From positions 14,068-78,067 of the forward strand of contig JABJNO010000002.1 of NCBI GenBank assembly GCA_018664825.1: a stretch of DNA of 64,000 nucleotides. Direction: 5' to 3'. The notes beneath the pieces were generated by a model, which was not told the DNA's origin, did not search any database, and saw nothing but the letters and a program-made list of their open reading frames with translations. Shown one piece after another: positions 1-64,000 of the stretch; the stretch's first letter is position 1, and each line of letters starts with the position of its first letter. The stretch comes from Candidatus Parcubacteria bacterium. GTDB lineage: Bacteria > Patescibacteriota > Patescibacteriia > UBA1558 > GWA2-36-10. The translations under genes were made by a program, and so were the position numbers.

Positions 1-1830
1 TTTGGGCACAGGAATAAAAGAAGCTCCTGAAAGGTATTTTCCGGTCAAAGATTTTTTGTTTTTTTTGATAGCCAACGGAGTACCTTCGGCCACAACCTTA
101 CCACCATGTTTACCGGCACCAGGCCCGATGTCTATAACATGATCAGATTCCAAAATAGTTTCTTCATCGTGTTCTACGACAATTACAGTGTTTCCCAGGT
201 CTCTTAAATTTTTTAATGTTTCAATAAGTCTATTATTGTCTCTCTGATGAAGACCAATAGAAGGTTCGTCCAAGATATACAAAACACCAGTAAGAGATGA
301 GCCAATTTGAGTAGCCAAACGAATACGTTGAGCTTCACCACCTGACAAAGTATTGGCTGATCTATCTATGGTCAAATAATTTAATCCTACATTAGCCAAA
401 AAATTGAGCCTTTCTCGAACTTCTCTCAATATCTGCTTGGCAATGATCATTTGTTGATTGGTCAGAGTCTTTGGTAGCTTGGTAAAAAAGCTCATTGCTT
501 CATCAATGTTCATTTCTACAATTTCGGCAATATTTTTATCAGTCACCTTGATGCTCAATATATTCTCTTTCAATCTTTTTCCCTTACATGTTTCACATAG
601 CTCTATCTTCATATAACGCTCAATCTCACTACGAATATAGTCCGAATCAGTCTCGCGATATCTTCTTTCAAGATTTGGGATTACACCCTCAAATTTTGTG
701 CTATAATCACCGTTGAATTTCGCACTATTATAATTTAGCTTGTACTCCTCATCGCCAGTACCATGCAAAATAATATCTAGATTTTTTTTGCTGAGTTTAC
801 TTACTGCTACGCGATTAGAAAATTTGTGTTTCTTTGAAACACCATCCAAAATAGCGGCATACCAACCCTGATTGGCAGCAGTTCTTGACCAAGGACGGAT
901 AGCTCCTTCGGCTAGGGCTAGATTTTTGTTTGGAATCACCAACCCTGGATCAATAGTAAGCTTGGTGCCAAGACCTGTACAATCAGGACAGGCTCCGTGA
1001 GGACTATTGAAAGAAAAATTTCTAGCTTCTATTTCTGGAAAATTTATTTCACTATGCTCTGGACAAGTAAACTGCTCACTAAAAGCAATGTCTTCGTTTT
1101 TCTTTGGTATGTGTACTACTACATAACTATTTCCCATATCCAAGCATACTTCCAAAGACTGCAGGAGGCGACTCTTGGTCTCACGAGTACCATCTCTACG
1201 CAGGCGATCTATCACTACTTCGATAGTGTGCTTTTTATATTTATCCAAATCTACATCAAGAGCCTCTTCTAGAGTAATTAGATCACCATCTAGCCTGACT
1301 CTTTTGTAACCAGCTATCTGGACACGCTCTAGGGCCTTTTTGTGCTCTCCTTTTTTATCTCGGACAATAGGAGCTAGCAACATAAACTCAGTTTCTGCTG
1401 GTAGGCGCCAAATTTTTTCTACTATTTGTTGCTGAGTTTGTTTGACTACCGCCTTACCACACTTGTAGCAATAAGGTACGCCAATCTTTGCAAATAATAA
1501 TCTAAGATAATCATAAATCTCTGTAACTGTACCGACGGTAGAGCGAGGATTTCTAGAAGATGATTTTTGATCTATAGAAATAGCTGGAGATAATCCATCT
1601 ATTTGTTCTACATCTGGCTTATCCATCAAACCCAAAAACTGCCGAGCATAAGAAGATAATGATTCAACATATCTCCTCTGCCCCTCGGCATAAATAGTAT
1701 CAAAGGCAAGTGATGATTTTCCCGAGCCAGACAAACCAGTAATCACAACTAGCTTATCGCGAGGGATCTTTACATCAACATTTTTAAGATTATGTACTGC
1801 TGCACCTTTGATAGTAATAAATTTTGGCAT
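1..1830 (-). CDS. uvrA: Excinuclease ABC subunit A (UvrA), N-terminal ~610 aa; the 3' part of the gene lies beyond the window start
   Basis: The reverse-strand translation starts [65 protein letters not shown], which is the UvrA N-terminal Walker A region. Zinc-finger Cys pairs and ABC signature regions follow. The ATG is at 1828-1830 on the complement strand and the ORF runs off the window at position 1. Confidence 0.9.
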
Positions 1831-1948
1831 AGAGTTTTGTTTCTTAATTTTTGAAAACACTAATCTTGAACATGGTATCATAGAAAAGTTGAGCAGTCAA
1901 TCCCTAACATTGCTAGCTCTCGAATGCTTTGCTATATTTAAGCCATGA

Positions 1949-2025
1949 ACCCCGTTAGAAATTTACGAAAATATTCTTTGTGGGGTGATTGGATAAACTA
2001 TTTTACTATTAATTTCTAACGGGGT
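1949..2025. repeat. Perfect 15-bp inverted repeat (accccgttagaaatt ... aatttctaacggggt) with a 47-nt spacer, in the uvrA/uvrC divergent region; the 3' arm overlaps the uvrC GTG start
   Basis: Arms at 1949-1963 and 2011-2025 are exact reverse complements. Confidence 0.7.
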
Positions 2026-3601
2026 GAAACCAAATTTTAATAAAATCACAACTCAACCTGGAATATACTTTTTCCTCAATAAAAACGGGGATATTATTTA
2101 TATTGGTAAAGCCAAAAATATATTTAAACGAGTAAAGTCATATTGGCAAAAAGGATCCGAACTGACCGAGCAAAAACAACAGATGGTCAGTGAAATAAGC
2201 AAGGTCCAATTTACCGTTGTTGATAATGAAACCGAAAGCTTACTTCTCGAAGCATCACAAATAAAAAAATATCAACCAAAATATAACATCGTTTTAAAAG
2301 ATGATAAAAATTGGGGTTACATAGTAATCCTGGACGAGCCCTTTCCTAGGATAGTAGTCACCCATGGACGTCAACGTAGAAAGGGACAACACTTTGGACC
2401 TTATACCTCTACTCTATCAGCTCGCACAACGGTTAGATTTTTACATCGTGTCTTGCCTCTGCGTACCTGCAACAGAAATTTATCTCACCTTCCCAAAGGA
2501 AAAATATGCCTAGAATATCACATGCACCGTTGTCCTGGTCCTTGCGAAAAACTAATCAACAATAATGATTATAAAAAAATAATAGACTCTGCCAAAAAAA
2601 TATTACGTGGCCAGACAAAAGACATAGAAAAAAATCTACGCACACAAATCAGTACTGCTAGTAAAAACAAAAATTTTGAGCTAGCCAATATAAAAAAGAA
2701 GCAACTAGCTGCCCTACAAAGGATAAAGCTCAAACAAAAAATAATCAGCCAGGTAAATATCAATCAAGACATAATCAACCTCAGTAGTATCGGACAAAAA
2801 ACCATCCTTACTTTGATGACTGTCCGCAAGGGAATACTTGGAGACAAATTTAATTTTACAATTGACAACAAACTAAGCCTTCCTGACAAAGAAATATTCC
2901 AAAATTTTATCAACCAGTTTTATACTCACAAAGCTGATTTGCCAAAAAATATTATCCTGCCAACCAAAATAAACAAAAATCAAACACTCTTGGAGAAAAA
3001 TATAAAAATAATACTACCGCAAAGAGGAAAAAATAAAGACTTACTCGCTTTGGTCAAAAAAAATGCCGACCTGGTCGCTGATAGAATGTCTATAAATCCA
3101 AATATCAAAAAACTTTTATCTTTACAAAAACTTTTGAAGCTAAGTGGTTTCCCCAAACGAATAGAGGTATACGATATTTCAAATATATCAGGTGAACACG
3201 CCGTAGGCTCTATGGTGGTGTTCAATAATGGCCAAATTGACAGCGATCAATATCGTTTATTTAAAATAAAAGGAATACCTGGACCAAACGACGCTCATAT
3301 GATGGCCCAAGTTCTATCTCGTCGCAGCAAACATAGTGAGTGGACCACTCCTGATTTGATTATTTTGGATGGAGGAAAGCCACAACTAAACACCGTGATG
3401 CCCGTCTTACCAAAAAATTGGAAAAATAAAATAATAGCCTTGGCTAAAAAAGAAGAAGAAATATTTTTACCAGGCATAAAAAAATCCCTAAAACTAACTA
3501 AAAGTAACCCCATTTCACTGATGTTGCAAAATATGCGTAATCAAGCTCACAAGTTTGCTATCAAAAACTACCGTAAGCAACATCAAAAAAACTGGTTATA
3601 A
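2024..3601 (+). CDS. uvrC: Excinuclease ABC subunit C (UvrC), short form with GIY-YIG and RNase H-like domains; GTG start
   Basis: The N-terminus carries a GIY-YIG motif (GIYFFLNKNGDIIYIGKAKNIFKRVKSYW). ITTQPGIY aligns with the UvrC N-terminus. At 525 aa the protein probably lacks the C-terminal HhH pair. Confidence 0.85.
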   Translation: MKPNFNKITTQPGIYFFLNKNGDIIYIGKAKNIFKRVKSYWQKGSELTEQKQQMVSEISKVQFTVVDNETESLLLEASQIKKYQPKYNIVLKDDKNWGYIVILDEPFPRIVVTHGRQRRKGQHFGPYTSTLSARTTVRFLHRVLPLRTCNRNLSHLPKGKICLEYHMHRCPGPCEKLINNNDYKKIIDSAKKILRGQTKDIEKNLRTQISTASKNKNFELANIKKKQLAALQRIKLKQKIISQVNINQDIINLSSIGQKTILTLMTVRKGILGDKFNFTIDNKLSLPDKEIFQNFINQFYTHKADLPKNIILPTKINKNQTLLEKNIKIILPQRGKNKDLLALVKKNADLVADRMSINPNIKKLLSLQKLLKLSGFPKRIEVYDISNISGEHAVGSMVVFNNGQIDSDQYRLFKIKGIPGPNDAHMMAQVLSRRSKHSEWTTPDLIILDGGKPQLNTVMPVLPKNWKNKIIALAKKEEEIFLPGIKKSLKLTKSNPISLMLQNMRNQAHKFAIKNYRKQHQKNWL

Positions 3602-3679
3602 TGCCAATATCACCCCTTCTGCACCCAAGACTTAAAGCATCTATACTTTCTACTTCATATTTAGCTTATACCTACTATC

Positions 3680-3708
3680 TTGACAAAAAGACTCCATACT
3701 GCTAGTAT
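3680..3708 (+). promoter_or_regulatory. Sigma70-like promoter for secG (TTGACA-17-TAGTAT)
   Basis: TTGACA at 3680-3685 and TAGTAT at 3703-3708. Confidence 0.4.
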
Positions 3709-3734
3709 GTAGTAGTTATTATCTACTATTACAA

Positions 3735-3953
3735 ATGAAAAACATTTTAAACATTATCCAGATTGTTATTTCTATTCTGTTGATTATTACTGTTTTGATG
3801 CAGCAAAAAGGATCAGGATTAGGAAGTGCTTTTGGTGGAGACTCCGCTGTCTATCGCACCAAAAGAGGAGCTGAAAAATTTATCTTTCGTCTTACTATAG
3901 CATTAGCTATCCTATTTTTAGCTACTGCATTAGCTAGCATTTTTGTTAGCTAA
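3735..3953 (+). CDS. secG: Preprotein translocase subunit SecG
   Basis: 72-aa protein with two TM segments and the SecG glycine-rich loop (QQKGSGLGSAFGG). Confidence 0.75.
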   Translation: MKNILNIIQIVISILLIITVLMQQKGSGLGSAFGGDSAVYRTKRGAEKFIFRLTIALAILFLATALASIFVS

Positions 3954-4010
3954 ACCTAATTATTTAAAACCACAGTTATAAGGTTTTACTCTGAAATAAT
4001 TAAGAAAGGG

Positions 4011-5849
4011 TTGTCTTTAATTGAAAGAAAAACGCGTTTTTTAGGTGTTAAATTTTATAGTTGGTTCAAAAAAACCAAAAACACCCTTGTCCAGCCCGAA
4101 GAAAAAGATATAAATCAACAATTGATATTGAAATTAAATAAAAAGAAAATGCCTAGCTTTTCCCAAATAAGGCAATTACCAAAGTTTTTAAATAAAATAG
4201 AAAAATTCCAATTGATAGTAGCGCTAGTTATATTATTGGTAGCTAGTTTTACTATCGGTTGGCGTTTTTGGCTCACTCAATCAACTCCCATACCAAAAGC
4301 CGGCGGTACTTATACCGAAGGGATGATTGGAGCGCCCAGTTATGTAAACCCTATTTTGGCTACATCTGATGTAGACCGAGATTTGGTCAAACTCATCTTC
4401 TCAGGTTTGATGAAATTTGATGAACAAGGCCAACTTGTTGAAGATTTGGCTTTAGGATACAGAATAGACGCTGAACAAACTACTTATACTTTTGAATTGA
4501 AAGATGGCTTACGTTGGCACGACGGCACTCCTTTGATTGCTGATGATATTATTTTTACTATCAATAGTATAAAAAACCCTGAGTATAGTAGCCCTTTAAA
4601 AAATAGTTTTAGTGGGGTCAGTGTACACAAAATAAATGACAAAACTATTCAATTTAAATTGGAAAAGCCTTTTGCGCCTTTCTTGTCTATCTTGACGGTC
4701 GGTATCATACCAGAACATCTTTGGTATAGTACACCAGCTTTATCAGTGGCACTATCTCCTATCAACACTCGCCCTATTGGCAGTGGACCTTATCAGTTTA
4801 AAGCTTTGACTCGAGATGGTAGCGGTATTGTTAGAAATTATACTTTAGAATCTTACCCTGACTATCATCTAGTCCCAGCTTATATCTCTGAGCTTCATTT
4901 CAAATTCTATCCTGACTTTGATACAGGAGCAGCTGCCCTACAAAATAAAAATGTGGATGGCTTGGTCTACTTACCAAAGGAATACAAAGAAGAGCTTGTC
5001 AAAAATAAAAAAATTACTTTACACAATCTACAATTCCCTCAATACACTGCTATATTTTTTAACCCAAAAAATAACGAACTTCTGGCAGACGCCGATATTC
5101 GAAAAGCCTTGGCTTTGAGTGTAGATAAACAAAGAATTTTAACTGAAGTATTGAATGGCGATGGACAAATCTCAAATGCGCCCATACTACCTGGTATGAT
5201 TGGCCACGATGAGAACATAAAAGCTCCTGACCTCAATATTGAAGAAGCTAATAATATTCTTGAAGAATTAGGCTGGAAATACGAAGGTGAAAATGATTTT
5301 AGAACCAAAGGTGAAGAAGACGAAAAAACAGAACTCAGTATCAAACTAACTACTGTGGCCCAATCTGAAAATTCTAAAACAGTAGAAATAATCAAAGAAG
5401 GCTGGAAAAGTATTGGTGTAAAAACTGAAATAGACACTATCACCAAAGATAAAATCAAAAAAGATGTAATTGAACCTCGTAATTACCAAGCCCTGTTGTT
5501 TGGCGAAGTGATAAATATCAATTCTGGACTTTATCCATTTTGGCACTCAACTCAAAATGCTCATCCAGGGCTAAATTTGAGTGTCATGGCAAACAAAGAT
5601 GTTGATCAATATCTAGAAGATGCCTTAGCTGCCAAAACTAACGAAGAAAAAATAGAACCATTGAAGAAATTCCAAGAAAAATTACTAGAGTTAAACTTTG
5701 CTATATTTTTATACAACCCTACATATACTTACCCTACAGCCAGCAAGCTATACGGATTGGATAGTCTCCAATTTATAAACTTGCCAGCTGATCGTTTTAA
5801 CAATATAAATTCTTGGTATCTAAAAACCAAAAGAATTATATCTCGTTAA
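4011..5849 (+). CDS. ABC transporter substrate-binding protein, family 5 (peptide/nickel type), N-terminally membrane-anchored; TTG start
   Basis: An N-terminal TM anchor is followed by an SBP_bac_5-like body (KAGGTYTEGMIGAPSYVNPILA..., PYQFKALTRDGSG). No permease or ATPase genes are adjacent. Confidence 0.65.
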   Translation: MSLIERKTRFLGVKFYSWFKKTKNTLVQPEEKDINQQLILKLNKKKMPSFSQIRQLPKFLNKIEKFQLIVALVILLVASFTIGWRFWLTQSTPIPKAGGTYTEGMIGAPSYVNPILATSDVDRDLVKLIFSGLMKFDEQGQLVEDLALGYRIDAEQTTYTFELKDGLRWHDGTPLIADDIIFTINSIKNPEYSSPLKNSFSGVSVHKINDKTIQFKLEKPFAPFLSILTVGIIPEHLWYSTPALSVALSPINTRPIGSGPYQFKALTRDGSGIVRNYTLESYPDYHLVPAYISELHFKFYPDFDTGAAALQNKNVDGLVYLPKEYKEELVKNKKITLHNLQFPQYTAIFFNPKNNELLADADIRKALALSVDKQRILTEVLNGDGQISNAPILPGMIGHDENIKAPDLNIEEANNILEELGWKYEGENDFRTKGEEDEKTELSIKLTTVAQSENSKTVEIIKEGWKSIGVKTEIDTITKDKIKKDVIEPRNYQALLFGEVININSGLYPFWHSTQNAHPGLNLSVMANKDVDQYLEDALAAKTNEEKIEPLKKFQEKLLELNFAIFLYNPTYTYPTASKLYGLDSLQFINLPADRFNNINSWYLKTKRIISR

Positions 5850-5880
5850 ACAAAATTAATTATTAATCTGTTATTGATTT

Positions 5881-7842
5881 ATGAACGCAATGAAAGATTC
5901 AACTGACAAATTATTGTCATCACCTGGTGCCGGTGGAAAAAGCAAAAAATCTAAAAATTCTTTTAGAAAAAAACGTGCTCCCCACACAAAACCAGCTACT
6001 CAGGTAGCCAGACCGACGGTCAAGGCAAATGCTGCTACAAAAAGAAATGCAAAAAAAGCAGTGAGTAGAACCAATGCTACCAATGCAAAGAAAAAACAAG
6101 CATACGGAAAAAAGACAAATTCAAGGTCCGAACTAAAAGGCCCATTAAAGGTTGCCAGTAAGGCTCCTGCCCTGGGCACAGGTAAACTACGCGTTATACC
6201 TATTGGAGGATGCGAAGAAGTTGGACGTAATATGACTGTTTTTGAATATGGCAATGATATAATCATCGTTGACATGGGCCTACAATGGCCCGAAGAAGAT
6301 ATGCCTGGTATTGATTATATTATTCCCAATGCCCACTATCTAAAAGGAAAAGAAAAAAAGATTCGTGGTGTAATCATCACCCATGGACATTACGACCATA
6401 TTGGTGCCATCCCCCATTTGGCTCCAATACTCGGTAATCCAACTATCTATGGTACTCCTCTGACTTTGGGGATTATTGCCAAAAGACAAGAGGACTACAA
6501 AGGTCAAAAGGCTTTACGCCTAAAATCTATTACCGCTAACAATAAACTACAATTAGGTAAATTTAAAATTAGCTTTTTTGGTGTAAGTCACAATATTCCT
6601 GGCTCACTAGGTGTAGTCATTGATACTCCAAATGGTAAAATAGTCCACACCGGAGACTTCAAGCTTGATGCCAAGGCTTCTGGGGATGCCCCAACTGAAA
6701 TGGCCAAGATAAAAGCTCTTGGAAAACAAAATATTTTGGCTCTGATGTCTGATAGTACAAATGCCCCCCAAACAGGACACCAACTTACCGAAGGAGATAT
6801 TCAAACAAATATAGATGAGCTCCTAGGTCAGGCTCCTGGTAGAATTATTGTAGGTACCTTTGCTTCACTATTGGGTAGAATCCAACAAATCATTTGGGCA
6901 GCTGAGAAAATAAACAAAAAGGTAATCATCGAAGGATTTGGCATGAAACGTAATGTTGAGCTAGCCTTACAACTTGGTTATATGAAAGTCAAAAAAGGAA
7001 CCATTATCCAAATCAAAGACATGAAAGATTATCCAGACAACAAGATTGTAATCATGTGTACTGGAGCTCAAGGCGAAGACAATGCTGTTCTGATGCGAAT
7101 CGCAAATGGTGAACACAGAAAGCTAAAAATATCAAAAGGAGATACTATTGTTTTCTCATCTTCAGTAATCCCCGGAAACGAAAGATCCGTCCAAAGACTC
7201 AAAGATGGTCTCTATCGCAAAGGAGCTGAAGTAGTCCACTACAAGATGATGGATGTCCATGCTGGTGGTCACGCTCGTCAAGAAGACTTGTTTGATATGA
7301 TAAAAATGGTTAAACCAAAATATCATATTCCGGTTTATGGAAATCATTCCTTTTTAAAAATTCATGGAAAAGTTGCCGAAAGAGCTGGCATTCCAGAAAA
7401 TAAAATTTTTATACCCGACAATGGACAAATTATAGAATTTGATAAAAACCGCCACGGCGAACTAACCAAACAAAAAGTTTCTTCTGAGTATGTTTTTGTA
7501 GATGGCTTGGGTGTTGGTGATATATCAAATATTGTTTTACGTGATAGACAGATGATGGCTGGTGACGGCATGGTAGTGGTGATTGCCACTATTTCAAAAA
7601 GTGGCCGTTTGATTCACTCACCTGATATCATTTCTCGTGGCTTTATCTATATGAGAGAAAATAAAGCTCTAGTAGAAACTATCCGTACTAAAATAAAAAA
7701 TATTGTAAATGACCACCATAAGACAAACTCACAAATAAATGATTCTTATATCAAGGATTCTTTACGAAATGAGATTGGTCAATTTATATTTAGCAAAACA
7801 AAGCGTAGACCAATGATATTACCAGTGATAATAGAAGTCTAA
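5881..7842 (+). CDS. rnj: Ribonuclease J (metallo-beta-lactamase/beta-CASP) with a ~110-aa lysine-rich N-terminal extension
   Basis: HGHYDHIG metallo-beta-lactamase motif and the overall RNase J layout. N-terminal residues 1-110 are K/A/T-rich low-complexity. Confidence 0.85.
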   Translation: MNAMKDSTDKLLSSPGAGGKSKKSKNSFRKKRAPHTKPATQVARPTVKANAATKRNAKKAVSRTNATNAKKKQAYGKKTNSRSELKGPLKVASKAPALGTGKLRVIPIGGCEEVGRNMTVFEYGNDIIIVDMGLQWPEEDMPGIDYIIPNAHYLKGKEKKIRGVIITHGHYDHIGAIPHLAPILGNPTIYGTPLTLGIIAKRQEDYKGQKALRLKSITANNKLQLGKFKISFFGVSHNIPGSLGVVIDTPNGKIVHTGDFKLDAKASGDAPTEMAKIKALGKQNILALMSDSTNAPQTGHQLTEGDIQTNIDELLGQAPGRIIVGTFASLLGRIQQIIWAAEKINKKVIIEGFGMKRNVELALQLGYMKVKKGTIIQIKDMKDYPDNKIVIMCTGAQGEDNAVLMRIANGEHRKLKISKGDTIVFSSSVIPGNERSVQRLKDGLYRKGAEVVHYKMMDVHAGGHARQEDLFDMIKMVKPKYHIPVYGNHSFLKIHGKVAERAGIPENKIFIPDNGQIIEFDKNRHGELTKQKVSSEYVFVDGLGVGDISNIVLRDRQMMAGDGMVVVIATISKSGRLIHSPDIISRGFIYMRENKALVETIRTKIKNIVNDHHKTNSQINDSYIKDSLRNEIGQFIFSKTKRRPMILPVIIEV

Positions 7843-7850
7843 AATAAAAA

Positions 7851-7877
7851 ACAGTCCTTTGGGGCTGTTTTTTATTT
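7851..7877 (+). terminator. Intrinsic terminator after rnj
   Basis: Hairpin acagtcc/gggctgt (7 bp, one G.U) followed by tttttt. Confidence 0.5.
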
Positions 7878-7879
7878 AG

Positions 7880-7908
7880 TTGACCCAAATGTTTTATTTA
7901 GATACAAT
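7880..7908 (+). promoter_or_regulatory. Sigma70-like promoter for trpS (TTGACC-17-TACAAT)
   Basis: TTGACC at 7880-7885, 17-nt spacer, TACAAT at 7903-7908, about 30 nt upstream of the trpS ATG. Confidence 0.5.
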
Positions 7909-7936
7909 AAAACAAGTATTATTTAATAAAATTGAT

Positions 7937-8893
7937 ATGAAAAAATTAGTTTCAGGTATAAAACCAACCGGCAAGCTGCACTTGGGAAATTATTTGGGAG
8001 CTATCAAAAATTGGGTAGCCTTACAAAATGAATACGAGTGTTATTATTTTATTGCTGATTACCACGCCCTCACCACCGAAATTTCAGCTAAAGAACTAAG
8101 TCAAAATACCTTTGACCTAGTGGTAGATCTTTTGGCTTTGGGCATAGACCCAAGCAAGGTTACTTTCTTTAAACAATCAGATGTAATCGGACATACTGAG
8201 CTTGGCTGGGTTTTTAATTGCTTGACTCCGGTCTCAGAGCTACAGCGCATGACTCAGTTCAAAGACAAGTCAGGTGATCAATCAGCCAACATCAATGCTG
8301 GTCTACTTACTTATCCTGCCTTACAGGCTTCTGACATCTTACTTTATAAAGGTGAGGTAGTGCCTGTTGGGGAAGATCAATTGCAACATCTAGAATTGAC
8401 CAGAATTGTAGCCAGAAAATTTAACAACCGATATGACGATTATTTTCCAAAGATAGAGCCAATAGTATCCCATGCTGCCCGAGTAATGTCACTCAATAAT
8501 CCAGAGAAAAAAATGAGTAAATCTTTGGGAGATCAAAGTTATATAGCAATTCGCGAAACCGAAGATGATGTCAGAAAAAAAATTAAAAAAGCTATTTCTG
8601 ATAAAACTGGTGTTGAAAATTTACTTGAGCTTTATTTGTACTTTGGTGATAAAGAAAAACACCAAAAAATGTCTGAGGATGCCAAACTAGACAAATTGAT
8701 GAATTCTGAACTAAAAGAAGCATTAACAAAATCAATATTGGATTTCTTGAAACCTATCCAAGAAAAAATAAAAAACTACGAACAAAATCCTGACAAAGTT
8801 TATAAGATTCTAGCAGATGGAGCCGCCAAGGCCCAGCAAACTGCTGACAAAACTTTACTTGAAGTAAAAAAGATCGTTGGATTAAAAAAATAA
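7937..8893 (+). CDS. trpS: Tryptophanyl-tRNA synthetase
   Basis: Class I aaRS with HIGH-like KPTGKLHLGNYLGA and a KMSKS motif. The start is taken at the internal ATG (MKKLVSGIKPTG), downstream of the promoter above. Confidence 0.85.
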   Translation: MKKLVSGIKPTGKLHLGNYLGAIKNWVALQNEYECYYFIADYHALTTEISAKELSQNTFDLVVDLLALGIDPSKVTFFKQSDVIGHTELGWVFNCLTPVSELQRMTQFKDKSGDQSANINAGLLTYPALQASDILLYKGEVVPVGEDQLQHLELTRIVARKFNNRYDDYFPKIEPIVSHAARVMSLNNPEKKMSKSLGDQSYIAIRETEDDVRKKIKKAISDKTGVENLLELYLYFGDKEKHQKMSEDAKLDKLMNSELKEALTKSILDFLKPIQEKIKNYEQNPDKVYKILADGAAKAQQTADKTLLEVKKIVGLKK

Positions 8894-8941
8894 TTTTACA
8901 AAACAAAAAACCGTCTCTAGTGGGCGGTTTTTTTGTTTATA

Positions 8942-9862
8942 TTAGCTTACAGATTTGATAGCTTTTTTCAAAACTTTTGCAGAATTTTTGAATAGCACCT
9001 GCTCTTCTTTGGATAATTCCAAGGGCAGTGTTTCTGCAATACCTTTTCTGCCAACTATGGCTGGTGTAGACAGACAAACATCTTTGACGCCATAAATATT
9101 TTCTATCAAGTGTGAAACTGGTAAGATTATTCGCTTATCATGTAATATTGCCTTGATCACATATGAAGCAGCTGAGCCAATACCATAATAAGTGGACTGT
9201 TTGCCAGCGATAATAGCATAGGCCGCATTCTTTGTTTGTTCAAATATTTTTTGCTGATCTTTTTTGTTAAAATTTGGATGTTCAAGCAATTTGGAATTAC
9301 CAATTCTAGCTGTACTCCAAACTGGAAACTCACTATCACCATGCTCTCCCATGATATAAGCATGGATACTCTTGGCATTGATGTTCAATTTTTGGCTAAG
9401 TAGATGTCTAAAACGAGCAGAATCAAGAGTTGTTCCGCTACCCATGATTTGATATTTCTTTTTAGGATACATTTTGATAGCCGCATAAGTCAAAACGTCT
9501 ACTGGATTCGTAATCATCAAAACGACTATATTTGGGTTGGCCTTAAAAATTTGAGGCATTATTTCCCGAATAATCTTGGTATTTTTTTCTATCAAATCCA
9601 AGCGTGTCTCACCTGGTTTTTGAGCAGCCCCGCAAGTAATCACCACCACACCACTATCGCGACAATCATTGTAGGTGCCAACTTTTACATTTGTCTTTTT
9701 TGTAAATGGCACTGCGTGTTGCAAATCCATCACTTGAGCTTTTGCTAGTTTTTTGTTGAGATCAACTATAGCAATTTCTTCGGCACTGTCTTGAGTCACT
9801 AGGCTATATGCTAATGTAGAGCCAACCATACCAGCTCCAATAATCGTTACTTTGTTCTTCAT
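8942..9862 (-). CDS. ldh: L-lactate/malate dehydrogenase family (probably L-lactate dehydrogenase)
   Basis: N-terminal Rossmann motif VTIIGAGMVGSTLAYSL and LDH-like length (306 aa). Confidence 0.75.
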   Translation of the reverse strand: MKNKVTIIGAGMVGSTLAYSLVTQDSAEEIAIVDLNKKLAKAQVMDLQHAVPFTKKTNVKVGTYNDCRDSGVVVITCGAAQKPGETRLDLIEKNTKIIREIMPQIFKANPNIVVLMITNPVDVLTYAAIKMYPKKKYQIMGSGTTLDSARFRHLLSQKLNINAKSIHAYIMGEHGDSEFPVWSTARIGNSKLLEHPNFNKKDQQKIFEQTKNAAYAIIAGKQSTYYGIGSAASYVIKAILHDKRIILPVSHLIENIYGVKDVCLSTPAIVGRKGIAETLPLELSKEEQVLFKNSAKVLKKAIKSVS

Positions 9863-9867
9863 ATATT

Positions 9868-10677
9868 TTAAGTTAATTTAATTGTTTTTGATTTAATTTT
9901 TCTACCCAAAAATTTTTCAGCGGCTATATCAAATTTTTCTGTACTATTGGTTGTCAAAAATTTCCTAATCGGCTCACCCGTAGCTGGAGATACTATATTA
10001 GGATGATTTTCCAAATACTCTATCCATTTTTTGGCAACTACTTTACCACTGTCCAATACTTTTGTATTGTCGCCAAAGAAATTTTGAATAGCATTTTGAA
10101 GAAATCCATAATGAGTACAACCCAAGACCACTACGTCTGGCTCCTCTTTTTTGATGGGTCTCATATATTCCATCAAAACTATACTGGTCTCTGGAGAATT
10201 TTCTTTTGACTGCTCTATCAGTGGCACCAAAAGTGGGCAGGCCTGTTGGATGACTTTTATATTTCTATCTATATTTTCAAACTCCTCCACATAAGTACCA
10301 GACTCTACTGTGCTGGTCGTACCCAAAACGGCTACTTTAGAATTTTTTGACAACTCGCCCACCTCTTCAGCCAATGGCCTGATTACTCCCAAAACATTTT
10401 TACCTTTATGATGTTTTGGTAAATACTCTTGCTGTATTTTTCTCAGAGCTAAAGCTGAGGCTGTGTTGCAAGCCAAAATTATCAAATCACAATCATGTGA
10501 AAATAAATAATCAACTGCCTGAGTTGTATATTTGTATATTATACTCTGACTACGCTCTCCATAAGGAGTCCTAGCATTATCCCCCAAATAAACAAAATCA
10601 TGTTGAGGTAATTTTTTCTCAATTTCCTTAAAGATTGTAAGTCCGCCATATCCACTGTCAAAAATTCCAATCATCAA
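9868..10677 (-). CDS. murI: Glutamate racemase
   Basis: IGIFDSGYGGLTIF N-terminal motif and the second catalytic Cys region (VLGCTHYGFL). Confidence 0.8.
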   Translation of the reverse strand: MMIGIFDSGYGGLTIFKEIEKKLPQHDFVYLGDNARTPYGERSQSIIYKYTTQAVDYLFSHDCDLIILACNTASALALRKIQQEYLPKHHKGKNVLGVIRPLAEEVGELSKNSKVAVLGTTSTVESGTYVEEFENIDRNIKVIQQACPLLVPLIEQSKENSPETSIVLMEYMRPIKKEEPDVVVLGCTHYGFLQNAIQNFFGDNTKVLDSGKVVAKKWIEYLENHPNIVSPATGEPIRKFLTTNSTEKFDIAAEKFLGRKIKSKTIKLT

Positions 10678-11433
10678 TTATTCTTTATTTTTACCCATTC
10701 CTTCAAAGGCTCGTAAGATTTCTAGAGGTAAAGCAAATATTACTGTGTTTGATTGATCAGAAGATAAGTCATTGACTGACTGCAAAGTACGTAAATGCAA
10801 AGCACCTCTACTACCCGCCAATGTCTTGGCAGCTTTGGCCATATTTTCGGCAGCCATTACTTCACCCTGCGCCTTGATAATCACAGCTCTTTTTTCACGC
10901 TCTGCTTCTGCTTGTTTGGCAATTGTACGTTGCATATCTTTTGGAAGCTCAATATGTTTCAAATCAACTGAAACAACTTTGATTCCCCATGGATCAGTAG
11001 CAACATCAACAATTGTCTGAATACGTTGAGAAATTTGATCACGCTTGGTCAATAATTCATCCAAGTCTACTTCACCAACTACATCTCTCATGGTAGTTTG
11101 AGCCAATTGAGACACAGCATAATAAAAATGTTCTACCTCTAAAATAGCCCTATCAACAGACACTACTTTATAATAAAGCACTGCGTTGACATTGACTGAC
11201 ACATTATCTTTGGTGATTGCATCTTGATCAGGCACATCTACTGCCTTGACCCTGATGTCTACCTTGGTCATTGATTGAAAAATTGGAAAAATCAATCGCC
11301 AACCTGGTTCAACTGTTCTTTTGTATTTACCCAATTGAAATTTTAATCCTCTTTCATATTGATTGACCTGTCTAATAGAGATCAACAATACAAAAAGTAT
11401 AAAACCGATTACGATTACAAAAAATACTCCCAT
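10678..11433 (-). CDS. SPFH/band-7 (stomatin/prohibitin-like) membrane protein
   Basis: N-terminal TM segment, then an SPFH core (QYERGLKFQLGKY...VDIRV) and a C-terminal coiled-coil AEAEREKRA region. Confidence 0.75.
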   Translation of the reverse strand: MGVFFVIVIGFILFVLLISIRQVNQYERGLKFQLGKYKRTVEPGWRLIFPIFQSMTKVDIRVKAVDVPDQDAITKDNVSVNVNAVLYYKVVSVDRAILEVEHFYYAVSQLAQTTMRDVVGEVDLDELLTKRDQISQRIQTIVDVATDPWGIKVVSVDLKHIELPKDMQRTIAKQAEAEREKRAVIIKAQGEVMAAENMAKAAKTLAGSRGALHLRTLQSVNDLSSDQSNTVIFALPLEILRAFEGMGKNKE

Positions 11434-11442
11434 ATTATTATT

Positions 11443-12813
11443 TTAATTATTTAATATATCCAAAATCTCTTTTTGGTGATTTTTGAGCTCAGCTTCTGCG
11501 TTGGCCTCAACGGTAATACGTAACAATGGCTCAGTATTTGAAGCTCGAACATTGAACCACCAATCCTCAAACTCTACGGTGATGCCGTCCATCTCATCCA
11601 ATATATTGGCTCCATAATTTTGTCTAATCTTTTCCAGACTAGCTTCTATATCTGCTACCTCTATATTTATTTCGTCACCTCTGACATATAGGCGGTATTC
11701 TTTGATAATCTCTGAAAGCGGACGACCATCTTCGGTCATGGTTTGTAATACCAATATCAGTGCTATAAAAGCATTGTCGGCATAATAATTGTCTCTAAAG
11801 GCAAAATGAGCTGACACTTCACCACTCATGATTCCGCCTTGTTCGCGCATATGTCTAGCCAAATTACGATAACCAACTTCACTACGGATTGGTTGACCGC
11901 CCCATTTGGCTACCAAATCTTTGACCGCATGAGAACATACTACGTTGTAGGCTATGCCCATGCCAGGAAAACGCTCCAACATAGGTTTGGCGAGTAGCAA
12001 CAATATCATGTCACCGGTAATAAAATTGCCTTTTTCATCTACCAAAAACATCCTATCACCATCTACATCAAAAATAACTCCCAGGTTTGCTTTTTCTTTG
12101 AGTACTTTTTCTGTTAGTTTATCGGCGGCACCATCGACGAGTGGATTTGGTGGACGATTTGGAAAACTACCATCCAAGTCTTTGAATATATGCACAAGTT
12201 TTGGAGGCATTTGATAAAATAAGCCTGGGATCAAAAGTCCGTTCATGCCATTGCCGGTATCTACTACAACTTTAAAATCTTTGAGTTTTCTATAATCAAC
12301 AAAAGATAAAATATGCTTGATGTGTTCTTCAATAATTTCTTTTTTGTTAATTTTGCCTTTTGACTTTGGATCTTTGATTGGAAATTTTATTTTTTCCATT
12401 TCTTCCAAAAGCTCTTTGCCTCCAATAAAACGAATATTGTCTCTAGTCTCTGGATCAATATAAGTCATCTTGAAACCTCCGTATTCTGGTGGGTTGTGAG
12501 AGGCAGTAATCATCATCCCGCCGTCATATTTGTAATAACCATTGGCAAAATAAAAATCATTGATAGACATCAGGCCATAGTAATCTACCTCTACACCATA
12601 TTCCATAAATACGCTCATGATTGCTTCTTTGATGGGCAGCGAAGACTGTCTAATGTCTCTACCTATACAAATTTTCAAGTCCTTGATCGGTTTGTTCATT
12701 TGATGAGAAACAACCCTTAGAAATGTCTGAGCAATAAATTTGGCTGCCTTTTCATCCAAGTCTTTTGGATAAACCCCCCTAATATCGTATGATCGGAAAA
12801 TATCTCTGTTCAT
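11443..12813 (-). CDS. Phosphomannomutase/phosphoglucomutase
   Basis: Active-site TASHNPPEYGGFK, metal-binding DGDGDR-like FDVDGDR, 456 aa. Confidence 0.8.
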   Translation of the reverse strand: MNRDIFRSYDIRGVYPKDLDEKAAKFIAQTFLRVVSHQMNKPIKDLKICIGRDIRQSSLPIKEAIMSVFMEYGVEVDYYGLMSINDFYFANGYYKYDGGMMITASHNPPEYGGFKMTYIDPETRDNIRFIGGKELLEEMEKIKFPIKDPKSKGKINKKEIIEEHIKHILSFVDYRKLKDFKVVVDTGNGMNGLLIPGLFYQMPPKLVHIFKDLDGSFPNRPPNPLVDGAADKLTEKVLKEKANLGVIFDVDGDRMFLVDEKGNFITGDMILLLLAKPMLERFPGMGIAYNVVCSHAVKDLVAKWGGQPIRSEVGYRNLARHMREQGGIMSGEVSAHFAFRDNYYADNAFIALILVLQTMTEDGRPLSEIIKEYRLYVRGDEINIEVADIEASLEKIRQNYGANILDEMDGITVEFEDWWFNVRASNTEPLLRITVEANAEAELKNHQKEILDILNN

Positions 12814-12817
12814 TTTT

Positions 12818-13948
12818 TTATTTCTTAGACTTTATAAAATAACTTACAAAAGTACCAAGGGCTAACAAGAAAATAATCACAGCAAAGATGGTTCCGATAA
12901 ATGGAATCTGTCCAAGTAGCATATAAACAAATACACCAATTGCTAAGATATTTATCTTTGCTATTTTCTTTTTCTCAAAAAACTTACTCTTGATAAATTG
13001 ACCAGTCAACCAAGCAGCCACTACTTTGGCTAGATACAAAAGCATCAACCAAGTAACAAACAATAAACCAGCCATTGGTATACCAATAACAGTAATCAAT
13101 AATATAATACAGATAATAGGAACAACAATCAAAAACAATAAGCCTTTTAGGAAAGTAGGTACTGTGTTCTTATAAGCTTTGTCATAGGCCTTGCCAAACA
13201 TTTTTGGCCAGAGATAAAGAAATACCATACCAACCACCAATAAACCAAAGAATTTGATGAGTAAGCTAGTAGCTTTACTTGTCCAAGGCTTGGCTTTTTT
13301 ATCTTCTAGTTTTTCAAAAAGTGGTCCACCTTTGATGACCGCATTTGGATTGATAGCTAGCTCCTTCCAAGCACGATAATGCAAGGCACCATTGATAAAG
13401 GCTTGATCCTCAATATTTACATTACCTTCTTTTGTATTTTCCAAATAAACATCTACATTTTTACCAACTGTACCACTCAATGACAAGCTATCCATACCAC
13501 CTTCAACCTGTCCGTTTACTTGTCCACGTAGACTCAAAGCCTGTCCCCAAAAAGTAAGATGTCCATCCAAAATACTCTCTGGATCCAATTTTAAATTTTG
13601 ACCAAAAGACAAAACATTGTCCCGGACATATCCTGAGACACTCATATGTTGACCCGCAAATCGAACCGAGCCATTGATCTTACCTTTGATAGTAATACTT
13701 TCACCAGCAGCAAAAATATCGCCATTGATGTTTTCTGAATCAATTGTAATGTTTTTACCAGCTAAAAATAAATCACCATTGACTGTGCCGTAAATTTCTA
13801 TGGTCTGTCCAGCAGCATAATAATTGCTGTCTATTACGGTATCTGCTCCCAACAAAACATTGTCACCATTGTGAGTTTCTATGGCCAATACTGATAAAGG
13901 CAATAAAAACAGAAAAGACGCTAATAAAATCTTTATTTTTCGAGACAT
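12818..13948 (-). CDS. Signal-peptide protein with an extracytoplasmic beta-helix repeat domain (bactofilin/DUF4097-like) and a C-terminal multi-TM anchor
   Basis: N-terminal signal-like segment, then repeated GDxxxxGxxIxIxG units (NGDNVLLGADTVID..., NGDLFLAGKNITID..., NGDIFAAGESITIKG...), then three or more hydrophobic helices. Confidence 0.5.
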   Translation of the reverse strand: MSRKIKILLASFLFLLPLSVLAIETHNGDNVLLGADTVIDSNYYAAGQTIEIYGTVNGDLFLAGKNITIDSENINGDIFAAGESITIKGKINGSVRFAGQHMSVSGYVRDNVLSFGQNLKLDPESILDGHLTFWGQALSLRGQVNGQVEGGMDSLSLSGTVGKNVDVYLENTKEGNVNIEDQAFINGALHYRAWKELAINPNAVIKGGPLFEKLEDKKAKPWTSKATSLLIKFFGLLVVGMVFLYLWPKMFGKAYDKAYKNTVPTFLKGLLFLIVVPIICIILLITVIGIPMAGLLFVTWLMLLYLAKVVAAWLTGQFIKSKFFEKKKIAKINILAIGVFVYMLLGQIPFIGTIFAVIIFLLALGTFVSYFIKSKK

Positions 13949-14049
13949 AAGCTACATTGCTTAATAATTAATTATCTACATTTTACCATAAATATGAGGA
14001 AAAATGTAGTAATTGCTATAAGCTAATTTTTGGGCTAAAATAAGGGTAT

Positions 14050-14598
14050 ATGAATGGCTTTGAAGGACAATCTAAAGAAAATGTATCTTATCCTGAAAAT
14101 TTGACCCCCCAGGATATAGCCTTGGTATATAGACAATGCGAAATCCAGCATGCTACCAGCGTCGAACAGCTAGAGGGTTTTGCCAATGCCTACTCCAAGG
14201 CCAAGGAGCTGGCTCAGACCCGAGAAAAATTAGACCAACTAACTCCAGAACAAATAGAAGGATTGATTTTGGAATTAGGAGCTTTGACAGAAAAAAGAAA
14301 TCAAAAAGGATTCCGGATTGTACCTGTCACATTTGCAAATGGCTCTCGAGCTATAGAGGCAGACAAAATTCCCCGAGCAATCCAAACATTTGCCCAGGGA
14401 TTCAAATCTTTTTTAGAAAACCCCACTGAAGATGAAAGATTAAATACTGTCTTGTTGTACAAACAATTTGAAGAAATCCATCCATTTGAAGATGGTAATG
14501 GTCGAGTCGGTGATCTTTTGTGGAAAATATTGGAAAGCAAAAAAACAAAACAATGGCCAGAAAAATTGCCACCAGACGTCTTTGGTGAAAACAAATAA
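14050..14598 (+). CDS. Fic/Fido-domain protein (short, 182 aa)
   Basis: Near-canonical Fic motif HPFEDGNGRVGD (HxFx[DE]GNGR) close to the C-terminus. The locus is locally GC-elevated. Confidence 0.6.
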   Translation: MNGFEGQSKENVSYPENLTPQDIALVYRQCEIQHATSVEQLEGFANAYSKAKELAQTREKLDQLTPEQIEGLILELGALTEKRNQKGFRIVPVTFANGSRAIEADKIPRAIQTFAQGFKSFLENPTEDERLNTVLLYKQFEEIHPFEDGNGRVGDLLWKILESKKTKQWPEKLPPDVFGENK

Positions 14599-14602
14599 AT
14601 AT

Positions 14603-15316
14603 ATGAATCAAGTAATCTGTAAAAAACTAATAAAAAACTTAGGTGAAGCCAAGACAATTGTAGGGAACTTTGATGCAACTAAGGTGGCCTCCACAAAATC
14701 TATAGAGGCTAGAAATAGATTGGTTTTTTTATTGGATGAAATAAAATTTTTATTATTGAACAAAGAGTTTTCTAAGCGATATCCTGGAGCCATGATAGAA
14801 AAAATAGACCCAAATAAAATTCCCTCGAACATAATGGATTCATTTGAACATCAAAGTACCATGTATATCCATCCCGATGATTATGAAAAAGGAAATTTTA
14901 TACAATTTTATATTATTCATCGGGTCGACCCTCCTTATACTACCTATGTAGCCGAACAAGATAAAATAATTGATAAAGATGAAAAAGAAGAGATGACTGA
15001 CAAGCTGCATTATTTTATAGATAACCCCGACGACCTGGGGGCCAAAAAGTTAGATGAAATTAGGTTTATCATAGACAATGATAGCTCTTATTTCAAAAAT
15101 AAACCTTTTACTTTTTTTTCAAAAAATGGCACCGATAGATTAAAACTAATGAATGCTTTTTGCCAATCAAGACTAGGACTACCTATGTACTCGGGTACTA
15201 TGTTAGAAGATGAAGAACATGAATTTTGGAAAGAGCTAGTAGAAGAAGGGCTAGCCCAACAATACGAAGAAGAGTCTGGAAGAGATTTAAAAACTAGATA
15301 CAAATTTAAAGATTAA
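14603..15316 (+). CDS. Hypothetical protein
   Basis: The ATG lies 5 nt after the Fic stop codon (the ORF-track N-terminal extension overlaps fic). Acidic C-terminus. No recognised domain. Confidence 0.45.
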   Translation: MNQVICKKLIKNLGEAKTIVGNFDATKVASTKSIEARNRLVFLLDEIKFLLLNKEFSKRYPGAMIEKIDPNKIPSNIMDSFEHQSTMYIHPDDYEKGNFIQFYIIHRVDPPYTTYVAEQDKIIDKDEKEEMTDKLHYFIDNPDDLGAKKLDEIRFIIDNDSSYFKNKPFTFFSKNGTDRLKLMNAFCQSRLGLPMYSGTMLEDEEHEFWKELVEEGLAQQYEEESGRDLKTRYKFKD

Positions 15317-15320
15317 AATT

Positions 15321-15596
15321 ATGAGAACACCAGAAACAGCCCCTGAAAATAGGGAACTCATCGATCTAGGCAATGAATTAGATCGATTACAAGCCCAAGA
15401 AAACCAAGGCCGAGGCATTAGCTGTGTCAAAACAGTAATTGCTTATTTGAAGATGGGCAAGCTAGAAGAGGCTCGCACTGTTTGTCATACCGAACATGAC
15501 AAAATAGTCAGCTACCCTGAAATAAAAAAATTTATAAAAGAAAACCTATTCAAAGGAATGGAAAATCATCCCTGGAAATTTCTCGATAGTTTATAA
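15321..15596 (+). CDS. Hypothetical small protein (91 aa)
   Basis: ORF 4 nt after the previous stop, probably the third gene of the same transcription unit. Confidence 0.4.
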   Translation: MRTPETAPENRELIDLGNELDRLQAQENQGRGISCVKTVIAYLKMGKLEEARTVCHTEHDKIVSYPEIKKFIKENLFKGMENHPWKFLDSL

Positions 15597-15654
15597 AAAT
15601 AAAAAGACCTACTAAACAGTAGATCATAATATAAAAAACTCAATTTATTAAAAG

Positions 15655-16347
15655 TTAAAACCGAGCCTTTCTTTTTGGTTTTTGAACAAGGCAATTTATA
15701 TTCCATTTTGTTTTGTAGATTCCCTTTGGACTCAATACAAATCCCGTCTTACCCAGTGACTCTACTAGTTCATTGGTAGTAAAGCTATGATAAAATCTAT
15801 ATACCACCTCTCCGTTGTTTAGCTTCCATGGAATATAAAAATCACTCCATGAATTTTTTTTCAAAAAGTTCTTGAAAAAATATTTCATATACTTTTTTTG
15901 CCACAGATTCCAGTTTGTCATAAAAAGATAGCCTCCTGGCTTGAGCCATTTGTTTACTCTATAAAGTAGCTTTAACCTTTCGACTCTATTTGGCAAATGA
16001 TGAAAGCTGGCAATCATCAAAACCATATCCATGCTTTCGGGTGGAAAATCTATCCTAGCCATATCATGTACCTTAAAATGAGCTTTGGGATGTTTTATTC
16101 TAGCTTGTTTTATCAGCTCTTCACTAAAATCAACACCCATATAATGATATTTTGTGTCCGTATCTTTGAGTAGATTGAGGATACGCCCATTACCACAACC
16201 AAGGTCTAGTATCTTGTCTTGATCCTTTATATATGGTATAAAGATTTGTAATTCCTCCCAAGGAAAAACACGGGAAGCAGAAAACTCCCCTGAAATCAGA
16301 TTATAAACTTTTTGTAAATTATTTTTGATCAAATCACTTTTATCCAT
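15655..16347 (-). CDS. Class I SAM-dependent methyltransferase, Trm9/ALKBH8-like (candidate tRNA cm5U34 methyltransferase)
   Basis: Motif I ILDLGCGNGRIL. Trm9-type motifs IASFHHLPNRVERL (compare Trm9 AVVHHWSTRERR), IPW, and the C-terminal YRFYHSFTTNELVE (compare Trm9 YRFYH..GELEE). The start is taken at the internal Met (MDKSDLIKNN); the longer ORF-track extension overlaps the divergent elp3. Confidence 0.6.
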   Translation of the reverse strand: MDKSDLIKNNLQKVYNLISGEFSASRVFPWEELQIFIPYIKDQDKILDLGCGNGRILNLLKDTDTKYHYMGVDFSEELIKQARIKHPKAHFKVHDMARIDFPPESMDMVLMIASFHHLPNRVERLKLLYRVNKWLKPGGYLFMTNWNLWQKKYMKYFFKNFLKKNSWSDFYIPWKLNNGEVVYRFYHSFTTNELVESLGKTGFVLSPKGIYKTKWNINCLVQKPKRKARF

Positions 16348-16348
16348 A

Positions 16349-17959
16349 ATGGAAAATAATAAAGAAAAATTATTAGAAAAAATAGTCCTCGAGCTGGCTG
16401 ATAAAAAATATCCAGTTGATTTAGATTTTATGAAAGCCTCACGACAAGTATTTAGTAAATACAAGCTCACTCCTGTACCAAAATCTGAACTCATTAAAGT
16501 ATATCGCAGATTGACCAAAGAGGGCAAATTGAAATCCGACAAAAGGTTTACCCAGCTCCTCGTCAAACGAGCGGTGCGCTCACTTTCTGGTGTTTCTGTC
16601 ATCACCGTCTTGTCAAAACCATTTGTCTGTCCAGGCAAGTGTGTCTACTGCCCAACTGAACCAGACATGCCAAAGAGCTATTTATCAAATGAGCCAGCTG
16701 CAGCTCGTGCCAAAATAAATCTTTTTTCTCCAATCAGGCAGGTAACCATGCGCATCAAGGCACTAGAAAACAATGGCCATCTAGTAGACAAGCTAGAGGT
16801 GCTGGTCTTGGGTGGTACCTGGTCTGTTTATCCAAGTAAATACCAAGATGACTTTATAAGAGATTTGTTTTTTGCTGCCAATACTTATGGAGAAGATAAA
16901 AAACGTGATCCACTGACCCTAGAAGAAGAACAAGCTATAAACGAAACAACCAAATACAAAATAATCGGCCTAACCCTAGAAACTCGTCCTGATTATATAA
17001 ATGAAACTGAAATAAAAAAACTTCGTCGTCTCGGTACTACTCGAGTTCAAATCGGAGTCCAGCATACTGACAACAAAATACTAGATTTGATAGTACGTGG
17101 TCACTCTATAGAAGAAAGTATCCGAGCTACCAAAATGCTCAAAGAGGCTGGCTTCAAAGTAGACCATCACTACATGCCCGATCTACCCGGCTCTACACCC
17201 AAAAAAGATTTGGAGATGTTTGAATATGTTTATAGCTCCCAGGACTTACAACCTGACCAAGTAAAAATCTACCCCTGCGTGGTCAATGAATATGCCGAGC
17301 TATATGATTGGTACAAAAAAGGTAAATACAAACCTTATTCTGAGAGTGAGCTTTTGGAATTATTGCTAAAAATAAAAATCATAACTCCTCCTTATGTCAG
17401 AATAAACAGGTTGATACGAGACATACCCGAAGAAAGTATTATAGCCGGAAACAAAATCACAAACCTACGACAATATTTACAAAATGAATTACAAAAACGT
17501 AATCAATCTTGCCAATGCCTGCGTTGTCGCGAAGTCCGTGGTGATTCCCAAGACGCAGACAAGGCTATTTTGGTAAAAAGAGAGTACAAAGCTTCTGATG
17601 GACAAGAAATATTTTTGAGCTACGAAAGTCCTGACAACAAAAAGGTCTATGCTTTTTTGAGACTTCGTATAAATGAAAATCCAAAAGAAAATATTTTCCC
17701 TGAACTAAAAAATGCCTCTATAGTCAGAGAGCTACACGTCTATGGTCAGATGATACCAGTCTATAGTGAAGACCAGGATGATGAAGTCTCTCAAACCCAG
17801 CACTTGGGCCTAGGTAAAAAGCTAATGGCTGAAGCAGAAAAAATAACTAAAGAAACCAAACTAAATAAAGTAGCCGTTATCTCTGGGATTGGAGTCCGAA
17901 ATTATTATAAAAAACTTGGGTACCAACTAGAGGGTACATATATGACCAAGTCTTTATAA
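16349..17959 (+). CDS. elp3: Elongator protein 3 homolog (radical SAM + C-terminal GNAT; tRNA uridine34 carboxymethyl transferase)
   Basis: The radical-SAM cysteine cluster SKPFVCPGKCVYCP is embedded in an Elp3-specific context. The C-terminal GNAT domain (...HLGLGKKLMAEAEK...GIGVRNYYKKLGYQLEGTYM) is also Elp3-like. The length from this start is 536 aa. Confidence 0.8.
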   Translation: MENNKEKLLEKIVLELADKKYPVDLDFMKASRQVFSKYKLTPVPKSELIKVYRRLTKEGKLKSDKRFTQLLVKRAVRSLSGVSVITVLSKPFVCPGKCVYCPTEPDMPKSYLSNEPAAARAKINLFSPIRQVTMRIKALENNGHLVDKLEVLVLGGTWSVYPSKYQDDFIRDLFFAANTYGEDKKRDPLTLEEEQAINETTKYKIIGLTLETRPDYINETEIKKLRRLGTTRVQIGVQHTDNKILDLIVRGHSIEESIRATKMLKEAGFKVDHHYMPDLPGSTPKKDLEMFEYVYSSQDLQPDQVKIYPCVVNEYAELYDWYKKGKYKPYSESELLELLLKIKIITPPYVRINRLIRDIPEESIIAGNKITNLRQYLQNELQKRNQSCQCLRCREVRGDSQDADKAILVKREYKASDGQEIFLSYESPDNKKVYAFLRLRINENPKENIFPELKNASIVRELHVYGQMIPVYSEDQDDEVSQTQHLGLGKKLMAEAEKITKETKLNKVAVISGIGVRNYYKKLGYQLEGTYMTKSL

Positions 17960-17988
17960 TTGACAAGGCCCTAAAAATAATATATATT
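17960..17988 (+). promoter_or_regulatory. Near-consensus sigma70 promoter (TTGACA-17-TATATT)
   Basis: TTGACA at 17960-17965 and TATATT at 17983-17988, immediately after the elp3 stop. A strong SD (CCAGGAGG at 18021-18028) lies 7 nt upstream of the GTG at 18036. Confidence 0.55.
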
Positions 17989-18035
17989 ACGTAGTTCGTA
18001 CTTTCCAAATAGCCAACTAACCAGGAGGTTTCCTT

Positions 18036-18500
18036 GTGAAACAAAAGATGAAGATGAAGATCCAAGATGGCGTTGTCTCGTTTGACAGCAGTGATACTCG
18101 AGATGAATTTCTCGGTTTCCTGCGCAAGCTGGCTAGTGATGATCCTCTGATCAGACAAGCAATAATCCCCATCATCGAGCACGAAGGTATCATCCCTGAT
18201 GCTGATATGAGTTTTACGGAACTAGTCCGTAATCTCGGCACCAACATCCACAAAGTTCCTGAAAGAATATTTGCCCTCTGGAATAAGATGCACGGTCAGA
18301 CATCTGACCCTACTAGTAAACATGTGATGAACACTCGTCAAGCCGCTGATTATACCAAACGCGACCCCTCTACCATGGCCCGCCTAGCTCACACAGGCAT
18401 CATCCCCGCCACCAAAATCAAAGGTCGCTGGCAATTTACTCGCCGTTCTCTCAACACCTTCCTAAGCAAACATGGCTATCTAACCTCAGCTCGAGGCTAA
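18036..18500 (+). CDS. Excisionase-family helix-turn-helix DNA-binding protein (GTG start), in a GC-elevated segment
   Basis: The C-terminal 45 aa (RQAADYTKRDPSTMARLAHTGIIPATKIKGRWQFTRRSLNTFL) match the excisionase/MerR-like HTH pattern (..G.IP..KIGRRW.F....L..WL). GC is about 47% against about 33% in the surroundings. Confidence 0.55.
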   Translation: MKQKMKMKIQDGVVSFDSSDTRDEFLGFLRKLASDDPLIRQAIIPIIEHEGIIPDADMSFTELVRNLGTNIHKVPERIFALWNKMHGQTSDPTSKHVMNTRQAADYTKRDPSTMARLAHTGIIPATKIKGRWQFTRRSLNTFLSKHGYLTSARG

Positions 18501-18508
18501 AACAAAAA

Positions 18509-18535
18509 CCCCCGTCAATGAACGGGGGTTTTCTA
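18509..18535. terminator. Bidirectional intrinsic terminator between convergent genes
   Basis: Perfect 7-bp G/C stem cccccgt/acggggg, 6-nt loop, A-run upstream and T-run downstream. Confidence 0.7.
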
Positions 18536-18547
18536 TTTTACAAAATT

Positions 18548-20578
18548 TTATTGTTGAGATGGTCTAATACTTGGATCTACTGGATCCACCGGATCTATAT
18601 TGTCTAAGATATCTTTTAAGTCTGACCAATCATCTATACATTTTTTATCCAAACATAACTGACCAGTATTTATTCCTTGTTCTGTAAAAGTTACAGCATT
18701 GCTTCCGTGCCAAAAATTTAAGTTTCCAGATCTATTATCTTGATAAATCCCCCAATGAGTATTGTCTCCTGATTGCAGATCAATTTCTGCATTTTCTGTT
18801 TCAGAATATATATCCAATGTTCTTTCTGGATATGCTTTATTAATACCAATCTTTCCACTAGAGTGAGCTGTAAACAATGGTTTACTTGGTGCTCCAGGAG
18901 CATCGCTATCAGCCACTACTCTAAAAGCAGAAACAGGATCATCGTTGTTTGCGTCTATAGCTATTCCTACATCCAAAAATGAACTAATCATCAAACCGCC
19001 CCAACCACCACTGATTGGTCCAATTTTTGATTGATTACCTTGTCCAATTAATAGTTCTCCACCGTTGTCTACTAGTAAATCACCATCAAAGTAGCCTGCA
19101 TAAGAATTTTCCCCATTTGCCTTGGCATAAACTGCTAATGAATCATCGCCATTTGATTTAAACACACCAGCCTTACCACCAAGCACCTCTGTCTGGGCCA
19201 TAATAGCCGCACTATAAGGTCTACCTGTATCTGTTACTCCTAAGGCCGCTATTCCTGTTATTGGATTTCCTTCTATGGCAGATAAATTACCAATCATTAC
19301 ATCACCATCAAACCAACCAGCCCAAGCTCCACCCGTTGCATTAGCAATCAAGGCTTTACTATTTTCACCACTAGCAGAAAGAGCCGCTGCTGATGAACTA
19401 GCCGCGCCTACAAAGGAACTAAAGTTATTTCTATTTGGCTCTATTGTTCCTAATGTTATATGTTTTGCAAATAAGTCTTCTGTGAAATTGGCATCACTAC
19501 GGAAATACACAGCCTCAGCACTTGATTTTATATTGTCTACTTCTAGGTCTCCATTTGTTATTTTTACTGGCCCATCAAAAAATCCAGCCGTACTACTAGA
19601 GATAGCATACAAGGCTGTACCGCCCACACCATTAGCTTGAAAAAATCCAGCCTTGGCATCATTACCATTGGCGCCAGCACTAAGTGCTATACCACCTGGG
19701 TTTTCATCAAGGACTGTCAATCTACCCGGAAGAGCTGGGCCCATGTGCAGGTCCTCGGTTATAACTACACTACCATCGAACTTACCAGCTAGCTCTCCGG
19801 CAAAAGCCTGACCATAAACACCAATGCCGCCTGGATAATTGGCTACACCAAGCACACCAGTATGCCCAGATCCAAATAAACCTGCTCCACCTGTCTCACT
19901 TGTTGACCAACCACGGACAGCGTTGCCATATGCATGTACATTTAAACCTGTATCTCCTTCATAATCTATCTCAACTTGACCATCAAACTTACCAGCATAA
20001 GAATTATTACCATCCGCATGACCATAAATTGCATTTGAATCCTCAGCATTAGCATAGGCCATTATAGCATCTTGACCAAAATCTAGACCTACTGCGCTAA
20101 CGCGTAAAGCTCCTTCTTGAGCTGAATCATGAAAACTACCTATGGTGGCTCCATTTTCTACACTAAGAAAATTTTCCACTCCCCAGCTTCCGTATAAAAA
20201 ACTTTTTTCACTTGCTGAATTTGAAAATGAATAACCACCCAAGTCCAAATCGACCGTCATCGGATTGTTCACATAAGAACCAGGCAATGTATCTATACCC
20301 CCATCATCAATAGAAATTGAGTTGATTTGATTTTCTAAAGTGTTTATTTTCTTTTCTAAATCAGAGACATCCTTCTGAAGAACGCCAGTAGTATCAAGTG
20401 CTTCTACAGTATTGAGCTCCAAAGTACGAGCTATCCCAGCATTGTAGCCCTGATAATAACTGATTCTTTCTTTGTCTTTTGAACCAAAAAAATCTACCGC
20501 CAAACTTTGTTGTGGTAGAGACATGGTCACAAAAATAGTTAGAACTAAAAATGAATTAAATAATTTTGTGCCTTTCAT
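18548..20578 (-). CDS. Large secreted glycine-rich repeat protein (putative surface or fibre-like protein)
   Basis: N-terminal signal peptide, a coiled-coil segment (LEKKINTLENQINSI), five or more repeats of the form aGxFDGxVxI (YAGKFDGQVEI, LAGKFDGSVVI, TAGFFDGPVKI, WAGWFDGDVMI, YAGYFDGDLLV), and a C-terminal PVDPVDP tail. Confidence 0.6.
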   Translation of the reverse strand: MKGTKLFNSFLVLTIFVTMSLPQQSLAVDFFGSKDKERISYYQGYNAGIARTLELNTVEALDTTGVLQKDVSDLEKKINTLENQINSISIDDGGIDTLPGSYVNNPMTVDLDLGGYSFSNSASEKSFLYGSWGVENFLSVENGATIGSFHDSAQEGALRVSAVGLDFGQDAIMAYANAEDSNAIYGHADGNNSYAGKFDGQVEIDYEGDTGLNVHAYGNAVRGWSTSETGGAGLFGSGHTGVLGVANYPGGIGVYGQAFAGELAGKFDGSVVITEDLHMGPALPGRLTVLDENPGGIALSAGANGNDAKAGFFQANGVGGTALYAISSSTAGFFDGPVKITNGDLEVDNIKSSAEAVYFRSDANFTEDLFAKHITLGTIEPNRNNFSSFVGAASSSAAALSASGENSKALIANATGGAWAGWFDGDVMIGNLSAIEGNPITGIAALGVTDTGRPYSAAIMAQTEVLGGKAGVFKSNGDDSLAVYAKANGENSYAGYFDGDLLVDNGGELLIGQGNQSKIGPISGGWGGLMISSFLDVGIAIDANNDDPVSAFRVVADSDAPGAPSKPLFTAHSSGKIGINKAYPERTLDIYSETENAEIDLQSGDNTHWGIYQDNRSGNLNFWHGSNAVTFTEQGINTGQLCLDKKCIDDWSDLKDILDNIDPVDPVDPSIRPSQQ

Positions 20579-20684
20579 AGCATTTTATTAATTTTAAACA
20601 ATACTATTATAGCATAAATGACCTATACTTGCCTACACCTCGAAATATGATACACTATATATCGTACAATTAACCTAAAAAAGC

Positions 20685-21947
20685 ATGGAAAATATAAACT
20701 CTACAGATCCAAAGATCGCTGAGATCTTGAAAAAAGAATTGGATCGTCAAAGACACGGAGCAGAGATGATTGCTTCGGAAAATTTTGTTTCCCCTGCTGT
20801 TTTAGAGGTTGCCGGCAGTGTCCTGACCAACAAATATGCCGAGGGCTACCCCAACAAAAGATATTATGGTGGCAATGAGTTTATCGATTTATCAGAACAA
20901 CTAGCCATCGACCGAGCCAAGGAGCTTTTTGGAGCCGAACACGCCAATGTCCAGCCTCATGCTGGTAGTCCAGCCAACGCTGAGGCATATTTTGCACTAG
21001 CTGAACTTGGTGATACCATCCTAGGCTTTTCACTAGCCCATGGTGGTCATCTGACCCACGGACACCCAGTCAATTTTTCAGGAAAATTTTATAACTTTGT
21101 TCACTACGGAGTAGACAAAGAAAAAGAGCTCATAGATATGAATCAAGTGCGTGAACTAGCCCTAAAACATAAACCAAAGATTATCTTGGCTGGAGCCTCT
21201 GCTTATTCTCGTAAAATAGATTTCAAGCCTTTCCGAGAAATCGCTAATGAAGTTGGTGCTTATCTGATGGTAGACATGGCTCATATCGCTGGACTAGTAG
21301 CTGTCGGTCTCCATCCTGACCCTGTACCATATAGTGATGTAGTGACAACGACTACTCACAAAACTCTACGTGGTCCAAGAGGGGCAATGATTTTGTCAAA
21401 AATAGAAGATAGATTAAATCCAAAAGACAAAAAAAACCTAGCTCAAAAAATAGACTCAGCTGTCTTCCCTGGTATGCAAGGCGGTCCGCTAGAACATATC
21501 ATAGCTGCCAAAGCAGTTGCTTTTGGCGAAGCTCTAAAACCAGAATTTAAAAAATATCAGGCTCAAGTAATCAAAAACTGTAAAGTACTAGAAGACAATT
21601 TTCGTGAAGCTGGTATCCGCATGGTCTCAGATGGTACAGACAATCACCTCTTGATGATCGATGTCAGTACTATAGGACTAGGTGGTAAAGAAGCAGAAAC
21701 TTTACTTGATAAAGTACATATCTTTACAAACAAAAATATGATTCCATTTGATAAAGGTACTCCGTTTAAGCCTTCTGGTATCCGCCTCGGTACTGCTGCC
21801 CTGACTACTCGTGGCCTCAAAGAATCTGAAATAGAACTTGTAGCCTCTGTCATGATAAAAACCCTAAAAGATAAAAAGGCAACTGACGAAAATAAAAATA
21901 AGATAATTGAATTGATGAAACAATTTGAATTGTATCCACAATTATAA
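20685..21947 (+). CDS. glyA: Serine hydroxymethyltransferase
   Basis: The N-terminal region matches the GlyA pattern; 420 aa. Confidence 0.9.
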
Positions 21948-21952
21948 AAAAT

Positions 21953-22798
21953 ATGAACAAAATGATTGATGGCAAAAAACTTGCCGAAAACATCCAGGTA
22001 GAAATAAGTAAAGAAATATTCCAAAAAGGCATCAGACCTAGTTTGGCAGTTGTTTTGGTAGGAGATGATCCGGCTAGCAGACTTTATGTAAACCTCAAAA
22101 AGAAAGCCAGTCAAAAAGTAGGTATTGATTTCCATGAATATCTTTTGGTCAAAAAATCTACCGAACAAGAAGTCCTAGAAACTATAGATTTTTTAAATAA
22201 AGACAAAGATATAGATGCTATATTGATTCAACTACCACTACCAAAGCATTTTGATACTGACAAAATCATCCAGGCTATGGATCCAGCCAAAGATGTCGAT
22301 GGATTTCATCCAGCTAGTATAAAAAAGTTTCTAAAAGGTCAATCTGGTTTTGTGCCGGGCTTGGCTCTAGGAATTTTTAAACTAATCAAAAGCACGGAAG
22401 AAGAACTCAAAGGTAAAAACGCTGTCATCGTAGCCAAGAGTGATATCCTCTACCAACCAGTAGCCAAATTACTAAACGATCAAGGTGTAGCTACCGCTAT
22501 TGTCCGTCCAGATGACAGAAACCTAAAAGACGAAACAATAAAAGCTGACATTTTGATAGTGGCTTGTGGTTCTCCATTTTTTATCAAAGAGGATATGGTC
22601 AAACAAGATTCTATTGTGATAGATGTGGGCACCAACAAAATAGACAATGATTATATTGTGGGTGACGTAGACTATACAAATGTATTCCAAAAGGCCAAAT
22701 TTATCACGCCGGTCCCAGGAGGAGTCGGACCAATGACCGTAGCAATGCTACTCTACAATACTCTCCAACTAGCTGAAAATAAAAAAACCGCCGAATAG
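21953..22798 (+). CDS. folD: Bifunctional methylenetetrahydrofolate dehydrogenase/cyclohydrolase
   Basis: N-terminus MIDGKKLAENIQVEISKEI and a FolD-typical length, 5 nt after glyA. Confidence 0.85.
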   Translation: MNKMIDGKKLAENIQVEISKEIFQKGIRPSLAVVLVGDDPASRLYVNLKKKASQKVGIDFHEYLLVKKSTEQEVLETIDFLNKDKDIDAILIQLPLPKHFDTDKIIQAMDPAKDVDGFHPASIKKFLKGQSGFVPGLALGIFKLIKSTEEELKGKNAVIVAKSDILYQPVAKLLNDQGVATAIVRPDDRNLKDETIKADILIVACGSPFFIKEDMVKQDSIVIDVGTNKIDNDYIVGDVDYTNVFQKAKFITPVPGGVGPMTVAMLLYNTLQLAENKKTAE

Positions 22799-22808
22799 GC
22801 GGTTTTAA
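22787..22808 (+). terminator. Intrinsic terminator overlapping the folD stop
   Basis: Hairpin accgcc/ggcggt with a 5-nt loop, followed by tttt. Confidence 0.5.
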
Positions 22809-22827
22809 AATATGATATTTATAGATA

Positions 22828-22855
22828 TTGACAAAAAATCAAAATAAACTACAAT
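22828..22855 (+). promoter_or_regulatory. Sigma70 promoter (TTGACA-16-TACAAT) for the GC-rich gene at 22914
   Basis: TTGACA at 22828-22833 and TACAAT at 22850-22855. A strong SD (AAGGAG at 22902-22907) precedes the ATG at 22914. Confidence 0.5.
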
Positions 22856-22913
22856 ACTTGGTTCGAGTTCATTTTAGCAAAAAACGTTCGAATCCCTAAA
22901 AAAGGAGTAAATA

Positions 22914-23867
22914 ATGAGTGGCACTTTTGAGATTCATGTCTTACCTCGTCAGGTAATGACCCAGGAACAGTTTCTAAGCGAAACACCCCCATGTTCTATT
23001 GCTCTTGATGGAGTAGTGAGTGGAGGTCCCTACTTTGACCCAGTATCTCTCCACATCAACTTTGATCACCATGACAATGTGGTGCGCGAAGCTACGATGA
23101 GTACTGCCAAGCAGGTCTTTGTGGCTATCAAGGGTGGCTTGATGAAATCATTTCGTGAAGATGGTCGAGCTCATGCTCACATCTACATCAATGACACCGA
23201 TCAAGACACTTCTTTGGCCGTCTGGCTTCTGATGAACTACACCCTCTTTGAAGGTACACAAAGTGTACCCTTGATCAGTCGTATCCTGGACCTGTCCGAC
23301 AAGTGGGATATCACCGGCGGAGCATTTCCGGTCAACCTCAAAGAAGAAGTTGTCCGTCAACACAACTGGATTTTCGAGCCTTATTCCAATTTGCGTAAAT
23401 CTGGCCAATTGGCCAACGCTGACGCAGATGTAATGCGCGACAACCTGGATGCTGTGATGGCTCGCTTGACCAAGGCTATGATGGGCGAAGCTGGTGAAGT
23501 TGATCTCGATACTCGTCACGAAATTTTGTGTGATCATCCGATCTTCAAAATCGTTGATGAAATCGGTGGCAACGAAGCTCGCTACTACCTCTATAGCCAA
23601 GGCATGAATGCTTTTGTCAGCATCGTCGCCAGACGTGAAGACAAAAGTACTGTCTACGTAGTTGGTCGTCGCTCCCAATACATCCCCTTTCCTGTCAGTC
23701 AAATTCTGACTGCTCTAAACCAGGCTGAATTTGCCAAACGAGGCAAAGAGTTGGTTGAAGGTGACCAATGGGGTGGCTCCGATCTAATCGGAGGATCTCC
23801 CAGATCATCAGGCAGTGTACTGACCTGGGAAGAGATCAAGGATGTTCTGTTGAACGTTGTAGAATAA
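22914..23867 (+). CDS. Hypothetical protein (317 aa), compositionally atypical (GC about 47%)
   Basis: Uninterrupted ORF with its own promoter, SD and a perfect 10-bp terminator. No domain was confidently recognised by eye. GC is much higher than the flanking glyA/folD. Confidence 0.5.
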   Translation: MSGTFEIHVLPRQVMTQEQFLSETPPCSIALDGVVSGGPYFDPVSLHINFDHHDNVVREATMSTAKQVFVAIKGGLMKSFREDGRAHAHIYINDTDQDTSLAVWLLMNYTLFEGTQSVPLISRILDLSDKWDITGGAFPVNLKEEVVRQHNWIFEPYSNLRKSGQLANADADVMRDNLDAVMARLTKAMMGEAGEVDLDTRHEILCDHPIFKIVDEIGGNEARYYLYSQGMNAFVSIVARREDKSTVYVVGRRSQYIPFPVSQILTALNQAEFAKRGKELVEGDQWGGSDLIGGSPRSSGSVLTWEEIKDVLLNVVE

Positions 23868-23883
23868 TCTACACAAAAACAAA

Positions 23884-23920
23884 AGCGGGCTGGAAAAATT
23901 TCCAGCCCGCTCTTTATTTT
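23884..23920. terminator. Bidirectional intrinsic terminator
   Basis: Perfect 10-bp stem agcgggctgg/ccagcccgct, 8-nt loop, A-run before and T-run after. It lies between convergent genes. Confidence 0.75.
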
Positions 23921-24704
23921 ATAATAATGTATTTTGCCAACTATCCATCTTACCTCCCAGTTTGAGATCTTTTATCCTGTCAATATCAAACATTCTTATA
24001 GCCTGTCGGAGATGACAGTAGGCTTTTATTTTATTTCCGGTAATTCGCTGAACATCAATCTTTCTTGAGGTGGTTTTGCCTGATTCATCCATATACTCTA
24101 TTTCCAACTGATCACCGTCTTTGAGGGCATCATGGACTTTTTGCTCAACTGTCCGACCATTGTTGTTGCCCCAACGAGCAATTATCTTTTCTTTGTGTCC
24201 AGAATTTTGATACCACATATGACCATGCTTCAAACCATAATCATATACTTCTTTGGTGACTTTGACATCATCTAAACAATACCTTATCAGATTGTCCCAA
24301 TCTTCATTGCGGTAATACACGATAGCATCAAGACCAGAGCCAGATTTGCCATAGCCTAGTGTGCTCTGTGCTACACTCTCTAGTTTCAGTCTATGCCCCA
24401 AAGCATGAACTACTTCTTCCAAGATATCCAAGTGAGGTATAGTAGATAAATCAAAATCTTTGTAATATGGCTGAAGAGCGGTATTATCAAAACTCTTACT
24501 ATTGAAACCGATCAACAATTCTGTATTTTTAAATATCTCCAAAAGCTCCCCAAACTCCTCTTCTTTGAAAGCACGATATTGATCTCTATTATAAGAATAA
24601 ATACCAACCACGGATACTTCCATTTTATCAATATGATCATAACCACCGACCTCGTCAAAGGTCTTTTTGGTTTCTAAATCAAATACTATTTTATCTTTTT
24701 TCAT
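23919..24704 (-). CDS. PolB-type (DEDDy) 3'-5' exonuclease fused to a C-terminal WYL-like domain
   Basis: Exo I FDLET, Exo II GFNSKSFDNTAL and Exo III YCLDDV (YxxxD) are all present. The C-terminal ~80 aa (LEIEYMDESGKTTSRKIDVQRITGNKIKAYCHLRQAIRMFDIDRI) fit the WYL-domain core pattern (..WYLvAyc.lrg.fRtFrldRI). Confidence 0.55.
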   Translation of the reverse strand: MKKDKIVFDLETKKTFDEVGGYDHIDKMEVSVVGIYSYNRDQYRAFKEEEFGELLEIFKNTELLIGFNSKSFDNTALQPYYKDFDLSTIPHLDILEEVVHALGHRLKLESVAQSTLGYGKSGSGLDAIVYYRNEDWDNLIRYCLDDVKVTKEVYDYGLKHGHMWYQNSGHKEKIIARWGNNNGRTVEQKVHDALKDGDQLEIEYMDESGKTTSRKIDVQRITGNKIKAYCHLRQAIRMFDIDRIKDLKLGGKMDSWQNTLL

Positions 24705-24736
24705 AACGCATTATATTATAACAAAATTTTGAAAAA

Positions 24737-26794
24737 TTACCAGTTATCGACGTCAGGCAAGAAGCCATCGCTTCTTTCGTTTTTTTCATGATCCTCAAAA
24801 TCTCCATCGGACTCATAAGACACTCCATCACCACTAGCATAAGTAATATTCCTTGATAGCTCATTGTGATTCAAAAGATTGCCATCTATGTCTGATATAA
24901 AAATTGAAGGCTGCATGCTTTTGTGTCCATCAAATCTATAAACCGACATCGGATAAGTGAGATAGAGGTGCTTCATGGCCCTAGTGATAGCCACATAGAG
25001 CAATCTTCTTTCTTCTTCTTGCTCGTGTTCGGTCACAGCTAGTGGATGTGGGAAAGATTGAGTGGTCAAATTCATAATAAACACCGCTGGCCACTCCAAT
25101 CCTTTTGATTGATGGACTGTACTCAATACCACTACATCATTGTCCTGCTTTTGAGCCTGTCTGACTGTAAAATTTTCTTGCAAACTTACTTCTGTCAAAA
25201 ATGAGCCTAAATCATCATAAGATGAAGCAAAGGCCGCCAACTGCCCCAAATCATCTTCACGTTGATAATGATCGGGAAATTTTTCTATCAAATAATCTCG
25301 GTATTTTTCATTGACTGCTTTTATCAATTCTCCAATATTTTTTTGTTTTTGATGGAAAAGACTAGATAACACTTCATTTACCTTATTCCAACTTTGTGTT
25401 GCTTTTTCTGATAGTTTTGGTTTTACTCCTGGCAATTCCTCCAAAGTTTTTATCTGTGATGTTTCTGTAATTATTTTTTTAGCAGTTGCTGGACCCACTC
25501 CTTCATAAAGTTGCAGAACTCTTTGCCAAGATATAGCATCTTTATGATTATACAAAATCCTTAGCCAGGCTGCCACGTCTTTGATGTGTGCTCTTTCAAA
25601 AAATTTCAAACCACCGCGCATCTCATAGTCTATACCTCTTTTGTTGAGCTCCATTTCAAGTGATTGAGAATGGTGAGCTGCTCGAAATAATATCGCTATT
25701 TGTTTTGGTCTCAATCCATCAGCCATCAAGCCTTGGATCCTATCGGTAATCATGATAGCCTCTTCTATATTGTTGCGCACAGCTGACAACTCGGGCCTAG
25801 TATAACTAGGCAAAACAGCTGATAATTTTTTTGTAAATTGTTTTTTATTTTTAGATATAACATTATTGGCCAGATTCAAAATCTCTGGTGTAGAACGATA
25901 ATTTGTTTCTAGCTTGTGGGTTTTAGCATTTTTAAATTTTTTGGGGAAATCCAAAATATTTCTGATATCAGCCGCCCTAAAAGAATAAATACTCTGAGCA
26001 TCATCGCCTACTGCCAAAATATTTTGATGGCTTTCAGCTAGATTATAAACAATCTCCGCCTGGACTGTATTTGTATCTTGATACTCATCTACCAAGATAT
26101 AATCCCACTTGGCATCAAGGATAGGACCTATCTTTGGATGCTCAGTCAAAGTTTTCCAAAATGATAACAAGTCATCAAAATCCAAAAGACTATTGGCTTG
26201 TTTTCTTTTTTTGTACTCAGCTAGAACTTTTTCAAAAAATTCTACTATTGGTAGCCATTCCGGAAACTTGGCGTCTAGACTTTCCTCTACCTTGATACCT
26301 GAATTGATCGCAAAACTAATCACCTCGCTGATTATAGCTGGTGAGGGTTTACTTTTGTCTGGCAAATTTCCAAAAAGCTCTTTACTTATATTTTTGAGTA
26401 GAGTTTTTTTGTCTTCTTGATCCAAGATTGCAAAACCAGGTTCAACACCAATATGCTTTCCGTATATTCGAAGTAATCGATTGCCCACTGAATGAAAAGT
26501 ACCTCCCCAAAGAGAGAGTTTATTGTCCTTCTGTAAACCTATGAGATTTTTTACTCGCTCCATCATCTCGGCTGCCGCCTTGTTGGTAAAGGTGAGTAGT
26601 AATATCCTCTCTGGCTTGATACCTTGTTCCAAGAGCCAGGCCACCCGATAGGTCAATGTACGCGTCTTACCGCTACCTGCTCCTGCTAAAACCAAATGAG
26701 GCCCATCACCTGCTGTGACGACCTCGTGTTGTGCTGAATTTAGCTCTTTTTCAAAATCAATTTTAATCATAGTAGACATATTATAACCAATCAT
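24737..26794 (-). CDS. UvrD/PcrA/Rep-family ATP-dependent DNA helicase
   Basis: Walker A LVLAGAGSGKTRTLTYRVAWLL, a UvrD-like helicase C-terminal domain, 685 aa. The start may be the internal MSTMIKIDF at 26776. Confidence 0.85.
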   Translation of the reverse strand: MIGYNMSTMIKIDFEKELNSAQHEVVTAGDGPHLVLAGAGSGKTRTLTYRVAWLLEQGIKPERILLLTFTNKAAAEMMERVKNLIGLQKDNKLSLWGGTFHSVGNRLLRIYGKHIGVEPGFAILDQEDKKTLLKNISKELFGNLPDKSKPSPAIISEVISFAINSGIKVEESLDAKFPEWLPIVEFFEKVLAEYKKRKQANSLLDFDDLLSFWKTLTEHPKIGPILDAKWDYILVDEYQDTNTVQAEIVYNLAESHQNILAVGDDAQSIYSFRAADIRNILDFPKKFKNAKTHKLETNYRSTPEILNLANNVISKNKKQFTKKLSAVLPSYTRPELSAVRNNIEEAIMITDRIQGLMADGLRPKQIAILFRAAHHSQSLEMELNKRGIDYEMRGGLKFFERAHIKDVAAWLRILYNHKDAISWQRVLQLYEGVGPATAKKIITETSQIKTLEELPGVKPKLSEKATQSWNKVNEVLSSLFHQKQKNIGELIKAVNEKYRDYLIEKFPDHYQREDDLGQLAAFASSYDDLGSFLTEVSLQENFTVRQAQKQDNDVVVLSTVHQSKGLEWPAVFIMNLTTQSFPHPLAVTEHEQEEERRLLYVAITRAMKHLYLTYPMSVYRFDGHKSMQPSIFISDIDGNLLNHNELSRNITYASGDGVSYESDGDFEDHEKNERSDGFLPDVDNW

Positions 26795-26844
26795 TGATTT
26801 AATTACAAATATATGATTTAATTCTTGCGTTATACTATAAAATT

Positions 26845-27906
26845 ATGTCATTTTCCTTAGGAATCGTCGGCTTACCAAACGTCGGCAAATCAACATTATT
26901 TCAAGCATTGACCCGCAATAAGGTAGAAGCATCAAACTACCCGTTTTGTACTATTGATCCAAACGTCGGAGTCGTGCCAGTACCTGATCCTCGTCTAGTC
27001 CAGCTAGCCGAGCTTTCTAAATCTGAAAAAATCATCCCAACTGCCATAGAATTTGTCGATATCGCCGGTCTTGTCCAGGGTGCTTCTGAAGGTGAAGGTC
27101 TAGGAAACAAATTTTTGTCACATATTCGAGAAGTAGATGCTATCGTCCAGGTAGTGAGGAAATTTTCTGACTCAAACGTCACTCATGTTCACGGTAATAT
27201 TGATCCAGAATACGACAAGCAAATCATCAACCTCGAACTCATCATGGCTGACCTTGATACTGTGACAAAACATCTAGAAAAAGTGATTTCCAAAATGAAG
27301 GGTCCTTATGACAAAATATTGGACAAAGAAAAAGTATTGCTCGAAAAAGTAAAAGCCACTTTGGACGAAAATAAACTGGCCAATACTTTGGAACTTGACG
27401 AAGAAGAAAGTAAAATACTAAAACAACTCAATCTACTTTCTATCAAACCAATTATATATTTATACAACATAGACGAAGCTGATGTCGATAAAGATCTGGG
27501 CTTGCCCGAACACTCTCTGGCTATCTGCGCCAAAACCGAAGCCGAGTTGGCTGATCTAGATCCAGTAGAAGCTAGTGAATATCTAAAAGAACTAGGTATA
27601 GAAAAAAGTGGTCTAGAAAACCTGATTGTCACCAGCTATAAACTTTTGAACTTGCTTACTTTTTTGACAACGGGACCAGAAGAAACAAAAGCCTGGACTA
27701 CTACTGATGGCGCCAAAGCTCCTCAAGCAGCTGGAGTCATCCACACTGACTTTGAAAAAGGTTTTATCCGAGCCGAAGTCATAAACTGGGAAGAACTACT
27801 AGATGCTGGCGGCTGGAATCAAGCTAGAGAAGCCGGAAAAATGCGCATGGAAGGAAAGGAATATATCATCAAAGATGGTGACACGGTCCATTTTCATTTC
27901 AACTAA
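26845..27906 (+). CDS. ychF: Ribosome-binding ATPase YchF (Obg-like GTPase family)
   Basis: GIVGLPNVGKSTLFQALT P-loop and a C-terminal TGS-like domain; 353 aa. Confidence 0.85.
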   Translation: MSFSLGIVGLPNVGKSTLFQALTRNKVEASNYPFCTIDPNVGVVPVPDPRLVQLAELSKSEKIIPTAIEFVDIAGLVQGASEGEGLGNKFLSHIREVDAIVQVVRKFSDSNVTHVHGNIDPEYDKQIINLELIMADLDTVTKHLEKVISKMKGPYDKILDKEKVLLEKVKATLDENKLANTLELDEEESKILKQLNLLSIKPIIYLYNIDEADVDKDLGLPEHSLAICAKTEAELADLDPVEASEYLKELGIEKSGLENLIVTSYKLLNLLTFLTTGPEETKAWTTTDGAKAPQAAGVIHTDFEKGFIRAEVINWEELLDAGGWNQAREAGKMRMEGKEYIIKDGDTVHFHFN

Positions 27907-27968
27907 TAATCATTGCCGAACGAGCCTAATAATGCTAAAATTAAAGCATATTTATTATAATAAAACTC

Positions 27969-28715
27969 ATGTCCGACAAGAAAATTATTGCCGTTTTGCC
28001 AGCCTACAACGCTGCTAAAACACTAAAGCTAACTTTGGATGATATACCAGAGGGTAGTGTAGACGAAATCATACTCGTAGACGATTGTTCACAGGACAAC
28101 ACAGTAGAAGTGGCCAAACAGCTAGGCATAAAAGTTATTGTTCACGAAAAAAATAAGGGCTATGGTGGCAACCAAAAAACTTGTTATCGCGAAGCTCTCA
28201 AAAGTGGAGCTGATATTGCCATCATGATTCACCCTGACCATCAATACAATCCAAAGTTGGTTCCTCAGATGCTAAAACCACTGATAGACGAAGAGTGTGA
28301 TGCTGTATTTGGATCTAGGATGATCTACAAAAAAGATGCCTTAGCTGGCGGTATGCCAAAATGGAAATTTGCTGCCAATATTTTCCTAACCAGTTTAGAA
28401 AATATTTTATTGGGCACAAAACTAGCAGAATACCACTCAGGATTTAGAGCTTATTCAAAAAAAGCCTTGGAGACTCTACCACTAGAAGAAAACTCAGATA
28501 ATTTTGTTTTTGATACAGAAATCATTGTCCAACTTGTGGCCAATGATTTTAAAATAAAAGAAATCCCTATCAATACAAAATATTTTAAAGATGCCTCAAA
28601 CGTTGGTCTAAAACAAGGCATGAAATATGGTACTGATATATTGCGTACAATGGGCAAATATAAATTGCACCAATGGGGAATCAAAAAAAGATCTCAATTT
28701 AAAAAAGTCACTTAA
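27969..28715 (+). CDS. GT2 glycosyltransferase, polyprenyl-phosphate sugar synthase-like (DPM1/Ppm1-like)
   Basis: VLPAYNAAKTL...DEIILVDDCSQD (DxD-type GT-A); 248 aa with no TM segment. Confidence 0.7.
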   Translation: MSDKKIIAVLPAYNAAKTLKLTLDDIPEGSVDEIILVDDCSQDNTVEVAKQLGIKVIVHEKNKGYGGNQKTCYREALKSGADIAIMIHPDHQYNPKLVPQMLKPLIDEECDAVFGSRMIYKKDALAGGMPKWKFAANIFLTSLENILLGTKLAEYHSGFRAYSKKALETLPLEENSDNFVFDTEIIVQLVANDFKIKEIPINTKYFKDASNVGLKQGMKYGTDILRTMGKYKLHQWGIKKRSQFKKVT

Positions 28716-30248
28716 ATGAAAATAGATTTTGATAAAAATTATAAAATAATATTATTTTTGATAATATTATTGGGTTTTGGCTTACGTCTTATAAATATAA
28801 ATAAGGATGTTTTGTGGCAAGACGAAGCAGAAACAACCATCAACACTATCCAGGTAGTTGAAGATGGCTACCCTCACGGATATTTTGAAGGTAAGCCAAT
28901 ATTTGAAACAAAGGCTTATATAGAAATAGACGATCCTGTATACCAATACACTCCTACAAATTATTATGGCTCAAAATATGAAAACAACAAAGGTTGGCTA
29001 ACTTATTATTTTTTAGCTCCTTTTATAAAAATATTTGGTATTTCTGAGACAGCCACCCGACTACCTTTTTTTATCTTTTATATATTTACTACAATATCTA
29101 TATACCTGACATCTCAATTGCTTTTTAAAAACAAAAAGATATCGTTACTAGCATCTTTGTTATTCTCCATTGATTACTTTGCAATGATATACGGCAAACA
29201 AGCCAGGTATTATAGTATATTCATGTTCCTTCCTCTTGCCTCTTTCTATTTTAATTATCTATATATACATAGCAAAAAAACTATACACTTGTTTTGGTTA
29301 ACTACTTTTCTGATATTGACCTTTCACACCCATATTGTTTCCTTTATTTTTCTGATTTTATTTTATCTATACTATGACTTCATAAAAATAAAGAAAATAA
29401 AAATAAATAAAGCTTTTATTTTGAATGCTTTATATCTTTTGATTGCAACCGTACCTTGGTTGTTCTTGGTAAAATTTTGGGTGAACTTTCTTACCCATAG
29501 CGACATTTCAAACCCAAACGATGGTGTAAAAATTTTGTGGATTATAGGAGTTGTTATCTTTTGGCTGGCTATCAAATTTTATAAATACCTTACTAAGGGT
29601 AAATACAATATAGAGATAACAAAAATAATTCCCGAGCCACTGATTTATTTCTTTTGGCTTTATATTATTTTCTTACCGATTATCATCCCCTCCGAATCAT
29701 TTGCTATCCGTATATTTATACCTTTATTGCCATTTTTTTCTATTGTCTTTTCCCGTCTTGTATTTAAAATATTGAAAAACAAATCCAACCTAAAATATTT
29801 GACCACAATTGTCATATTTATACTTTCGTACATCTTTATTTTTACAATGCTCCGCCAATATACTCATTATGGAAAAACCAACTGGATAAAAAATGTTTTT
29901 GAATATGCTCAAAGTACAAACTTTGATCAAAAAAATGATATTATTTTATCTACTTGGCAAGACTTATCTCTAGCTTTTTATAGTGACTATGAAATATATA
30001 GGACAGAAACCCTAAGGGCTGATTTTGTAAACAACTATCCCAATAGGATATTATTTATCCTCCCTTATAAACACCTAGAAGAGCTCTGCCCAGAAGAAAA
30101 TAAAAAATTTGTCAGAGATCATAATTTTTGGATGCATTCCAGAGATTATTCTAAATTTATTCCTAGATTAGAAAAATGCTCCCAAAAAACCCTAGGAGCT
30201 GAAGTACTTATGTTTGATTGTCCGGCTTTAGAGAAAATTAGCAATTAA
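28716..30248 (+). CDS. GT-C fold glycosyltransferase, PMT/ArnT (GT39/GT83)-like integral membrane protein
   Basis: The first-loop motif LWQDEAETT (a DE motif), an RLPFFIFYIF-type helix and more than ten TM segments. Translationally coupled to the upstream GT2 (the stop is adjacent to the ATG). Confidence 0.6.
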   Translation: MKIDFDKNYKIILFLIILLGFGLRLININKDVLWQDEAETTINTIQVVEDGYPHGYFEGKPIFETKAYIEIDDPVYQYTPTNYYGSKYENNKGWLTYYFLAPFIKIFGISETATRLPFFIFYIFTTISIYLTSQLLFKNKKISLLASLLFSIDYFAMIYGKQARYYSIFMFLPLASFYFNYLYIHSKKTIHLFWLTTFLILTFHTHIVSFIFLILFYLYYDFIKIKKIKINKAFILNALYLLIATVPWLFLVKFWVNFLTHSDISNPNDGVKILWIIGVVIFWLAIKFYKYLTKGKYNIEITKIIPEPLIYFFWLYIIFLPIIIPSESFAIRIFIPLLPFFSIVFSRLVFKILKNKSNLKYLTTIVIFILSYIFIFTMLRQYTHYGKTNWIKNVFEYAQSTNFDQKNDIILSTWQDLSLAFYSDYEIYRTETLRADFVNNYPNRILFILPYKHLEELCPEENKKFVRDHNFWMHSRDYSKFIPRLEKCSQKTLGAEVLMFDCPALEKISN

Positions 30249-31592
30249 AACAGATAGCATATAAAAAGATAAAAATAAAGCTACTGAAAATACAATTACA
30301 AGTCTCAATGCCCTGTGTTTAATAAAAGATAAAAAATAATTACTAAAAAATATTATCATCAAAGACATAACCGGAAAAAGATAGCGTCCCTGTATACCTA
30401 GGCCTGAATGACCTTTTTTTAAATAACCAAGATAATTATAAAAAAATACCACAAATATGTATGCCAAGGCTATTATAAAAGCCCAGAGCATTTTTTTATT
30501 TTTGGTTTTAAAATTAAATAACAAGGACATAAATAAAACACATATGAAAAATTTGGCTAACAAAAAATTTTCACGAAACGATGTGTGCTGCATATGCCCA
30601 GATAGATTAACCGTCCTATCAATTGTAAAATTAATCCAATTATAAGAATATTTTAAAATAGCAGACAGCCCTGCCTGAGGTTTTTCTAAGGTATTTGTAA
30701 AAATTTTATTTCTCTGAAATATATAATCCTCCTCCCAACATATTTGTTGGGTAAAAACAAGTTGGCAGTTAGGTAATATGTTTTTATAGTTTACAAAATT
30801 TTTAAAAAATATAAAAAAGTTACTCAAAAATAAAATAATTAATAAAGAAAGTAAAACCGTAAATTTAAGTTTATTTTTATAAAATAAGCTTTTTAGACTT
30901 TGCCAAACAAATTGTTGGTTTTTAATAATTTGCCAAATTAAAACAATGCCTATTATTCCTGCCAATGGTAAAAAAGTAAACTTGGTTAGTACTCCTAATA
31001 GTATAAAAATTAAAATAATAAATAAATACTCTATTTTCTTTTTATCAATAAATCTAAATAAATAATAAAGACTAATAATGCTAACTAAGTTAACTAAATT
31101 ATCATAAGATACCGCAGCTGAAAGAAATAAAAACATCGGTATAATAACATGCAATAAAAAAGCAACGGTTACTAAGCCTTTGTCTTTTAGAATTAGTAGC
31201 GCTAATTTGTAAAAGAAATAAAGATATAAAAGTGAAAATAATATGTTAATAAAACGTAAGAATAGTAAATCTGAAATGTTAAAAAAATTTAGATGCAATA
31301 ACCTACCCAACGACCAATGATAAAAAAAGGAAGATTTACTTCGAATACTATAATAAGCCCTCTTCATTGGTTCTGGGGCTATATCGGGATTTGTTGCTTG
31401 AAGTAATTCATCATCTTCCAAAAAGAAATGTGGAGAATTCTTAAAATTATTTATCTGATTAAAATGAAAAACCTCATCTGGTGGTGCACCAAATTGTACA
31501 TTATTTGCCAAATACAAAGTAATCAAAACGAAAAAAAACATTAATAAGAATATTGTATATTTTGCCCATTTATTTTTTATCTTTTCTAGCAT
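30228..31592 (-). CDS. Polytopic membrane protein, probable second GT-C glycosyltransferase
   Basis: Multi-TM protein with the early-loop motif FGAPPDEVFHF. Its 3' end overlaps the convergent gene by 21 bp. Confidence 0.4.
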   Translation of the reverse strand: MLEKIKNKWAKYTIFLLMFFFVLITLYLANNVQFGAPPDEVFHFNQINNFKNSPHFFLEDDELLQATNPDIAPEPMKRAYYSIRSKSSFFYHWSLGRLLHLNFFNISDLLFLRFINILFSLLYLYFFYKLALLILKDKGLVTVAFLLHVIIPMFLFLSAAVSYDNLVNLVSIISLYYLFRFIDKKKIEYLFIILIFILLGVLTKFTFLPLAGIIGIVLIWQIIKNQQFVWQSLKSLFYKNKLKFTVLLSLLIILFLSNFFIFFKNFVNYKNILPNCQLVFTQQICWEEDYIFQRNKIFTNTLEKPQAGLSAILKYSYNWINFTIDRTVNLSGHMQHTSFRENFLLAKFFICVLFMSLLFNFKTKNKKMLWAFIIALAYIFVVFFYNYLGYLKKGHSGLGIQGRYLFPVMSLMIIFFSNYFLSFIKHRALRLVIVFSVALFLSFYMLSVLIANFL

Positions 31593-31723
31593 TCAAATAT
31601 AATAAAAATATCTACTAATATTATATAATAAATGATGCAAATATACTAATATGGTATTGTCTTTTTTACTATATTTATGCTTTAATACACTATATAATAT
31701 ACTGAATAAACTAAACTATTTAG

Positions 31724-32698
31724 ATGGACATGTTGCATAACAATAAAAAACTCATAGTTATAATACCAGCCTATAATGAGGCCGCTCATATAGCTATGGT
31801 TATCAAAGATGTGCCCAGAAGCTTGGATAAAATATCCGAAGTATTAGTTTTGGTCTCTGATGATGGCTCTACAGATGATACGGTCAAGATAGCCAAAGAA
31901 ACTAAGGCAGATTACATTATCTCCAATAAACATAACATGGGACTTGGTAAAAATTTCCAAATCGCTATAGAAAAAGCATTGTCCCTGGGTGCTGATATTA
32001 TTGTTAATATAGATGGTGATGGTCAATTTGATGCCCAAGATATAAAAAAACTGATACTACCAATAGTAAATAATGAAGCTGATATGGTCACCGGTTCTAG
32101 ATTTAGTAATAAGAAAGATAGTAAAAATGTACCCCTCATAAAAAGATTCGGCAATTATGCTTTTACTAAATTGATAAACCTCATTACTAAACAAAAATTC
32201 ACAGATACCCAATGCGGCTTTAGAGCTTACTCAAAAAGAGCAGCCTTAAAATTAAATTTATTTGGCCGCTTTACCTATACTCAAGAAACTTTTATTGACC
32301 TTGCTGAAAAAGAAATAATAATAAAAGAAGTACCTATATCCGTAAAATATTTTGACGACCGAAAATCACATATTTCCGGTAATTTGATAAGTTATGGTTT
32401 TAAGAGCTTAGCCATAGTTGCCAATACCCTACGAGATACCCAGCCAATAATGTTCTTTGGCTTTCCTGGAACCACTCTACTGAGCCTAGGGTTTGTTGGT
32501 GGTTTATACTCTTTTATATACTGGCTAATAAACCATCAAACTACACCTATTAAAACTCTATTTATAATAGCTGTCTTCTTTATGACCTTTGGCTTGATGC
32601 TAATCATATTTGGCTTACTAGCTGATATGATAAAAAGAGTCAAAAAAAATCAGGAAGAGATCCTGTACAAATTAAAGAAAAAAGAATTTAAAAAATAA
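31724..32698 (+). CDS. GT2 glycosyltransferase with C-terminal TM helices (GtrB/polyprenyl-P glucose synthase-like)
   Basis: IPAYNEAAHI...VSDDGSTDDT DxD GT-A domain plus two C-terminal TM helices. Confidence 0.7.
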   Translation: MDMLHNNKKLIVIIPAYNEAAHIAMVIKDVPRSLDKISEVLVLVSDDGSTDDTVKIAKETKADYIISNKHNMGLGKNFQIAIEKALSLGADIIVNIDGDGQFDAQDIKKLILPIVNNEADMVTGSRFSNKKDSKNVPLIKRFGNYAFTKLINLITKQKFTDTQCGFRAYSKRAALKLNLFGRFTYTQETFIDLAEKEIIIKEVPISVKYFDDRKSHISGNLISYGFKSLAIVANTLRDTQPIMFFGFPGTTLLSLGFVGGLYSFIYWLINHQTTPIKTLFIIAVFFMTFGLMLIIFGLLADMIKRVKKNQEEILYKLKKKEFKK

Positions 32699-32704
32699 TT
32701 TTAT

Positions 32705-33781
32705 CTAAACAAACCTTTTTATATTATCTACTATGATATCTGAAGGACCAACATCAGCAACGATTGTTGGTTTTTTATATTTATGATAATTATAAACAAA
32801 ATTTTTGATAACACTTTTGTCATAACCCGACAAAACTACATTAGCTTTTAGCCCTTCTTGTCTTTCGGTTTTTTTACGAAGTAATAAACACGGCTTACCT
32901 AAGAAAAAAGCCTCCTCTTGATTACTACCACCATCACTAATCAAAAACTCTGAATTGATAACTAACTCAATAAAAGAAAAATAATCATATCGTGGCCTAA
33001 GTTCTATATTTTTGTTGTTATCCAATCTATGAAATAAACCATGTTTTAATAATTGTTTTTTAGTTGGAGGGTGCATAATAAATAAAATTTTTATATCCTT
33101 GGCTATATCCTCAATTATTGCAATTACCTCTTTTAATTTACTTAACCTAAAAATATTTTCATACCTGTGTATTGAGGCTACGGCGAATTTTTCTCCAGGA
33201 ATATCTAAATTATTATTATTTTTGTCTTTAGCTATAATCAAAGAATCATACAAAGTATTAAGATGAGTGTTTATTTTTTTACCTTTATATCTTTTTAAAA
33301 TACCCAGGGCCCAATCACCAGGACAAAAATAATAATCTGTCATAAAAAAAACTAATACCCTGATTATTTCTTCTGGAAATGGATGAAAATAATTATATGA
33401 TCTCAAGCCTGATTCAACGTGACCGCTCTTTAGGCCAGCCACTTTTGCCAATAAAGTCCCCAATAAAGTACTGAAAGTATCACCATGATTTAAAACAATT
33501 CCATCTTTATCATTTTTGAAAATGTTCTTTTTGTTACTTAAAACTTTAAAAATAATTTTAAACCCCCAAGTAACCATCTGAAATATATTTGTGATTTCTG
33601 GTCCTTTGTATAAAACAACATCAGGTTCTTTTATACCAAAATTTGCCCTCAAGTCATCTACGGTCTCCTTGTGCTGCCCTGTAAATATATAATTATAATA
33701 CATCCCTCTTTTTTGGAGAGTAGACATTATGGGTGCCATTTTTATCAACTGAGCCTTTGTACCTACTATGATATGAATCAT
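32705..33781 (-). CDS. UDP-N-acetylglucosamine 2-epimerase (non-hydrolysing) family
   Basis: MIHIIVGTKAQLIKMAPI...TGQH..., typical of Epimerase_2. Confidence 0.65.
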   Translation of the reverse strand: MIHIIVGTKAQLIKMAPIMSTLQKRGMYYNYIFTGQHKETVDDLRANFGIKEPDVVLYKGPEITNIFQMVTWGFKIIFKVLSNKKNIFKNDKDGIVLNHGDTFSTLLGTLLAKVAGLKSGHVESGLRSYNYFHPFPEEIIRVLVFFMTDYYFCPGDWALGILKRYKGKKINTHLNTLYDSLIIAKDKNNNNLDIPGEKFAVASIHRYENIFRLSKLKEVIAIIEDIAKDIKILFIMHPPTKKQLLKHGLFHRLDNNKNIELRPRYDYFSFIELVINSEFLISDGGSNQEEAFFLGKPCLLLRKKTERQEGLKANVVLSGYDKSVIKNFVYNYHKYKKPTIVADVGPSDIIVDNIKRFV

Positions 33782-33786
33782 GTGTA

Positions 33787-34974
33787 TTATTTAGATTTTT
33801 TATATAAATAAACAAAATTTGCACTCTCTTCCTTCTTTAGAAGGTCTAGTTTATTATCATAATTAATATTTATACTAGAAACATAATCTATTTTTGCTAT
33901 CAATTCTTTTGCTTGAAAATTTTTGGGATTTATAAAAAAATTATCCTTATTATCCCTAGGTTCAATTACTCTATCAATAAAATTATACACCTTACTGGAA
34001 TAGTCTATGGCTACAAAAGGTATTTTATTCATAAAAGAAAATATCAAAGAATGAAACCTCATACAAAGAGCAACGTCTGCATATTTTATTACTCCATATA
34101 TCTGTTGTAATGAATAAACATCTGAAAATAAAAAAATATTTTTCTTAACTTTAATTAAATCTATTACTTCTTTGTGAATTTTATTATCTACTTTATTATA
34201 AAAGGGTAGAAATAATATTTGATAATCCTTGTTTTGTAAATATTCTAAAGTTTGAGATATTTTTGTTATAAAAGAAAGATGCTTTTGCTTGTCTTTTTTT
34301 GTCCGAAAATTTAATCTTCTTACAATACTTGCTGGTAACAAAGCATAATGACTAAAATAATCACGCAAGCAAACAACTATTATTTTTTTATCTAAATTTA
34401 AATTATTTTTTATTAGAAGATCTTTTGCATCATACTCTGACAATAAATCATCAAGACTCGTAGCTGGGTCTGCTGTTACTTTAATATTAGCCTTGTCTAC
34501 TCCAATTTTTTCTAACAACTCTTTTGACTGTTTGTCTCTTACTGTAATCCCAACAGATGTGTTCATAATCATCTTTACTAGCACCCTACTAATTTTATAT
34601 TGCAATGGCCCTACTCCAATAGCGTAAAAAAATATTTTTTTCCTTAATAATTTAGCAATAATAATTCTAGAAAAAAAGAAGGGTATGTTGAATATACTTG
34701 TTTGATCTTGAATTATACCACCACCACCACAAACAAAAATTTGTGAATTAAGGATAGCCTTTATAGAACTAACAATACTACTATTGTATATATTAAAATT
34801 TTTATTTTTAAAATTTTCTAATATTTTTTTAGTATTATTTATATTAAATGAAATAATACTAATATGCTCAACTTTCGGGCTCACCTCTTTGATAACAGCA
34901 CAAAAAATAGCTTCATCGCCCATGTTCTCAGAGCCAATAAAAGAAAAAATGCAAACGTTCTTTTTGATAAACAT
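33787..34974 (-). CDS. Polysaccharide pyruvyl transferase family protein (CsaB/WcaK-like)
   Basis: N-terminal GSENMGDEAI and CGGGGIIQD motifs, characteristic of PS_pyruv_trans. Confidence 0.5.
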   Translation of the reverse strand: MFIKKNVCIFSFIGSENMGDEAIFCAVIKEVSPKVEHISIISFNINNTKKILENFKNKNFNIYNSSIVSSIKAILNSQIFVCGGGGIIQDQTSIFNIPFFFSRIIIAKLLRKKIFFYAIGVGPLQYKISRVLVKMIMNTSVGITVRDKQSKELLEKIGVDKANIKVTADPATSLDDLLSEYDAKDLLIKNNLNLDKKIIVVCLRDYFSHYALLPASIVRRLNFRTKKDKQKHLSFITKISQTLEYLQNKDYQILFLPFYNKVDNKIHKEVIDLIKVKKNIFLFSDVYSLQQIYGVIKYADVALCMRFHSLIFSFMNKIPFVAIDYSSKVYNFIDRVIEPRDNKDNFFINPKNFQAKELIAKIDYVSSININYDNKLDLLKKEESANFVYLYKKSK

Positions 34975-35049
34975 ACTATTATTAAATCATAATCTGTAAT
35001 ATTATAACATACCCCACACAAACACCCCATATAACAAAGCTTATAATCC

Positions 35050-35078
35050 TTGACATAGTTCATAAAAACCAGTATATT
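35050..35078 (+). promoter_or_regulatory. Sigma70 promoter (TTGACA-17-TATATT) for the NYN gene
   Basis: TTGACA at 35050-35055 and TATATT at 35073-35078; about 120-nt 5' UTR; SD AGGGGG at 35187-35192. Confidence 0.55.
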
Positions 35079-35201
35079 ATCAGGTACGTTAGTTGTTCTC
35101 TCACAAAAAAACCCAAGAAAGAAGGTAATTCTGGTCTAAAAACAGCAAAAAGTTCAATAATTCACACTTCTTCACACCAAACGAACTAGGGGGCTGTCAA
35201 C

Positions 35202-35963
35202 ATGAATAAACAGCCAGACAACTCTGGGGTCACCTATGTTTATATCGATGGCGAAAATATTTTCTTTTCCGTGCGTAACCACTATGGTTGTAATATCAAC
35301 TTTTACCAGTTGATTAATTGGCTCGAAGCCCGTTTCGGAAACGTAAAGATTTACTTCTTTGCCCATTTTTCAAATGACCCACCTGGTCTCCTATACGAGA
35401 CAAAACAATTTCTACTCACTCAAATCAATACCCATGTAATCGATACTCGCGTCAGGGAACAAGCCGGCAAAGAAGAGGCTGATATTTCCATGAAGCATGC
35501 TATCGAACAGGGTATTATAGGCCCGTTCAAAAACCAACCTGAGTGCAGCAAATGTGTAATCATGACCGGCGACGGAACTTTTGTGCAAACCGCTCAAAGA
35601 GTTCAGGCTGACCTGAATATACCAGTGCTGGTGATTGGCGAAGAGGGTACTATCAAAAATTGGTATCGAGATGCAGGGATTACAGTAGAACACCTCAGTC
35701 CTACTAGCAATGATCTCCTGATCGTTACCAACCTTGATGCTGATATTATTCGGATGGTTACCCAAGGTAGCCCCATCGAATATGATCAATTGGTCAGCAT
35801 TCTTGTTGATAAATACTCCTCTGATCCTACTGCTCAGAATGACCCACGAATCAGAGCTTTCCGCCAAAAAATGGTGGAAAAAAGAATAGAGATGCTTGTT
35901 GGCTCCGGAACACTACGAAAGGACTCCAGTGCCCCTACCACCACAGTATCTATACCTTCTTAA
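35202..35963 (+). CDS. NYN-domain (LabA-like PIN-fold) putative ribonuclease; GC-elevated
   Basis: VYIDGENIFF (first acidic site), EADISMKHAIEQ and VIMTGDGTFVQTAQRVQADLNIPVLVIG (the SgDgDF-like core of NYN domains). Confidence 0.6.
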   Translation: MNKQPDNSGVTYVYIDGENIFFSVRNHYGCNINFYQLINWLEARFGNVKIYFFAHFSNDPPGLLYETKQFLLTQINTHVIDTRVREQAGKEEADISMKHAIEQGIIGPFKNQPECSKCVIMTGDGTFVQTAQRVQADLNIPVLVIGEEGTIKNWYRDAGITVEHLSPTSNDLLIVTNLDADIIRMVTQGSPIEYDQLVSILVDKYSSDPTAQNDPRIRAFRQKMVEKRIEMLVGSGTLRKDSSAPTTTVSIPS

Positions 35964-35970
35964 CATATAA

Positions 35971-36004
35971 CCCGCCTTGAAAGGAATCAAGGCGGGTTTT
36001 TTAT
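35971..36004 (+). terminator. Intrinsic terminator after the NYN gene
   Basis: Perfect 10-bp stem cccgccttga/tcaaggcggg, 6-nt loop, tttttt. Confidence 0.75.
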
Positions 36005-36187
36005 TTTGTCTTAGAATATGATATAATACTCGTAGAGTTGTTCATTGTCCCATTCTAAACAAGCTACCAGCTACAACTAAAGCATATTATTTTAAATAAA
36101 ATAATATAAAAACTAAAAAATAGTTGTGTTGATAGTAGGATTTGGAAAAAAATACAATTTAACAAAAATCACATGGAAGTTTTTTGA

Positions 36188-36223
36188 GACTCTATCTACT
36201 TTGGGGCGGATAGAGTCTTTTTT
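36188..36223 (+). terminator. Intrinsic terminator with no annotated upstream plus-strand CDS
   Basis: Perfect 9-bp stem gactctatc/gatagagtc, 12-nt loop, tttttt. On the minus strand the stem is followed by TCAAAAAA, so it is not a good terminator for queA. Confidence 0.55.
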
Positions 36224-36244
36224 GTTCCTGTGATTTTAAAAAAG

Positions 36245-37285
36245 TTATTTCAATCTATTTTTGCTAATAAACATAGCATCACCAAAAGAGAAAAATCTAT
36301 ATTTTTTAGCAACTGCTTTTTTGTATGTTTTTATTATTAGTTCACGAGTAGCTAGTGCTGACACCATAAAGAGTAGCGAGCTCTTTGGTAGATGAAAATT
36401 GGTAATTAAATCATCAACAAATCTATACTTATACCCTGGGTATATATAAATATCCACCCACTTGTCTCCAGATTGTAGTTTTCCTGTTTTAGCAGAAAAA
36501 GCCTCGAGAGTACGAGCCGAGGTAGTACCTATGGCTATGATATTTTTACTTTGTTTTTTTAATTTATTCAAAGCATCGACGGTCTTTTGATCAATACTGG
36601 CCCACTCATGATGAATTTTATGTTTTTTGATATCACTTACTTCTACTGGAGCAAAAGTACCCAGGGACACATGCAATGTCACTTTAAAAATTTTGACTCC
36701 TTTTTTCTCAAGTTGTTTTAAAACTTTTTTAGTAAAATGGAGACCAGCCGTAGGTGCAGCGACCGAACCAGTACTTTTGGCATAGATAGTCTGATAATCT
36801 TTTTTGATTTGCTGAGTATCCTTGGTTTTGATATATGGAGGTAGCGGCGTGTGACCAATGGCCTCTATTATTTTATCTAGCGCTTTGCCAGATTTATCAA
36901 ATTTTATTTGTTTTGTTTTGCCATCTATATCTTTGATTATCTGGGCTCTTAGTTTTTTGTCTAAATAAATAAAATCTCCGACTGCCAAATTTCGGCCGCC
37001 GATCATCGCTTGATATTCTGCAGTGTTTATCCTTTCGGTCAACAAAATTTCTACTTTGCCCCCTGTCTTTTTCTGTCCATACAATCTAGCTGGGAATACC
37101 TTTGTTTCATTGACCACCAAAACATCATCTTCTGTCAGATAGTCTACTAAGTCATAAAAATGCTTGTGAGCTATTTTTTGACTAGCTATATCCAAAACAA
37201 GCAACCGAGAATGGTCACGCGGCTTTATTTGTTTTTGAGCAATTAAATTGCTTGGTAATTTGTAATCAAATAATTTTATATCCAT
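36245..37285 (-). CDS. queA: S-adenosylmethionine:tRNA ribosyltransferase-isomerase
   Basis: MDIKLFDYKLPSNLIA..., VAAPTAGLHF, NFHLPKSSLL and KYRFFSFGDAMFI align with QueA throughout. The start is taken at the internal Met. Confidence 0.85.
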   Translation of the reverse strand: MDIKLFDYKLPSNLIAQKQIKPRDHSRLLVLDIASQKIAHKHFYDLVDYLTEDDVLVVNETKVFPARLYGQKKTGGKVEILLTERINTAEYQAMIGGRNLAVGDFIYLDKKLRAQIIKDIDGKTKQIKFDKSGKALDKIIEAIGHTPLPPYIKTKDTQQIKKDYQTIYAKSTGSVAAPTAGLHFTKKVLKQLEKKGVKIFKVTLHVSLGTFAPVEVSDIKKHKIHHEWASIDQKTVDALNKLKKQSKNIIAIGTTSARTLEAFSAKTGKLQSGDKWVDIYIYPGYKYRFVDDLITNFHLPKSSLLFMVSALATRELIIKTYKKAVAKKYRFFSFGDAMFISKNRLK

Positions 37286-37343
37286 AAGAATATTATAAAA
37301 TAAAGCGGCCGAGTTCGTCAAAGATGAACTCGGCCGTAAAAAC

Positions 37344-37688
37344 TCAATGAGAGGCTGGAGGGTGTGTCATGAGGTAATAAAAATTACCAAAACCAATTGC
37401 AAATATGCAGGCTCCTCCAAGAAGCATGATGCTCTTAACTTCTTTTGGGACTTTATCCAAATCAATATTGATAATACCAACCTTGGCACAGATGACAAAA
37501 AGTCCATAAAAAGTTGCAGCAGCAGAAGCAAATATAACAAACAATACCAAGAATGCTCTAAAGAGAGCTAGAAATGATTCTTCAAAATAAAATAACTGGA
37601 TAAAAACATTAGCAGCAGTCAGGCATAACAATAATAAAATGTGCATAATGACAAACTTTTTGAAGTCTCTTTTTTCCGGGTTACTCAT
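37344..37688 (-). CDS. Small integral membrane protein (114 aa, about 3 TM), hypothetical
   Basis: Hydrophobic ORF with a strong SD (AAGGAGG) upstream. It lies between queH and queA on the same strand. Confidence 0.4.
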   Translation of the reverse strand: MSNPEKRDFKKFVIMHILLLLCLTAANVFIQLFYFEESFLALFRAFLVLFVIFASAAATFYGLFVICAKVGIINIDLDKVPKEVKSIMLLGGACIFAIGFGNFYYLMTHPPASH

Positions 37689-37762
37689 TGGTCAGCCTCC
37701 TTGTTGTGTGAAAAGATCTATTATTTTATCTAACAAAAGATTACTCAAATTATGTTTTTATG

Positions 37763-38299
37763 TCAATCGCGTCGTGAATGGATACAACCACAATAATTTT
37801 GACGATAGAAGCCCTCTTCTCGGGACATGCTACAGGCTATTTTGTATCCTTCCTGTTTTTTCCAATCACGATCCACAAAATCTATACCGTATTCTTCTTC
37901 TAGCTGTTTTCCGATATCAGATATTTTTTGATAATTTTTGTGTGGGCTGATAGAAAGTGATGTTGCCCACGCATCGTACCCGAGCTCTTTGGCTTTTTGG
38001 ATTGTTCCTCGCAAACGAATCCCAAAGCAAACATCGCAACGCTTACCTTTTTCTGGCTCGTGCTCGAGTCCCTTGGTCTTATCAAACCAATTGGCAGTAT
38101 CATACTCACCTTCTATAAATTCTATATTATTCTTATCAAGATATTTTTGAATTTCATTTTTTCTTGCAAGAAATTCTTTGCGAGGATGAATATTTGGATT
38201 AAAATAATAAACAGTTACCTCAAAATCTCTTGATAACTGTTCTATTACGTATATGACACAAGGTCCACAACAAGTATGTAAAAGTAATTTTGCTTTCAT
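37763..38299 (-). CDS. queH: Epoxyqueuosine reductase QueH (DUF208)
   Basis: LLHTCCGPC, CDVCFGIRL and QNYCGCIHS cysteine motifs diagnostic of QueH; 178 aa. Confidence 0.8.
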   Translation of the reverse strand: MKAKLLLHTCCGPCVIYVIEQLSRDFEVTVYYFNPNIHPRKEFLARKNEIQKYLDKNNIEFIEGEYDTANWFDKTKGLEHEPEKGKRCDVCFGIRLRGTIQKAKELGYDAWATSLSISPHKNYQKISDIGKQLEEEYGIDFVDRDWKKQEGYKIACSMSREEGFYRQNYCGCIHSRRD

Positions 38300-38300
38300 C

Positions 38301-39326
38301 TTAAAATAATTGATTCTGCTCTTTTTCTTGATTTTTGGTGGCTTCTAGATATTCATAAGTTTTTTCAGTGGCTACTCTGCCCTTGGAAGTTCGTGACAAA
38401 AATCCAAGTTGCATCAAATATGGTTCAAATATTTCTTCGATAGTACCTGATTCTTCTTGTAGGGCGGCAGCTAAGGTACCTATTCCTACTGGACCACCAG
38501 CAAAATTTTCTACCAATACCTTGAGTAGCTTTCTATCTAGATCATCCAAGCCGTGTTTATCTATGGCCATAAGATTCAAGGCTTTTTTGGTGACATCCAA
38601 AGATACATCTCCACCCGCTTTGACCTGAGCATAATCTCTAACTCTTTTTAAAATACGGTTAGCAATACGAGGAGTAGCTCTACTACGACTAGCAATCTCC
38701 ATTTGAGCTTGACCTTCTATTGGCACAGCCAAAATATCAGCTGATCTTTTTACTATATCCGCTAGCTCATCATGATCATAAAAATTGAGTCTAAATGTCA
38801 CTCCAAATCTGTCTCGAAGTGGTGATGAAATAAGATTGTATCTAGTGGTTGCACCAATGATTGTAAATCTTGGTAAATCCAATCTAAGAATCTGAGCTGA
38901 CGGACCTTTGCCGAGGATAATATCAAGTGCAAAATCTTCCATGGCTGGATAAAGTATTTCTTCAATGGTTTTGTTTAATCTGTGTATCTCATCAATAAAT
39001 AAAATATCTCCATCTTGTAAATTTGTAATGATGGCCGCCAAATCACCAGCTTTTGATATAGCTGGGCCAGAAGTGACCTTGATGCCCACTCCCATTTCCT
39101 TGGCTATGATGTGAGCTAGGGTAGTTTTACCAAGTCCAGGAGGTCCAAACAATAAGACATGGTCAACAGCTTCTTTTCTTTCTTTGGCAGCTCTCAATAC
39201 AATATCAAGATTGGCCTTTATTTTTGTTTGGCCTATGTATTCATCCAAAGTCTGAGGCCTTAGAGTCAGGTCCCAGGTTTTGTCATTATTTTGCTCACTA
39301 GCTGATATTATACGTTCTTCATCCAT
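38301..39326 (-). CDS. ruvB: Holliday junction branch-migration helicase RuvB
   Basis: [12 protein letters not shown]..., Walker [15 protein letters not shown], 341 aa. Confidence 0.9.
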
Positions 39327-39400
39327 AGTATTTACAAGATTATCACTAATTTTAAAGATTTACAAGCAATAAAAAATCCCCGTATAGACGGGGATTTTTG

Positions 39401-42010
39401 TTATATAAATGTTACAGAAGATACTTTATCATCTTGATCCTTGAATCTCATCAATCTCACACCCTGGGTCGCTCGACCCAAGACATTTACTGATTTGAGA
39501 GGCAATCTGATGACTTGTCCTTTTTTGGAAATAATAATCATATCCTCACCCTCTAATTTTGTGCTAATAATCTTGGCAGAGGCAAGATCTCCAGTTTTGG
39601 CGGTCACTTGAGCTGTTTTGATGCCACTACCTCCTCTGCCCTGGACTTTGTAGGCAGACAAAGAAGTACGTTTACCAAATCCATTGTCAGTCACAACCAG
39701 TAGTTGCTCTTCTTTACCAACCTTTCCATCTGGCACTATATCTACTCCGATTACCAAATCTTCTTTTTTCAAACGGATAGCTCTGACACCTCCAGCTGAT
39801 CTACCCATAGCTCTGACATTTTTTTCTTTAAAGCGTATAGCTTGACCCTTGATGGTGGCTAACACTATATCATCACCTCCGGTAGATGGCTTGACCCAGT
39901 TTAGAGTATCATCACCTTTTAGGTTGATGGCAATTAGCCCAGAACGTCGAACGTTTGCAAATTGTTCAACGGCTACTCTTTTGATATTACCTTTTTTGGT
40001 AGCCATGACCAAAAATTTGAAATCATCAAAATCTTCGCTTTGCAATATTCCAGAAACTTTTTCTTCTGGAGAAAGTTGTAAGAAGTTTACGATATTTTGT
40101 CCCTTTGATGTCCTTGATTGAGAAGGTACCTCATAAGCCTTGAGTCGGAATACACGTCCTCGACTTGTAAAGAACATCAAGTCAGCATGAGTATTGGTAG
40201 TAAAAAATAAATGTACTTCATCTTGCTCTTTGGTAGTAAGTCCCATGACTCCTTTTCCACCTCTACTCTGAGTACGGAAAGTCTCGGGAGCAATACGTTT
40301 GATATAGCCATCATGAGTCATCAATATCACAGCTGCTTCATTTGGAATCAAATCCTCTGTGGTCATCTTATCAACCGCTGATTTGACCACCTTGGTTCTT
40401 CTTTCATCGGCAAACTTATCTCTAATCTCAGAAAGCTCAGTACTGATAATTTCCAAAACTTTTTTCTTACTCTTTAGAATTGCTTCCAATTCTTTGATGA
40501 GTTTTAATTTTTCTTTTAGCTCATCTTCAATCTTGAGTCTTTCCAAATTAGCCAAACTTTGTAGCTTCATTTCCAAAATAGCTACAGCCTGACGTTCAGA
40601 AAGTTTAAATTTCTTCATCAAATTTGTCTTGGCGATTTCTTTGTCTTTGGAAGCCTTGATAGTCTTGATGATTGCATCAATTTTGTCTAAAGCTTTTTTC
40701 AAACCTTCCAAAATATGCGCCCTATCTTTGGCTTTATCAAGTTCAAATTGAGTTCTACGCACCACGACACTTTGACGATGTTTTATATACTCTTCCAAAA
40801 TTGATTTTAGATTTAAAACTCTAGGTTGAATGCCGTCTATCAGAGCCAGCATATTGACGTGAAATTTTTCCTGAAGTTGAGTATGTTTATACAAGTTGTT
40901 TAAAACTTTTTTGGGATAAGCATCTTTTTTGAGATCCACTACAATTCTGACTCCATCTCTATCTGACTCATCTCTCAAATCTCTGATGCCATCCATTTTT
41001 TTATCTTTCACCAAATTGGCAATTTTTTCCAAAAGATTGGCTTTGTTTACTTGAAAAGGAATAGAAGAAGCTATAATTTGAAAGTAACCTGCTTTTTGCT
41101 CAATAATTTCTGCTTCTCCACGAACAACAATGCCGCCTTTACCAGTGGCATAGGCTGTTTTTATGTCTTCTATATTATAAATTACTCCTCCAGTTGGAAA
41201 ATCTGGTCCTTTGACGATATCCGTCAAATCATCTAGACCCGCATCTGGATTCTCTATTAATAAATGCACTGCATCAATCAATTCTCCCAAGTTGTGCGGT
41301 GGGATACTAGTAGCCATACCAACTGCAATACCAGTGGTACCGTTGAGTAATAGGTTTGGTAATTTGGCTGGTAATACCCTTGGCTCTTTATGTGAACCAT
41401 CATAGTTTGGTACAAAATCAACTGTATTTTTATCGATATCAATTATAAGCTCTTCTGCTAGTGCTTGTAGTTTTGCCTCGGTATAACGCATAGCCGCTGG
41501 ATTATCTCCATCCATAGAACCGAAGTTACCCTGACCATTTACAAGCATATAACGCATAGAAAAATCCTGCGCCATCCTAGCCATAGAATTGTAAACCGCA
41601 AGATCACCATGTGGATGATATTTACCCAAAACTTCACCGACTACAGTCGCTGATTTTCTAAATTTAGCATTATGCTTCAAGCCTATGCGCCACATCGCAT
41701 AAAGAATACGACGATGGACTGGTTTGAGACCATCTCGAACATCGGGTAAAGCACGAGAAACAATTACGCTCATCGCATAATCAATATAAGAACTCTCCAT
41801 CTCTTCTACAATGGACAATGGCTCAACTGTTCCTTGATTATTCTTGATTACTACTTCTGGTTTTTCCTTTACCTCTGTCTCTGCTTTAGCAGTGGCTTTT
41901 TTTGGTTTGGTTTCCTCGGTAGTTTTCTTTGTTGTTTTTTTGATCGGTTTCTTGCTGGTTGGTTTTTTTGGCATATTATTCTTCATCATCATTATTTGTG
42001 TCGCCATCAT
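39401..42010 (-). CDS. gyrA: DNA gyrase subunit A (or topoisomerase IV ParC-type) with a ~60-aa lysine-rich N-terminal extension
   Basis: Active-site region [21 protein letters not shown] and a C-terminal beta-pinwheel repeat region. The start codon is uncertain (several in-frame ATGs at 41972-42010). Confidence 0.85.
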
Positions 42011-42320
42011 CAGTTGATGTGGCCTTGTTATCTAAATATTCTTGAGTACTATCTAATAGCTCTTGTTGTTTTTGCTGTCTGGCAAAATCTTCTGGAAATT
42101 CAGATATTTTATCTAGCCCTATCTCCAGATCGGTGCCGACAATATCAAGAGTCTTACTACCCTCATCGATTACATCTGTCCAAGCCTCCGAAGGCTGACC
42201 AGTGTATGCACGTTTGAGAGGATTAAACTCCCACCATTGCCAAAAAATAGTAGCAAAAAATATAATCACCAGAAATACCATCAAAAATATTTTACCTGGG
42301 TTGTTTTCTAAAAAAATCAT
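41976..42320 (-). CDS. Small protein: one TM helix plus an acidic C-terminal tail (hypothetical)
   Basis: 114-aa ORF just upstream of gyrA on the same strand. C-terminus [13 protein letters not shown]. Confidence 0.3.
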
Positions 42321-42925
42321 TTTTGTGATTTTAATATAATTAATTTTACATCTTCAGTTTGAAGATCTTTCTTGTTTATTTTTATTTTGTCCAATTCTTC
42401 TGCCTTGCCACCAAACTCTTTTATAAAAATAGACACATCATCAAGCTTCATCTTACTAGGATTGTCTGCGTGACAACTAGGTATCACTATCCGTGGCTCT
42501 ATTTGATTGACAATACGAATTGCTTCTTTGGCACTAGTCAGGTCTCCGCCACCTACAGGTAAAATCAAAACATCCACTCCTTCGATAAGTTCCAGGTCAC
42601 TATTTTCTAATTCATGATGACCAAACTCACCTAAAAAGGCTATTTTGATTCCTTCGAAGTTTATAAGATAGCAAAGGTGCTTACGAATATTTTTACCATA
42701 AACAAAGATGTCATTCTTTTCGTACTCACCTTGAGAATCAATAACTAGTGTTTGATTGTCTAAATATTTTTTTATTTCCGGTCTATTGGGATCAGAAAAT
42801 AAAACTAAATCTTTTTTTACCTTACTAAAAGTAGTCTTTTCGTCCAGGCTGTATGGATTTAAGATTAGGGAATGGCTAGTATTTTGAAACTTGAAATAAT
42901 TGAATCCAAACCAAGAAATTGTCAT
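42317..42925 (-). CDS. MBL-fold metal-dependent hydrolase
   Basis: MTISWFGFN start and the histidine-rich region FLGEFGHHELE...VDVLILPVGGG, typical of small MBL-fold hydrolases. The longer ORF-track extension is probably non-coding. Confidence 0.5.
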   Translation of the reverse strand: MTISWFGFNYFKFQNTSHSLILNPYSLDEKTTFSKVKKDLVLFSDPNRPEIKKYLDNQTLVIDSQGEYEKNDIFVYGKNIRKHLCYLINFEGIKIAFLGEFGHHELENSDLELIEGVDVLILPVGGGDLTSAKEAIRIVNQIEPRIVIPSCHADNPSKMKLDDVSIFIKEFGGKAEELDKIKINKKDLQTEDVKLIILKSQK

Positions 42926-43185
42926 ATTTTTTATCGTTATTTTTAGTATTTTAAACGTTCTTATTTTAGCATAAAAACACCTGAAAGTAAAGCTAAATAT
43001 GGGTATAAAGTCCTTTAAAAATAGGGTTTTTTTGCTCCATTTTCTGGATTTTAGCAAATATCCTCCTAGGTCTTGATTTATTTTTAGGTTTATGGTAATG
43101 TAAGGCAGCATTTAATAAGTTTTCTCGAGCTAAACACACAACTCGAGGGCTCAAGGCTAAGCCTTGGGATAAATATTAATAATTA

Positions 43186-44568
43186 ATGTCAGATGAAAAA
43201 ACAGTCGACCAAAATTCTGCAATGGACGACTTACTAAAGAAGAGCGACGAAATAAACATTCCTAAAAGAGGAGATCTAGTAGAAGGTGCTATAATAAGTA
43301 TCTCTAAAAACGAAATTTATATTGATCTCGCAGGTATCACTACCGGTATTGTACGTGGTAGAGAAATCTACGATGAATCAGAAGAATCATCAAACCTAAA
43401 GCTTGGTGACAAAGCCAGTGCTACTGTTGTCGGATTAGACAATGAAAATGGCTACATGGAATTATCTTTCCGTGAAGCTGGGCATAAAAAAGCTTGGGAT
43501 AATCTTGAAAAACTTTATAAAGAAGGAAACATTGTTGATAGTAAAGTTATTGATGCCAATAAAGGTGGCTTGATGATAAAACTAGGTAATGTAGTAGGAT
43601 TTTTACCTGTTTCACAATTGACTATAGAACACTACCCTCGTATCGAAGGTGGTGATAAAAATAAAATTCTCGCTCATCTAAAGAGCTTCGTCAGTGATGT
43701 ATTGAAGACAAAAATCATTGATGTAAATGAGAAAGAAGAAAAACTCATCGTCTCAGAAAAAGCTGCTTGGGATGATAAACAAAAGAAAGTTGTATCAAAA
43801 TACAAAGTTGGTGAAAAAGTAAAAGGAAGAGTTACTGGTGTTGTTGATTTTGGTGCTTTTGTAGAGTTTGGCGACAACCTAGAAGGTTTGGTCCATATCT
43901 CAGAACTTGCTTGGCAACGTATTGATGATCCACGTGATATAATAAAAGTAGGCGATATCGTAGAAGCTGAAATTATTGATATTGAAAATACCAAAATTTC
44001 ACTTTCAATGAAAAAATTGAAAGAAGATCCTTGGACAAACGTAGAAAAGAAATACAAAGTTGGACAAACAGTAAAAGGCCTAGTACTCAAAGTAAATCCT
44101 TTTGGTGCTTTTGTAGAGCTAGACAATGATATCCATGGTTTGGTACATATTTCTGAGCTTAGCAACAAAAAAGTAAATGATCCTGAAAATTTAGTAGCAG
44201 TAGATAATGAATATAAATTTACTATTCTTTCTATAGAGCCCAAAAATCATAGACTTGGTTTATCTCTAAAAACCGACAAAAAATCAAAAGACGACAAGAA
44301 GGATTCCGAGGATAAAAAAGATTCTAAAAAGTCTGATGATAAAAAAGAAGTAAAAGAAGATAAGGCCAAAGAAAAAGATACCAAGAAAGACGACAAGAAG
44401 GATTCCGAGGATAAAAAAGATTCTAAAAAGTCTGATGATAAAAAAGAAGTAAAAGAAGATAAAGAATCATCTACCCCTAAGGCTGAAAAAGAAGATAAGG
44501 CCAAAGAAAAAGATACCAAGAAAGACGACAAGAAGGATTCCGAGGATAAAGAAGACTCTAAAAAATAA
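43186..44568 (+). CDS. rpsA: 30S ribosomal protein S1 (4 S1 domains) with a C-terminal K/D/E-rich low-complexity repeat tail
   Basis: Repeated S1 motifs (GDLVEGAIISISKNEIYIDL, GEKVKGRVTGVVDFGAFVEF, GQTVKGLVLKVNPFGAFVEL). Confidence 0.85.
   Translation: MSDEKTVDQNSAMDDLLKKSDEINIPKRGDLVEGAIISISKNEIYIDLAGITTGIVRGREIYDESEESSNLKLGDKASATVVGLDNENGYMELSFREAGHKKAWDNLEKLYKEGNIVDSKVIDANKGGLMIKLGNVVGFLPVSQLTIEHYPRIEGGDKNKILAHLKSFVSDVLKTKIIDVNEKEEKLIVSEKAAWDDKQKKVVSKYKVGEKVKGRVTGVVDFGAFVEFGDNLEGLVHISELAWQRIDDPRDIIKVGDIVEAEIIDIENTKISLSMKKLKEDPWTNVEKKYKVGQTVKGLVLKVNPFGAFVELDNDIHGLVHISELSNKKVNDPENLVAVDNEYKFTILSIEPKNHRLGLSLKTDKKSKDDKKDSEDKKDSKKSDDKKEVKEDKAKEKDTKKDDKKDSEDKKDSKKSDDKKEVKEDKESSTPKAEKEDKAKEKDTKKDDKKDSEDKEDSKK
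44290..44568 (+). repeat. Imperfect about 99-nt tandem repeat (about 2.5 copies) encoding a KDDKKDSEDKKDSKKSDDKKEVKEDKAKEKDTKK tail of S1
   Basis: Copies of gacgacaagaaggattccgaggataaaaaagattctaaaaagtctgatgat... begin at 44290, 44389 and 44524. The third copy carries a 36-nt insertion. Confidence 0.7.
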
Positions 44569-44590
44569 ATCAAATAATTAAATTTGAAAT

Positions 44591-46399
44591 ATGAAGGAAA
44601 TATTAAAAAAGTTTGCAATCTTTTTCCTGTTTTTTGCAATTATTGCAGCTATATTTAGTTTTTTTAGCCAAGAAAATGAAGACATTAATGAAATTAGTGT
44701 CGCTGCCTTGGTTTCAGAAATAAAAAATAACGAAGTCGAGTCAATCCAGATATCTGGAAACGAACTTGATATAACTCTAAAAAACGAAGAAAAACAGTTT
44801 AGTAAAAAAGAAACTGGTGAATCTTTGACTACGGTACTCAAAAACTATGACGTACCAGCAGAAACAATTGCTGGTATTGATATAAAAGTTGGTGATGAAC
44901 CAAGCTCTGGTATGTTTGTTAGTACCATCTTACCTTTTGTTATACCTGCTTTGTTTATTATTGCTTTGATCTGGTTTATGCTACGCCAAGTACAAGGTGT
45001 AAACAACCGAGCTATGACTTTTGGACAAAGTGGAGCCAAAACAGCCAATCAACAAAAAAATAAAGTTAGCTTCAAAGATGTAGCTGGAGCCCACGAAGCC
45101 AAAGAGGATCTTTTGGAAATTGTAGAGTTTTTGAAACATCCACAAAAGTTTGTCACTATGGGTGCCAAGATTCCAAAAGGAGTTTTACTTTTGGGCTCAC
45201 CTGGTACTGGTAAGACATTACTTGCTCGTGCTACCTCCGGTGAAGCCAAGGTGCCTTTTTTCCATATCTCTGGTTCTGAGTTTGTAGAGATGTTTGTCGG
45301 TGTTGGCGCTAGTCGTGTAAGAGACTTGTTCAAAAAAGCCAAAAAAACTGCACCGTGTATTATATTTATAGATGAAATTGATGCTGTCGGTCGCCAACGT
45401 GGCGCTGGACTAGGTGGCTCTCATGATGAAAGAGAGCAAACCCTAAACCAAATCTTGGTTGAGATGGACGGTTTTGACAATGAAACAAATGTAATAATTT
45501 TAGCGGCCACAAATAGACCTGACGTACTAGACCCTGCTCTACTTCGCCCAGGACGTTTTGACAGACAAGTAATAATTGACCTACCTGACATCAAAGAAAG
45601 AAAAGCAATTTTAGATATCCACGCTAAAGGTAAACCATTGGCCAAAGGTGTTGATCTAAAAGTAGTAGCTCAACGTACACCTGGATTTTCTGGAGCTGAT
45701 CTAGCTAATCTTTTGAACGAAGCCGCTATCATGGCCGCTCGTGATGATAAAAAGGTTATTGATGAACCTACTGTCCTTGATGCCATAGAAAGAGTGTTAC
45801 TTGGTCGTGAAAGACGTAGCCATATATTATCTGAAAAGGAAAAAAAAGTGACCGCTTATCACGAAGCTGGACATGCCCTGGTTGCTCATCTGTTACCAAA
45901 TGCTGACCCTGTCCATAAAGTATCTATTATATCTCGTGGACGAGCAGCTGGCTATACTATCAACCTTCCAAAAGAAGACAAAAAGATGAGCACTTACTCT
46001 GACTTTCTAGATCAGATGGCTGTACTACTTGGTGGTTATGCTGCTGAAAAAATATTTTTCAATGAGCTAACAACTGGTGCTAGTGGTGATTTGAAAAAAA
46101 TTACTCACATTGCCCGCCAATTGACTACTCAATTTGGTATGAATGAAAAACTAGGCCCAAGGACTTTTGGTAAAAAAGATGAGATGGTTTTCCTGGGTAA
46201 AGAAATCCATGAAAGCAGAGACTATAGTGAAAAGACTGCCGAGGCTATTGATGAGGAAATATCAAAATATATTAACGATGCTCTCAAGACTGCCAATAAG
46301 GTAATTGAAGAAAATAAGGATAAGATAGAAAAGATAGTTGCCGAATTGATGGAAAAAGAAACAATAGAAAAAGATACTTTCAACGAATTACTAAAATAA
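44591..46399 (+). CDS. ftsH: ATP-dependent zinc metalloprotease FtsH
   Basis: AAA Walker [14 protein letters not shown] and zinc-binding [10 protein letters not shown]; 602 aa. Confidence 0.9.
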
Positions 46400-46402
46400 A
46401 CA

Positions 46403-46427
46403 AACGCCTCCACTCGGAGGCGTTTTT
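46403..46427 (+). terminator. Intrinsic terminator after ftsH
   Basis: Perfect 9-bp stem aacgcctcc/ggaggcgtt, loop actc, ttttt. Confidence 0.8.
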
Positions 46428-46460
46428 GATTTATTTAAAATATTCCGCTAAACTATATAT

Positions 46461-46889
46461 ATGAAAAAAGGACAAGACTATACTGGTGTGACAATCGTAT
46501 ATTTTTGCCATGATGGTAAAGGTAATTTTCTGATGTCCAAGAGGTCTACCAACTGCCGAGATGAACATGGTTGTTGGGATCCTGGTGGTGGTGGATTAGA
46601 ATTTGGTCATGATGTCATAGAGACTTTAAAAAAAGAAATAAAAGAAGAATACTGTACCGATGTATTGGATCATGAATTTCTAGGCTACCGAGATGTCCAT
46701 AGAAAGCACGATGGCAAAAAGACCCATTGGATAGCACTCGACTTCAAGGTACTAGTAGATAAAGATAAAGTAAAAAATGGCGAGCCTCATAAATTTGATG
46801 AAATAGACTGGTTTAAAATAAATAAGCTCCCTAAACCTACTCATTCACAAGTTCCAAAAGCCTTAGAGCTATATAAAGATAACCTGTAA
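46461..46889 (+). CDS. NUDIX hydrolase
   Basis: Nudix box GGGLEFGHDVIETLKKEIKEE (Gx5Ex7REUxEExGU-like). Confidence 0.7.
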   Translation: MKKGQDYTGVTIVYFCHDGKGNFLMSKRSTNCRDEHGCWDPGGGGLEFGHDVIETLKKEIKEEYCTDVLDHEFLGYRDVHRKHDGKKTHWIALDFKVLVDKDKVKNGEPHKFDEIDWFKINKLPKPTHSQVPKALELYKDNL

Positions 46890-46899
46890 TGTAGATAAT

Positions 46900-47988
46900 A
46901 TGAAACTTTTTTCTTCATTAAAAATTTTGGATCTCACGAGAGTTTTTAGCGGACCTTTTGCAACAAGGCACTTTGCTGATTTTGGAGCAGAGGTAATAAA
47001 AATTGAACCACCCAAAGGGGATGACAGTCGCAATTTTCCACCACTCATAAACAACTGGAGTGGTTATTTTGAAATTCTAAATCGAAATAAGAAATCATTG
47101 GTTTTAGATTTGAAAAAAAATAAAGATTTAAATATTTTTTATAATCTTTGTAAATCTAGTGATGTTATTGTTGAAAATTATTCTCCTAAAGTTTCAAAAA
47201 AATTAAAAATAGATTACTCAATCGTCAAAAAAATAAACCCTCATATTGTATACGCCTCTATTGTTGGGGTTAGTGACAATGTAAACAAAAAATACTATGA
47301 CGTTATAGCTCAAGCAGAATCTGGTCTGATATCTCTCAATGGCGAAAAAGAGCATATGAAAATATCTACGTCTATTGTTGATGCCTTTTCTGGAATGAAG
47401 CTTGCATATGCTATATCAAGCGCTCTATATACAAGAGAGAAAACGGGTAATGGATGTAAAATTACTGTTTCCATGAAGGGCTCGGCGTTTGATTTACTTG
47501 AGCAAAATTTGATCGCTACTTCAATTTCAAAACAAAATCCTCCAAAGGTTGGTAATATGGATAATGCAATCGCGCCTTTTGGTTTATTTAAAACAAAAGA
47601 CGGTGCTGTTATTATAGCTATTGGAAATGAAAAGCAATGGAAAATATTTGAAAAATTTTTACAGAAAGAAAATAATTTATTTCCAAAACAATATTTTATA
47701 AATAATCAATTAAGATTAAAAAATATTAAAATATTAAAAGTAGAAATAGAAAAAATATTAAAAAAATATTCATCAAATGACTTTTCTACTATTTTAGATA
47801 AACTTGATATTCCAAATGCAAAAGTAAACACCATGACCGATATTATGGCTGACCAAGAAAATTATGATGAAAAATTATTAGAAAAGTTTAAGCATCCTAT
47901 TGCTGGTACAATAGTCGTACCTACGGGAGGAATCAAATTTTCAAAATTCCATAAAGAAAAATACAAAAAATCACCAGATTTAAAATAA
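46900..47988 (+). CDS. CoA-transferase family III (CaiB/BaiF-like)
   Basis: N-terminal LKILDLTRVFSGPFATRHFADFGAEVIKIEPPKGDDSRNF is the family-III signature region; 362 aa. Confidence 0.65.
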   Translation: MKLFSSLKILDLTRVFSGPFATRHFADFGAEVIKIEPPKGDDSRNFPPLINNWSGYFEILNRNKKSLVLDLKKNKDLNIFYNLCKSSDVIVENYSPKVSKKLKIDYSIVKKINPHIVYASIVGVSDNVNKKYYDVIAQAESGLISLNGEKEHMKISTSIVDAFSGMKLAYAISSALYTREKTGNGCKITVSMKGSAFDLLEQNLIATSISKQNPPKVGNMDNAIAPFGLFKTKDGAVIIAIGNEKQWKIFEKFLQKENNLFPKQYFINNQLRLKNIKILKVEIEKILKKYSSNDFSTILDKLDIPNAKVNTMTDIMADQENYDEKLLEKFKHPIAGTIVVPTGGIKFSKFHKEKYKKSPDLK

Positions 47989-47993
47989 CGACC

Positions 47994-48890
47994 ATGATCT
48001 TTAGAAAATATCTCAATAAAGACACTACGCAAATTATAAATTTACTAAACAACTGTTTTCCTGCCCGAAATATTTCAGCACAATCTTTTGTCTGGAAACA
48101 TTTTGACAAATTTTTTAATGGTCAAACAGAAAGTTACGTCGCAGAAGAAAATGACAATATACGTGCTTTTGTGTGCTTTGTTCCAATATACATTGGCTAT
48201 CAAGAAAATATACTCAATTACTATTCATGTGCAGTACAAGCCACACATCCCGAATACAGGCGACAAGGGCTTATCACCACGCTTACACAAATGGTTGAAA
48301 AAAAAATGGATAAACAAAGCAACTATATTGGTTTCTCAAATTATGAAGGTGTAAAAATTGATAAACATTCTAAAAAAATTAACTACGATATTATTGGACA
48401 AATGTCTACACGGCACGTCTTATCGTTCCCATACAAAACTGACATTAAATTTATAAAAATACAAAAACTTGATTTAGAAACAAAAAACCAACCATATTAT
48501 AGTATACATAAAAATAAAGATTATTTTGTTTGGAGATATGAAAAAAATCCTAAATGTAAATATGAATATTTTGAAATAAAAGAAAAAAAACAAACCATTG
48601 GATATATCATTTACAAAAAGAAAAAAACAAGATTTGAGGTGCAGGAATTAATGCTAATTGAATCTGACTTTGCAAAATATAATAAAATAATAAAAGCATT
48701 TTCCAGATATGCATTATTAAATGGTAAAATTACCACCTCTTACACATATCTTGATAACAATTTTTGGAAAAATGCATTTTCTGGTATTTCTTTCAAAAAA
48801 AATATTGAAATATACCTAACAATTAAAAGTAAGGATAATAATATAAAAAATCTGGAAAAGTGGTTACTACAAAGAGGAGATATCCAATAA
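47994..48890 (+). CDS. Hypothetical protein, GNAT-like acyltransferase fold suspected
   Basis: RRQGLITTL resembles GNAT motif A. Weak call. Confidence 0.35.
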   Translation: MIFRKYLNKDTTQIINLLNNCFPARNISAQSFVWKHFDKFFNGQTESYVAEENDNIRAFVCFVPIYIGYQENILNYYSCAVQATHPEYRRQGLITTLTQMVEKKMDKQSNYIGFSNYEGVKIDKHSKKINYDIIGQMSTRHVLSFPYKTDIKFIKIQKLDLETKNQPYYSIHKNKDYFVWRYEKNPKCKYEYFEIKEKKQTIGYIIYKKKKTRFEVQELMLIESDFAKYNKIIKAFSRYALLNGKITTSYTYLDNNFWKNAFSGISFKKNIEIYLTIKSKDNNIKNLEKWLLQRGDIQ

Positions 48891-48913
48891 CATAAAGATA
48901 AACCCTAATATCA

Positions 48914-48944
48914 AAACTGCCCCTCTTGGCGGTTTTGTTTTTTT
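48914..48944 (+). terminator. Intrinsic terminator
   Basis: Stem aaactgcc/ggcggttt (8 bp, one G.U), 6-nt loop, T-run. Confidence 0.5.
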
Positions 48945-49002
48945 CAAAAAATGTTGTATAATATAGTTAGGAGTGAAAATAAAAATAAATTAAAATAAAA
49001 AT

Positions 49003-49977
49003 ATGGATTCTTTTTACAAAAAGATTTATAAAAAATCTTTCTTAACTGTTAAAAACAACTACAACTTATTGTTTTTTGGCTTATTTGCCTCTATCCTTGG
49101 TTTTTATGAAGTCCGAATTTTACTAAACCTAAACTCTGTCGGTCCTGATTTCTTGAGCTCAAACATAGTCAACTGGGTAAAGATTTTTGCTGTGTTTAGC
49201 ATTAGTGGTATTTCTAGTTTTTCTGTCAGCGGAATAATAACAATGCTTGGCATGTTTATTTTTTCCGCCATCATGATTGTTTTGGCCATATCTTCTCAGG
49301 GAGCATTGATAAACGCTTCTATTGAAAAGGCCAATGGTAAAACTTCAAAATTTAACAAGCACCTACAAATAGGTCTACAAAAATTTTGGCCCTTACTAGG
49401 CCTCAATGTAGTCAATGCTCTGATCGGCTACTTTTTTATTATTTCAGTGGTTGATCCTTTGATTGGATTTATAGCCCTGAGCTCTACTACTTGGGTTATG
49501 TTCCTTATTATGAGTCTAGTCGTCTTCTTCGTACTTATCCCTCTAGTGATTATTTTATCTTTTGTCACTCGTTATGGAGCGGCTTATGTAATACTCAAAG
49601 ACAACAAATTCAAAGACGCTTTCTACAATGGTTGGAATTTGTTCAAAATAAATTGGCTAGTCACTGTTGAAAATGCAATCTTCTTATTATTTGTTACTAT
49701 ATTTTATTTTATAATATTATTGGCTTTACTTGTATTTATATTTACTCCATTCTTGATTTTGGGATTATTCTTAGCTTTCAATATGTATATTTTCTGGTTT
49801 ATCTTTACTATTGGAATATTTTTGGGCGTTATCATATTCTTGGTTGGCACCTCAAAGTTTGGTGCCTACTACAATTTGATATGGGCCAATGTATTTTTGG
49901 AGCTCACAGCCAAAGGCAAAACCTACAGCAAAGTACATCGAGTAGCGCATAAACATATGCCTAAACTTACAAAATAA
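49003..49977 (+). CDS. Polytopic membrane protein, hypothetical
   Basis: More than six predicted TM segments. No motif recognised. Confidence 0.4.
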   Translation: MDSFYKKIYKKSFLTVKNNYNLLFFGLFASILGFYEVRILLNLNSVGPDFLSSNIVNWVKIFAVFSISGISSFSVSGIITMLGMFIFSAIMIVLAISSQGALINASIEKANGKTSKFNKHLQIGLQKFWPLLGLNVVNALIGYFFIISVVDPLIGFIALSSTTWVMFLIMSLVVFFVLIPLVIILSFVTRYGAAYVILKDNKFKDAFYNGWNLFKINWLVTVENAIFLLFVTIFYFIILLALLVFIFTPFLILGLFLAFNMYIFWFIFTIGIFLGVIIFLVGTSKFGAYYNLIWANVFLELTAKGKTYSKVHRVAHKHMPKLTK

Positions 49978-49985
49978 AAAATACC

Positions 49986-50010
49986 AACCCCCGCTAGTCG
50001 GGGGTTTTTT
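49986..50010 (+). terminator. Intrinsic terminator
   Basis: Stem aacccccg/cgggggtt, loop ctagt, tttttt. Confidence 0.75.
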
Positions 50011-50012
50011 AA

Positions 50013-50042
50013 TTGACGTAACACTATCCCATAAAGTATAAT
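50013..50042 (+). promoter_or_regulatory. Sigma70-like promoter (TTGACG-18-TATAAT) for pilB
   Basis: TTGACG at 50013-50018 and TATAAT at 50037-50042; 34 nt to the pilB ATG. Confidence 0.5.
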
Positions 50043-50076
50043 GTTTATAGTATAAGTTTTAAAAAATTTTAGAAAA

Positions 50077-51825
50077 ATGCCCGATTCCCCAACATCAAGT
50101 ATTCACATAGCAAAAGATGAAACTTCTCAAAAACTAGATGAAAAGTTGTCATCTATAAAAATACGTGAAGAAGAACAAGAAGTAGAAAGGCAGGCCACTG
50201 CTCAAAATTTGTCATACATTGATTTGAGTAAGTTCCCTATTTCTCAAGATGCTATAAAACTTATTCCTCGAGAAAAAGCTGAAGTCTTACAGACTATTTG
50301 TTTTTTGTATACTGGCGAAGAAATGCGCTTTGGATCACTCAATCCTACCAACCCTCAGGTGACCAATATTTCTCGTGAGCTAGCCGAAAAATACCATGCA
50401 AATGTAAAAATATATCTAATATCTGAATATAGCTTTAACAAGTCTATGGAGGTTTTTGATAAAATACCAACCATCATCCATATGGAAGGTATCACTATCA
50501 CTGCCGAAGATTTGCAAAAGTTCAATGAAAAACTAAATAATTTTGATGAACTACAAAGCCTTGTCCAAGATACTGGATTGACCGAAACAGTAAATCTAGT
50601 CATCGCCGCTTCTCTAAAATTTGGTGCTTCTGATATACATATTGAAGCAGAAAAAACTGACATCAAAGTCAGGTTTAGGATCGATGGTGTTCTACATGAT
50701 GTGGCCAAATTACCAATGGATGCTTGGCCAAAGATAAACTCTAGAATCAAGCTACTATCTGGACTCAAACTAAACATAGGCAACAAACCTCAAGATGGTC
50801 GTTTTAGTATCTCCATGGCCGATGATGCAGTGGATGTTAGGGTCTCTACTATTCCTTCTACTTTTGGTGAAAGTATTGTAATGCGTTTACTCAAAGCTTC
50901 TAGTATCGGCCTAGAGTTTGAAAAACTAGGTCTCAAAGGAAAGGCTTTTAATGACCTCAAGGGTCAAATAGAAAAACCAAACGGCATGGTAATATCTACT
51001 GGCCCCACAGGAAGTGGTAAAACCACCACCCTATATGCCATCCTAAACAAACTCAATAATCCAGATACAAAGATCATCACTCTAGAAGATCCGGTTGAGT
51101 ACAAATTGGCAGGTATTGTCCAGAGTCAAGTAGATAATGCTGATGGTAACGACCAAGAGCCTGTTGTTGCCGGAGAATCCAAGCCAAGGTCCTCAAAATA
51201 TACCTTTGCTCGAGGCCTGAGAGCTATTTTAAGACAAGATCCAGATGTGGTGATGGTTGGTGAAATCCGTGACCTAGAAACCGCTGATACGGCTATCAAC
51301 GCTGCTTTGACTGGTCATATGATGCTTTCTACTATTCATACCAATTCTGCTGCTGGTACTATACCCCGTTTACTCGCTATGGGTGTCCAACCATTTTTAT
51401 TGGCCCCTTCTCTCAATGCTATCATAGGACAAAGATTGATTCGCCGTCTTTGCACAGAATGCAAGGTAGAAGACACTGAGATTGATAATACCAAAATGAC
51501 CACCATCATGAATACGCTAAATGAAGTAGCTCCCGAGTCAGGACATAAGCCAGATGAATCTGCTTTGACTAACCTAAAATTTTATAAATCCGTTGGTTGT
51601 GACAAATGTCACGGACTTGGATACAAGGGTCGAGTTGGTATCTATGAAGTAATGACCATGTCTCCAGAAGTAGAAAAAATGATATTGTCTGGTAAAGTAT
51701 CAGAATATGAAATGGAAAAATTAGCCGTCAGTCAGGGAATGATTACTATGTTCCAAGATGGACTGCTCAAAGCCATGGAAGGTATAACCTCAATAGAAGA
51801 AGTCTTTGGAGAAATAAAAGATTAA
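50077..51825 (+). CDS. pilB: Type IV pilus/type II secretion assembly ATPase (PilB/GspE family)
   Basis: Walker A ISTGPTGSGKTTTLYA, Asp/His boxes and a tetracysteine zinc motif (CTECK...CDKCHGLG). Confidence 0.85.
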   Translation: MPDSPTSSIHIAKDETSQKLDEKLSSIKIREEEQEVERQATAQNLSYIDLSKFPISQDAIKLIPREKAEVLQTICFLYTGEEMRFGSLNPTNPQVTNISRELAEKYHANVKIYLISEYSFNKSMEVFDKIPTIIHMEGITITAEDLQKFNEKLNNFDELQSLVQDTGLTETVNLVIAASLKFGASDIHIEAEKTDIKVRFRIDGVLHDVAKLPMDAWPKINSRIKLLSGLKLNIGNKPQDGRFSISMADDAVDVRVSTIPSTFGESIVMRLLKASSIGLEFEKLGLKGKAFNDLKGQIEKPNGMVISTGPTGSGKTTTLYAILNKLNNPDTKIITLEDPVEYKLAGIVQSQVDNADGNDQEPVVAGESKPRSSKYTFARGLRAILRQDPDVVMVGEIRDLETADTAINAALTGHMMLSTIHTNSAAGTIPRLLAMGVQPFLLAPSLNAIIGQRLIRRLCTECKVEDTEIDNTKMTTIMNTLNEVAPESGHKPDESALTNLKFYKSVGCDKCHGLGYKGRVGIYEVMTMSPEVEKMILSGKVSEYEMEKLAVSQGMITMFQDGLLKAMEGITSIEEVFGEIKD

Positions 51826-51832
51826 AATTTAA

Positions 51833-51859
51833 ACACCGCCCTGGGGCGGTGTTTTTTTA
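51833..51859. terminator. Bidirectional intrinsic terminator (pilB / valS convergent)
   Basis: Perfect 8-bp stem acaccgcc/ggcggtgt, loop ctgg, ttttttt; A/T-rich upstream. Confidence 0.8.
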
Positions 51860-51892
51860 TTTGAGTTTTTGGCCTAGGTCACCCTCTCTGGC

Positions 51893-54739
51893 CTATTGGC
51901 CATTCACCTTGTTCTTGGCTTCGGCTAATCGTTTTTTTGTATCCTCTATCACCTGCGGTGGTGCATTGCTGACAAATTTTTCATTGGCTAGCTTGGCTTC
52001 TGTATTTTTAATATATTTTTCCAGATCTTGTTTTTCTTTGTCTGACAATTCTTTGGTCAAATCTATAAATACCTTACTGCTGTTTATGGCTATTGGTTTT
52101 ACATTTACTTTTTTGTCCGTCAGATTGACCCTAGCCATCTTGGCGGCAAGTTCTAGATATTTTTTATCCAAAATTTTACTGTCCAAATTACAATCGGGAA
52201 ATTCAGTTGGCGGTATCTTATTTTCAGCTTTAAGATTTCTTAAACTTACTACCAGTTCTTTGAGTTCAGTAAAATTTGTAATTACATCCTTATCCACTTT
52301 ACCAGCTTTGGGCCACTCTTTGACCATCATTAATTCTTTTTCACCAAATTGCTCCCAAATCACTTCTGTCACAAATGGAATAAAAGGATGACACAAAACA
52401 AGGAGTCTTTCCAAAATATAAAGTAATATCTCTTCTTTGTCTTTTTCTATTTTAGAAATTTCTAAATACCAATCTGCCAAATCATCCCAAGTAAAATGAT
52501 AAAGCTTGGTACCTGCTTCTGAAAAATGAAATTTTTCTAAGTCCTCGCTTATTTCTTTTATAGTTTCGTTAAATTCAGACAAAATCCACTTATCAGCCAG
52601 AGTTTTTGCCCTTGGTTGTTTTTTGACTCTTTTGACGTTGTCTGCACTGGTAAAAATAAATCGAGAAATATTCCAAAGTTTATTTACAAAATTTCTATAA
52701 CCCGCAATCTTGTCTTCATAAAGTCGCATATCTGCTCCTGGTGCAGATCCAATGATCAAAGACAGACGAAGTGCGTCGGTACCAAATTTTTCACTCATTT
52801 TTATCGGATCTATACCATTACCCAAAGACTTGGACATTTTTTTGCCATCCTTATCTCGGATCATACCATGTAGATAAACAGTATCAAATGGCTTTGTTTC
52901 CAAAACATACTCTGTCATCATTATCATCCTAGCTACCCAAAAAAATAAAATATCATAGCCAGTCTCCATTACAGAGCTTGGATGAAATAAATCTAGATCT
53001 GACTTTTTACTATAAACAAAATCATAAGCCCATAAGTCCGTATTATCCGTAATATCCTTGTCTGGATAATATTTTTTGAATGTTTTTTTGAAATCATCTT
53101 TATCCTTATACTCTTCGTGACCCTTTTGTTTGGGATCTACATCTTTAAACTTAATTTTTTGAATATTGGTAATTTTTATATAACCAAAATTTTTCTTTGT
53201 CTGAGTATTTTCCACAACAATAGTTTCACCAATACTATATCCCTTATCTGCCAATCTATATGTTTTGGTTTTTTCTCCACTCTCTACTATCTTGACCAAA
53301 TCTTTATCAAGACCAATTTTGTTTTGTATTGGCCACCCCAAAGTAGAAAAGGTCCAAAGTGAAGATGAAAACCAAGTATCAAGAGTGTCTTTGTCTTGAG
53401 TTAGTTTTTTATTACCAGCTTTTTTGTTTGCTTCAGTTTCATTTGGAGCTACTATCACCTCTCCATCCTCGGTATACCAAACAGGAATCCGATGTCCCCA
53501 CCAAATCTGACGAGAAATACACCAATCATGAAGATTTTCCATCCAATGATAATATGTTTTATCAAATCGCTTTGGTAATATTTCTATATCCCCACCTTTG
53601 ACGGCATTGATAGCCAATTCTTTGAGGCTCTTGCCTCGGCTTGGAATTTTTTTGTTTACCCTGACAAACCATTGTTCAGAAGTAAGTGGCTCAATAGGAG
53701 TATCACAACGATAACAAATAGAAAGATTGTTTTTTATACTATCTATTTTTTCTATTTGACCTGCTTTTTCCAAATCAGCTACAAATTCTCTTCTGGCTTG
53801 CAAAACATTTTTACCTTTGTACTTGCCACCGGTTTTCATGATATGTCCAGACTCATCAATCAGTTTGATAATTTCCAAATCATGCCTTTGAGCAAGCTCA
53901 TAATCAGTTGTACTGTGAGCAGGGGTTACTCCCACTACTCCACTACCAAATCTTTTATCGATTTCTTTATCGGCAATGACTTTTACTTTTATCTTGTGTC
54001 CAGCCAGATCTATATCCAGCTCTTGCCCAACATATTTTTTGTATCTTCGATCACTCGGGTGGACAGCTACACCAGTATCGGCTAGTTTTGTTTCTGGTCT
54101 AGTCGTTGCCACTACAAATGGACCATATTTTATATAATATAGTTTAGCGTCTTGTTCTTTGTGTTCTACTTCATCGTCAGCTAGGGTAGAGGCGCAGCGC
54201 GGACACCAATTGACTATCCGATAATCCCTCTCTATCAAACCGTCGTCATACATTTTGACAAAAGCTTGATTGACCGCCTTTGATAAGCCGTCGTCAAAAG
54301 TATATCTTTCACGAGACCAATCACAACTAGAGCCCATCTTGCGAGTTTGTTTGCGGATGGTACCTTGTGAGCTAGCTACGTATTCTTTGACTCTGCCCAA
54401 AAACTTTTCTCGACCAAGTTTTTTTCTGTCTGTACCCTCGATAGCCAAAATCTTTTCTACCTTTGTCTGGGTAGCAATAGCCGCATGGTCAGTACCTGGC
54501 ACCCAAAGAGCCTTATCGCCCTTGAGGCGGTGGAAACGGACCATTAGGTCTTCGTAGGCCAAAGCAGCGGCATGCCCCAGATGCAAAATACCAGTAGCAT
54601 TTGGTGGTGGCATAGATATGACAAAAGGCTTCCCCTTGGCTTTGAGCTTGTCAGGATCAAAAAGACCAGACTCTTCCCAGGTCTTATAAATATCATCTTC
54701 ATATTTGGTTGGCTCGTAAGCTTTGGCTAATTCTTGCAT
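51893..54739 (-). CDS. valS: Valyl-tRNA synthetase
   Basis: HIGH region PPPNATGILHLGHA, KMSKS, and a C-terminal coiled coil. The start is set at the internal ATG (MQELAKAYEP), because the ORF-track extension runs through the leader terminator. Confidence 0.9.
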   Translation of the reverse strand: MQELAKAYEPTKYEDDIYKTWEESGLFDPDKLKAKGKPFVISMPPPNATGILHLGHAAALAYEDLMVRFHRLKGDKALWVPGTDHAAIATQTKVEKILAIEGTDRKKLGREKFLGRVKEYVASSQGTIRKQTRKMGSSCDWSRERYTFDDGLSKAVNQAFVKMYDDGLIERDYRIVNWCPRCASTLADDEVEHKEQDAKLYYIKYGPFVVATTRPETKLADTGVAVHPSDRRYKKYVGQELDIDLAGHKIKVKVIADKEIDKRFGSGVVGVTPAHSTTDYELAQRHDLEIIKLIDESGHIMKTGGKYKGKNVLQARREFVADLEKAGQIEKIDSIKNNLSICYRCDTPIEPLTSEQWFVRVNKKIPSRGKSLKELAINAVKGGDIEILPKRFDKTYYHWMENLHDWCISRQIWWGHRIPVWYTEDGEVIVAPNETEANKKAGNKKLTQDKDTLDTWFSSSLWTFSTLGWPIQNKIGLDKDLVKIVESGEKTKTYRLADKGYSIGETIVVENTQTKKNFGYIKITNIQKIKFKDVDPKQKGHEEYKDKDDFKKTFKKYYPDKDITDNTDLWAYDFVYSKKSDLDLFHPSSVMETGYDILFFWVARMIMMTEYVLETKPFDTVYLHGMIRDKDGKKMSKSLGNGIDPIKMSEKFGTDALRLSLIIGSAPGADMRLYEDKIAGYRNFVNKLWNISRFIFTSADNVKRVKKQPRAKTLADKWILSEFNETIKEISEDLEKFHFSEAGTKLYHFTWDDLADWYLEISKIEKDKEEILLYILERLLVLCHPFIPFVTEVIWEQFGEKELMMVKEWPKAGKVDKDVITNFTELKELVVSLRNLKAENKIPPTEFPDCNLDSKILDKKYLELAAKMARVNLTDKKVNVKPIAINSSKVFIDLTKELSDKEKQDLEKYIKNTEAKLANEKFVSNAPPQVIEDTKKRLAEAKNKVNGQ

Positions 54740-54749
54740 AATTTTGTTT

Positions 54750-54930
54750 AAAAAATAAAAACGCAAAATAATTGCGTTTAAGGGCCCAAAAAATTGGACG
54801 GTACCACCTTAATTTGTTCTTGATTTTGACGCTATAACGGGCGCACCCCGACAGGTTCTACCTTGGTTCTTCCTGCAGCTCTTCGAGTGACATGAATCTC
54901 GAATCAAACGCTTTTTATTTGATTATAGTA
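54750..54930 (-). promoter_or_regulatory. Candidate T-box riboswitch leader (Val specifier GUC) with intrinsic terminator, upstream of valS
   Basis: The minus strand reads AAAUUAAGGUGGUACCGUCC (54815-54796), matching the T-box consensus AAUUAGGGUGGNACCGCG. The upstream hairpin UUCGAG-AUUCAUGUCA-CUCGAA presents GUC followed by A. A terminator hairpin ACGCAA-UUAUU-UUGCGU plus a U-run (54777-54750) ends 11 nt before the valS ATG. Confidence 0.55.
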
Positions 54931-54935
54931 ATACA

Positions 54936-54964
54936 ATGATACAATTTATCATTATATTAGTCAA
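54936..54964 (-). promoter_or_regulatory. Putative promoter for the valS leader (TTGACT-17-TATCAT)
   Basis: Minus strand: TTGACT at 54964-54959 (overlapping the tsaE stop), 17-nt spacer, TATCAT at 54941-54936. Confidence 0.35.
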
Positions 54965-55379
54965 TTATGATTTTTCTTTTGTCTCCACCCAAACTTTCTA
55001 TCTTTATATATATTGTACCCTCGGGTAAATCATTTATTTTATCAGCCCACTCTACCACTACCACATTGTTGTCATGATTTAGGTAATCACCCAGGCCAAT
55101 ATCTTGCAAATCCTCAGCATGCTCCAAACGATAACAATCTACATGCACCAATCTTTCTACTTTGCCAAAATCAGCATCATATACTTTCATCAAAACAAAA
55201 GTAGGGCTAGTGATGTTGTCCTCTATGCCCATAGCTCGAGCCAGGGCTTTGACAAAAACAGTCTTACCGGCTCCTAGGTTGCCTGCCAAGGCAATGAGCT
55301 CACCGCCCCGAAGAGTACCAGCTACTTCTTTGGCTATTTTCTGAGTGTCGCCTATATTGTTACTTGTATATTCTTTCAT
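54957..55379 (-). CDS. tsaE: tRNA threonylcarbamoyladenosine biosynthesis ATPase TsaE
   Basis: P-loop GNLGAGKTVFVKALARAMG; 140 aa. Confidence 0.8.
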   Translation of the reverse strand: MKEYTSNNIGDTQKIAKEVAGTLRGGELIALAGNLGAGKTVFVKALARAMGIEDNITSPTFVLMKVYDADFGKVERLVHVDCYRLEHAEDLQDIGLGDYLNHDNNVVVVEWADKINDLPEGTIYIKIESLGGDKRKIIID

Positions 55380-55388
55380 TTTTTTGTT

Positions 55389-56432
55389 TTATTTTACTAA
55401 TTGCCAATTTGATTTTGGTTGCAAGTTAAAAATTTCTTTTCCTTGCAAAATGTCTGCTTGTTTATTTTGTATCTTATAGTATGCGGCAGCCGCTATCATA
55501 GCTGCATTGTCTCCTGTATATTTTATCTCCGGAAAAAAGAAAGGCATGTCCAATTTTTTTGCTTCTACTGATAATCTACTTTTTAGATTTGAGTTGGCAG
55601 CCACTCCTCCGGCCAACATAATAGACTTTACACCAAACTCTCCGACTGCCCTGATGGTTTTGTGTACCAATACATCAGTCACTGCCGTTTGAAAACTAGC
55701 GCAAACATCTTTGACATCTTTTTTGTTTATATTTTTCTTTTTCTCAAGTGTATAGAGCACAGCTGTCTTGAGTCCCGCTAAACTAAAGTCATAATTATCC
55801 TTATCCATCATTGGGCGAGGCAACTTATATGCTTTGTCATCACCCTCTTCTGCTAATCTACTGACTATAGGACCGCCAGGATAGCCCAGGTTCATCATCT
55901 TGGCTACTTTGTCATAAGCCTCACCAACGGCATCATCCAAGGTCTGTCCAATCAATTGATAGTCTCCATGTCCTTTCATCAAAACTAGCTCCGTATGCCC
56001 TCCTGAGACGATAAGTACTAGACTTGGAAAATATTTTTGAGAGTTTTTTACCAATTCATCATTTGATAACCAATTTGAATACACGTGTCCTTCCATATGG
56101 TTGATTGGCACCAAAGGTAATTTGTTAATATAAGCCAAGGTTTTGGCTACGGTCATACCCAAAAGCAAAGAAGTAATCAAACCAGGGCCACTTGTGACCG
56201 CTAGATAATCAACGTCCTTTAGCTTATCTTTACCAAGTGTGTCATCCACCAATGGGATAATAGTCTCCAGATGTTTACGAGCAGCTACCTCTGGTACAAC
56301 GCCGCCGTATTTTTTGTGTATGTCTATCTGAGAATAAATAGCGTTTTTCTCCAAAATCAAAGAATCACCACCACCCTCGATCTTGGCAACGGCTGTTTCG
56401 TCACACGATGATTCTATAGCTAATACTTTCAT
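55389..56432 (-). CDS. tsaD: tRNA N6-adenosine threonylcarbamoyltransferase TsaD
   Basis: MKVLAIESSCDETAVA N-terminus and the HMEGH metal site; 347 aa. Confidence 0.9.
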   Translation of the reverse strand: MKVLAIESSCDETAVAKIEGGGDSLILEKNAIYSQIDIHKKYGGVVPEVAARKHLETIIPLVDDTLGKDKLKDVDYLAVTSGPGLITSLLLGMTVAKTLAYINKLPLVPINHMEGHVYSNWLSNDELVKNSQKYFPSLVLIVSGGHTELVLMKGHGDYQLIGQTLDDAVGEAYDKVAKMMNLGYPGGPIVSRLAEEGDDKAYKLPRPMMDKDNYDFSLAGLKTAVLYTLEKKKNINKKDVKDVCASFQTAVTDVLVHKTIRAVGEFGVKSIMLAGGVAANSNLKSRLSVEAKKLDMPFFFPEIKYTGDNAAMIAAAAYYKIQNKQADILQGKEIFNLQPKSNWQLVK

Positions 56433-56559
56433 ATATACATTATAACAGATTTGATAATTTAACTGAAAAATAGCACCCTGTCAATGATGGCGCAAGGGCT
56501 TGTCCATAATCAAGTTTTGTACTATCATATACTATATTCAATTGGGTAAGCCCTAAAAT

Positions 56560-57201
56560 ATGTCTAGGAAAAAATTGCAAAGGTTTGCAGAAACCGAAAA
56601 ATTCCCAAACTTGGCCCAGGTGCATCAGCCTGACATCAAAGAAAAATTGGCCGATTTTTTGGAGGACAACAATTCTATAATATTAGAGCTCGCCTGTGGT
56701 AAAGGAGCCTATACTCTAGCCCTAGCCAAAAAACTTCCTCACATAAAATTTATCGGTATAGATATACAAGGTGAACGTCTTTGGTCTGGAGCCAAACAGG
56801 CTATAGAACAAAACTTGAAAAATGTTTTTTTCTTGAGGATTCAAATAGAAAATTTAGCTGAATATTTTACAAAAAACTCTATCAACGAAATCTTGATCAC
56901 TTTTCCTGATCCTTTCCCTAGAGAAAAACAATTACGCAAAAGATTGACCTCTTATAGATTTTTAGAAATATACAAGCAACTTATAAAAGAAGATGGCCTG
57001 ATCCATTTGAAAACTGATGATGAAAATCTTTTTGATTTTTCAGTTGAGACTATACAAAATTTTGGGGGCACCATCAAAACCAATACCAAAGATATTTATT
57101 CTAAAATAAATATTGATCCCATACTAGAAATAAAAACTTACTATGAACATATGCACCTCAAAGCTGGGAAAAAGATAAATTATCTCAAGTTTAGCCTCTA
57201 A
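56560..57201 (+). CDS. trmB: tRNA (guanine46-N7)-methyltransferase
   Basis: SAM motif ILELACGKGAYTLALAK, 213 aa, TrmB-like. Confidence 0.8.
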   Translation: MSRKKLQRFAETEKFPNLAQVHQPDIKEKLADFLEDNNSIILELACGKGAYTLALAKKLPHIKFIGIDIQGERLWSGAKQAIEQNLKNVFFLRIQIENLAEYFTKNSINEILITFPDPFPREKQLRKRLTSYRFLEIYKQLIKEDGLIHLKTDDENLFDFSVETIQNFGGTIKTNTKDIYSKINIDPILEIKTYYEHMHLKAGKKINYLKFSL

Positions 57202-57203
57202 GT

Positions 57204-57232
57204 TTGACATCATTTTTAAAGCAGAGTATAAT
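57204..57232 (+). promoter_or_regulatory. Perfect consensus sigma70 promoter (TTGACA-17-TATAAT)
   Basis: TTGACA at 57204-57209 and TATAAT at 57227-57232, immediately after the trmB stop. Confidence 0.6.
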
Positions 57233-57320
57233 GTTTATCAGAATGTTAAAAATTATACAACATTTCAAAACTTGTCCGCCAAACCGCTGGTTAAAATTTC
57301 CAAAAAATATTATGAGTTAG

Positions 57321-57345
57321 TCGTTCCGAAAGGAACGATTTTTTT
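57321..57345 (+). terminator. Intrinsic terminator/attenuator 27 nt upstream of the AsnA-like gene
   Basis: Stem tcgttcc/ggaacga, GAAA tetraloop, ttttttt. Confidence 0.7.
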
Positions 57346-57371
57346 ATACCTAAAAATTAACAAAAAAGTGT

Positions 57372-58376
57372 ATGAAAAAAGAAAACACCGCCCGCCTTGA
57401 GGGCTTTGTACTCAAGGAAGCAGAAGATTTTTTTCGCGACCAGGGTTTTACTCCTCTTTTTCCGCCAAAGATTGTGCGGGCTAGTGGAGCCTGTGAAAAC
57501 ATCGACACTCTTTTTGAAATAAGTGTTGATAAAGATCACAAGTGGTTTGATAGAAATGCCTACCTTTCTCAAACTGGGCAACTCTATCTAGAGGCCATGG
57601 TACCATCTTTGAAAAAAGTATATTGCATTGGACCATCTTTTCGGGCTGAACCAAAAATCGACAATAGACACCTAACAGAGTTTACTATGTTAGAGATTGA
57701 GTTTGCGGGAAGCTTTGAAGATCTCTTGGTCTCCCAAGAAGACTTGGTACATTACCTGGCTCAGAAAGTTTCTAATCACCCTAGAGCCAAAGAGGATTTT
57801 GGTCTCAGTGACAATGATCTAATCCGTCTCAAAAAATGTCCATCAAAGTTTAAAAGATTTACCTATGACCAAGCAATCAAGAAACTTCAAGACATGGGAG
57901 AAGATATAAAATGGGGAGATGACATATCTAGTCAAAGAGAAAAATTACTAATCGCAGCGGCTGACAATCAGCCGTTATTTATTACCCATTATCCTGACCC
58001 AATGTACAAAGAACACGATGATATCGAAGTAGAAAAGTTTTTCAACATGCTTCCATCAAAAGATAACCCAGGCAGAGTCCTGAGCTCTGACCTTATACTA
58101 CCTTTTAGTGGTGAATCTGTAGGAGCTGCCGCTAGAGTCCATGTTTTGGATGAGCTAGTCAGGCGCCTAAAAAACTCTAAGATGTATAAACGCCTTGAAA
58201 AGAAAGGTGGAGATATATCGGATTTTGAATGGTATATCAACCAAATCAAAGAAAATGGAGCAGTACCACACGCTGGTTGTGGCTTTGGTATGTCTAGAAT
58301 CCTACAATGGATAAGTGGTAAATCCAGTATCGTAGATTGCGTCACTTTCCCAGCCAACAAAGGCAATATTATTTAA
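57372..58376 (+). CDS. Class II aaRS catalytic-core-only protein, AsnRS/AspRS-like (archaeal-type asparagine synthetase A-like)
   Basis: Motif 2 GPSFRAE. The C-terminal motif 3 region (GAVPHAGCGFGMSRILQWISGKSSIVDCVTFP) resembles AsnRS [21 protein letters not shown]...VRDVIPFP. There is no anticodon-binding domain (334 aa). Confidence 0.6.
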   Translation: MKKENTARLEGFVLKEAEDFFRDQGFTPLFPPKIVRASGACENIDTLFEISVDKDHKWFDRNAYLSQTGQLYLEAMVPSLKKVYCIGPSFRAEPKIDNRHLTEFTMLEIEFAGSFEDLLVSQEDLVHYLAQKVSNHPRAKEDFGLSDNDLIRLKKCPSKFKRFTYDQAIKKLQDMGEDIKWGDDISSQREKLLIAAADNQPLFITHYPDPMYKEHDDIEVEKFFNMLPSKDNPGRVLSSDLILPFSGESVGAAARVHVLDELVRRLKNSKMYKRLEKKGGDISDFEWYINQIKENGAVPHAGCGFGMSRILQWISGKSSIVDCVTFPANKGNII

Positions 58377-58429
58377 AAAACCCAAAAAGTATGTTAAGCT
58401 GATTAGATAATAATTAACCAGATTAACAT

Positions 58430-59044
58430 ATGTCATTTTTAGATAATTTAGAGTGGCGAAACGCTACCAAAGAGTTTGATGCTAGCAAGCCTGTTGTTCA
58501 AGAAGATTTGGACAAAATCCTCAATGCCATCAAAATGGCCCCTACTTCTTTTGGGTTACAATCCTGGCACGTCTATGTAGTAGAAGACTTGGAAACCAGA
58601 AAAAAGATGAAAGAGCATTCTTTTGGGCAAGCCCAAGTAGACACTTCTGCCTACCTATTGGTTTTTTGTGCACGGACCGATGCTATAGAAAGAGTAGATA
58701 GTATGATAGACCACTTATCAGGTGGTGATGCTGCCGCCAAAGAAAAAATGAAAGGCATGGAGGATATGCTAAAAGGTTCTATGCAAAAGAAAAGTCCTGA
58801 GGACGTACTTTGTTGGGCAACCAGACAAGCTTATCTAGCACTAGGCTTTGGTATGGCTGCGGCTGCTGAGCTCAAAGTAGATTCTTGTCCAATGGAAGGA
58901 TTTGTAAATCCAGAAATAGACAAAATTTTGAATTTGCCACCTCATATAAAATCTACGGCTTATCTAGCGCTGGGTAATAGACTCAAAGATCCAGAAAAAC
59001 CAAAATTTAGATTTCCAGACAAAGATTTATTTACTCACCTATAA
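58430..59044 (+). CDS. Nitroreductase family protein
   Basis: LEWRNATKEFD...ILNAIKMAPTSFGLQSWH N-terminal nitroreductase pattern. Confidence 0.75.
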   Translation: MSFLDNLEWRNATKEFDASKPVVQEDLDKILNAIKMAPTSFGLQSWHVYVVEDLETRKKMKEHSFGQAQVDTSAYLLVFCARTDAIERVDSMIDHLSGGDAAAKEKMKGMEDMLKGSMQKKSPEDVLCWATRQAYLALGFGMAAAAELKVDSCPMEGFVNPEIDKILNLPPHIKSTAYLALGNRLKDPEKPKFRFPDKDLFTHL

Positions 59045-59049
59045 TAAAA

Positions 59050-59073
59050 AACCTCCCACTTGGGAGGTTTTTT
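59050..59073. terminator. Bidirectional intrinsic terminator
   Basis: Stem acctccca/tgggaggt with A-run upstream and T-run downstream. Confidence 0.75.
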
Positions 59074-59074
59074 A

Positions 59075-59668
59075 TTATTTTAGACTATCAACTACTTTTT
59101 TCGTCTCTTCCAAATTTTTATATATATACGATACTATACCGGTACTGCCAGCCGCTGCTACATTTTCTTCGACATCATCAAAATAAAGTACATCTCTGGC
59201 TTCTAAGTTTTGTTGTTCAAGTAACTTTTGATAAGCCTGAACATCTGGTTTTACAAATCCTGTTTCACAAGAAAAATATGCCCCATCTACACTATCAAAA
59301 ATTTGAGGATAATTGGCTCGATAAAATTCTGTTCTTTCTTTAAAGTTGTTTGAAAGAATAAAAACATTTACCCCTTGCTCCCTAAGCTCTTGTATATAAT
59401 CCAAAAACTCAGTCACCAAATTTTCTCCAGAAAACCATAAGTCAAAAAACTCTTCCCGAGAAACTTTTATTCCCAACTCCACCAATTTTGGCTCCCAAAG
59501 TTTAAAGAAATCTTGGCAGTTTGGCTTTCTGCCAATATGCATCACTTCATCAAAAATTTTATAAAACTTTTCACTGGGTATATTATATTTGTTCTCAAGT
59601 CGTTTGGTAAAATACTCGCCCTCTGACAAAATCACACCATTCAAATCAAGTATCACTGCTTTAACCAT
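59075..59668 (-). CDS. HAD-superfamily hydrolase
   Basis: MVKAVILDLNGVIL (DxD HAD motif I); 197 aa. Confidence 0.7.
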   Translation of the reverse strand: MVKAVILDLNGVILSEGEYFTKRLENKYNIPSEKFYKIFDEVMHIGRKPNCQDFFKLWEPKLVELGIKVSREEFFDLWFSGENLVTEFLDYIQELREQGVNVFILSNNFKERTEFYRANYPQIFDSVDGAYFSCETGFVKPDVQAYQKLLEQQNLEARDVLYFDDVEENVAAAGSTGIVSYIYKNLEETKKVVDSLK

Positions 59669-59793
59669 AATATTTTTTAAAATTAATTACTTTCTTTATT
59701 ATAATCTCCTCAACTACAAAGTCAATTGCTCAAGTTGCGGAAAATAGGGCATTTGATATAATTATACGCAGGTTAATTAGTTAATAAAAAAAG

Positions 59794-61251
59794 ATGAAAA
59801 AAGCAATATTTTGGGTGTTTGTTGTGCTGTTGGCTCTACCAAATGCTGGTCTAGCTGAAAACAATAATCCACCCACAAACTGCGATATAGATAGCTATAT
59901 TGCACCTGTTGTTGAAATTGAACAAATAAATGACCACCTCAGCATGTCTTGGAATCAAATCGACCATGACAATTTGGCTGGATACAAAGTGGTTATTTCA
60001 AAAGATGATTCTACTCCTGTTTATCCAGCTAATGGATATTTGCGTTGGATCACCGATACCAATATCACATCTTATTCAATAAATAATTCTTCTGCATACA
60101 GAAGTGGTGATTTTGGCGGATACTTAGAAAGTGGTGAAGATTATTATTTTTCTGTCACTGCCGTCTATGACTGTGGTGGTACTCGTACTTCTGTAGCGGG
60201 TAATGTCTTAGAATCTGTTTATCCTGGAAATGTCCAAGATGACGAAGATGATACTAACGACGACGACGATGATCATGATACCTCAAATATAGCCCCAGCT
60301 ACTCCTGAAGTAACCATCACTTCATCTGAGAATGGCACTTTGCTTTCTTGGAAAAAAATAGACGACGATAGATTTAATGGTTACAAAGTAGTCGCTTCAA
60401 AATCAAATACAAAACCAAAATATCCAACTGATGGCTATTTGAAATATATCACTGATGATGATGTAACTAGTTATTTGATAAACAACTCCTCTGCTTATCG
60501 CAATGGAGACTTTGGACAATACTTCAAAGAAGGGGAATTATATTATTTTTCTGTCACTGCTTTGTATAGCACTGGGAAAATAGCTGGTAATGCAATATCT
60601 GCCGCGTATGAAGGCCCTGAACATAAAGTAGTAATAAAGCCTGATGTTGATCCATTGATTGAAATGGAAAGAAATGCTGAAAAATTACGTAATAGTAATT
60701 TAGGCGACATCTTGGCTGAGCTACAAGAACTACGTAGTATAATCAAAGAACAACAAAACGAACTTAAATACTTACGTGGCTTGGTAAATGACATAGCTAG
60801 CCTAAACCAAGAAGTGCGAGATAGTTTGAATCAATTTATTACTTACGGAGTTGATGAAAATACCAAGAAACTTGGTGAAGGTGAAAGAGCAGCTGTGATT
60901 CATTCATACAAATCTGCTTTCAATAAACTTCCTGAAACAGACGAAGAATTAACCGATGCCATCAAAATAGCCAATGGTCGCTGGCCAAGTAAAACCAGTG
61001 AAGAGGCTGAACATAGAGCTAAGGTAGAATTCAAAAAGATCTACTTACGCGATGCTGATACAGATCATCCAAATGACAATGCAGCCGTCACAGTCATGGC
61101 TTATGGTTTGAGACAAAAAGCTGAAAACCGAAACCTAGACAGTGAGCGCGAAGGTATCAAAACTTTCAAATATATTTATGGCCATACTCCAGACACAACC
61201 GAAGAATGGAACATAATGCAAGCCGTTACTTATTCTGGAGCTACTCGATAA
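59794..61251 (+). CDS. Secreted protein with two tandem ~115-aa beta-domain repeats separated by a poly-acidic linker, plus a C-terminal helical domain
   Basis: Signal peptide. Repeat core GYKVVxSKxxxxPxYPxxGYLxxITDxxxTSYxINNSSAYRxGDFGxYxxxGExYYFSVTAxY occurs twice, with the linker DDEDDTNDDDDDHD between the copies. Confidence 0.55.
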   Translation: MKKAIFWVFVVLLALPNAGLAENNNPPTNCDIDSYIAPVVEIEQINDHLSMSWNQIDHDNLAGYKVVISKDDSTPVYPANGYLRWITDTNITSYSINNSSAYRSGDFGGYLESGEDYYFSVTAVYDCGGTRTSVAGNVLESVYPGNVQDDEDDTNDDDDDHDTSNIAPATPEVTITSSENGTLLSWKKIDDDRFNGYKVVASKSNTKPKYPTDGYLKYITDDDVTSYLINNSSAYRNGDFGQYFKEGELYYFSVTALYSTGKIAGNAISAAYEGPEHKVVIKPDVDPLIEMERNAEKLRNSNLGDILAELQELRSIIKEQQNELKYLRGLVNDIASLNQEVRDSLNQFITYGVDENTKKLGEGERAAVIHSYKSAFNKLPETDEELTDAIKIANGRWPSKTSEEAEHRAKVEFKKIYLRDADTDHPNDNAAVTVMAYGLRQKAENRNLDSEREGIKTFKYIYGHTPDTTEEWNIMQAVTYSGATR

Positions 61252-61262
61252 TCTACAATCAA

Positions 61263-61289
61263 AAAACCACCCCGAGAGGGGTGGTTTTT
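61263..61289. terminator. Bidirectional intrinsic terminator
   Basis: Perfect 9-bp stem aaccacccc/ggggtggtt, loop gaga, ttttt. Confidence 0.8.
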
Positions 61290-61311
61290 ATTTATCTATA
61301 TAAATATAGAT

Positions 61312-61509
61312 TTAGGCTTTTGCAACTTTTACAGCAGCTTGACCTTTTGGGGTGTCGCTTACTTCAAAAGTAACAGCATCACCTTCTTGTAATTCACTGA
61401 AATCTAAACCTTCTAGTTCATTTGCGTGAAAGAATAAATCTTTGTCAGCACCCTCTGGTGTAATGAAACCGAAGTTTTTGTCAGTCAATTTTTTGATAAT
61501 TCCTTGCAT
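61312..61509 (-). CDS. cspA: Cold-shock protein (CspA family)
   Basis: MQGIIKKLTDKNFGFITPEGADKDLFFH, a canonical cold-shock domain; 65 aa. Confidence 0.85.
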   Translation of the reverse strand: MQGIIKKLTDKNFGFITPEGADKDLFFHANELEGLDFSELQEGDAVTFEVSDTPKGQAAVKVAKA

Positions 61510-61615
61510 ACTAAATGTAGAAATAAAATTGAATTAACATATAGAAGCTTTGAGAATTCGACGTTATTTCTCCACTTACTATACTCATGAACAACCTTGT
61601 TGATTGTTCGAAGCC

Positions 61616-61644
61616 ATAATAGCATGTTTATAACTAAAAGTCAA
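61616..61644 (-). promoter_or_regulatory. Sigma70 promoter for cspA (TTGACT-17-TATTAT), giving an about 100-nt 5' UTR
   Basis: Minus strand: TTGACT at 61644-61639 and TATTAT at 61621-61616. Confidence 0.45.
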
Positions 61645-61685
61645 TACTAAACAAAAAAGAACCTTGCAGATACAAGATTCACTTT

Positions 61686-61760
61686 TGGTGACCCCACGGA
61701 GAATCGAACTCCGGTTGCTAGGATGAAAACCTAGTGTCCTAACCACTAGACGATGGGGCC
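61686..61760 (-). tRNA. tRNA-Glu (anticodon UUC), CCA encoded
   Basis: Minus strand GGCCCCATCGTCTAGTGGTTAGGACACTAGGTTTTCATCCTAGCAACCGGAGTTCGATTCTCCGTGGGGTCACCA folds into a cloverleaf (7-bp acceptor stem, 4-bp D stem, 5-bp anticodon and T stems) with anticodon loop TTTTCAT. Confidence 0.85.
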
Positions 61761-61788
61761 TGGTCGTTCTACAAAATAGAACGTCAAT

Positions 61789-61817
61789 ATAATAACAAAA
61801 AATGGACCCAAAGTCAA
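61789..61817 (-). promoter_or_regulatory. Sigma70 promoter for tRNA-Glu (TTGACT-17-TATTAT)
   Basis: Minus strand: TTGACT at 61817-61812 and TATTAT at 61794-61789; about 20-nt leader to the tRNA 5' end. Confidence 0.45.
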
Positions 61818-61819
61818 GC

Positions 61820-62233
61820 CTAGTCTTTTAACTTCTTGATTATTTTTTCCTCAAAATAATCTCTGTCACCATGTGGTAAAAAGCTTTTATGATGATCAGG
61901 AGCTTTGAATATATCGTCTTCTTTGTGTTGAATACCACACCAATAAGCTTCCGTTTCTGCAAAAATTACCATTGCGTATTTTATCAAACCATTTGAATAG
62001 CCACAATAAACACAATTTATTTTTTGGACATTATCCAAATACTCTAGTCTATGTCTATCTATCTTGATATAAGCTCCTCTTGGCACCAAAGGCAAATCAT
62101 AAAGACGGAAACAGATTTGATGATATATTTCCAAAAATATATCCAAAATCACAATAGGAAAAACCATCAGATACACAAATGGTATCGATGCTATGTGATG
62201 AACTGCCTTTTCAGGAAATTTAAAATAATTCAT
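61820..62233 (-). CDS. Hypothetical small membrane protein with a Cys/His-rich C-terminal domain
   Basis: N-terminal hydrophobic segment, then CVYCGYSNG...YWCGIQH plus several His (HHKSFLPH). Confidence 0.35.
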   Translation of the reverse strand: MNYFKFPEKAVHHIASIPFVYLMVFPIVILDIFLEIYHQICFRLYDLPLVPRGAYIKIDRHRLEYLDNVQKINCVYCGYSNGLIKYAMVIFAETEAYWCGIQHKEDDIFKAPDHHKSFLPHGDRDYFEEKIIKKLKD

Positions 62234-62252
62234 TTTTATATTCTTAATTTTT

Positions 62253-64000
62253 TTATTCTACGGTTACACTTTTTGCCAAATTACGAGGTTTGTCTACATC
62301 CATTCCCTTGGCCTCGGCGATATAATAAGCCAAGAGCTGCAAAGGAATAGAGTTTATTATTGGCGATAGCTCATCCACTGTCTCTGGTACCATTATAACA
62401 TAATCTGTGATTTTCTTTATTTCTTTGTCTCCTTTGTTGACTATCGCTATTATCCTACCCTCTCTAGCTTTGACCTCTTGCATATTACTAATTGTCTTTT
62501 GAGTCAGATTATTTTTGGTGACCACAAAGACAACTGGCATATCTTCATCAATTAGCGCTATTGGTCCGTGCTTTATTTCGGCTGCTGGATACCCCTCGGC
62601 ATGGATATAAGAAATCTCCTTGAGCTTGAGTGCGCCTTCTAAGGCTACTGGGAAATTTACTCCCCTACCAAGATATAAAAAGTTTTTACTATCTTTAAAT
62701 TTGTCAGCAATTTTTTTGATATCCTCTGCACTTTTGAGAGCTTCAGCTATTTTCTTTGGAAGCCTAAACAATTCTTTGATTATTTTCTTATCCACCTTTA
62801 GACCCTTTTCCTGACGAATATGCAAAGCCAATAAAATCAAAGATACCACCTGTGAAGTAAAGGCCTTGGTACTGGCCACACCTATCTCTGGGCCAACGTG
62901 CAGATAAATACCACTCTCTACTTCACGAGTTATGGTAGATCCCACTACATTGACTATTCCTAGAGTCTTGGCATTTTGTTCTTTGGCTTCTCTGAGAGCA
63001 GCTAGTGTATCAGCCGTCTCTCCTGATTGAGAAATTGCGACCAACAAATCATCGCTTTTTATCAATGGCTTACGATAACGAAATTCCGAAGCATAGTCAA
63101 CCTCAGTAGGTATTTGGGCGATCGACTCCAAAATATATTTGCCTATCAATCCAGAATGCCAGCTAGTCCCACAGGCTGTAATCAATACCCTGCTTATGTC
63201 TTTGACATCAAAATTTACCGAAAGCTTTATTCTGTCTTCTTTTATACGCCCGCGCAAAGTATTTGAAATAGCCTCTGGTTGTTCAAAAATTTCTTTAAGC
63301 ATAAAATGCTTAAATCCCTTCTTCTCAATCTGATCTATGGTCCATTTTATTTCTTCTACTTTTTCAGCTACTCTTTTGCCTTCCAAATTTTTTATTTCAT
63401 AGCCGCCCTGACTGATGGTGGCCATCTCATTGTCATTGAGATAGATTACTTTTTTGGTATGTTCTAGAATAGCTGGCACATCACTAGCTACAAACATCTC
63501 ATTTTTACCAATACCTATGATGAGCGGCGAGCCTCGGCGAGCCGCTATGATCTTTTTCTCATTTTTGTGAATCACAGCCAGTCCAAAAGCTCCATCAACA
63601 AGTTGCAGAGCTTCTCTGACAGCAGATTCTAAATCATCTTTATAAAATTTCTCTACAAGGTGGGCAATAATTTCTGAATCTGTATCTGATTCTATCTTGT
63701 GCCCATGTTTTTCCAAAAGTTTTTTTAAAGAACTATAATTTTCTATAATCCCATTGTGGACTATAGCTATCTCTCCTTTACAATCTAGATGCGGATGAGC
63801 ATTTTTTTCATTTGGCTCCCCATGAGTAGCCCAACGAGTATGAGCAATACCAATTGGTCCATCTATATCTTGAGTGGCGATCGTATCTACTAGCTTTTGG
63901 AGCTTGCCCTTTTTCTTGATGGTTTTTAGATCCCCGTTATTAGAAATACAAACCCCCGCACTATCATAGCCGCGGTATTCCAATTTTTGTAATCCATTTA
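62253..64000 (-). CDS. glmS: Glutamine--fructose-6-phosphate aminotransferase (isomerising); the N-terminus extends beyond the window end
   Basis: ...LEYRGYDSAG at the window edge. Two SIS domains. The C-terminus ...DKPRNLAKSVTVE matches the GlmS terminus exactly. Confidence 0.9.
   Translation of the reverse strand, partial: NGLQKLEYRGYDSAGVCISNNGDLKTIKKKGKLQKLVDTIATQDIDGPIGIAHTRWATHGEPNEKNAHPHLDCKGEIAIVHNGIIENYSSLKKLLEKHGHKIESDTDSEIIAHLVEKFYKDDLESAVREALQLVDGAFGLAVIHKNEKKIIAARRGSPLIIGIGKNEMFVASDVPAILEHTKKVIYLNDNEMATISQGGYEIKNLEGKRVAEKVEEIKWTIDQIEKKGFKHFMLKEIFEQPEAISNTLRGRIKEDRIKLSVNFDVKDISRVLITACGTSWHSGLIGKYILESIAQIPTEVDYASEFRYRKPLIKSDDLLVAISQSGETADTLAALREAKEQNAKTLGIVNVVGSTITREVESGIYLHVGPEIGVASTKAFTSQVVSLILLALHIRQEKGLKVDKKIIKELFRLPKKIAEALKSAEDIKKIADKFKDSKNFLYLGRGVNFPVALEGALKLKEISYIHAEGYPAAEIKHGPIALIDEDMPVVFVVTKNNLTQKTISNMQEVKAREGRIIAIVNKGDKEIKKITDYVIMVPETVDELSPIINSIPLQLLAYYIAEAKGMDVDKPRNLAKSVTVE

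Follow-up and report, generated by a model that had tools for sequence, protein, structure and literature searches.

The window, by which we mean the whole 64 kb stretch of DNA analysed, encodes on its minus strand a valyl-tRNA synthetase (ValRS), which its Pfam domains place in class I, and, upstream of it, the protein TsaE. The two genes are separated by a gap of 225 nt. Read on the valS (minus) strand, this gap carries a leader that was originally predicted to be a valine-specific T-box riboswitch controlling valS. The features of the locus are as follows.

51893..54739, minus strand: valS, the putatively regulated gene, encoding 948 aa, with its ATG at 54739 (Pfam tRNA-synt_1, E 5e-128; Anticodon_1; Val_tRNA-synt_C)
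54916..54750, minus strand: T-box leader, directly upstream of valS
54936..54964, minus strand: promoter-like site identified by a consensus scan, with TTGACT at 54964..54959, a 17-nt spacer and TATCAT at 54941..54936
54957..55379, minus strand: tsaE, the upstream neighbour (Pfam TsaE, E 6e-37), which provides context without belonging to the riboswitch

Among the matches listed, the closest relatives of the ValRS are all from MAGs of Patescibacteria (candidate phyla radiation), in agreement with the CPR-like lineage considered in the original prediction. The best match, 81% identical, is labelled Candidatus Komeilibacteria (Parcubacteria group). Sequences identical to the ValRS of the window are present in JGI 3300022916, JGI 3300037805, ENA ERZ4231634 and ERZ27250245. 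Several ValRS records labelled Gammaproteobacteria are evidently mislabelled.

The -35 box TTGACT overlaps the stop codon of tsaE. The arrangement TTGACT-17-TAYNNT also precedes homologous leaders in four other loci (L012, L015, L083 and L086), as well as valS in L010 and L017, both of which lack a T-box. We infer that the TTGACT-17-TATCAT site of the window may function as a promoter; a leader transcribed from 54964..54936 would be roughly 190 nt long. No Shine-Dalgarno (SD) motif was identified upstream of valS, where the sequence reads aaacaaaatt-ATG and an A/U-rich stretch precedes the start. SD-like motifs occur at 2 of the 43 long ORFs in the window, and the host genome is essentially SD-less. 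Given the missing SD before valS and the rarity of such motifs across the ORFs, SD sequestration was rejected as an output of the leader in the window.

Within the leader we identified the following elements, listed in the 5' to 3' direction of the valS strand.

54877..54912, minus strand: Stem I, consisting of a basal helix AGC/GCU, K-turn-like strands GUUUGA / GA, an upper helix UUCGAG/CUCGAA and a 10-nt terminal loop
54888..54897, minus strand: specifier loop AUUCAUGUCA, with GUC (valine codon) at 54891..54889 and then A at 54888
54852..54875, minus strand: Stem II, with a lower helix CAGG/CCUG, S-turn strands AAGAA / GUAGAA and a distal helix cut to CCAAGG
54829..54850, minus strand: Stem IIA/B pseudoknot CGGGGUGCGCCCGUUAUAGCGU, which includes the F-box CCGUUA
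54813..54828, minus strand: linker CAAAAUCAAGAACAAA at the position of Stem III, with no helix and with the flanking purines AAG ... AA kept
54815..54796, minus strand: T-box sequence AAAUUAAGGUGGUACCGUCC
54778..54812, minus strand: antiterminator, with A1 UUAAGG/CCUUAA, the bulge UGGUACC at 54806..54800 and A2 GUCCAA/UUGGGC closed by the loop UUUU
54779..54759, minus strand: intrinsic-terminator-like hairpin AAACGCAA-UUAUU-UUGCGUUU of 8 bp, identified by a scan
54758..54750, minus strand: U-run UUAUUUUUU, directly after the hairpin and 10 nt before the ATG

All sequence features that had been described for the 225-nt tsaE-valS region were recovered. The match to the T-box consensus is present on the valS strand (AAAUUAAGGUGGUACCGUCC, 54815..54796), as is an upstream hairpin whose loop presents GUC-A (54891..54888). 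A hairpin and U-run do precede the valS ATG, with a gap of 10 nt and not the 11 nt first given. Stem I is reduced, as anticipated, and carries its specifier in a terminal loop: the 6-bp upper helix (54903..54898 with 54887..54882) is closed directly by the specifier loop, and the distal stem, AG bulge and distal loop are all lacking, as is any platform for the tRNA elbow. The stretch AAUUAAGGUGGUACCGUC contains the T-box sequence folding into A1, a 7-nt bulge and A2. The element measures 139 nt, counted from its 5' A-run to the last residue of A1.

The UGGU of the bulge complements the 3' ACCA of tRNA-Val and thus requires discriminator A73 in this tRNA. We found no tRNA-Val gene in the window or in the T-box-bearing loci. 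In the Patescibacteria relatives L022, L050 and L053, the tRNA-Val(GAC) genes that adjoin valS all have A73, to which the fourth bulge base, U, is complementary.

At Rfam gathering thresholds the whole window contains one tRNA and nothing else, and the T-box family RF00230 gives no match in the window at its gathering score (93 bits). In E-value mode, RF00230 gives an end-to-end alignment with 54917..54777 at 33.9 bits, corresponding to E = 6e-6 locally (in a 501-nt stretch) and, when all 4227 families are run on the whole window, to E = 7.9e-4; the antiterminator is aligned with high posterior probability. The low score is explained by missing model positions, as 11 nt stand for 75 positions of Stem I and 2 nt stand for 19 positions of Stem III. 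By the gathering-score test the leader is therefore not a standard RF00230 member, though its match to the covariance model is statistically significant. The RF00230 scan put forward with the original prediction accordingly bore it out in significance and fell short in score. Homologous leaders (below) score 37-62 bits with RF00230, and those of L020 and L076 go undetected at E <= 0.01. All leaders of the group lie below the gathering score and are thus invisible to standard annotation. The T-box core GGTGGTACCG has a single exact match in the 64 kb window; with one mismatch allowed there are 3 matches, versus 0.54 expected. The near-matches at 16811 and 41333 were rejected as T-boxes by R1, a covariance model that we built from the alignment of nine leaders described below.

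We identified homologous leaders in 5 of 80 species-representative valS loci (L007, L012, L015, L020 and L076), including one labelled Saccharibacteria (L020). A metagenome scan with the pattern TTAAGGTGGTACCGTCN{8,30}CCCTTAA added at least L081, L083, L086 and the 5'-cut L084, along with duplicates of L012 and L015. L081 is a close relative of the window. Every homologous leader found directly precedes valS, so that the leader sought before valS in related genomes does recur there. The alignment comprises nine distinct full-length leaders (window, L007, L012, L015, L020, L076, L081, L083 and L086), which we scored against a hand-drawn structure consisting of the base and upper helix of Stem I, lower Stem II, IIA, the IIB pseudoknot, Stem III, A1 and A2. 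Standard pairs are formed in 96.2% of cells, compared with 21-51% when partners are slid by one to three columns, and both sides have changed in 23 of the 38 pairs, a number that does not exceed 9 in the slid controls. The observed values of pairing and covariation were reached in 0 of 500 shuffles. In the 743 kb made up of the window and 86 loci, R1 matches just these leaders, and neither the rest of the window nor the flanks of the 86 loci yielded a further T-box with it.

Covariation extends along the whole element in the nine leaders. Compensatory changes affect all six pairs of the upper helix of Stem I, one of its three basal pairs and all four pairs of the lower Stem II helix, which is 100% paired. 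The S-turn AGAA and U-A-A positions are invariant, and its GUAGA is conserved. The IIA and IIB pairs are 96-100% paired, with covariation in IIA (96%). The IIB helix reads GCGC/GCGY in the core group, AAGC/GCUU in L076 and GCUC/GAGC in L020, the pairing being kept in the latter two with different sequence. A1 and A2 are each 98% paired and contain three and four covarying pairs, respectively, and the bulge UGGUACC between them is invariant in 9/9 leaders. The pair at the base of A2 (columns 172 and 199) is G-C in all nine, where the Rfam consensus has G...U. GUC is invariant on the 3' side of the terminal loop in 9/9 full-length leaders, all before valS, and is followed by A in seven, G in one and C in one (a purine in 8/9).

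Other parts of the element vary between leaders. L007, L012, L015, L083 and L076 have a distal Stem II helix, which is missing in the window and L081. Stem III is flanked by purines in the form AAG(U/C)(G/A)-Stem III-AA in L007, L012, L086, L015 and L083. The published motif RRRxG ... AA (PMC7583486) is kept around Stem III in L007, L012, L015 and L083, and in L086 the same helix follows AAGUA. A Stem III helix is lacking in the window, L081, L084 and L020, where the flanking purines are kept (AAGAAC-AA). Overall, the comparison of these sequences indicates that the leader is a genuine T-box riboswitch that senses tRNA, though a strongly reduced one. The invariance of GUC in all full-length homologous leaders and the covarying structure support the predicted valine-specific control of valS.

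The predicted relation of terminator and antiterminator fared differently. A terminator built from the 3' strands of A1 and A2, and so mutually exclusive with the antiterminator, was not found in the window; the two structures share only 2 nt, the A residues 54779 and 54778, which are the first two of the hairpin and the last two of A1. The 8-bp terminator is calculated at -8.3 kcal/mol and the antiterminator (6-bp A1 plus A2) at -10.1 kcal/mol. Together they reach -17.0 kcal/mol, and both are present in the minimum-free-energy fold of the window. Assigning the shared residues to one or the other makes little difference, at -16.8 kcal/mol for a 6-bp A1 with a 6-bp terminator versus -16.2 kcal/mol for a 4-bp A1 with an 8-bp terminator. 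Side-by-side hairpins are also the minimum-free-energy structure in L007, L012, L086, L015 and L020. Textbook mutual exclusion is thus missing from the folding model. Rejection of the T-box reading had been tied to the joint failure of the covariance-model match and of exclusive pairing. Because only exclusivity failed, that reading survives, with a mode of switching that is not the textbook one.

Three other pairings were considered and rejected. An extended terminator that recruits the 3' strands of A2 and A1 fails on inspection, as complementarity stops after the two A residues (the next oppositions are U·U, U·U and C·A), and the energies agree. The minimum-free-energy fold of the full leader, which is not unusually stable (z = -1.18), contains a long-range helix between GCGUUUGA at the leader 5' end and UUAAACGC in the 5' arm of the terminator; this complementarity is missing in L007, L012 and L086. 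The last, in which the T-box strand pairs with the beginning of the coding region, occurs in some minimum-free-energy folds and is inconsistent between leaders.

The hairpin itself is a constant companion of the T-box. It occurs in every terminator-type leader, is missing in the T-box-less L010 and L017, and abuts A1 without a spacer in 9/9 leaders. By our reading of sequences and folds, the hairpin overlaps A1 by 2 nt in all nine, and its two basal pairs use these shared bases, which are AA (window group), GA (L020) or CC (L076). For comparison, we examined gene-end hairpins with U-runs that the organism uses as terminators, examples of which are listed here.

46402-46425: gene-end terminator
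48912-48937: gene-end terminator
49986-50006: gene-end terminator
51831-51854: gene-end terminator
61262-61289: gene-end terminator

These gene-end terminators have 8-12 bp and 5-6 G-C pairs. The leader hairpin has three G-C pairs, compared with 5-6 in the strongest of them, and this suggests a hairpin of marginal strength, as expected for a regulated terminator.

Given the sequence, covariation and folding analyses above, we consider it probable that the leader is a T-box specific for tRNA-Val(GAC) that most likely sets the transcriptional read-through of a weak terminator into valS. Uncharged tRNA-Val would pair with GUC through its anticodon and with UGGU through its ACCA end, stacking on A1. 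This binding would lock all six A1 pairs, including the U-A pairs that hold A 54779 and A 54778. The terminator stem uses these two residues in its basal pairs, so that a locked A1 would cut the terminator from 8 bp to 6 bp. The rigid tRNA-A1 complex, lying against the 5' arm, would probably also hinder formation of the weak hairpin inside RNA polymerase, so that valS would be transcribed. With charged tRNA, or with none, A1 would fray, the full hairpin would form and transcription would stop near 54750. The energy difference made by two pairs is small (~1-2 kcal/mol), and a steric contribution is therefore likely. The proposed coupling of sensing to termination is the least certain part of this account. 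Several points speak against the account as a whole: the nearest-neighbour model does not make antiterminator and terminator mutually exclusive; a 6-bp stem with a U-run could still terminate; the long Stem I platform, Stem III and the G·U pair, which are held to be functionally important (PMC7583486), are all missing in the leader; no tRNA-Val gene of this genome lies in the window; and the RF00230 score stays below the gathering score.

Alternatively, the leader may be a functional tRNA-Val T-box in which coupling does not depend on a two-nucleotide toggle. The tRNA-bound discriminator could sterically block the hairpin in the polymerase exit channel, or the hairpin and U-run could affect ribosome loading at the SD-less start, which would amount to dual or translational control. 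We regard this as unlikely, although it accounts for several observations. Both structures coexist thermodynamically, so competition for bases explains little; the lack of a spacer between A1 and the hairpin in all nine leaders would suit a steric block; and an effect on ribosomes would fit an A/U-rich stretch before the start in an essentially SD-less genome, as well as the position of the L020 ATG directly after the U-run. In the window, however, the hairpin stops 19 nt short of the ATG, leaving the start codon uncovered. L076, from a G+C-rich genome, also argues for the toggle. Its hairpin CCUCAU/AUGAGG sequesters GAGG, 7 nt before the ATG, and its calculated stability falls from -6.9 to -0.5 kcal/mol once A1 takes both C residues, which makes it a convincing minimal switch in the energy model. 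Here the stability of an SD hairpin is decided by the shared C residues, and this favours a toggle at the shared bases as the common principle.

Some close relatives lack the leader, and these are of two kinds: in L003, L009, L013 and L014 tsaE abuts valS, and in L010 and L017 a TTGACT promoter is followed by valS with neither T-box nor hairpin. This pattern of presence and absence among close relatives suggests that the element is patchy and was gained or lost recently as a unit. Loss of the whole leader in these six relatives, loss of Stem III and distal Stem II in the window lineage, and replacement of the G·U sensor pair by G-C would all be compatible with a decaying T-box relic that no longer senses tRNA, its hairpin serving as a constitutive partial attenuator. 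We consider such decay very unlikely, because the reduced form changes slowly. When the window is compared with L081, 208 of the 679 third positions in identical ValRS codons differ (31%), and the 195-nt leader has about 9 changes, a rate ~6 times lower. None of these changes falls in the 3' strand of the T-box or in what follows it up to the ATG, namely the terminator, the U-run and the spacer. Between L012 and L086, third positions again differ by 31% and the leader by ~11%, with the changes located in loops or compensatory, as in A2, where GUCGAGU/ACUCGAC corresponds to GUCAAGU/ACUUGGC. The slow change of the leader relative to third codon positions implies that the reduced form is maintained and not decaying, and the leader is clearly under purifying selection. 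Moreover, GUC, UGGUACC, the S-turn and the pseudoknot are intact, the reduced form is common to the window and L081, and Stem III is lacking in L084 too and, independently, in L020.

The specifier loop AUUCAUGUCA also contains overlapping triplets that could in principle confer another specificity, namely UCN (Ser), AUG (Met) or CAU (His), and the A, G or C that follows GUC in the different leaders would give UCA, UCG or UCC, all of which encode serine. Each of these readings seems highly improbable. Every leader precedes valS; the other loop bases around GUC vary between leaders; and AUG and CAU are missing from the L020 loop, which is just 6 nt long (CUGUCA). T-box specifiers lie at the 3' edge of the loop and are followed by a purine (PMC7583486), which fits GUC-A, and NNC specifiers are the most frequent (TBDB preprint). 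Finally, a likeness to the T-box consensus that arose by chance in A/T-rich intergenic DNA, which the RF00230 score far below the gathering score might suggest, can be rejected with near certainty given the window-wide E value of 7.9e-4, the compensatory changes in every helix and the failure of R1 to match anything else in 743 kb.

We compared the tRNA-Val T-box proposed here with T-boxes of known type. T-boxes are found mainly in Firmicutes and Actinobacteria, with few in Chloroflexi and Deinococcus-Thermus and rare cases in Proteobacteria (PMC2494555; TBDB preprint). In the full-text literature searched, no paper links T-boxes with the candidate phyla radiation, Patescibacteria or Saccharibacteria, which is not proof of novelty. 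With the canonical class I leaders of Firmicutes (Bacillus subtilis tyrS and valS; RF00230) the window leader shares the K-turn, a specifier followed by a purine (GUC = valine), the S-turn in Stem II, the IIA/B pseudoknot with its F-box, the A1, UGGNACC bulge and A2 arrangement, and a hairpin with a U-run before an aminoacyl-tRNA synthetase gene. Unlike them, it belongs to a Patescibacteria bacterium, lacks the distal Stem I platform and a Stem III helix, and has a truncated Stem II. At the base of A2 it has G-C in place of G·U, and A1 has 6 bp instead of the 4 in the Rfam consensus. In addition, its terminator abuts A1 and shares 2 nt with it, with no reuse of the 3' strands of A1 and A2.

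Placement of the specifier in the terminal loop of an ultrashort Stem I and the lack of an elbow platform are instead features of the actinobacterial translational T-boxes of ileS (Mycobacterium and Nocardia, Sherwood et al. 2015, cited after PMC7583486; TBDB class II, PMC7778990). Those elements differ from the window leader in sensing isoleucine before ileS, and not valine before valS, and in their phylum. They also differ in output: actinobacterial class II elements sequester the SD, whereas the window leader ends in a terminator and U-run in an SD-less genome, and only the distant L076 sequesters GAGG. Stem III is a further difference, being missing in the window lineage. Similar to the glyQS T-boxes, a natural minimal transcriptional class, the window leader is naturally reduced and still ends in a terminator. 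However, glyQS elements lack Stem II and IIA/B and keep a long Stem I and Stem III (PMC7583486), and the window leader is reduced in the opposite way. Taken together, these likenesses and differences place the leader, by its predicted structure, among T-boxes in its core features; it fails several defining tests of class I and is set apart from actinobacterial class II by its amino acid, its output and its phylum.

This combination is at odds with current views of T-box function. According to the literature, an ultrashort Stem I goes with translational control, and transcriptional T-boxes generally need a long Stem I for fast capture of tRNA (PMC7583486). Stem III is described as indispensable for binding of the 3' end of the tRNA, and the basal G·U pair of A2 as the main, steric, sensor of the aminoacyl group (PMC7583486). 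We tentatively suggest, as a possibility that we hold to be somewhat doubtful, that the Patescibacteria valS leaders form a distinct class of T-box. In such a class, coupling would occur at the junction of A1 and the abutting hairpin, by toggle, steric exclusion or both, and transcription would be controlled without the elbow platform, the G·U sensor or, in the window lineage, Stem III. If so, the leader would be the smallest co-transcriptional T-box in nature (139 nt, counted from the 5' A-run through A1). The platform, Stem III and the G·U pair would then be dispensable or replaceable, for example by stacking of the hairpin under A1 in place of Stem III.

The predicted joining of an actinobacterial-type decoding module to a terminator, with three parts deemed "required" missing and yet with clear purifying selection, would challenge the present view of structure and function in T-boxes. 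The leader may offer a compact natural test case for the parts that are truly required in co-transcriptional tRNA sensing, and would represent an instance of amino-acid-responsive regulation in highly reduced, SD-less bacteria.

The ACGC/GCGU core of the terminator stem (window 54759..54779) is invariant in sequence across the window and six homologous T-box leaders preceding valS in relatives (L007, L012, L015, L083, L084 and L086), whereas Stem I, Stem II and the antiterminator helix A2 of the same leaders covary freely. The GCGY and UGCGC motifs of the terminator stem also make up the IIB helix of the pseudoknot.

Two valS loci, L010 and L017, are close relatives of L007 and have the same TTGACT promoter, followed by a valS leader of just ~35-40 nt. 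Upstream of valS in both we found neither a T-box nor a hairpin. It looks as though the whole riboswitch unit was cleanly lost, or is absent, in these two genomes. In three other Patescibacteria relatives lacking the T-box, genes for tRNA-Val(GAC) and tRNA-Ile(UAU) lie within 3 kb upstream of valS:

L022 1530..1691, tRNA-Val(GAC)/tRNA-Ile(UAU)
L050 265..429, tRNA-Val(GAC)/tRNA-Ile(UAU)
L053 118..1417, tRNA-Val(GAC)/tRNA-Ile(UAU)

Many metagenome-assembled genome records titled ‘uncultured Gammaproteobacteria’ or ‘Nitrospirota’ (L001, L009, L012, L013, L014 and other loci) encode a ValRS 51-75% identical to the Patescibacteria protein of the window, and these titles are probably taxonomic mislabels in public records. 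Exact copies of the window ValRS were identified on contigs from four assemblies (L087-L090; JGI 3300037805, JGI 3300022916, ENA ERZ4231634 and ERZ27250245), with the same tsaD-tsaE-valS neighbourhood as in the window. Since JGI 3300022916 also contains a leader of the L012 type (L085), this single sample harbours two lineages with a T-box.

Within the window ValRS (51893..54739, minus strand), residues 478-560 form an inserted ASCH domain (PF04266 in Pfam, E 9e-7). A tblastn search over 86 loci detected this insert only in L001, L018, L071 and L006; it is absent there from the closest ValRS relatives, of ~840 aa (L081, L003, L007 and others). Downstream, the convergent genes for valS (end 51893) and a T2SSE-family ATPase (end 51825) are separated by a perfect hairpin:

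51831..51854, bidirectional terminator, AAACACCGCCC-TGGG-GCGGTGTTT

The form AAAC...GTTT is common to several gene-end terminators in the window.

Other candidate structured RNAs were recovered as Rfam matches below the gathering score:

window 61259..61533, minus strand, cspA thermoregulator, 38 bits (gathering score 78)
L086 821..1104, plus strand, cspA thermoregulator, 35 bits (gathering score 78)
window 23871..23957, minus strand, ribosomal protein L20 leader, 34.2 bits (gathering score 58.7), E 0.006

The cspA-thermoregulator-like region adjoins a tRNA-Glu(UUC) gene in the window and in L086 alike and, on this shared sequence context, is a predicted conserved structured region.

Finally, of the 43 window ORFs of at least 200 aa, only 2 have an SD-like motif in the 22 nt preceding the ATG, and the sequence ahead of ORF starts is A/T-rich across the whole window. 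The organism thus appears to be essentially SD-less.

Follow-up and report, generated by a model that had tools for sequence, protein, structure and literature searches.

A predicted leaderless mini-ORF and an intrinsic terminator recur upstream of an AsnRS-like gene family in Patescibacteria

Introduction

The pyrBI and pyrE attenuators of Escherichia coli work through UTP-sensitive coupling of transcription and translation, and the aspartate carbamoyltransferase genes of this organism are under the same type of control. We describe here a leader that precedes an AsnRS-like gene in 64,000 nt of a Candidatus Parcubacteria bacterium (the whole stretch analysed, here referred to as "the window"). 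As in pyrBI and pyrE, translation of an ORF would extend as far as an intrinsic terminator or past it, the hairpin would be prevented, with no antiterminator involved, by a ribosome that follows the polymerase closely, a U/A-rich tract lies 5' of the hairpin, and the Patescibacterial aspartate carbamoyltransferase gene at locus L011 carries a leader of the same kind. Unlike in pyrBI and pyrE, the upstream ORF (uORF) is probably leaderless, the gene is AsnRS-like, the host belongs to the Patescibacteria and some clades have tandem terminators. The trp, his, phe, leu and thr leaders also place a leader ORF and then an intrinsic terminator before a gene of amino-acid metabolism or translation, but codon runs, an antiterminator or anti-antiterminator, a Shine-Dalgarno (SD) sequence and an Rfam match are all absent here. 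In mycobacteria, leaderless uORFs contain runs of the sensed codon, Cys, and a leaderless short first cistron controls the downstream gene through its own translation (bioRxiv 10.1101/834739). The Patescibacterial leaders resemble these polycysteine attenuators in the latter respect, but they lack a conserved codon run and finish with a canonical intrinsic terminator.

The protein also has described relatives. AsnRS2 of Pyrococcus (AS-AR) is derived from AspRS, whereas the Patescibacterial family looks AsnRS-derived. Like the window protein, AS-AR is a core-only class IIb paralogue annotated as AsnRS with intact adenylate-forming motifs, and it is about 300 aa in length (PDB 1nnh and 3p8t; PMC2821294). 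The window protein is only distantly related to this characterised archaeal AsnA, with E values of 1e-8 and 5e-7 against 1e-46 for AsnRS. AsnRS itself (NF003037, TIGR00457; PDB 1x54) is the best match in both sequence and fold, sharing motifs 1–3 and the QLYLE and GxxxR pocket residues; in contrast to AsnRS, the family lacks the anticodon-binding domain and has its own substitutions round the amino-acid pocket and in the motif-2 loop. Our literature search found nothing specific on this protein family or its leader in CPR (Patescibacteria).

Results

Promoter, mini-ORF and terminator in the window

The features of the locus are as follows, with the basis of each in brackets.

57204..57209, + strand: -35 hexamer TTGACA (consensus scan; unique promoter pattern; recurrence in homologues)
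57227..57232, + strand: -10 hexamer TATAAT after a 17-nt spacer (consensus scan and homologous leaders)
57239..57241, + strand: predicted transcription start, 2–4 nt 5' of the mini-ORF AUG (position of the -10 box only)
57243..57320, + strand: 25-codon mini-ORF MLKIIQHFKTCPPNRWLKFPKNIMS with TAG stop (read from the sequence; frame open in homologues)
57286..57311, + strand: conserved AU-rich nucleotide block GCTGGTTAAAATTTCCAAAAAATATT (conservation among relatives)
57319..57345, + strand: intrinsic terminator with 9-bp stem, GAAA loop and U7 (folding and recurrence in the family)
57346..57371, + strand: A-rich 26-nt spacer and translation-initiation region without Shine-Dalgarno sequence, …TTAACAAAAAAGTGT-ATG (read from the sequence)
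57372..58376, + strand: 334-aa class IIb synthetase catalytic core, AsnRS-like, without anticodon-binding domain (profile, fold, alignment)

A consensus scan returned a sigma-70 promoter matching at 12 of 12 positions (TTGACA 57204–57209, 17 nt, TATAAT 57227–57232). It is the only such match in the 64-kb window, where 0.01 would be expected by chance, and it agrees with the TTGACA-17-TATAAT promoter of the preliminary description. The trmB gene ends at 57201, directly 5' of this promoter. Homologous loci have TTGAC-like -35 boxes at the equivalent place. From the position of the -10 box we infer a transcript that starts at about 57240 and is leaderless or nearly so with respect to the mini-ORF, whose RGAATG start context is kept among close relatives. 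In the host genome, an SD-like word was present in only two of 48 genes, non-SD initiation regions being the rule, and several other genes also have TATAAT 6–10 nt 5' of the ATG. No second promoter between the terminator and the 57372 ATG was apparent on inspection by eye.

The sense codons of the mini-ORF span 57243–57317 and its TAG stop 57318–57320, the final two bases of which are also the first two bases of the terminator stem. Thus the mini-ORF had been described correctly as a 25-codon frame that stops at the base of the stem. The stem occupies 57319–57340 with the core TCGTTCC-GAAA-GGAACGA, followed by T7 at 57339–57345. By itself the hairpin folds at -11.9 kcal/mol and the complete leader at -20.6 kcal/mol (z -2.6). 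A strong terminator shortly before the ATG had been proposed as well, and the gap that remains is 26 nt. The leader itself, estimated earlier at about 90 nt, comes to about 106 nt when counted from the predicted start at about 57240 through the last U of the tract. The AU-rich block lies just 5' of the hairpin, and no other part of the leader body is as well conserved among relatives of 65–100% protein identity. Since its nucleotides are read in differing frames between loci (C-TGG-TTA-AAA-TTT in the window, CTG-GTT-AAA-ATT in L091), the constraint lies on the nucleic acid and not on the peptide. Across all clades, A+T climbs to about 75% in the last 20 nt 5' of the stem, and the block may serve as a pause site or as the A-tract of the terminator. 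Among the 74 terminator-like sites of the window, a promoter, an ATG and an ORF ending at the stem are combined at one, namely this leader. The layout is not a chance feature.

Recurrence of the leader across Patescibacteria

We compared 84 distinct Patescibacterial upstream regions of the family with those of 344 neighbouring genes. A terminator (hairpin plus T-run) lies 10–200 nt 5' of the gene in 77 of the 84, against 54 of the 344; within 10–70 nt of the start the figures are 56 and 21, respectively. These family terminators have 38 different inner-stem sequences. The distance from stem end to start codon has a median of 36 nt and a lower quartile of 26 nt, and at about a quarter of the loci the terminator is 100–265 nt from the start codon with extra sequence inserted between. 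At least 59 upstream regions have a promoter whose -10 box lies 5–12 nt (mostly 10) 5' of an ATG, and therefore the mini-ORF is predicted to be leaderless. This promoter–ATG pattern found no match in 25 of the 84 regions, some of which have weak -35 boxes, e.g. L012.

Among 49 non-redundant leaders, the end of the -10 box is 5–12 nt from the mini-ORF ATG, with 10 nt in 24 leaders, 7–8 nt in 18, and 7–10 nt altogether in 43. The frame of the promoter-proximal ATG is open to or through the terminator in 46 of the 49, compared with 4 and 15 for the other two frames. Only 24.5% of shuffles reach the stem, which gives a binomial P of about 6e-25 for 46 of 49. These counts point to selection of the mini-ORF as an open frame. 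Its peptide behaves otherwise, with 114 synonymous against 428 non-synonymous codon changes and 220/268/322 differences by codon position; the sequence is not conserved and evolves almost neutrally.

The leaders of L001 (syntenic, 86% protein identity) and L002–L004 (81%, with different neighbours and a divergent upstream gene) share the promoter and the identical hairpin, and in each an ORF of 23–25 codons begins at an ATG placed 10 nt from the -10 box. In more distant loci the layout is kept and the hairpin sequences are unrelated. The uORF ends at the base of the stem in 15 leaders and inside the hairpin in 14, whereas in 17 it continues past the last terminator; the position of the stop differs even between close relatives. 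Moreover, some clades have two tandem terminators, both of which the uORF reads through. We then scanned 1.4 Mb of Patescibacterial loci on both strands for the complete architecture and obtained 62 matches, 59 before the AsnRS-like gene and one before an aspartate carbamoyltransferase gene (L011). The promoter–uORF–terminator architecture is thus evidently specific to the AsnRS-like gene. As far as these loci indicate, the leader travels with that gene across divergent Patescibacteria, differing genomic contexts included, and this is new here.

Leader structure and known RNA families

To look for an antiterminator, we compared duplexes between the leader and the 5' arm of the stem with shuffled ones, sequence by sequence, and found them no better (mean z -0.21, with 3 of 48 below -2). 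This test replaced RNAalifold, which gave no consensus structure for 14 close leaders and is weak evidence because MAFFT misaligned the unrelated stems. Searches of Rfam with the window leader and 20 homologous loci, at gathering and permissive thresholds, found no relevant family; the best leader-type match was Phe_leader with 15 bits against a cut-off of 55. A T-box or riboswitch leader was rejected on this result together with the variable sequence of the leader body.

The AsnRS-like protein

Pfam reported tRNA-synt_2 (PF00152; residues 4–329, E 1.7e-48) as the sole family of the protein. The AsnRS model is matched only from position 133 to 448 of its 451, and for this reason an anticodon-binding domain is taken to be absent, in agreement with the 334-aa catalytic core that had been described. 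Only 6 open codons precede the 57372 ATG in the same frame, and the N-terminal OB-fold anticodon-binding domain is likewise missing in more than 100 homologues of 330–345 aa.

We judged the relationship to AspRS, AS-AR and AsnA by ranked HMM, PDB and fold scores. The protein scores 216.4 bits on NF003037 (AsnRS; cut-off 414) and 206.3 on TIGR00457 (cut-off 342.6), below both. None of the archaeal AsnA models NF005052–NF005055 is reached, the best being NF005052 with 102.8 bits against 368, and eight archaeal members of the family also stay below the cut-offs of these models (87–156 bits). The best 32 PDB fold matches of the AlphaFold model (pTM 0.81) are AsnRS, and the structures of AS-AR (1nnh, 3p8t) and of bacterial AsnA are absent from the top 50. 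Bacterial AsnA (aspartate-ammonia ligase) was therefore rejected, since Pfam reports tRNA-synt_2 only and no such structure is among these 50 matches. EpmA was rejected as well, with 34.3 bits on TIGR00462 (cut-off 286.9) and 26.6 on NF006828 (cut-off 264), far below both. Two identities that would have overturned the preliminary description, EpmA and a pseudogene, do not apply. Its AsnA-type reading holds in part, in that the protein is a core-only relative of AsnRS. Because it is far closer to true AsnRS and reaches no curated AsnA or AsnRS cut-off, "AsnA-type" should be read as analogy and not as demonstrated membership.

Across 90 Patescibacterial and 32 archaeal members there is no variation in motifs 1–3 or in any adenylate-forming residue (P32, R91, E93, R99, H100, E248, R255 and G302–R309). 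The AsnRS-type QLYLE pocket is retained, and the AsnRS side-chain pair Glu74/Arg255 is invariant. The motif-2 loop reads FRAEPxxDxRH with an invariant Asp in the family, versus FRAEKSKTRRH with an invariant Thr in a basic loop in AsnRS. Further family-specific changes (GACEN, KFFNM, GAAxR, HAGCG) cluster round the amino-acid pocket, and Cys41 and Cys303 are invariant in the family and absent from AsnRS. Mean column identity across Parcubacteria is 62%. The protein belongs to a large unnamed family of Patescibacteria, DPANN and other archaea, whose members are designated as "asparaginyl-tRNA synthetase" or "hypothetical" by public pipelines.

Discussion

How the leader may work

Transcription attenuation by the mini-ORF and terminator, as suggested in the preliminary description, is strongly supported by the recurrence of promoter, leaderless ATG, open frame and terminator in divergent Patescibacteria, while start, initiation without a leader and termination are predictions from the sequence. 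Most probably the leader is an on/off switch that had not been described before, although its general type is known, and its best reading appears to be an attenuator like those of pyrBI and pyrE, where a ribosome that closely follows RNA polymerase keeps the hairpin from forming. Transcription would start 2–4 nt 5' of the AUG at 57243, and a ribosome would load onto this 5'-terminal AUG and translate the 25 codons, the final sense codons and stop of which lie directly against the 5' arm of the terminator. A ribosome that follows the polymerase closely as the 3' arm emerges would hold the 5' arm single-stranded with its footprint, so that no hairpin forms and transcription continues across the next 26 nt into the gene. 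Where no ribosome has loaded, or where it lags behind, the hairpin would form and the leader RNA of about 106 nt would be released. Such a switch would need no antiterminator, as in the two E. coli attenuators. The distance between ribosome and polymerase may be set by general translational capacity, by aminoacyl-tRNA supply, or by NTP-sensitive pausing in the conserved AU-rich block. The leader might instead act as a constitutive damper. Ribosome occlusion is favoured over other leader designs by the uORF stop positions, the tandem terminators and the absence of an antiterminator.

Taking leader and gene together, we lean, by a modest measure, towards a transcription unit made of the promoter, a translated leader, a terminator that a ribosome can occlude, and the gene of an AsnRS-derived enzyme that by analogy would make asparagine.

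Other readings of the leader

Attenuation specific to asparagine is quite unlikely. Here scarce Asn-tRNA would stall the ribosome at an Asn codon near the stem, mask the 5' arm and turn the enzyme on, a logic that fits an Asn synthetase. The window has an Asn codon shortly 5' of the stem (AAT, 57306–57308), many leaders end in KNI*, FSN* or FIN*, and Asn ranks second among the residues found at codons -1 and -2 (5 and 8 of about 48). An Asn-specific effect keeps some ground because Asn codons are somewhat commoner in the seven codons before the stem, where several positions between -7 and -1 have 10–16% Asn and the figure for the whole peptides is 5.2%. However, this 5.2% compares with 6.9% in the other frames, i.e. 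there is no overall enrichment in the leader peptides; L018 and L010 have no Asn codon at all, and L005, L087 and L019 have none close to the stem. Among close relatives, L002 reads AAAAATATAT as K-N-I, and L086, L091 and L092 read it as Q-K-Y-I, so the Asn codon would be a by-product of the conserved nucleotide block. The codon in the window also begins 13 nt before the stem, which from ribosome footprints seems too far for melting. A classical amino-acid-codon attenuator was ruled out by the missing Asn enrichment, the near-neutral peptide and the lack of antiterminator pairing. A sensor of the TnaC/SpeFL type, where the nascent peptide and a small molecule stall the ribosome near the stop and so block the terminator, would suit the 29 of 48 leaders with a stop codon at the stem base or in the hairpin or loop, the many leaders that end with Arg(CGT)-stop inside the loop, and one clade with the peptide MAIRKKxHHFGDGxQxARxxFNFDFxIPR*, which we take to be superficially like SpeFL of E. 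coli. It is nevertheless highly improbable: the peptide is nearly unconstrained by the substitution counts above, the conserved block is read in different frames between loci, the uORF continues past the terminator in 17 of the 48, and the Arg-stop endings are explained by the sequence of the G+C-rich stem (CCCGT-TAA). A SpeFL-like or otherwise peptide-conserved leader was rejected because of the substitution pattern and the shifts of frame.

It is also quite improbable that there is no regulation. In that case the hairpin would stop part of the transcripts constitutively, insulate the gene or stabilise the RNA, and the short transcript would be an independent sRNA or small-protein gene that only happens to lie upstream. 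In favour of this view, the analysis yielded no input signal for the leader, the hairpin in the window could also stop read-through from trmB (end 57201), and an abundant RNA of about 106 nt would be expected from so strong a promoter with a strong terminator behind it. Against it, the element stays tied to the gene family through changing contexts, loci with a divergent upstream gene included, in constant orientation and usually 20–40 nt from the start codon. It has no match to any Rfam family, and no second promoter fits between terminator and ATG. The frame is kept open while the peptide drifts, which is not as expected of an sRNA or a functional small protein. An independent sRNA, the other option of the preliminary description, is unlikely, since conservation is confined to the AU-rich block and the hairpin, and the element is always directly 5' of the gene.

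What the protein may do

The regulated protein would be a dimeric adenylate-forming enzyme derived from AsnRS that most likely has no need of tRNA. Its plausible role, on the model of Pyrococcus AsnRS2/AS-AR, would be the synthesis of asparagine from aspartate, ATP and ammonia. The opposite view, that it is no Asn synthetase, is rather unlikely; the protein would then be the AsnRS-type enzyme of its lineage without an anticodon domain, possibly with GatCAB as partner, or a non-tRNA Asn/Asp ligase. It would accord with the closeness to genuine AsnRS in sequence and fold, the invariant Glu74/Arg255 pair, the strong conservation of the family (62%) and the invariant Cys41 and Cys303 that AsnRS lacks. 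Moreover, tRNA-related genes surround the gene, and in 21 loci its conserved upstream neighbour is gatB. The latter was weighed against the asparagine-synthetase reading, together with a review according to which all genomes known in 2008 to encode AsnA form Asn-tRNA via AsnRS and not via GatCAB (PMC2330236). The neighbouring tRNAs are those for Ala, Glu, Leu, Cys, Met, Gly and Arg, and tRNA-Asn was never among them. Yet the anticodon is the main identity element of class IIb enzymes, most bacteria need gatB for Gln-tRNA anyway, and the motif-2 loop lacks the basic character of that of AsnRS. The window and 700 kb of flanks contain neither a separate ORF for an anticodon-binding (OB-fold) domain nor a second class IIb synthetase, a search of low power. 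The only characterised core-only AsnRS paralogue, AsnRS2, is an asparagine synthetase and gives a precedent (PMC2821294).

A wider alternative, which we hold to be unlikely, joins protein and leader: the "AsnRS" annotated in many genomes of Patescibacteria and DPANN would be this core-only protein and no asparagine synthetase, but either the sole AsnRS-type enzyme of these reduced cells, without an anticodon domain and perhaps acting on tRNA presented by GatCAB, or a ligase of Asn or Asp to a non-tRNA acceptor, and the leader would be a general sensor of transcription–translation coupling. If so, the uORF and terminator would limit expression to actively translating cells, and this would be a regulatory principle particular to Patescibacteria that translate leaderless mRNAs without SD sequences.

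Significance

Patescibacteria are not growable alone, and almost nothing is known of their gene regulation. The attenuator-like leader preferred here seems to be a cis-regulatory element of the whole phylum, recognisable by its sequence. It would imply that these bacteria use intrinsic terminators, translate leaderless mRNAs and rely on ribosome–polymerase coupling for control. As a minimal attenuator with neither antiterminator nor conserved peptide, it may offer a clean model of control by ribosome occlusion. The protein that it would regulate is a member of a large, strongly conserved and uncurated family. If this protein is an asparagine synthetase or another enzyme that is not AsnRS, metabolic reconstructions in which it counts as the AsnRS of CPR and DPANN would be wrong, and the way in which these lineages obtain Asn-tRNA would need a new look.

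Architecture of the leader

The preliminary description had placed a consensus promoter, a 25-codon mini-ORF and a terminator before the AsnRS-like gene, and all of them are seen in the sequence:

57204-57209 (+), promoter -35 box TTGACA, 17-nt spacer to the -10 box
57227-57232 (+), promoter -10 box TATAAT, 10 nt from the box end to the mini-ORF ATG
57243 (ATG) to 57318-57320 (TAG) (+), mini-ORF of 25 codons, MLKIIQHFKTCPPNRWLKFPKNIMS
57319-57340 (+), terminator stem of 9 bp with GAAA as loop, followed by seven T
57372-58376 (+), AsnRS-like ORF of 334 codons, beginning 26 nt past the terminator T-run

The promoter is the sole perfect TTGACA-17-TATAAT match in the 64-kb window (0.01 expected from shuffles). 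The terminator hairpin has a folding energy of -11.9 kcal/mol and its first two pairs share bases with the mini-ORF TAG. The complete leader folds with a z of -2.6 against shuffled sequence, an advantage that comes chiefly from the terminator. The window has 74 terminator-like sites, and the one in this leader is alone in having a promoter, an ATG close to that promoter and an ORF that stops at the stem.

Since the mini-ORF ATG lies so near the -10 box, the transcript presumably starts at this ATG or only a few nucleotides away. Such putative leaderless initiation agrees with the organism: Shine-Dalgarno (SD)-like words precede only 2 of the 48 window ORFs of at least 120 aa, and TATAAT lies 6-10 nt ahead of the ATG in several genes, such as 23919-24704 (-), 55389-56432 (-) and 27969-28715 (+), so that many of its mRNAs appear to be leaderless. 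The start of the AsnRS-like ORF in the window has no SD either.

Conservation of the leader in Patescibacteria

We gathered 164 loci with homologues of the gene from species-representative genomes and metagenomes. The closest ones, L001 (86% protein identity to the window, also next to trmB) and L002-L004 (81%, with other neighbours and a divergent gene upstream), have TTGACA-17-TATAAT, an ATG 10 nt on, a 23-25-codon frame, a hairpin identical to that of the window and a 30-nt spacer. Of 84 distinct Patescibacterial upstream regions, 56 have a hairpin with T-run ending 10-70 nt short of the start codon, compared with 21 of 344 neighbouring genes; at a distance of 10-200 nt the counts are 77/84 and 54/344, respectively. 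The stem sequences vary by lineage, with 38 different inner-arm pentamers.

A search starting from the promoter asked for a sigma-70-like score of 9/12 or better, an ATG 5-12 nt past the -10 box and then a terminator; 59 upstream regions passed, from which 49 non-redundant leaders (<80% identity) were obtained. In 24 of these the -10 box and the ATG are 10 nt apart, and in 18 the distance is 7-8 nt. Read from this ATG, the frame is open as far as the first stem or further in 46/49 leaders, compared with 4/49 and 15/49 for the remaining two frames and 24.5% for composition-matched shuffles (binomial P 6e-25, indicative only because relatedness was only partly removed). Scanned blindly on both strands, 1.4 Mb of Patescibacterial DNA gave 62 matches to the complete architecture, 59 of them before the AsnRS-like gene; neither the archaeal members of the family nor full-length AsnRS genes have it. 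The comparisons show a conserved anatomy and selection that keeps a frame open as far as the terminator.

Some lineages carry 100-265 nt inserted between terminator and start codon (L009 ~3860-3980, L100 ~2180-2500, L025, L098 and L128), often with an inverted repeat like CATTGCGAGGAG…GCAATC, and these inserts match no Rfam family. At L146 (~2340-2400) codon 7 of the mini-ORF is a TAA, and an in-frame ATG two codons on restores a peptide like that of L016; either this leader is decaying or the second ATG is used.

A probable ribosome-occlusion attenuator

The preliminary description suggested transcription attenuation, which the loci support in part: the region is probably an attenuator, and its design fits direct occlusion by the ribosome rather than the sensing of codons, given the conserved anatomy, the frame open to the terminator and the absence of antiterminators, codon runs and peptide constraint in these leaders. 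A ribosome close behind RNA polymerase would keep the 5' arm single-stranded and allow read-through, while a late or absent ribosome would let the terminator form. Candidate inputs may be overall translational capacity or aminoacyl-tRNA supply, or NTP-sensitive pausing within the AU-rich block that is conserved besides the hairpin (GCTGGTTAAAATTTTTYCAAAAAWAT, window 57286-57311). This block is read in different frames at different loci (C-TGG-TTA-AAA for the window against CTG-GTT-AAA for L091; AAA-AAT-ATA for L002 against A-AAA-TAT-AT for L086), and over the 20 nt directly ahead of the stem A+T climbs to some 75% in all clades. The mini-ORF stops at the stem base (15 leaders), within the hairpin (14) or past the last terminator (17); the position varies between close relatives, and in some leaders the stop overlaps the main ATG. 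Several clades have two tandem terminators, and there the mini-ORF reads through both.

Sensing of Asn codons is disfavoured: overall these codons are not enriched (5.2% compared with 6.9% in the other frames), some leaders have none at all, and a modest excess immediately ahead of the stem tracks the AAAAATAT motif. An arrest peptide is disfavoured as well, because the peptide sequence is not what the leader conserves. Codon differences in 67 alignable leader pairs comprise 114 synonymous and 428 non-synonymous ones (220, 268 and 322 differences at the three codon positions), and between the window and L001 mini-ORFs 3 changes are synonymous and 7 non-synonymous. Pairing of leader segments with the terminator 5' arm is no better than chance (mean z -0.21; 3/48 below -2). 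The comparative leader results also disfavour a constitutive terminator or the earlier alternative of an independent small RNA.

Protein family

Residues 4-329 of the AsnRS-like protein match Pfam tRNA-synt_2, with nothing beyond the class IIb catalytic core. As had been proposed, this core is AsnRS/AspRS-like and has no anticodon-binding domain: the top curated model is AsnRS (216 bits, cut-off 414), matched at positions 133-448 of 451 only, ahead of non-discriminating AspRS (159 bits). Among solved structures, P. horikoshii AsnRS scores E 1e-46, archaeal AspRS about 5e-27 and the Pyrococcus core-only asparagine synthetase 1e-8 (1nnh) and 5e-7 (3p8t). The AlphaFold model (pLDDT 78, pTM 0.81) matches AsnRS in its top 32 PDB hits and archaeal AspRS next. 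The proposed AsnA type holds as far as a core-only AsnRS relative is concerned, and AsnA membership itself is at most putative; the best archaeal "asparagine synthetase A" model gives 103 bits (cut-off 368). The protein is not EpmA (34 bits), and the gene is not a pseudogene, with more than 800 homologues and a mean column identity of 62% among twenty diverse members.

The best 120 of these homologues have 325-382 aa, mostly 330-345; those with an organism name are all Patescibacteria or unclassified bacteria, and their labels include "amino acid--tRNA ligase-related protein", "asparaginyl-tRNA synthetase" and "hypothetical". Archaeal members (DPANN, Bathyarchaeia and Thermoproteales; 37-47% identity, 298-348 aa) also miss every curated cut-off, and full-length AsnRS of Thermotogota and others comes next (33-38%). 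Across 90 Patescibacterial and 32 archaeal members compared with 13 full-length AsnRS, all adenylate-forming residues are retained, as is the AsnRS-type pocket (QLYLE including Glu74, plus Arg255). Invariant within the family are GACEN, which arises from an insertion of two residues, the motif-2 loop residue Asp97 (Thr within a basic loop in AsnRS), KFFNM (KAFYM in AsnRS), GAA(A/E)R (GGSQR) and HAGCG (HSGFG). The protein is probably an enzyme that derives from AsnRS, in which the amino-acid site has been remodelled and the tRNA-acceptor surface weakened.

AsnRS2, the archaeal asparagine synthetase A, is a precedent for a core-only AsnRS paralogue with this activity (PMC2821294), and asparagine synthetase is the most likely predicted function here. 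A role other than asparagine synthesis is rather unlikely; examples would be an AsnRS that works with no anticodon domain of its own, or an enzyme ligating to a different acceptor. A caution comes from gatB, which precedes the gene in the same orientation in 21 loci belonging to one clade, set beside a 2008 review in which AsnA-bearing genomes make Asn-tRNA via AsnRS, not GatCAB (PMC2330236). The family is large and uncurated, related to AsnRS and the archaeal enzyme yet distinct from both.

Gene neighbourhood

The gatB-bearing clade (45-67% identity to the window protein) has the order tmk, gatB, a variable gene and the AsnRS-like gene (L007, L010, L011, L038, L062, L066, L102, L107, L142 and 12 more), followed on the opposite strand by miaA and miaB, with miaA downstream in 19 loci. 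The window has valS, tsaE, tsaD and trmB upstream. A tRNA-Glu gene lies directly 3' on the same strand in L111 (3603-3674), L126 (3647-3721) and L145 (3660-3731), and the window tRNA-Glu(UUC) (61686-61760, -) is 3.3 kb downstream on the opposite strand; no tRNA-Asn was seen close to the gene in any locus checked. In the window valyl-tRNA synthetase (51893-54766, -), product residues 478-560 match an ASCH domain (PF04266; 30 bits, above the threshold of 21.2) inserted within the class I catalytic domain, and its L001 orthologue has His_Phos_1 at the corresponding place in a precomputed Pfam list.

Relation to known attenuators

Attenuation by ribosome occlusion has two examples in E. coli: the pyrBI leader ORF passes through the attenuator, and the pyrE upstream ORF ends just short of it. 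The mini-ORFs described here stop at the stem base, within the hairpin or past the terminator. Leaderless uORF attenuators are known in mycobacteria, where they carry runs of Cys codons (10.1101/834739); the present leaders have no codon runs. A second gene, directly upstream of the AsnRS-like gene in L011, has a leader of the same type, which is also found in L108:

L011 2426-2570, aspartate carbamoyltransferase leader, mini-ORF ATG at 2463
L011 2631-3662, aspartate carbamoyltransferase gene (TIGR00670, 273 bits, above the cut-off of 237)

This leader has TTGACT-17-TATAAT, an ATG 7 nt on and a 25-codon ORF stopping at the terminator base, but its gene, unlike the AsnRS-like one, has a GGAGG SD. 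It suggests that the pyrBI principle itself exists in Patescibacteria. The leader of the AsnRS-like gene, which matches no Rfam family, is widespread in this phylum and is a new variation on known regulation.
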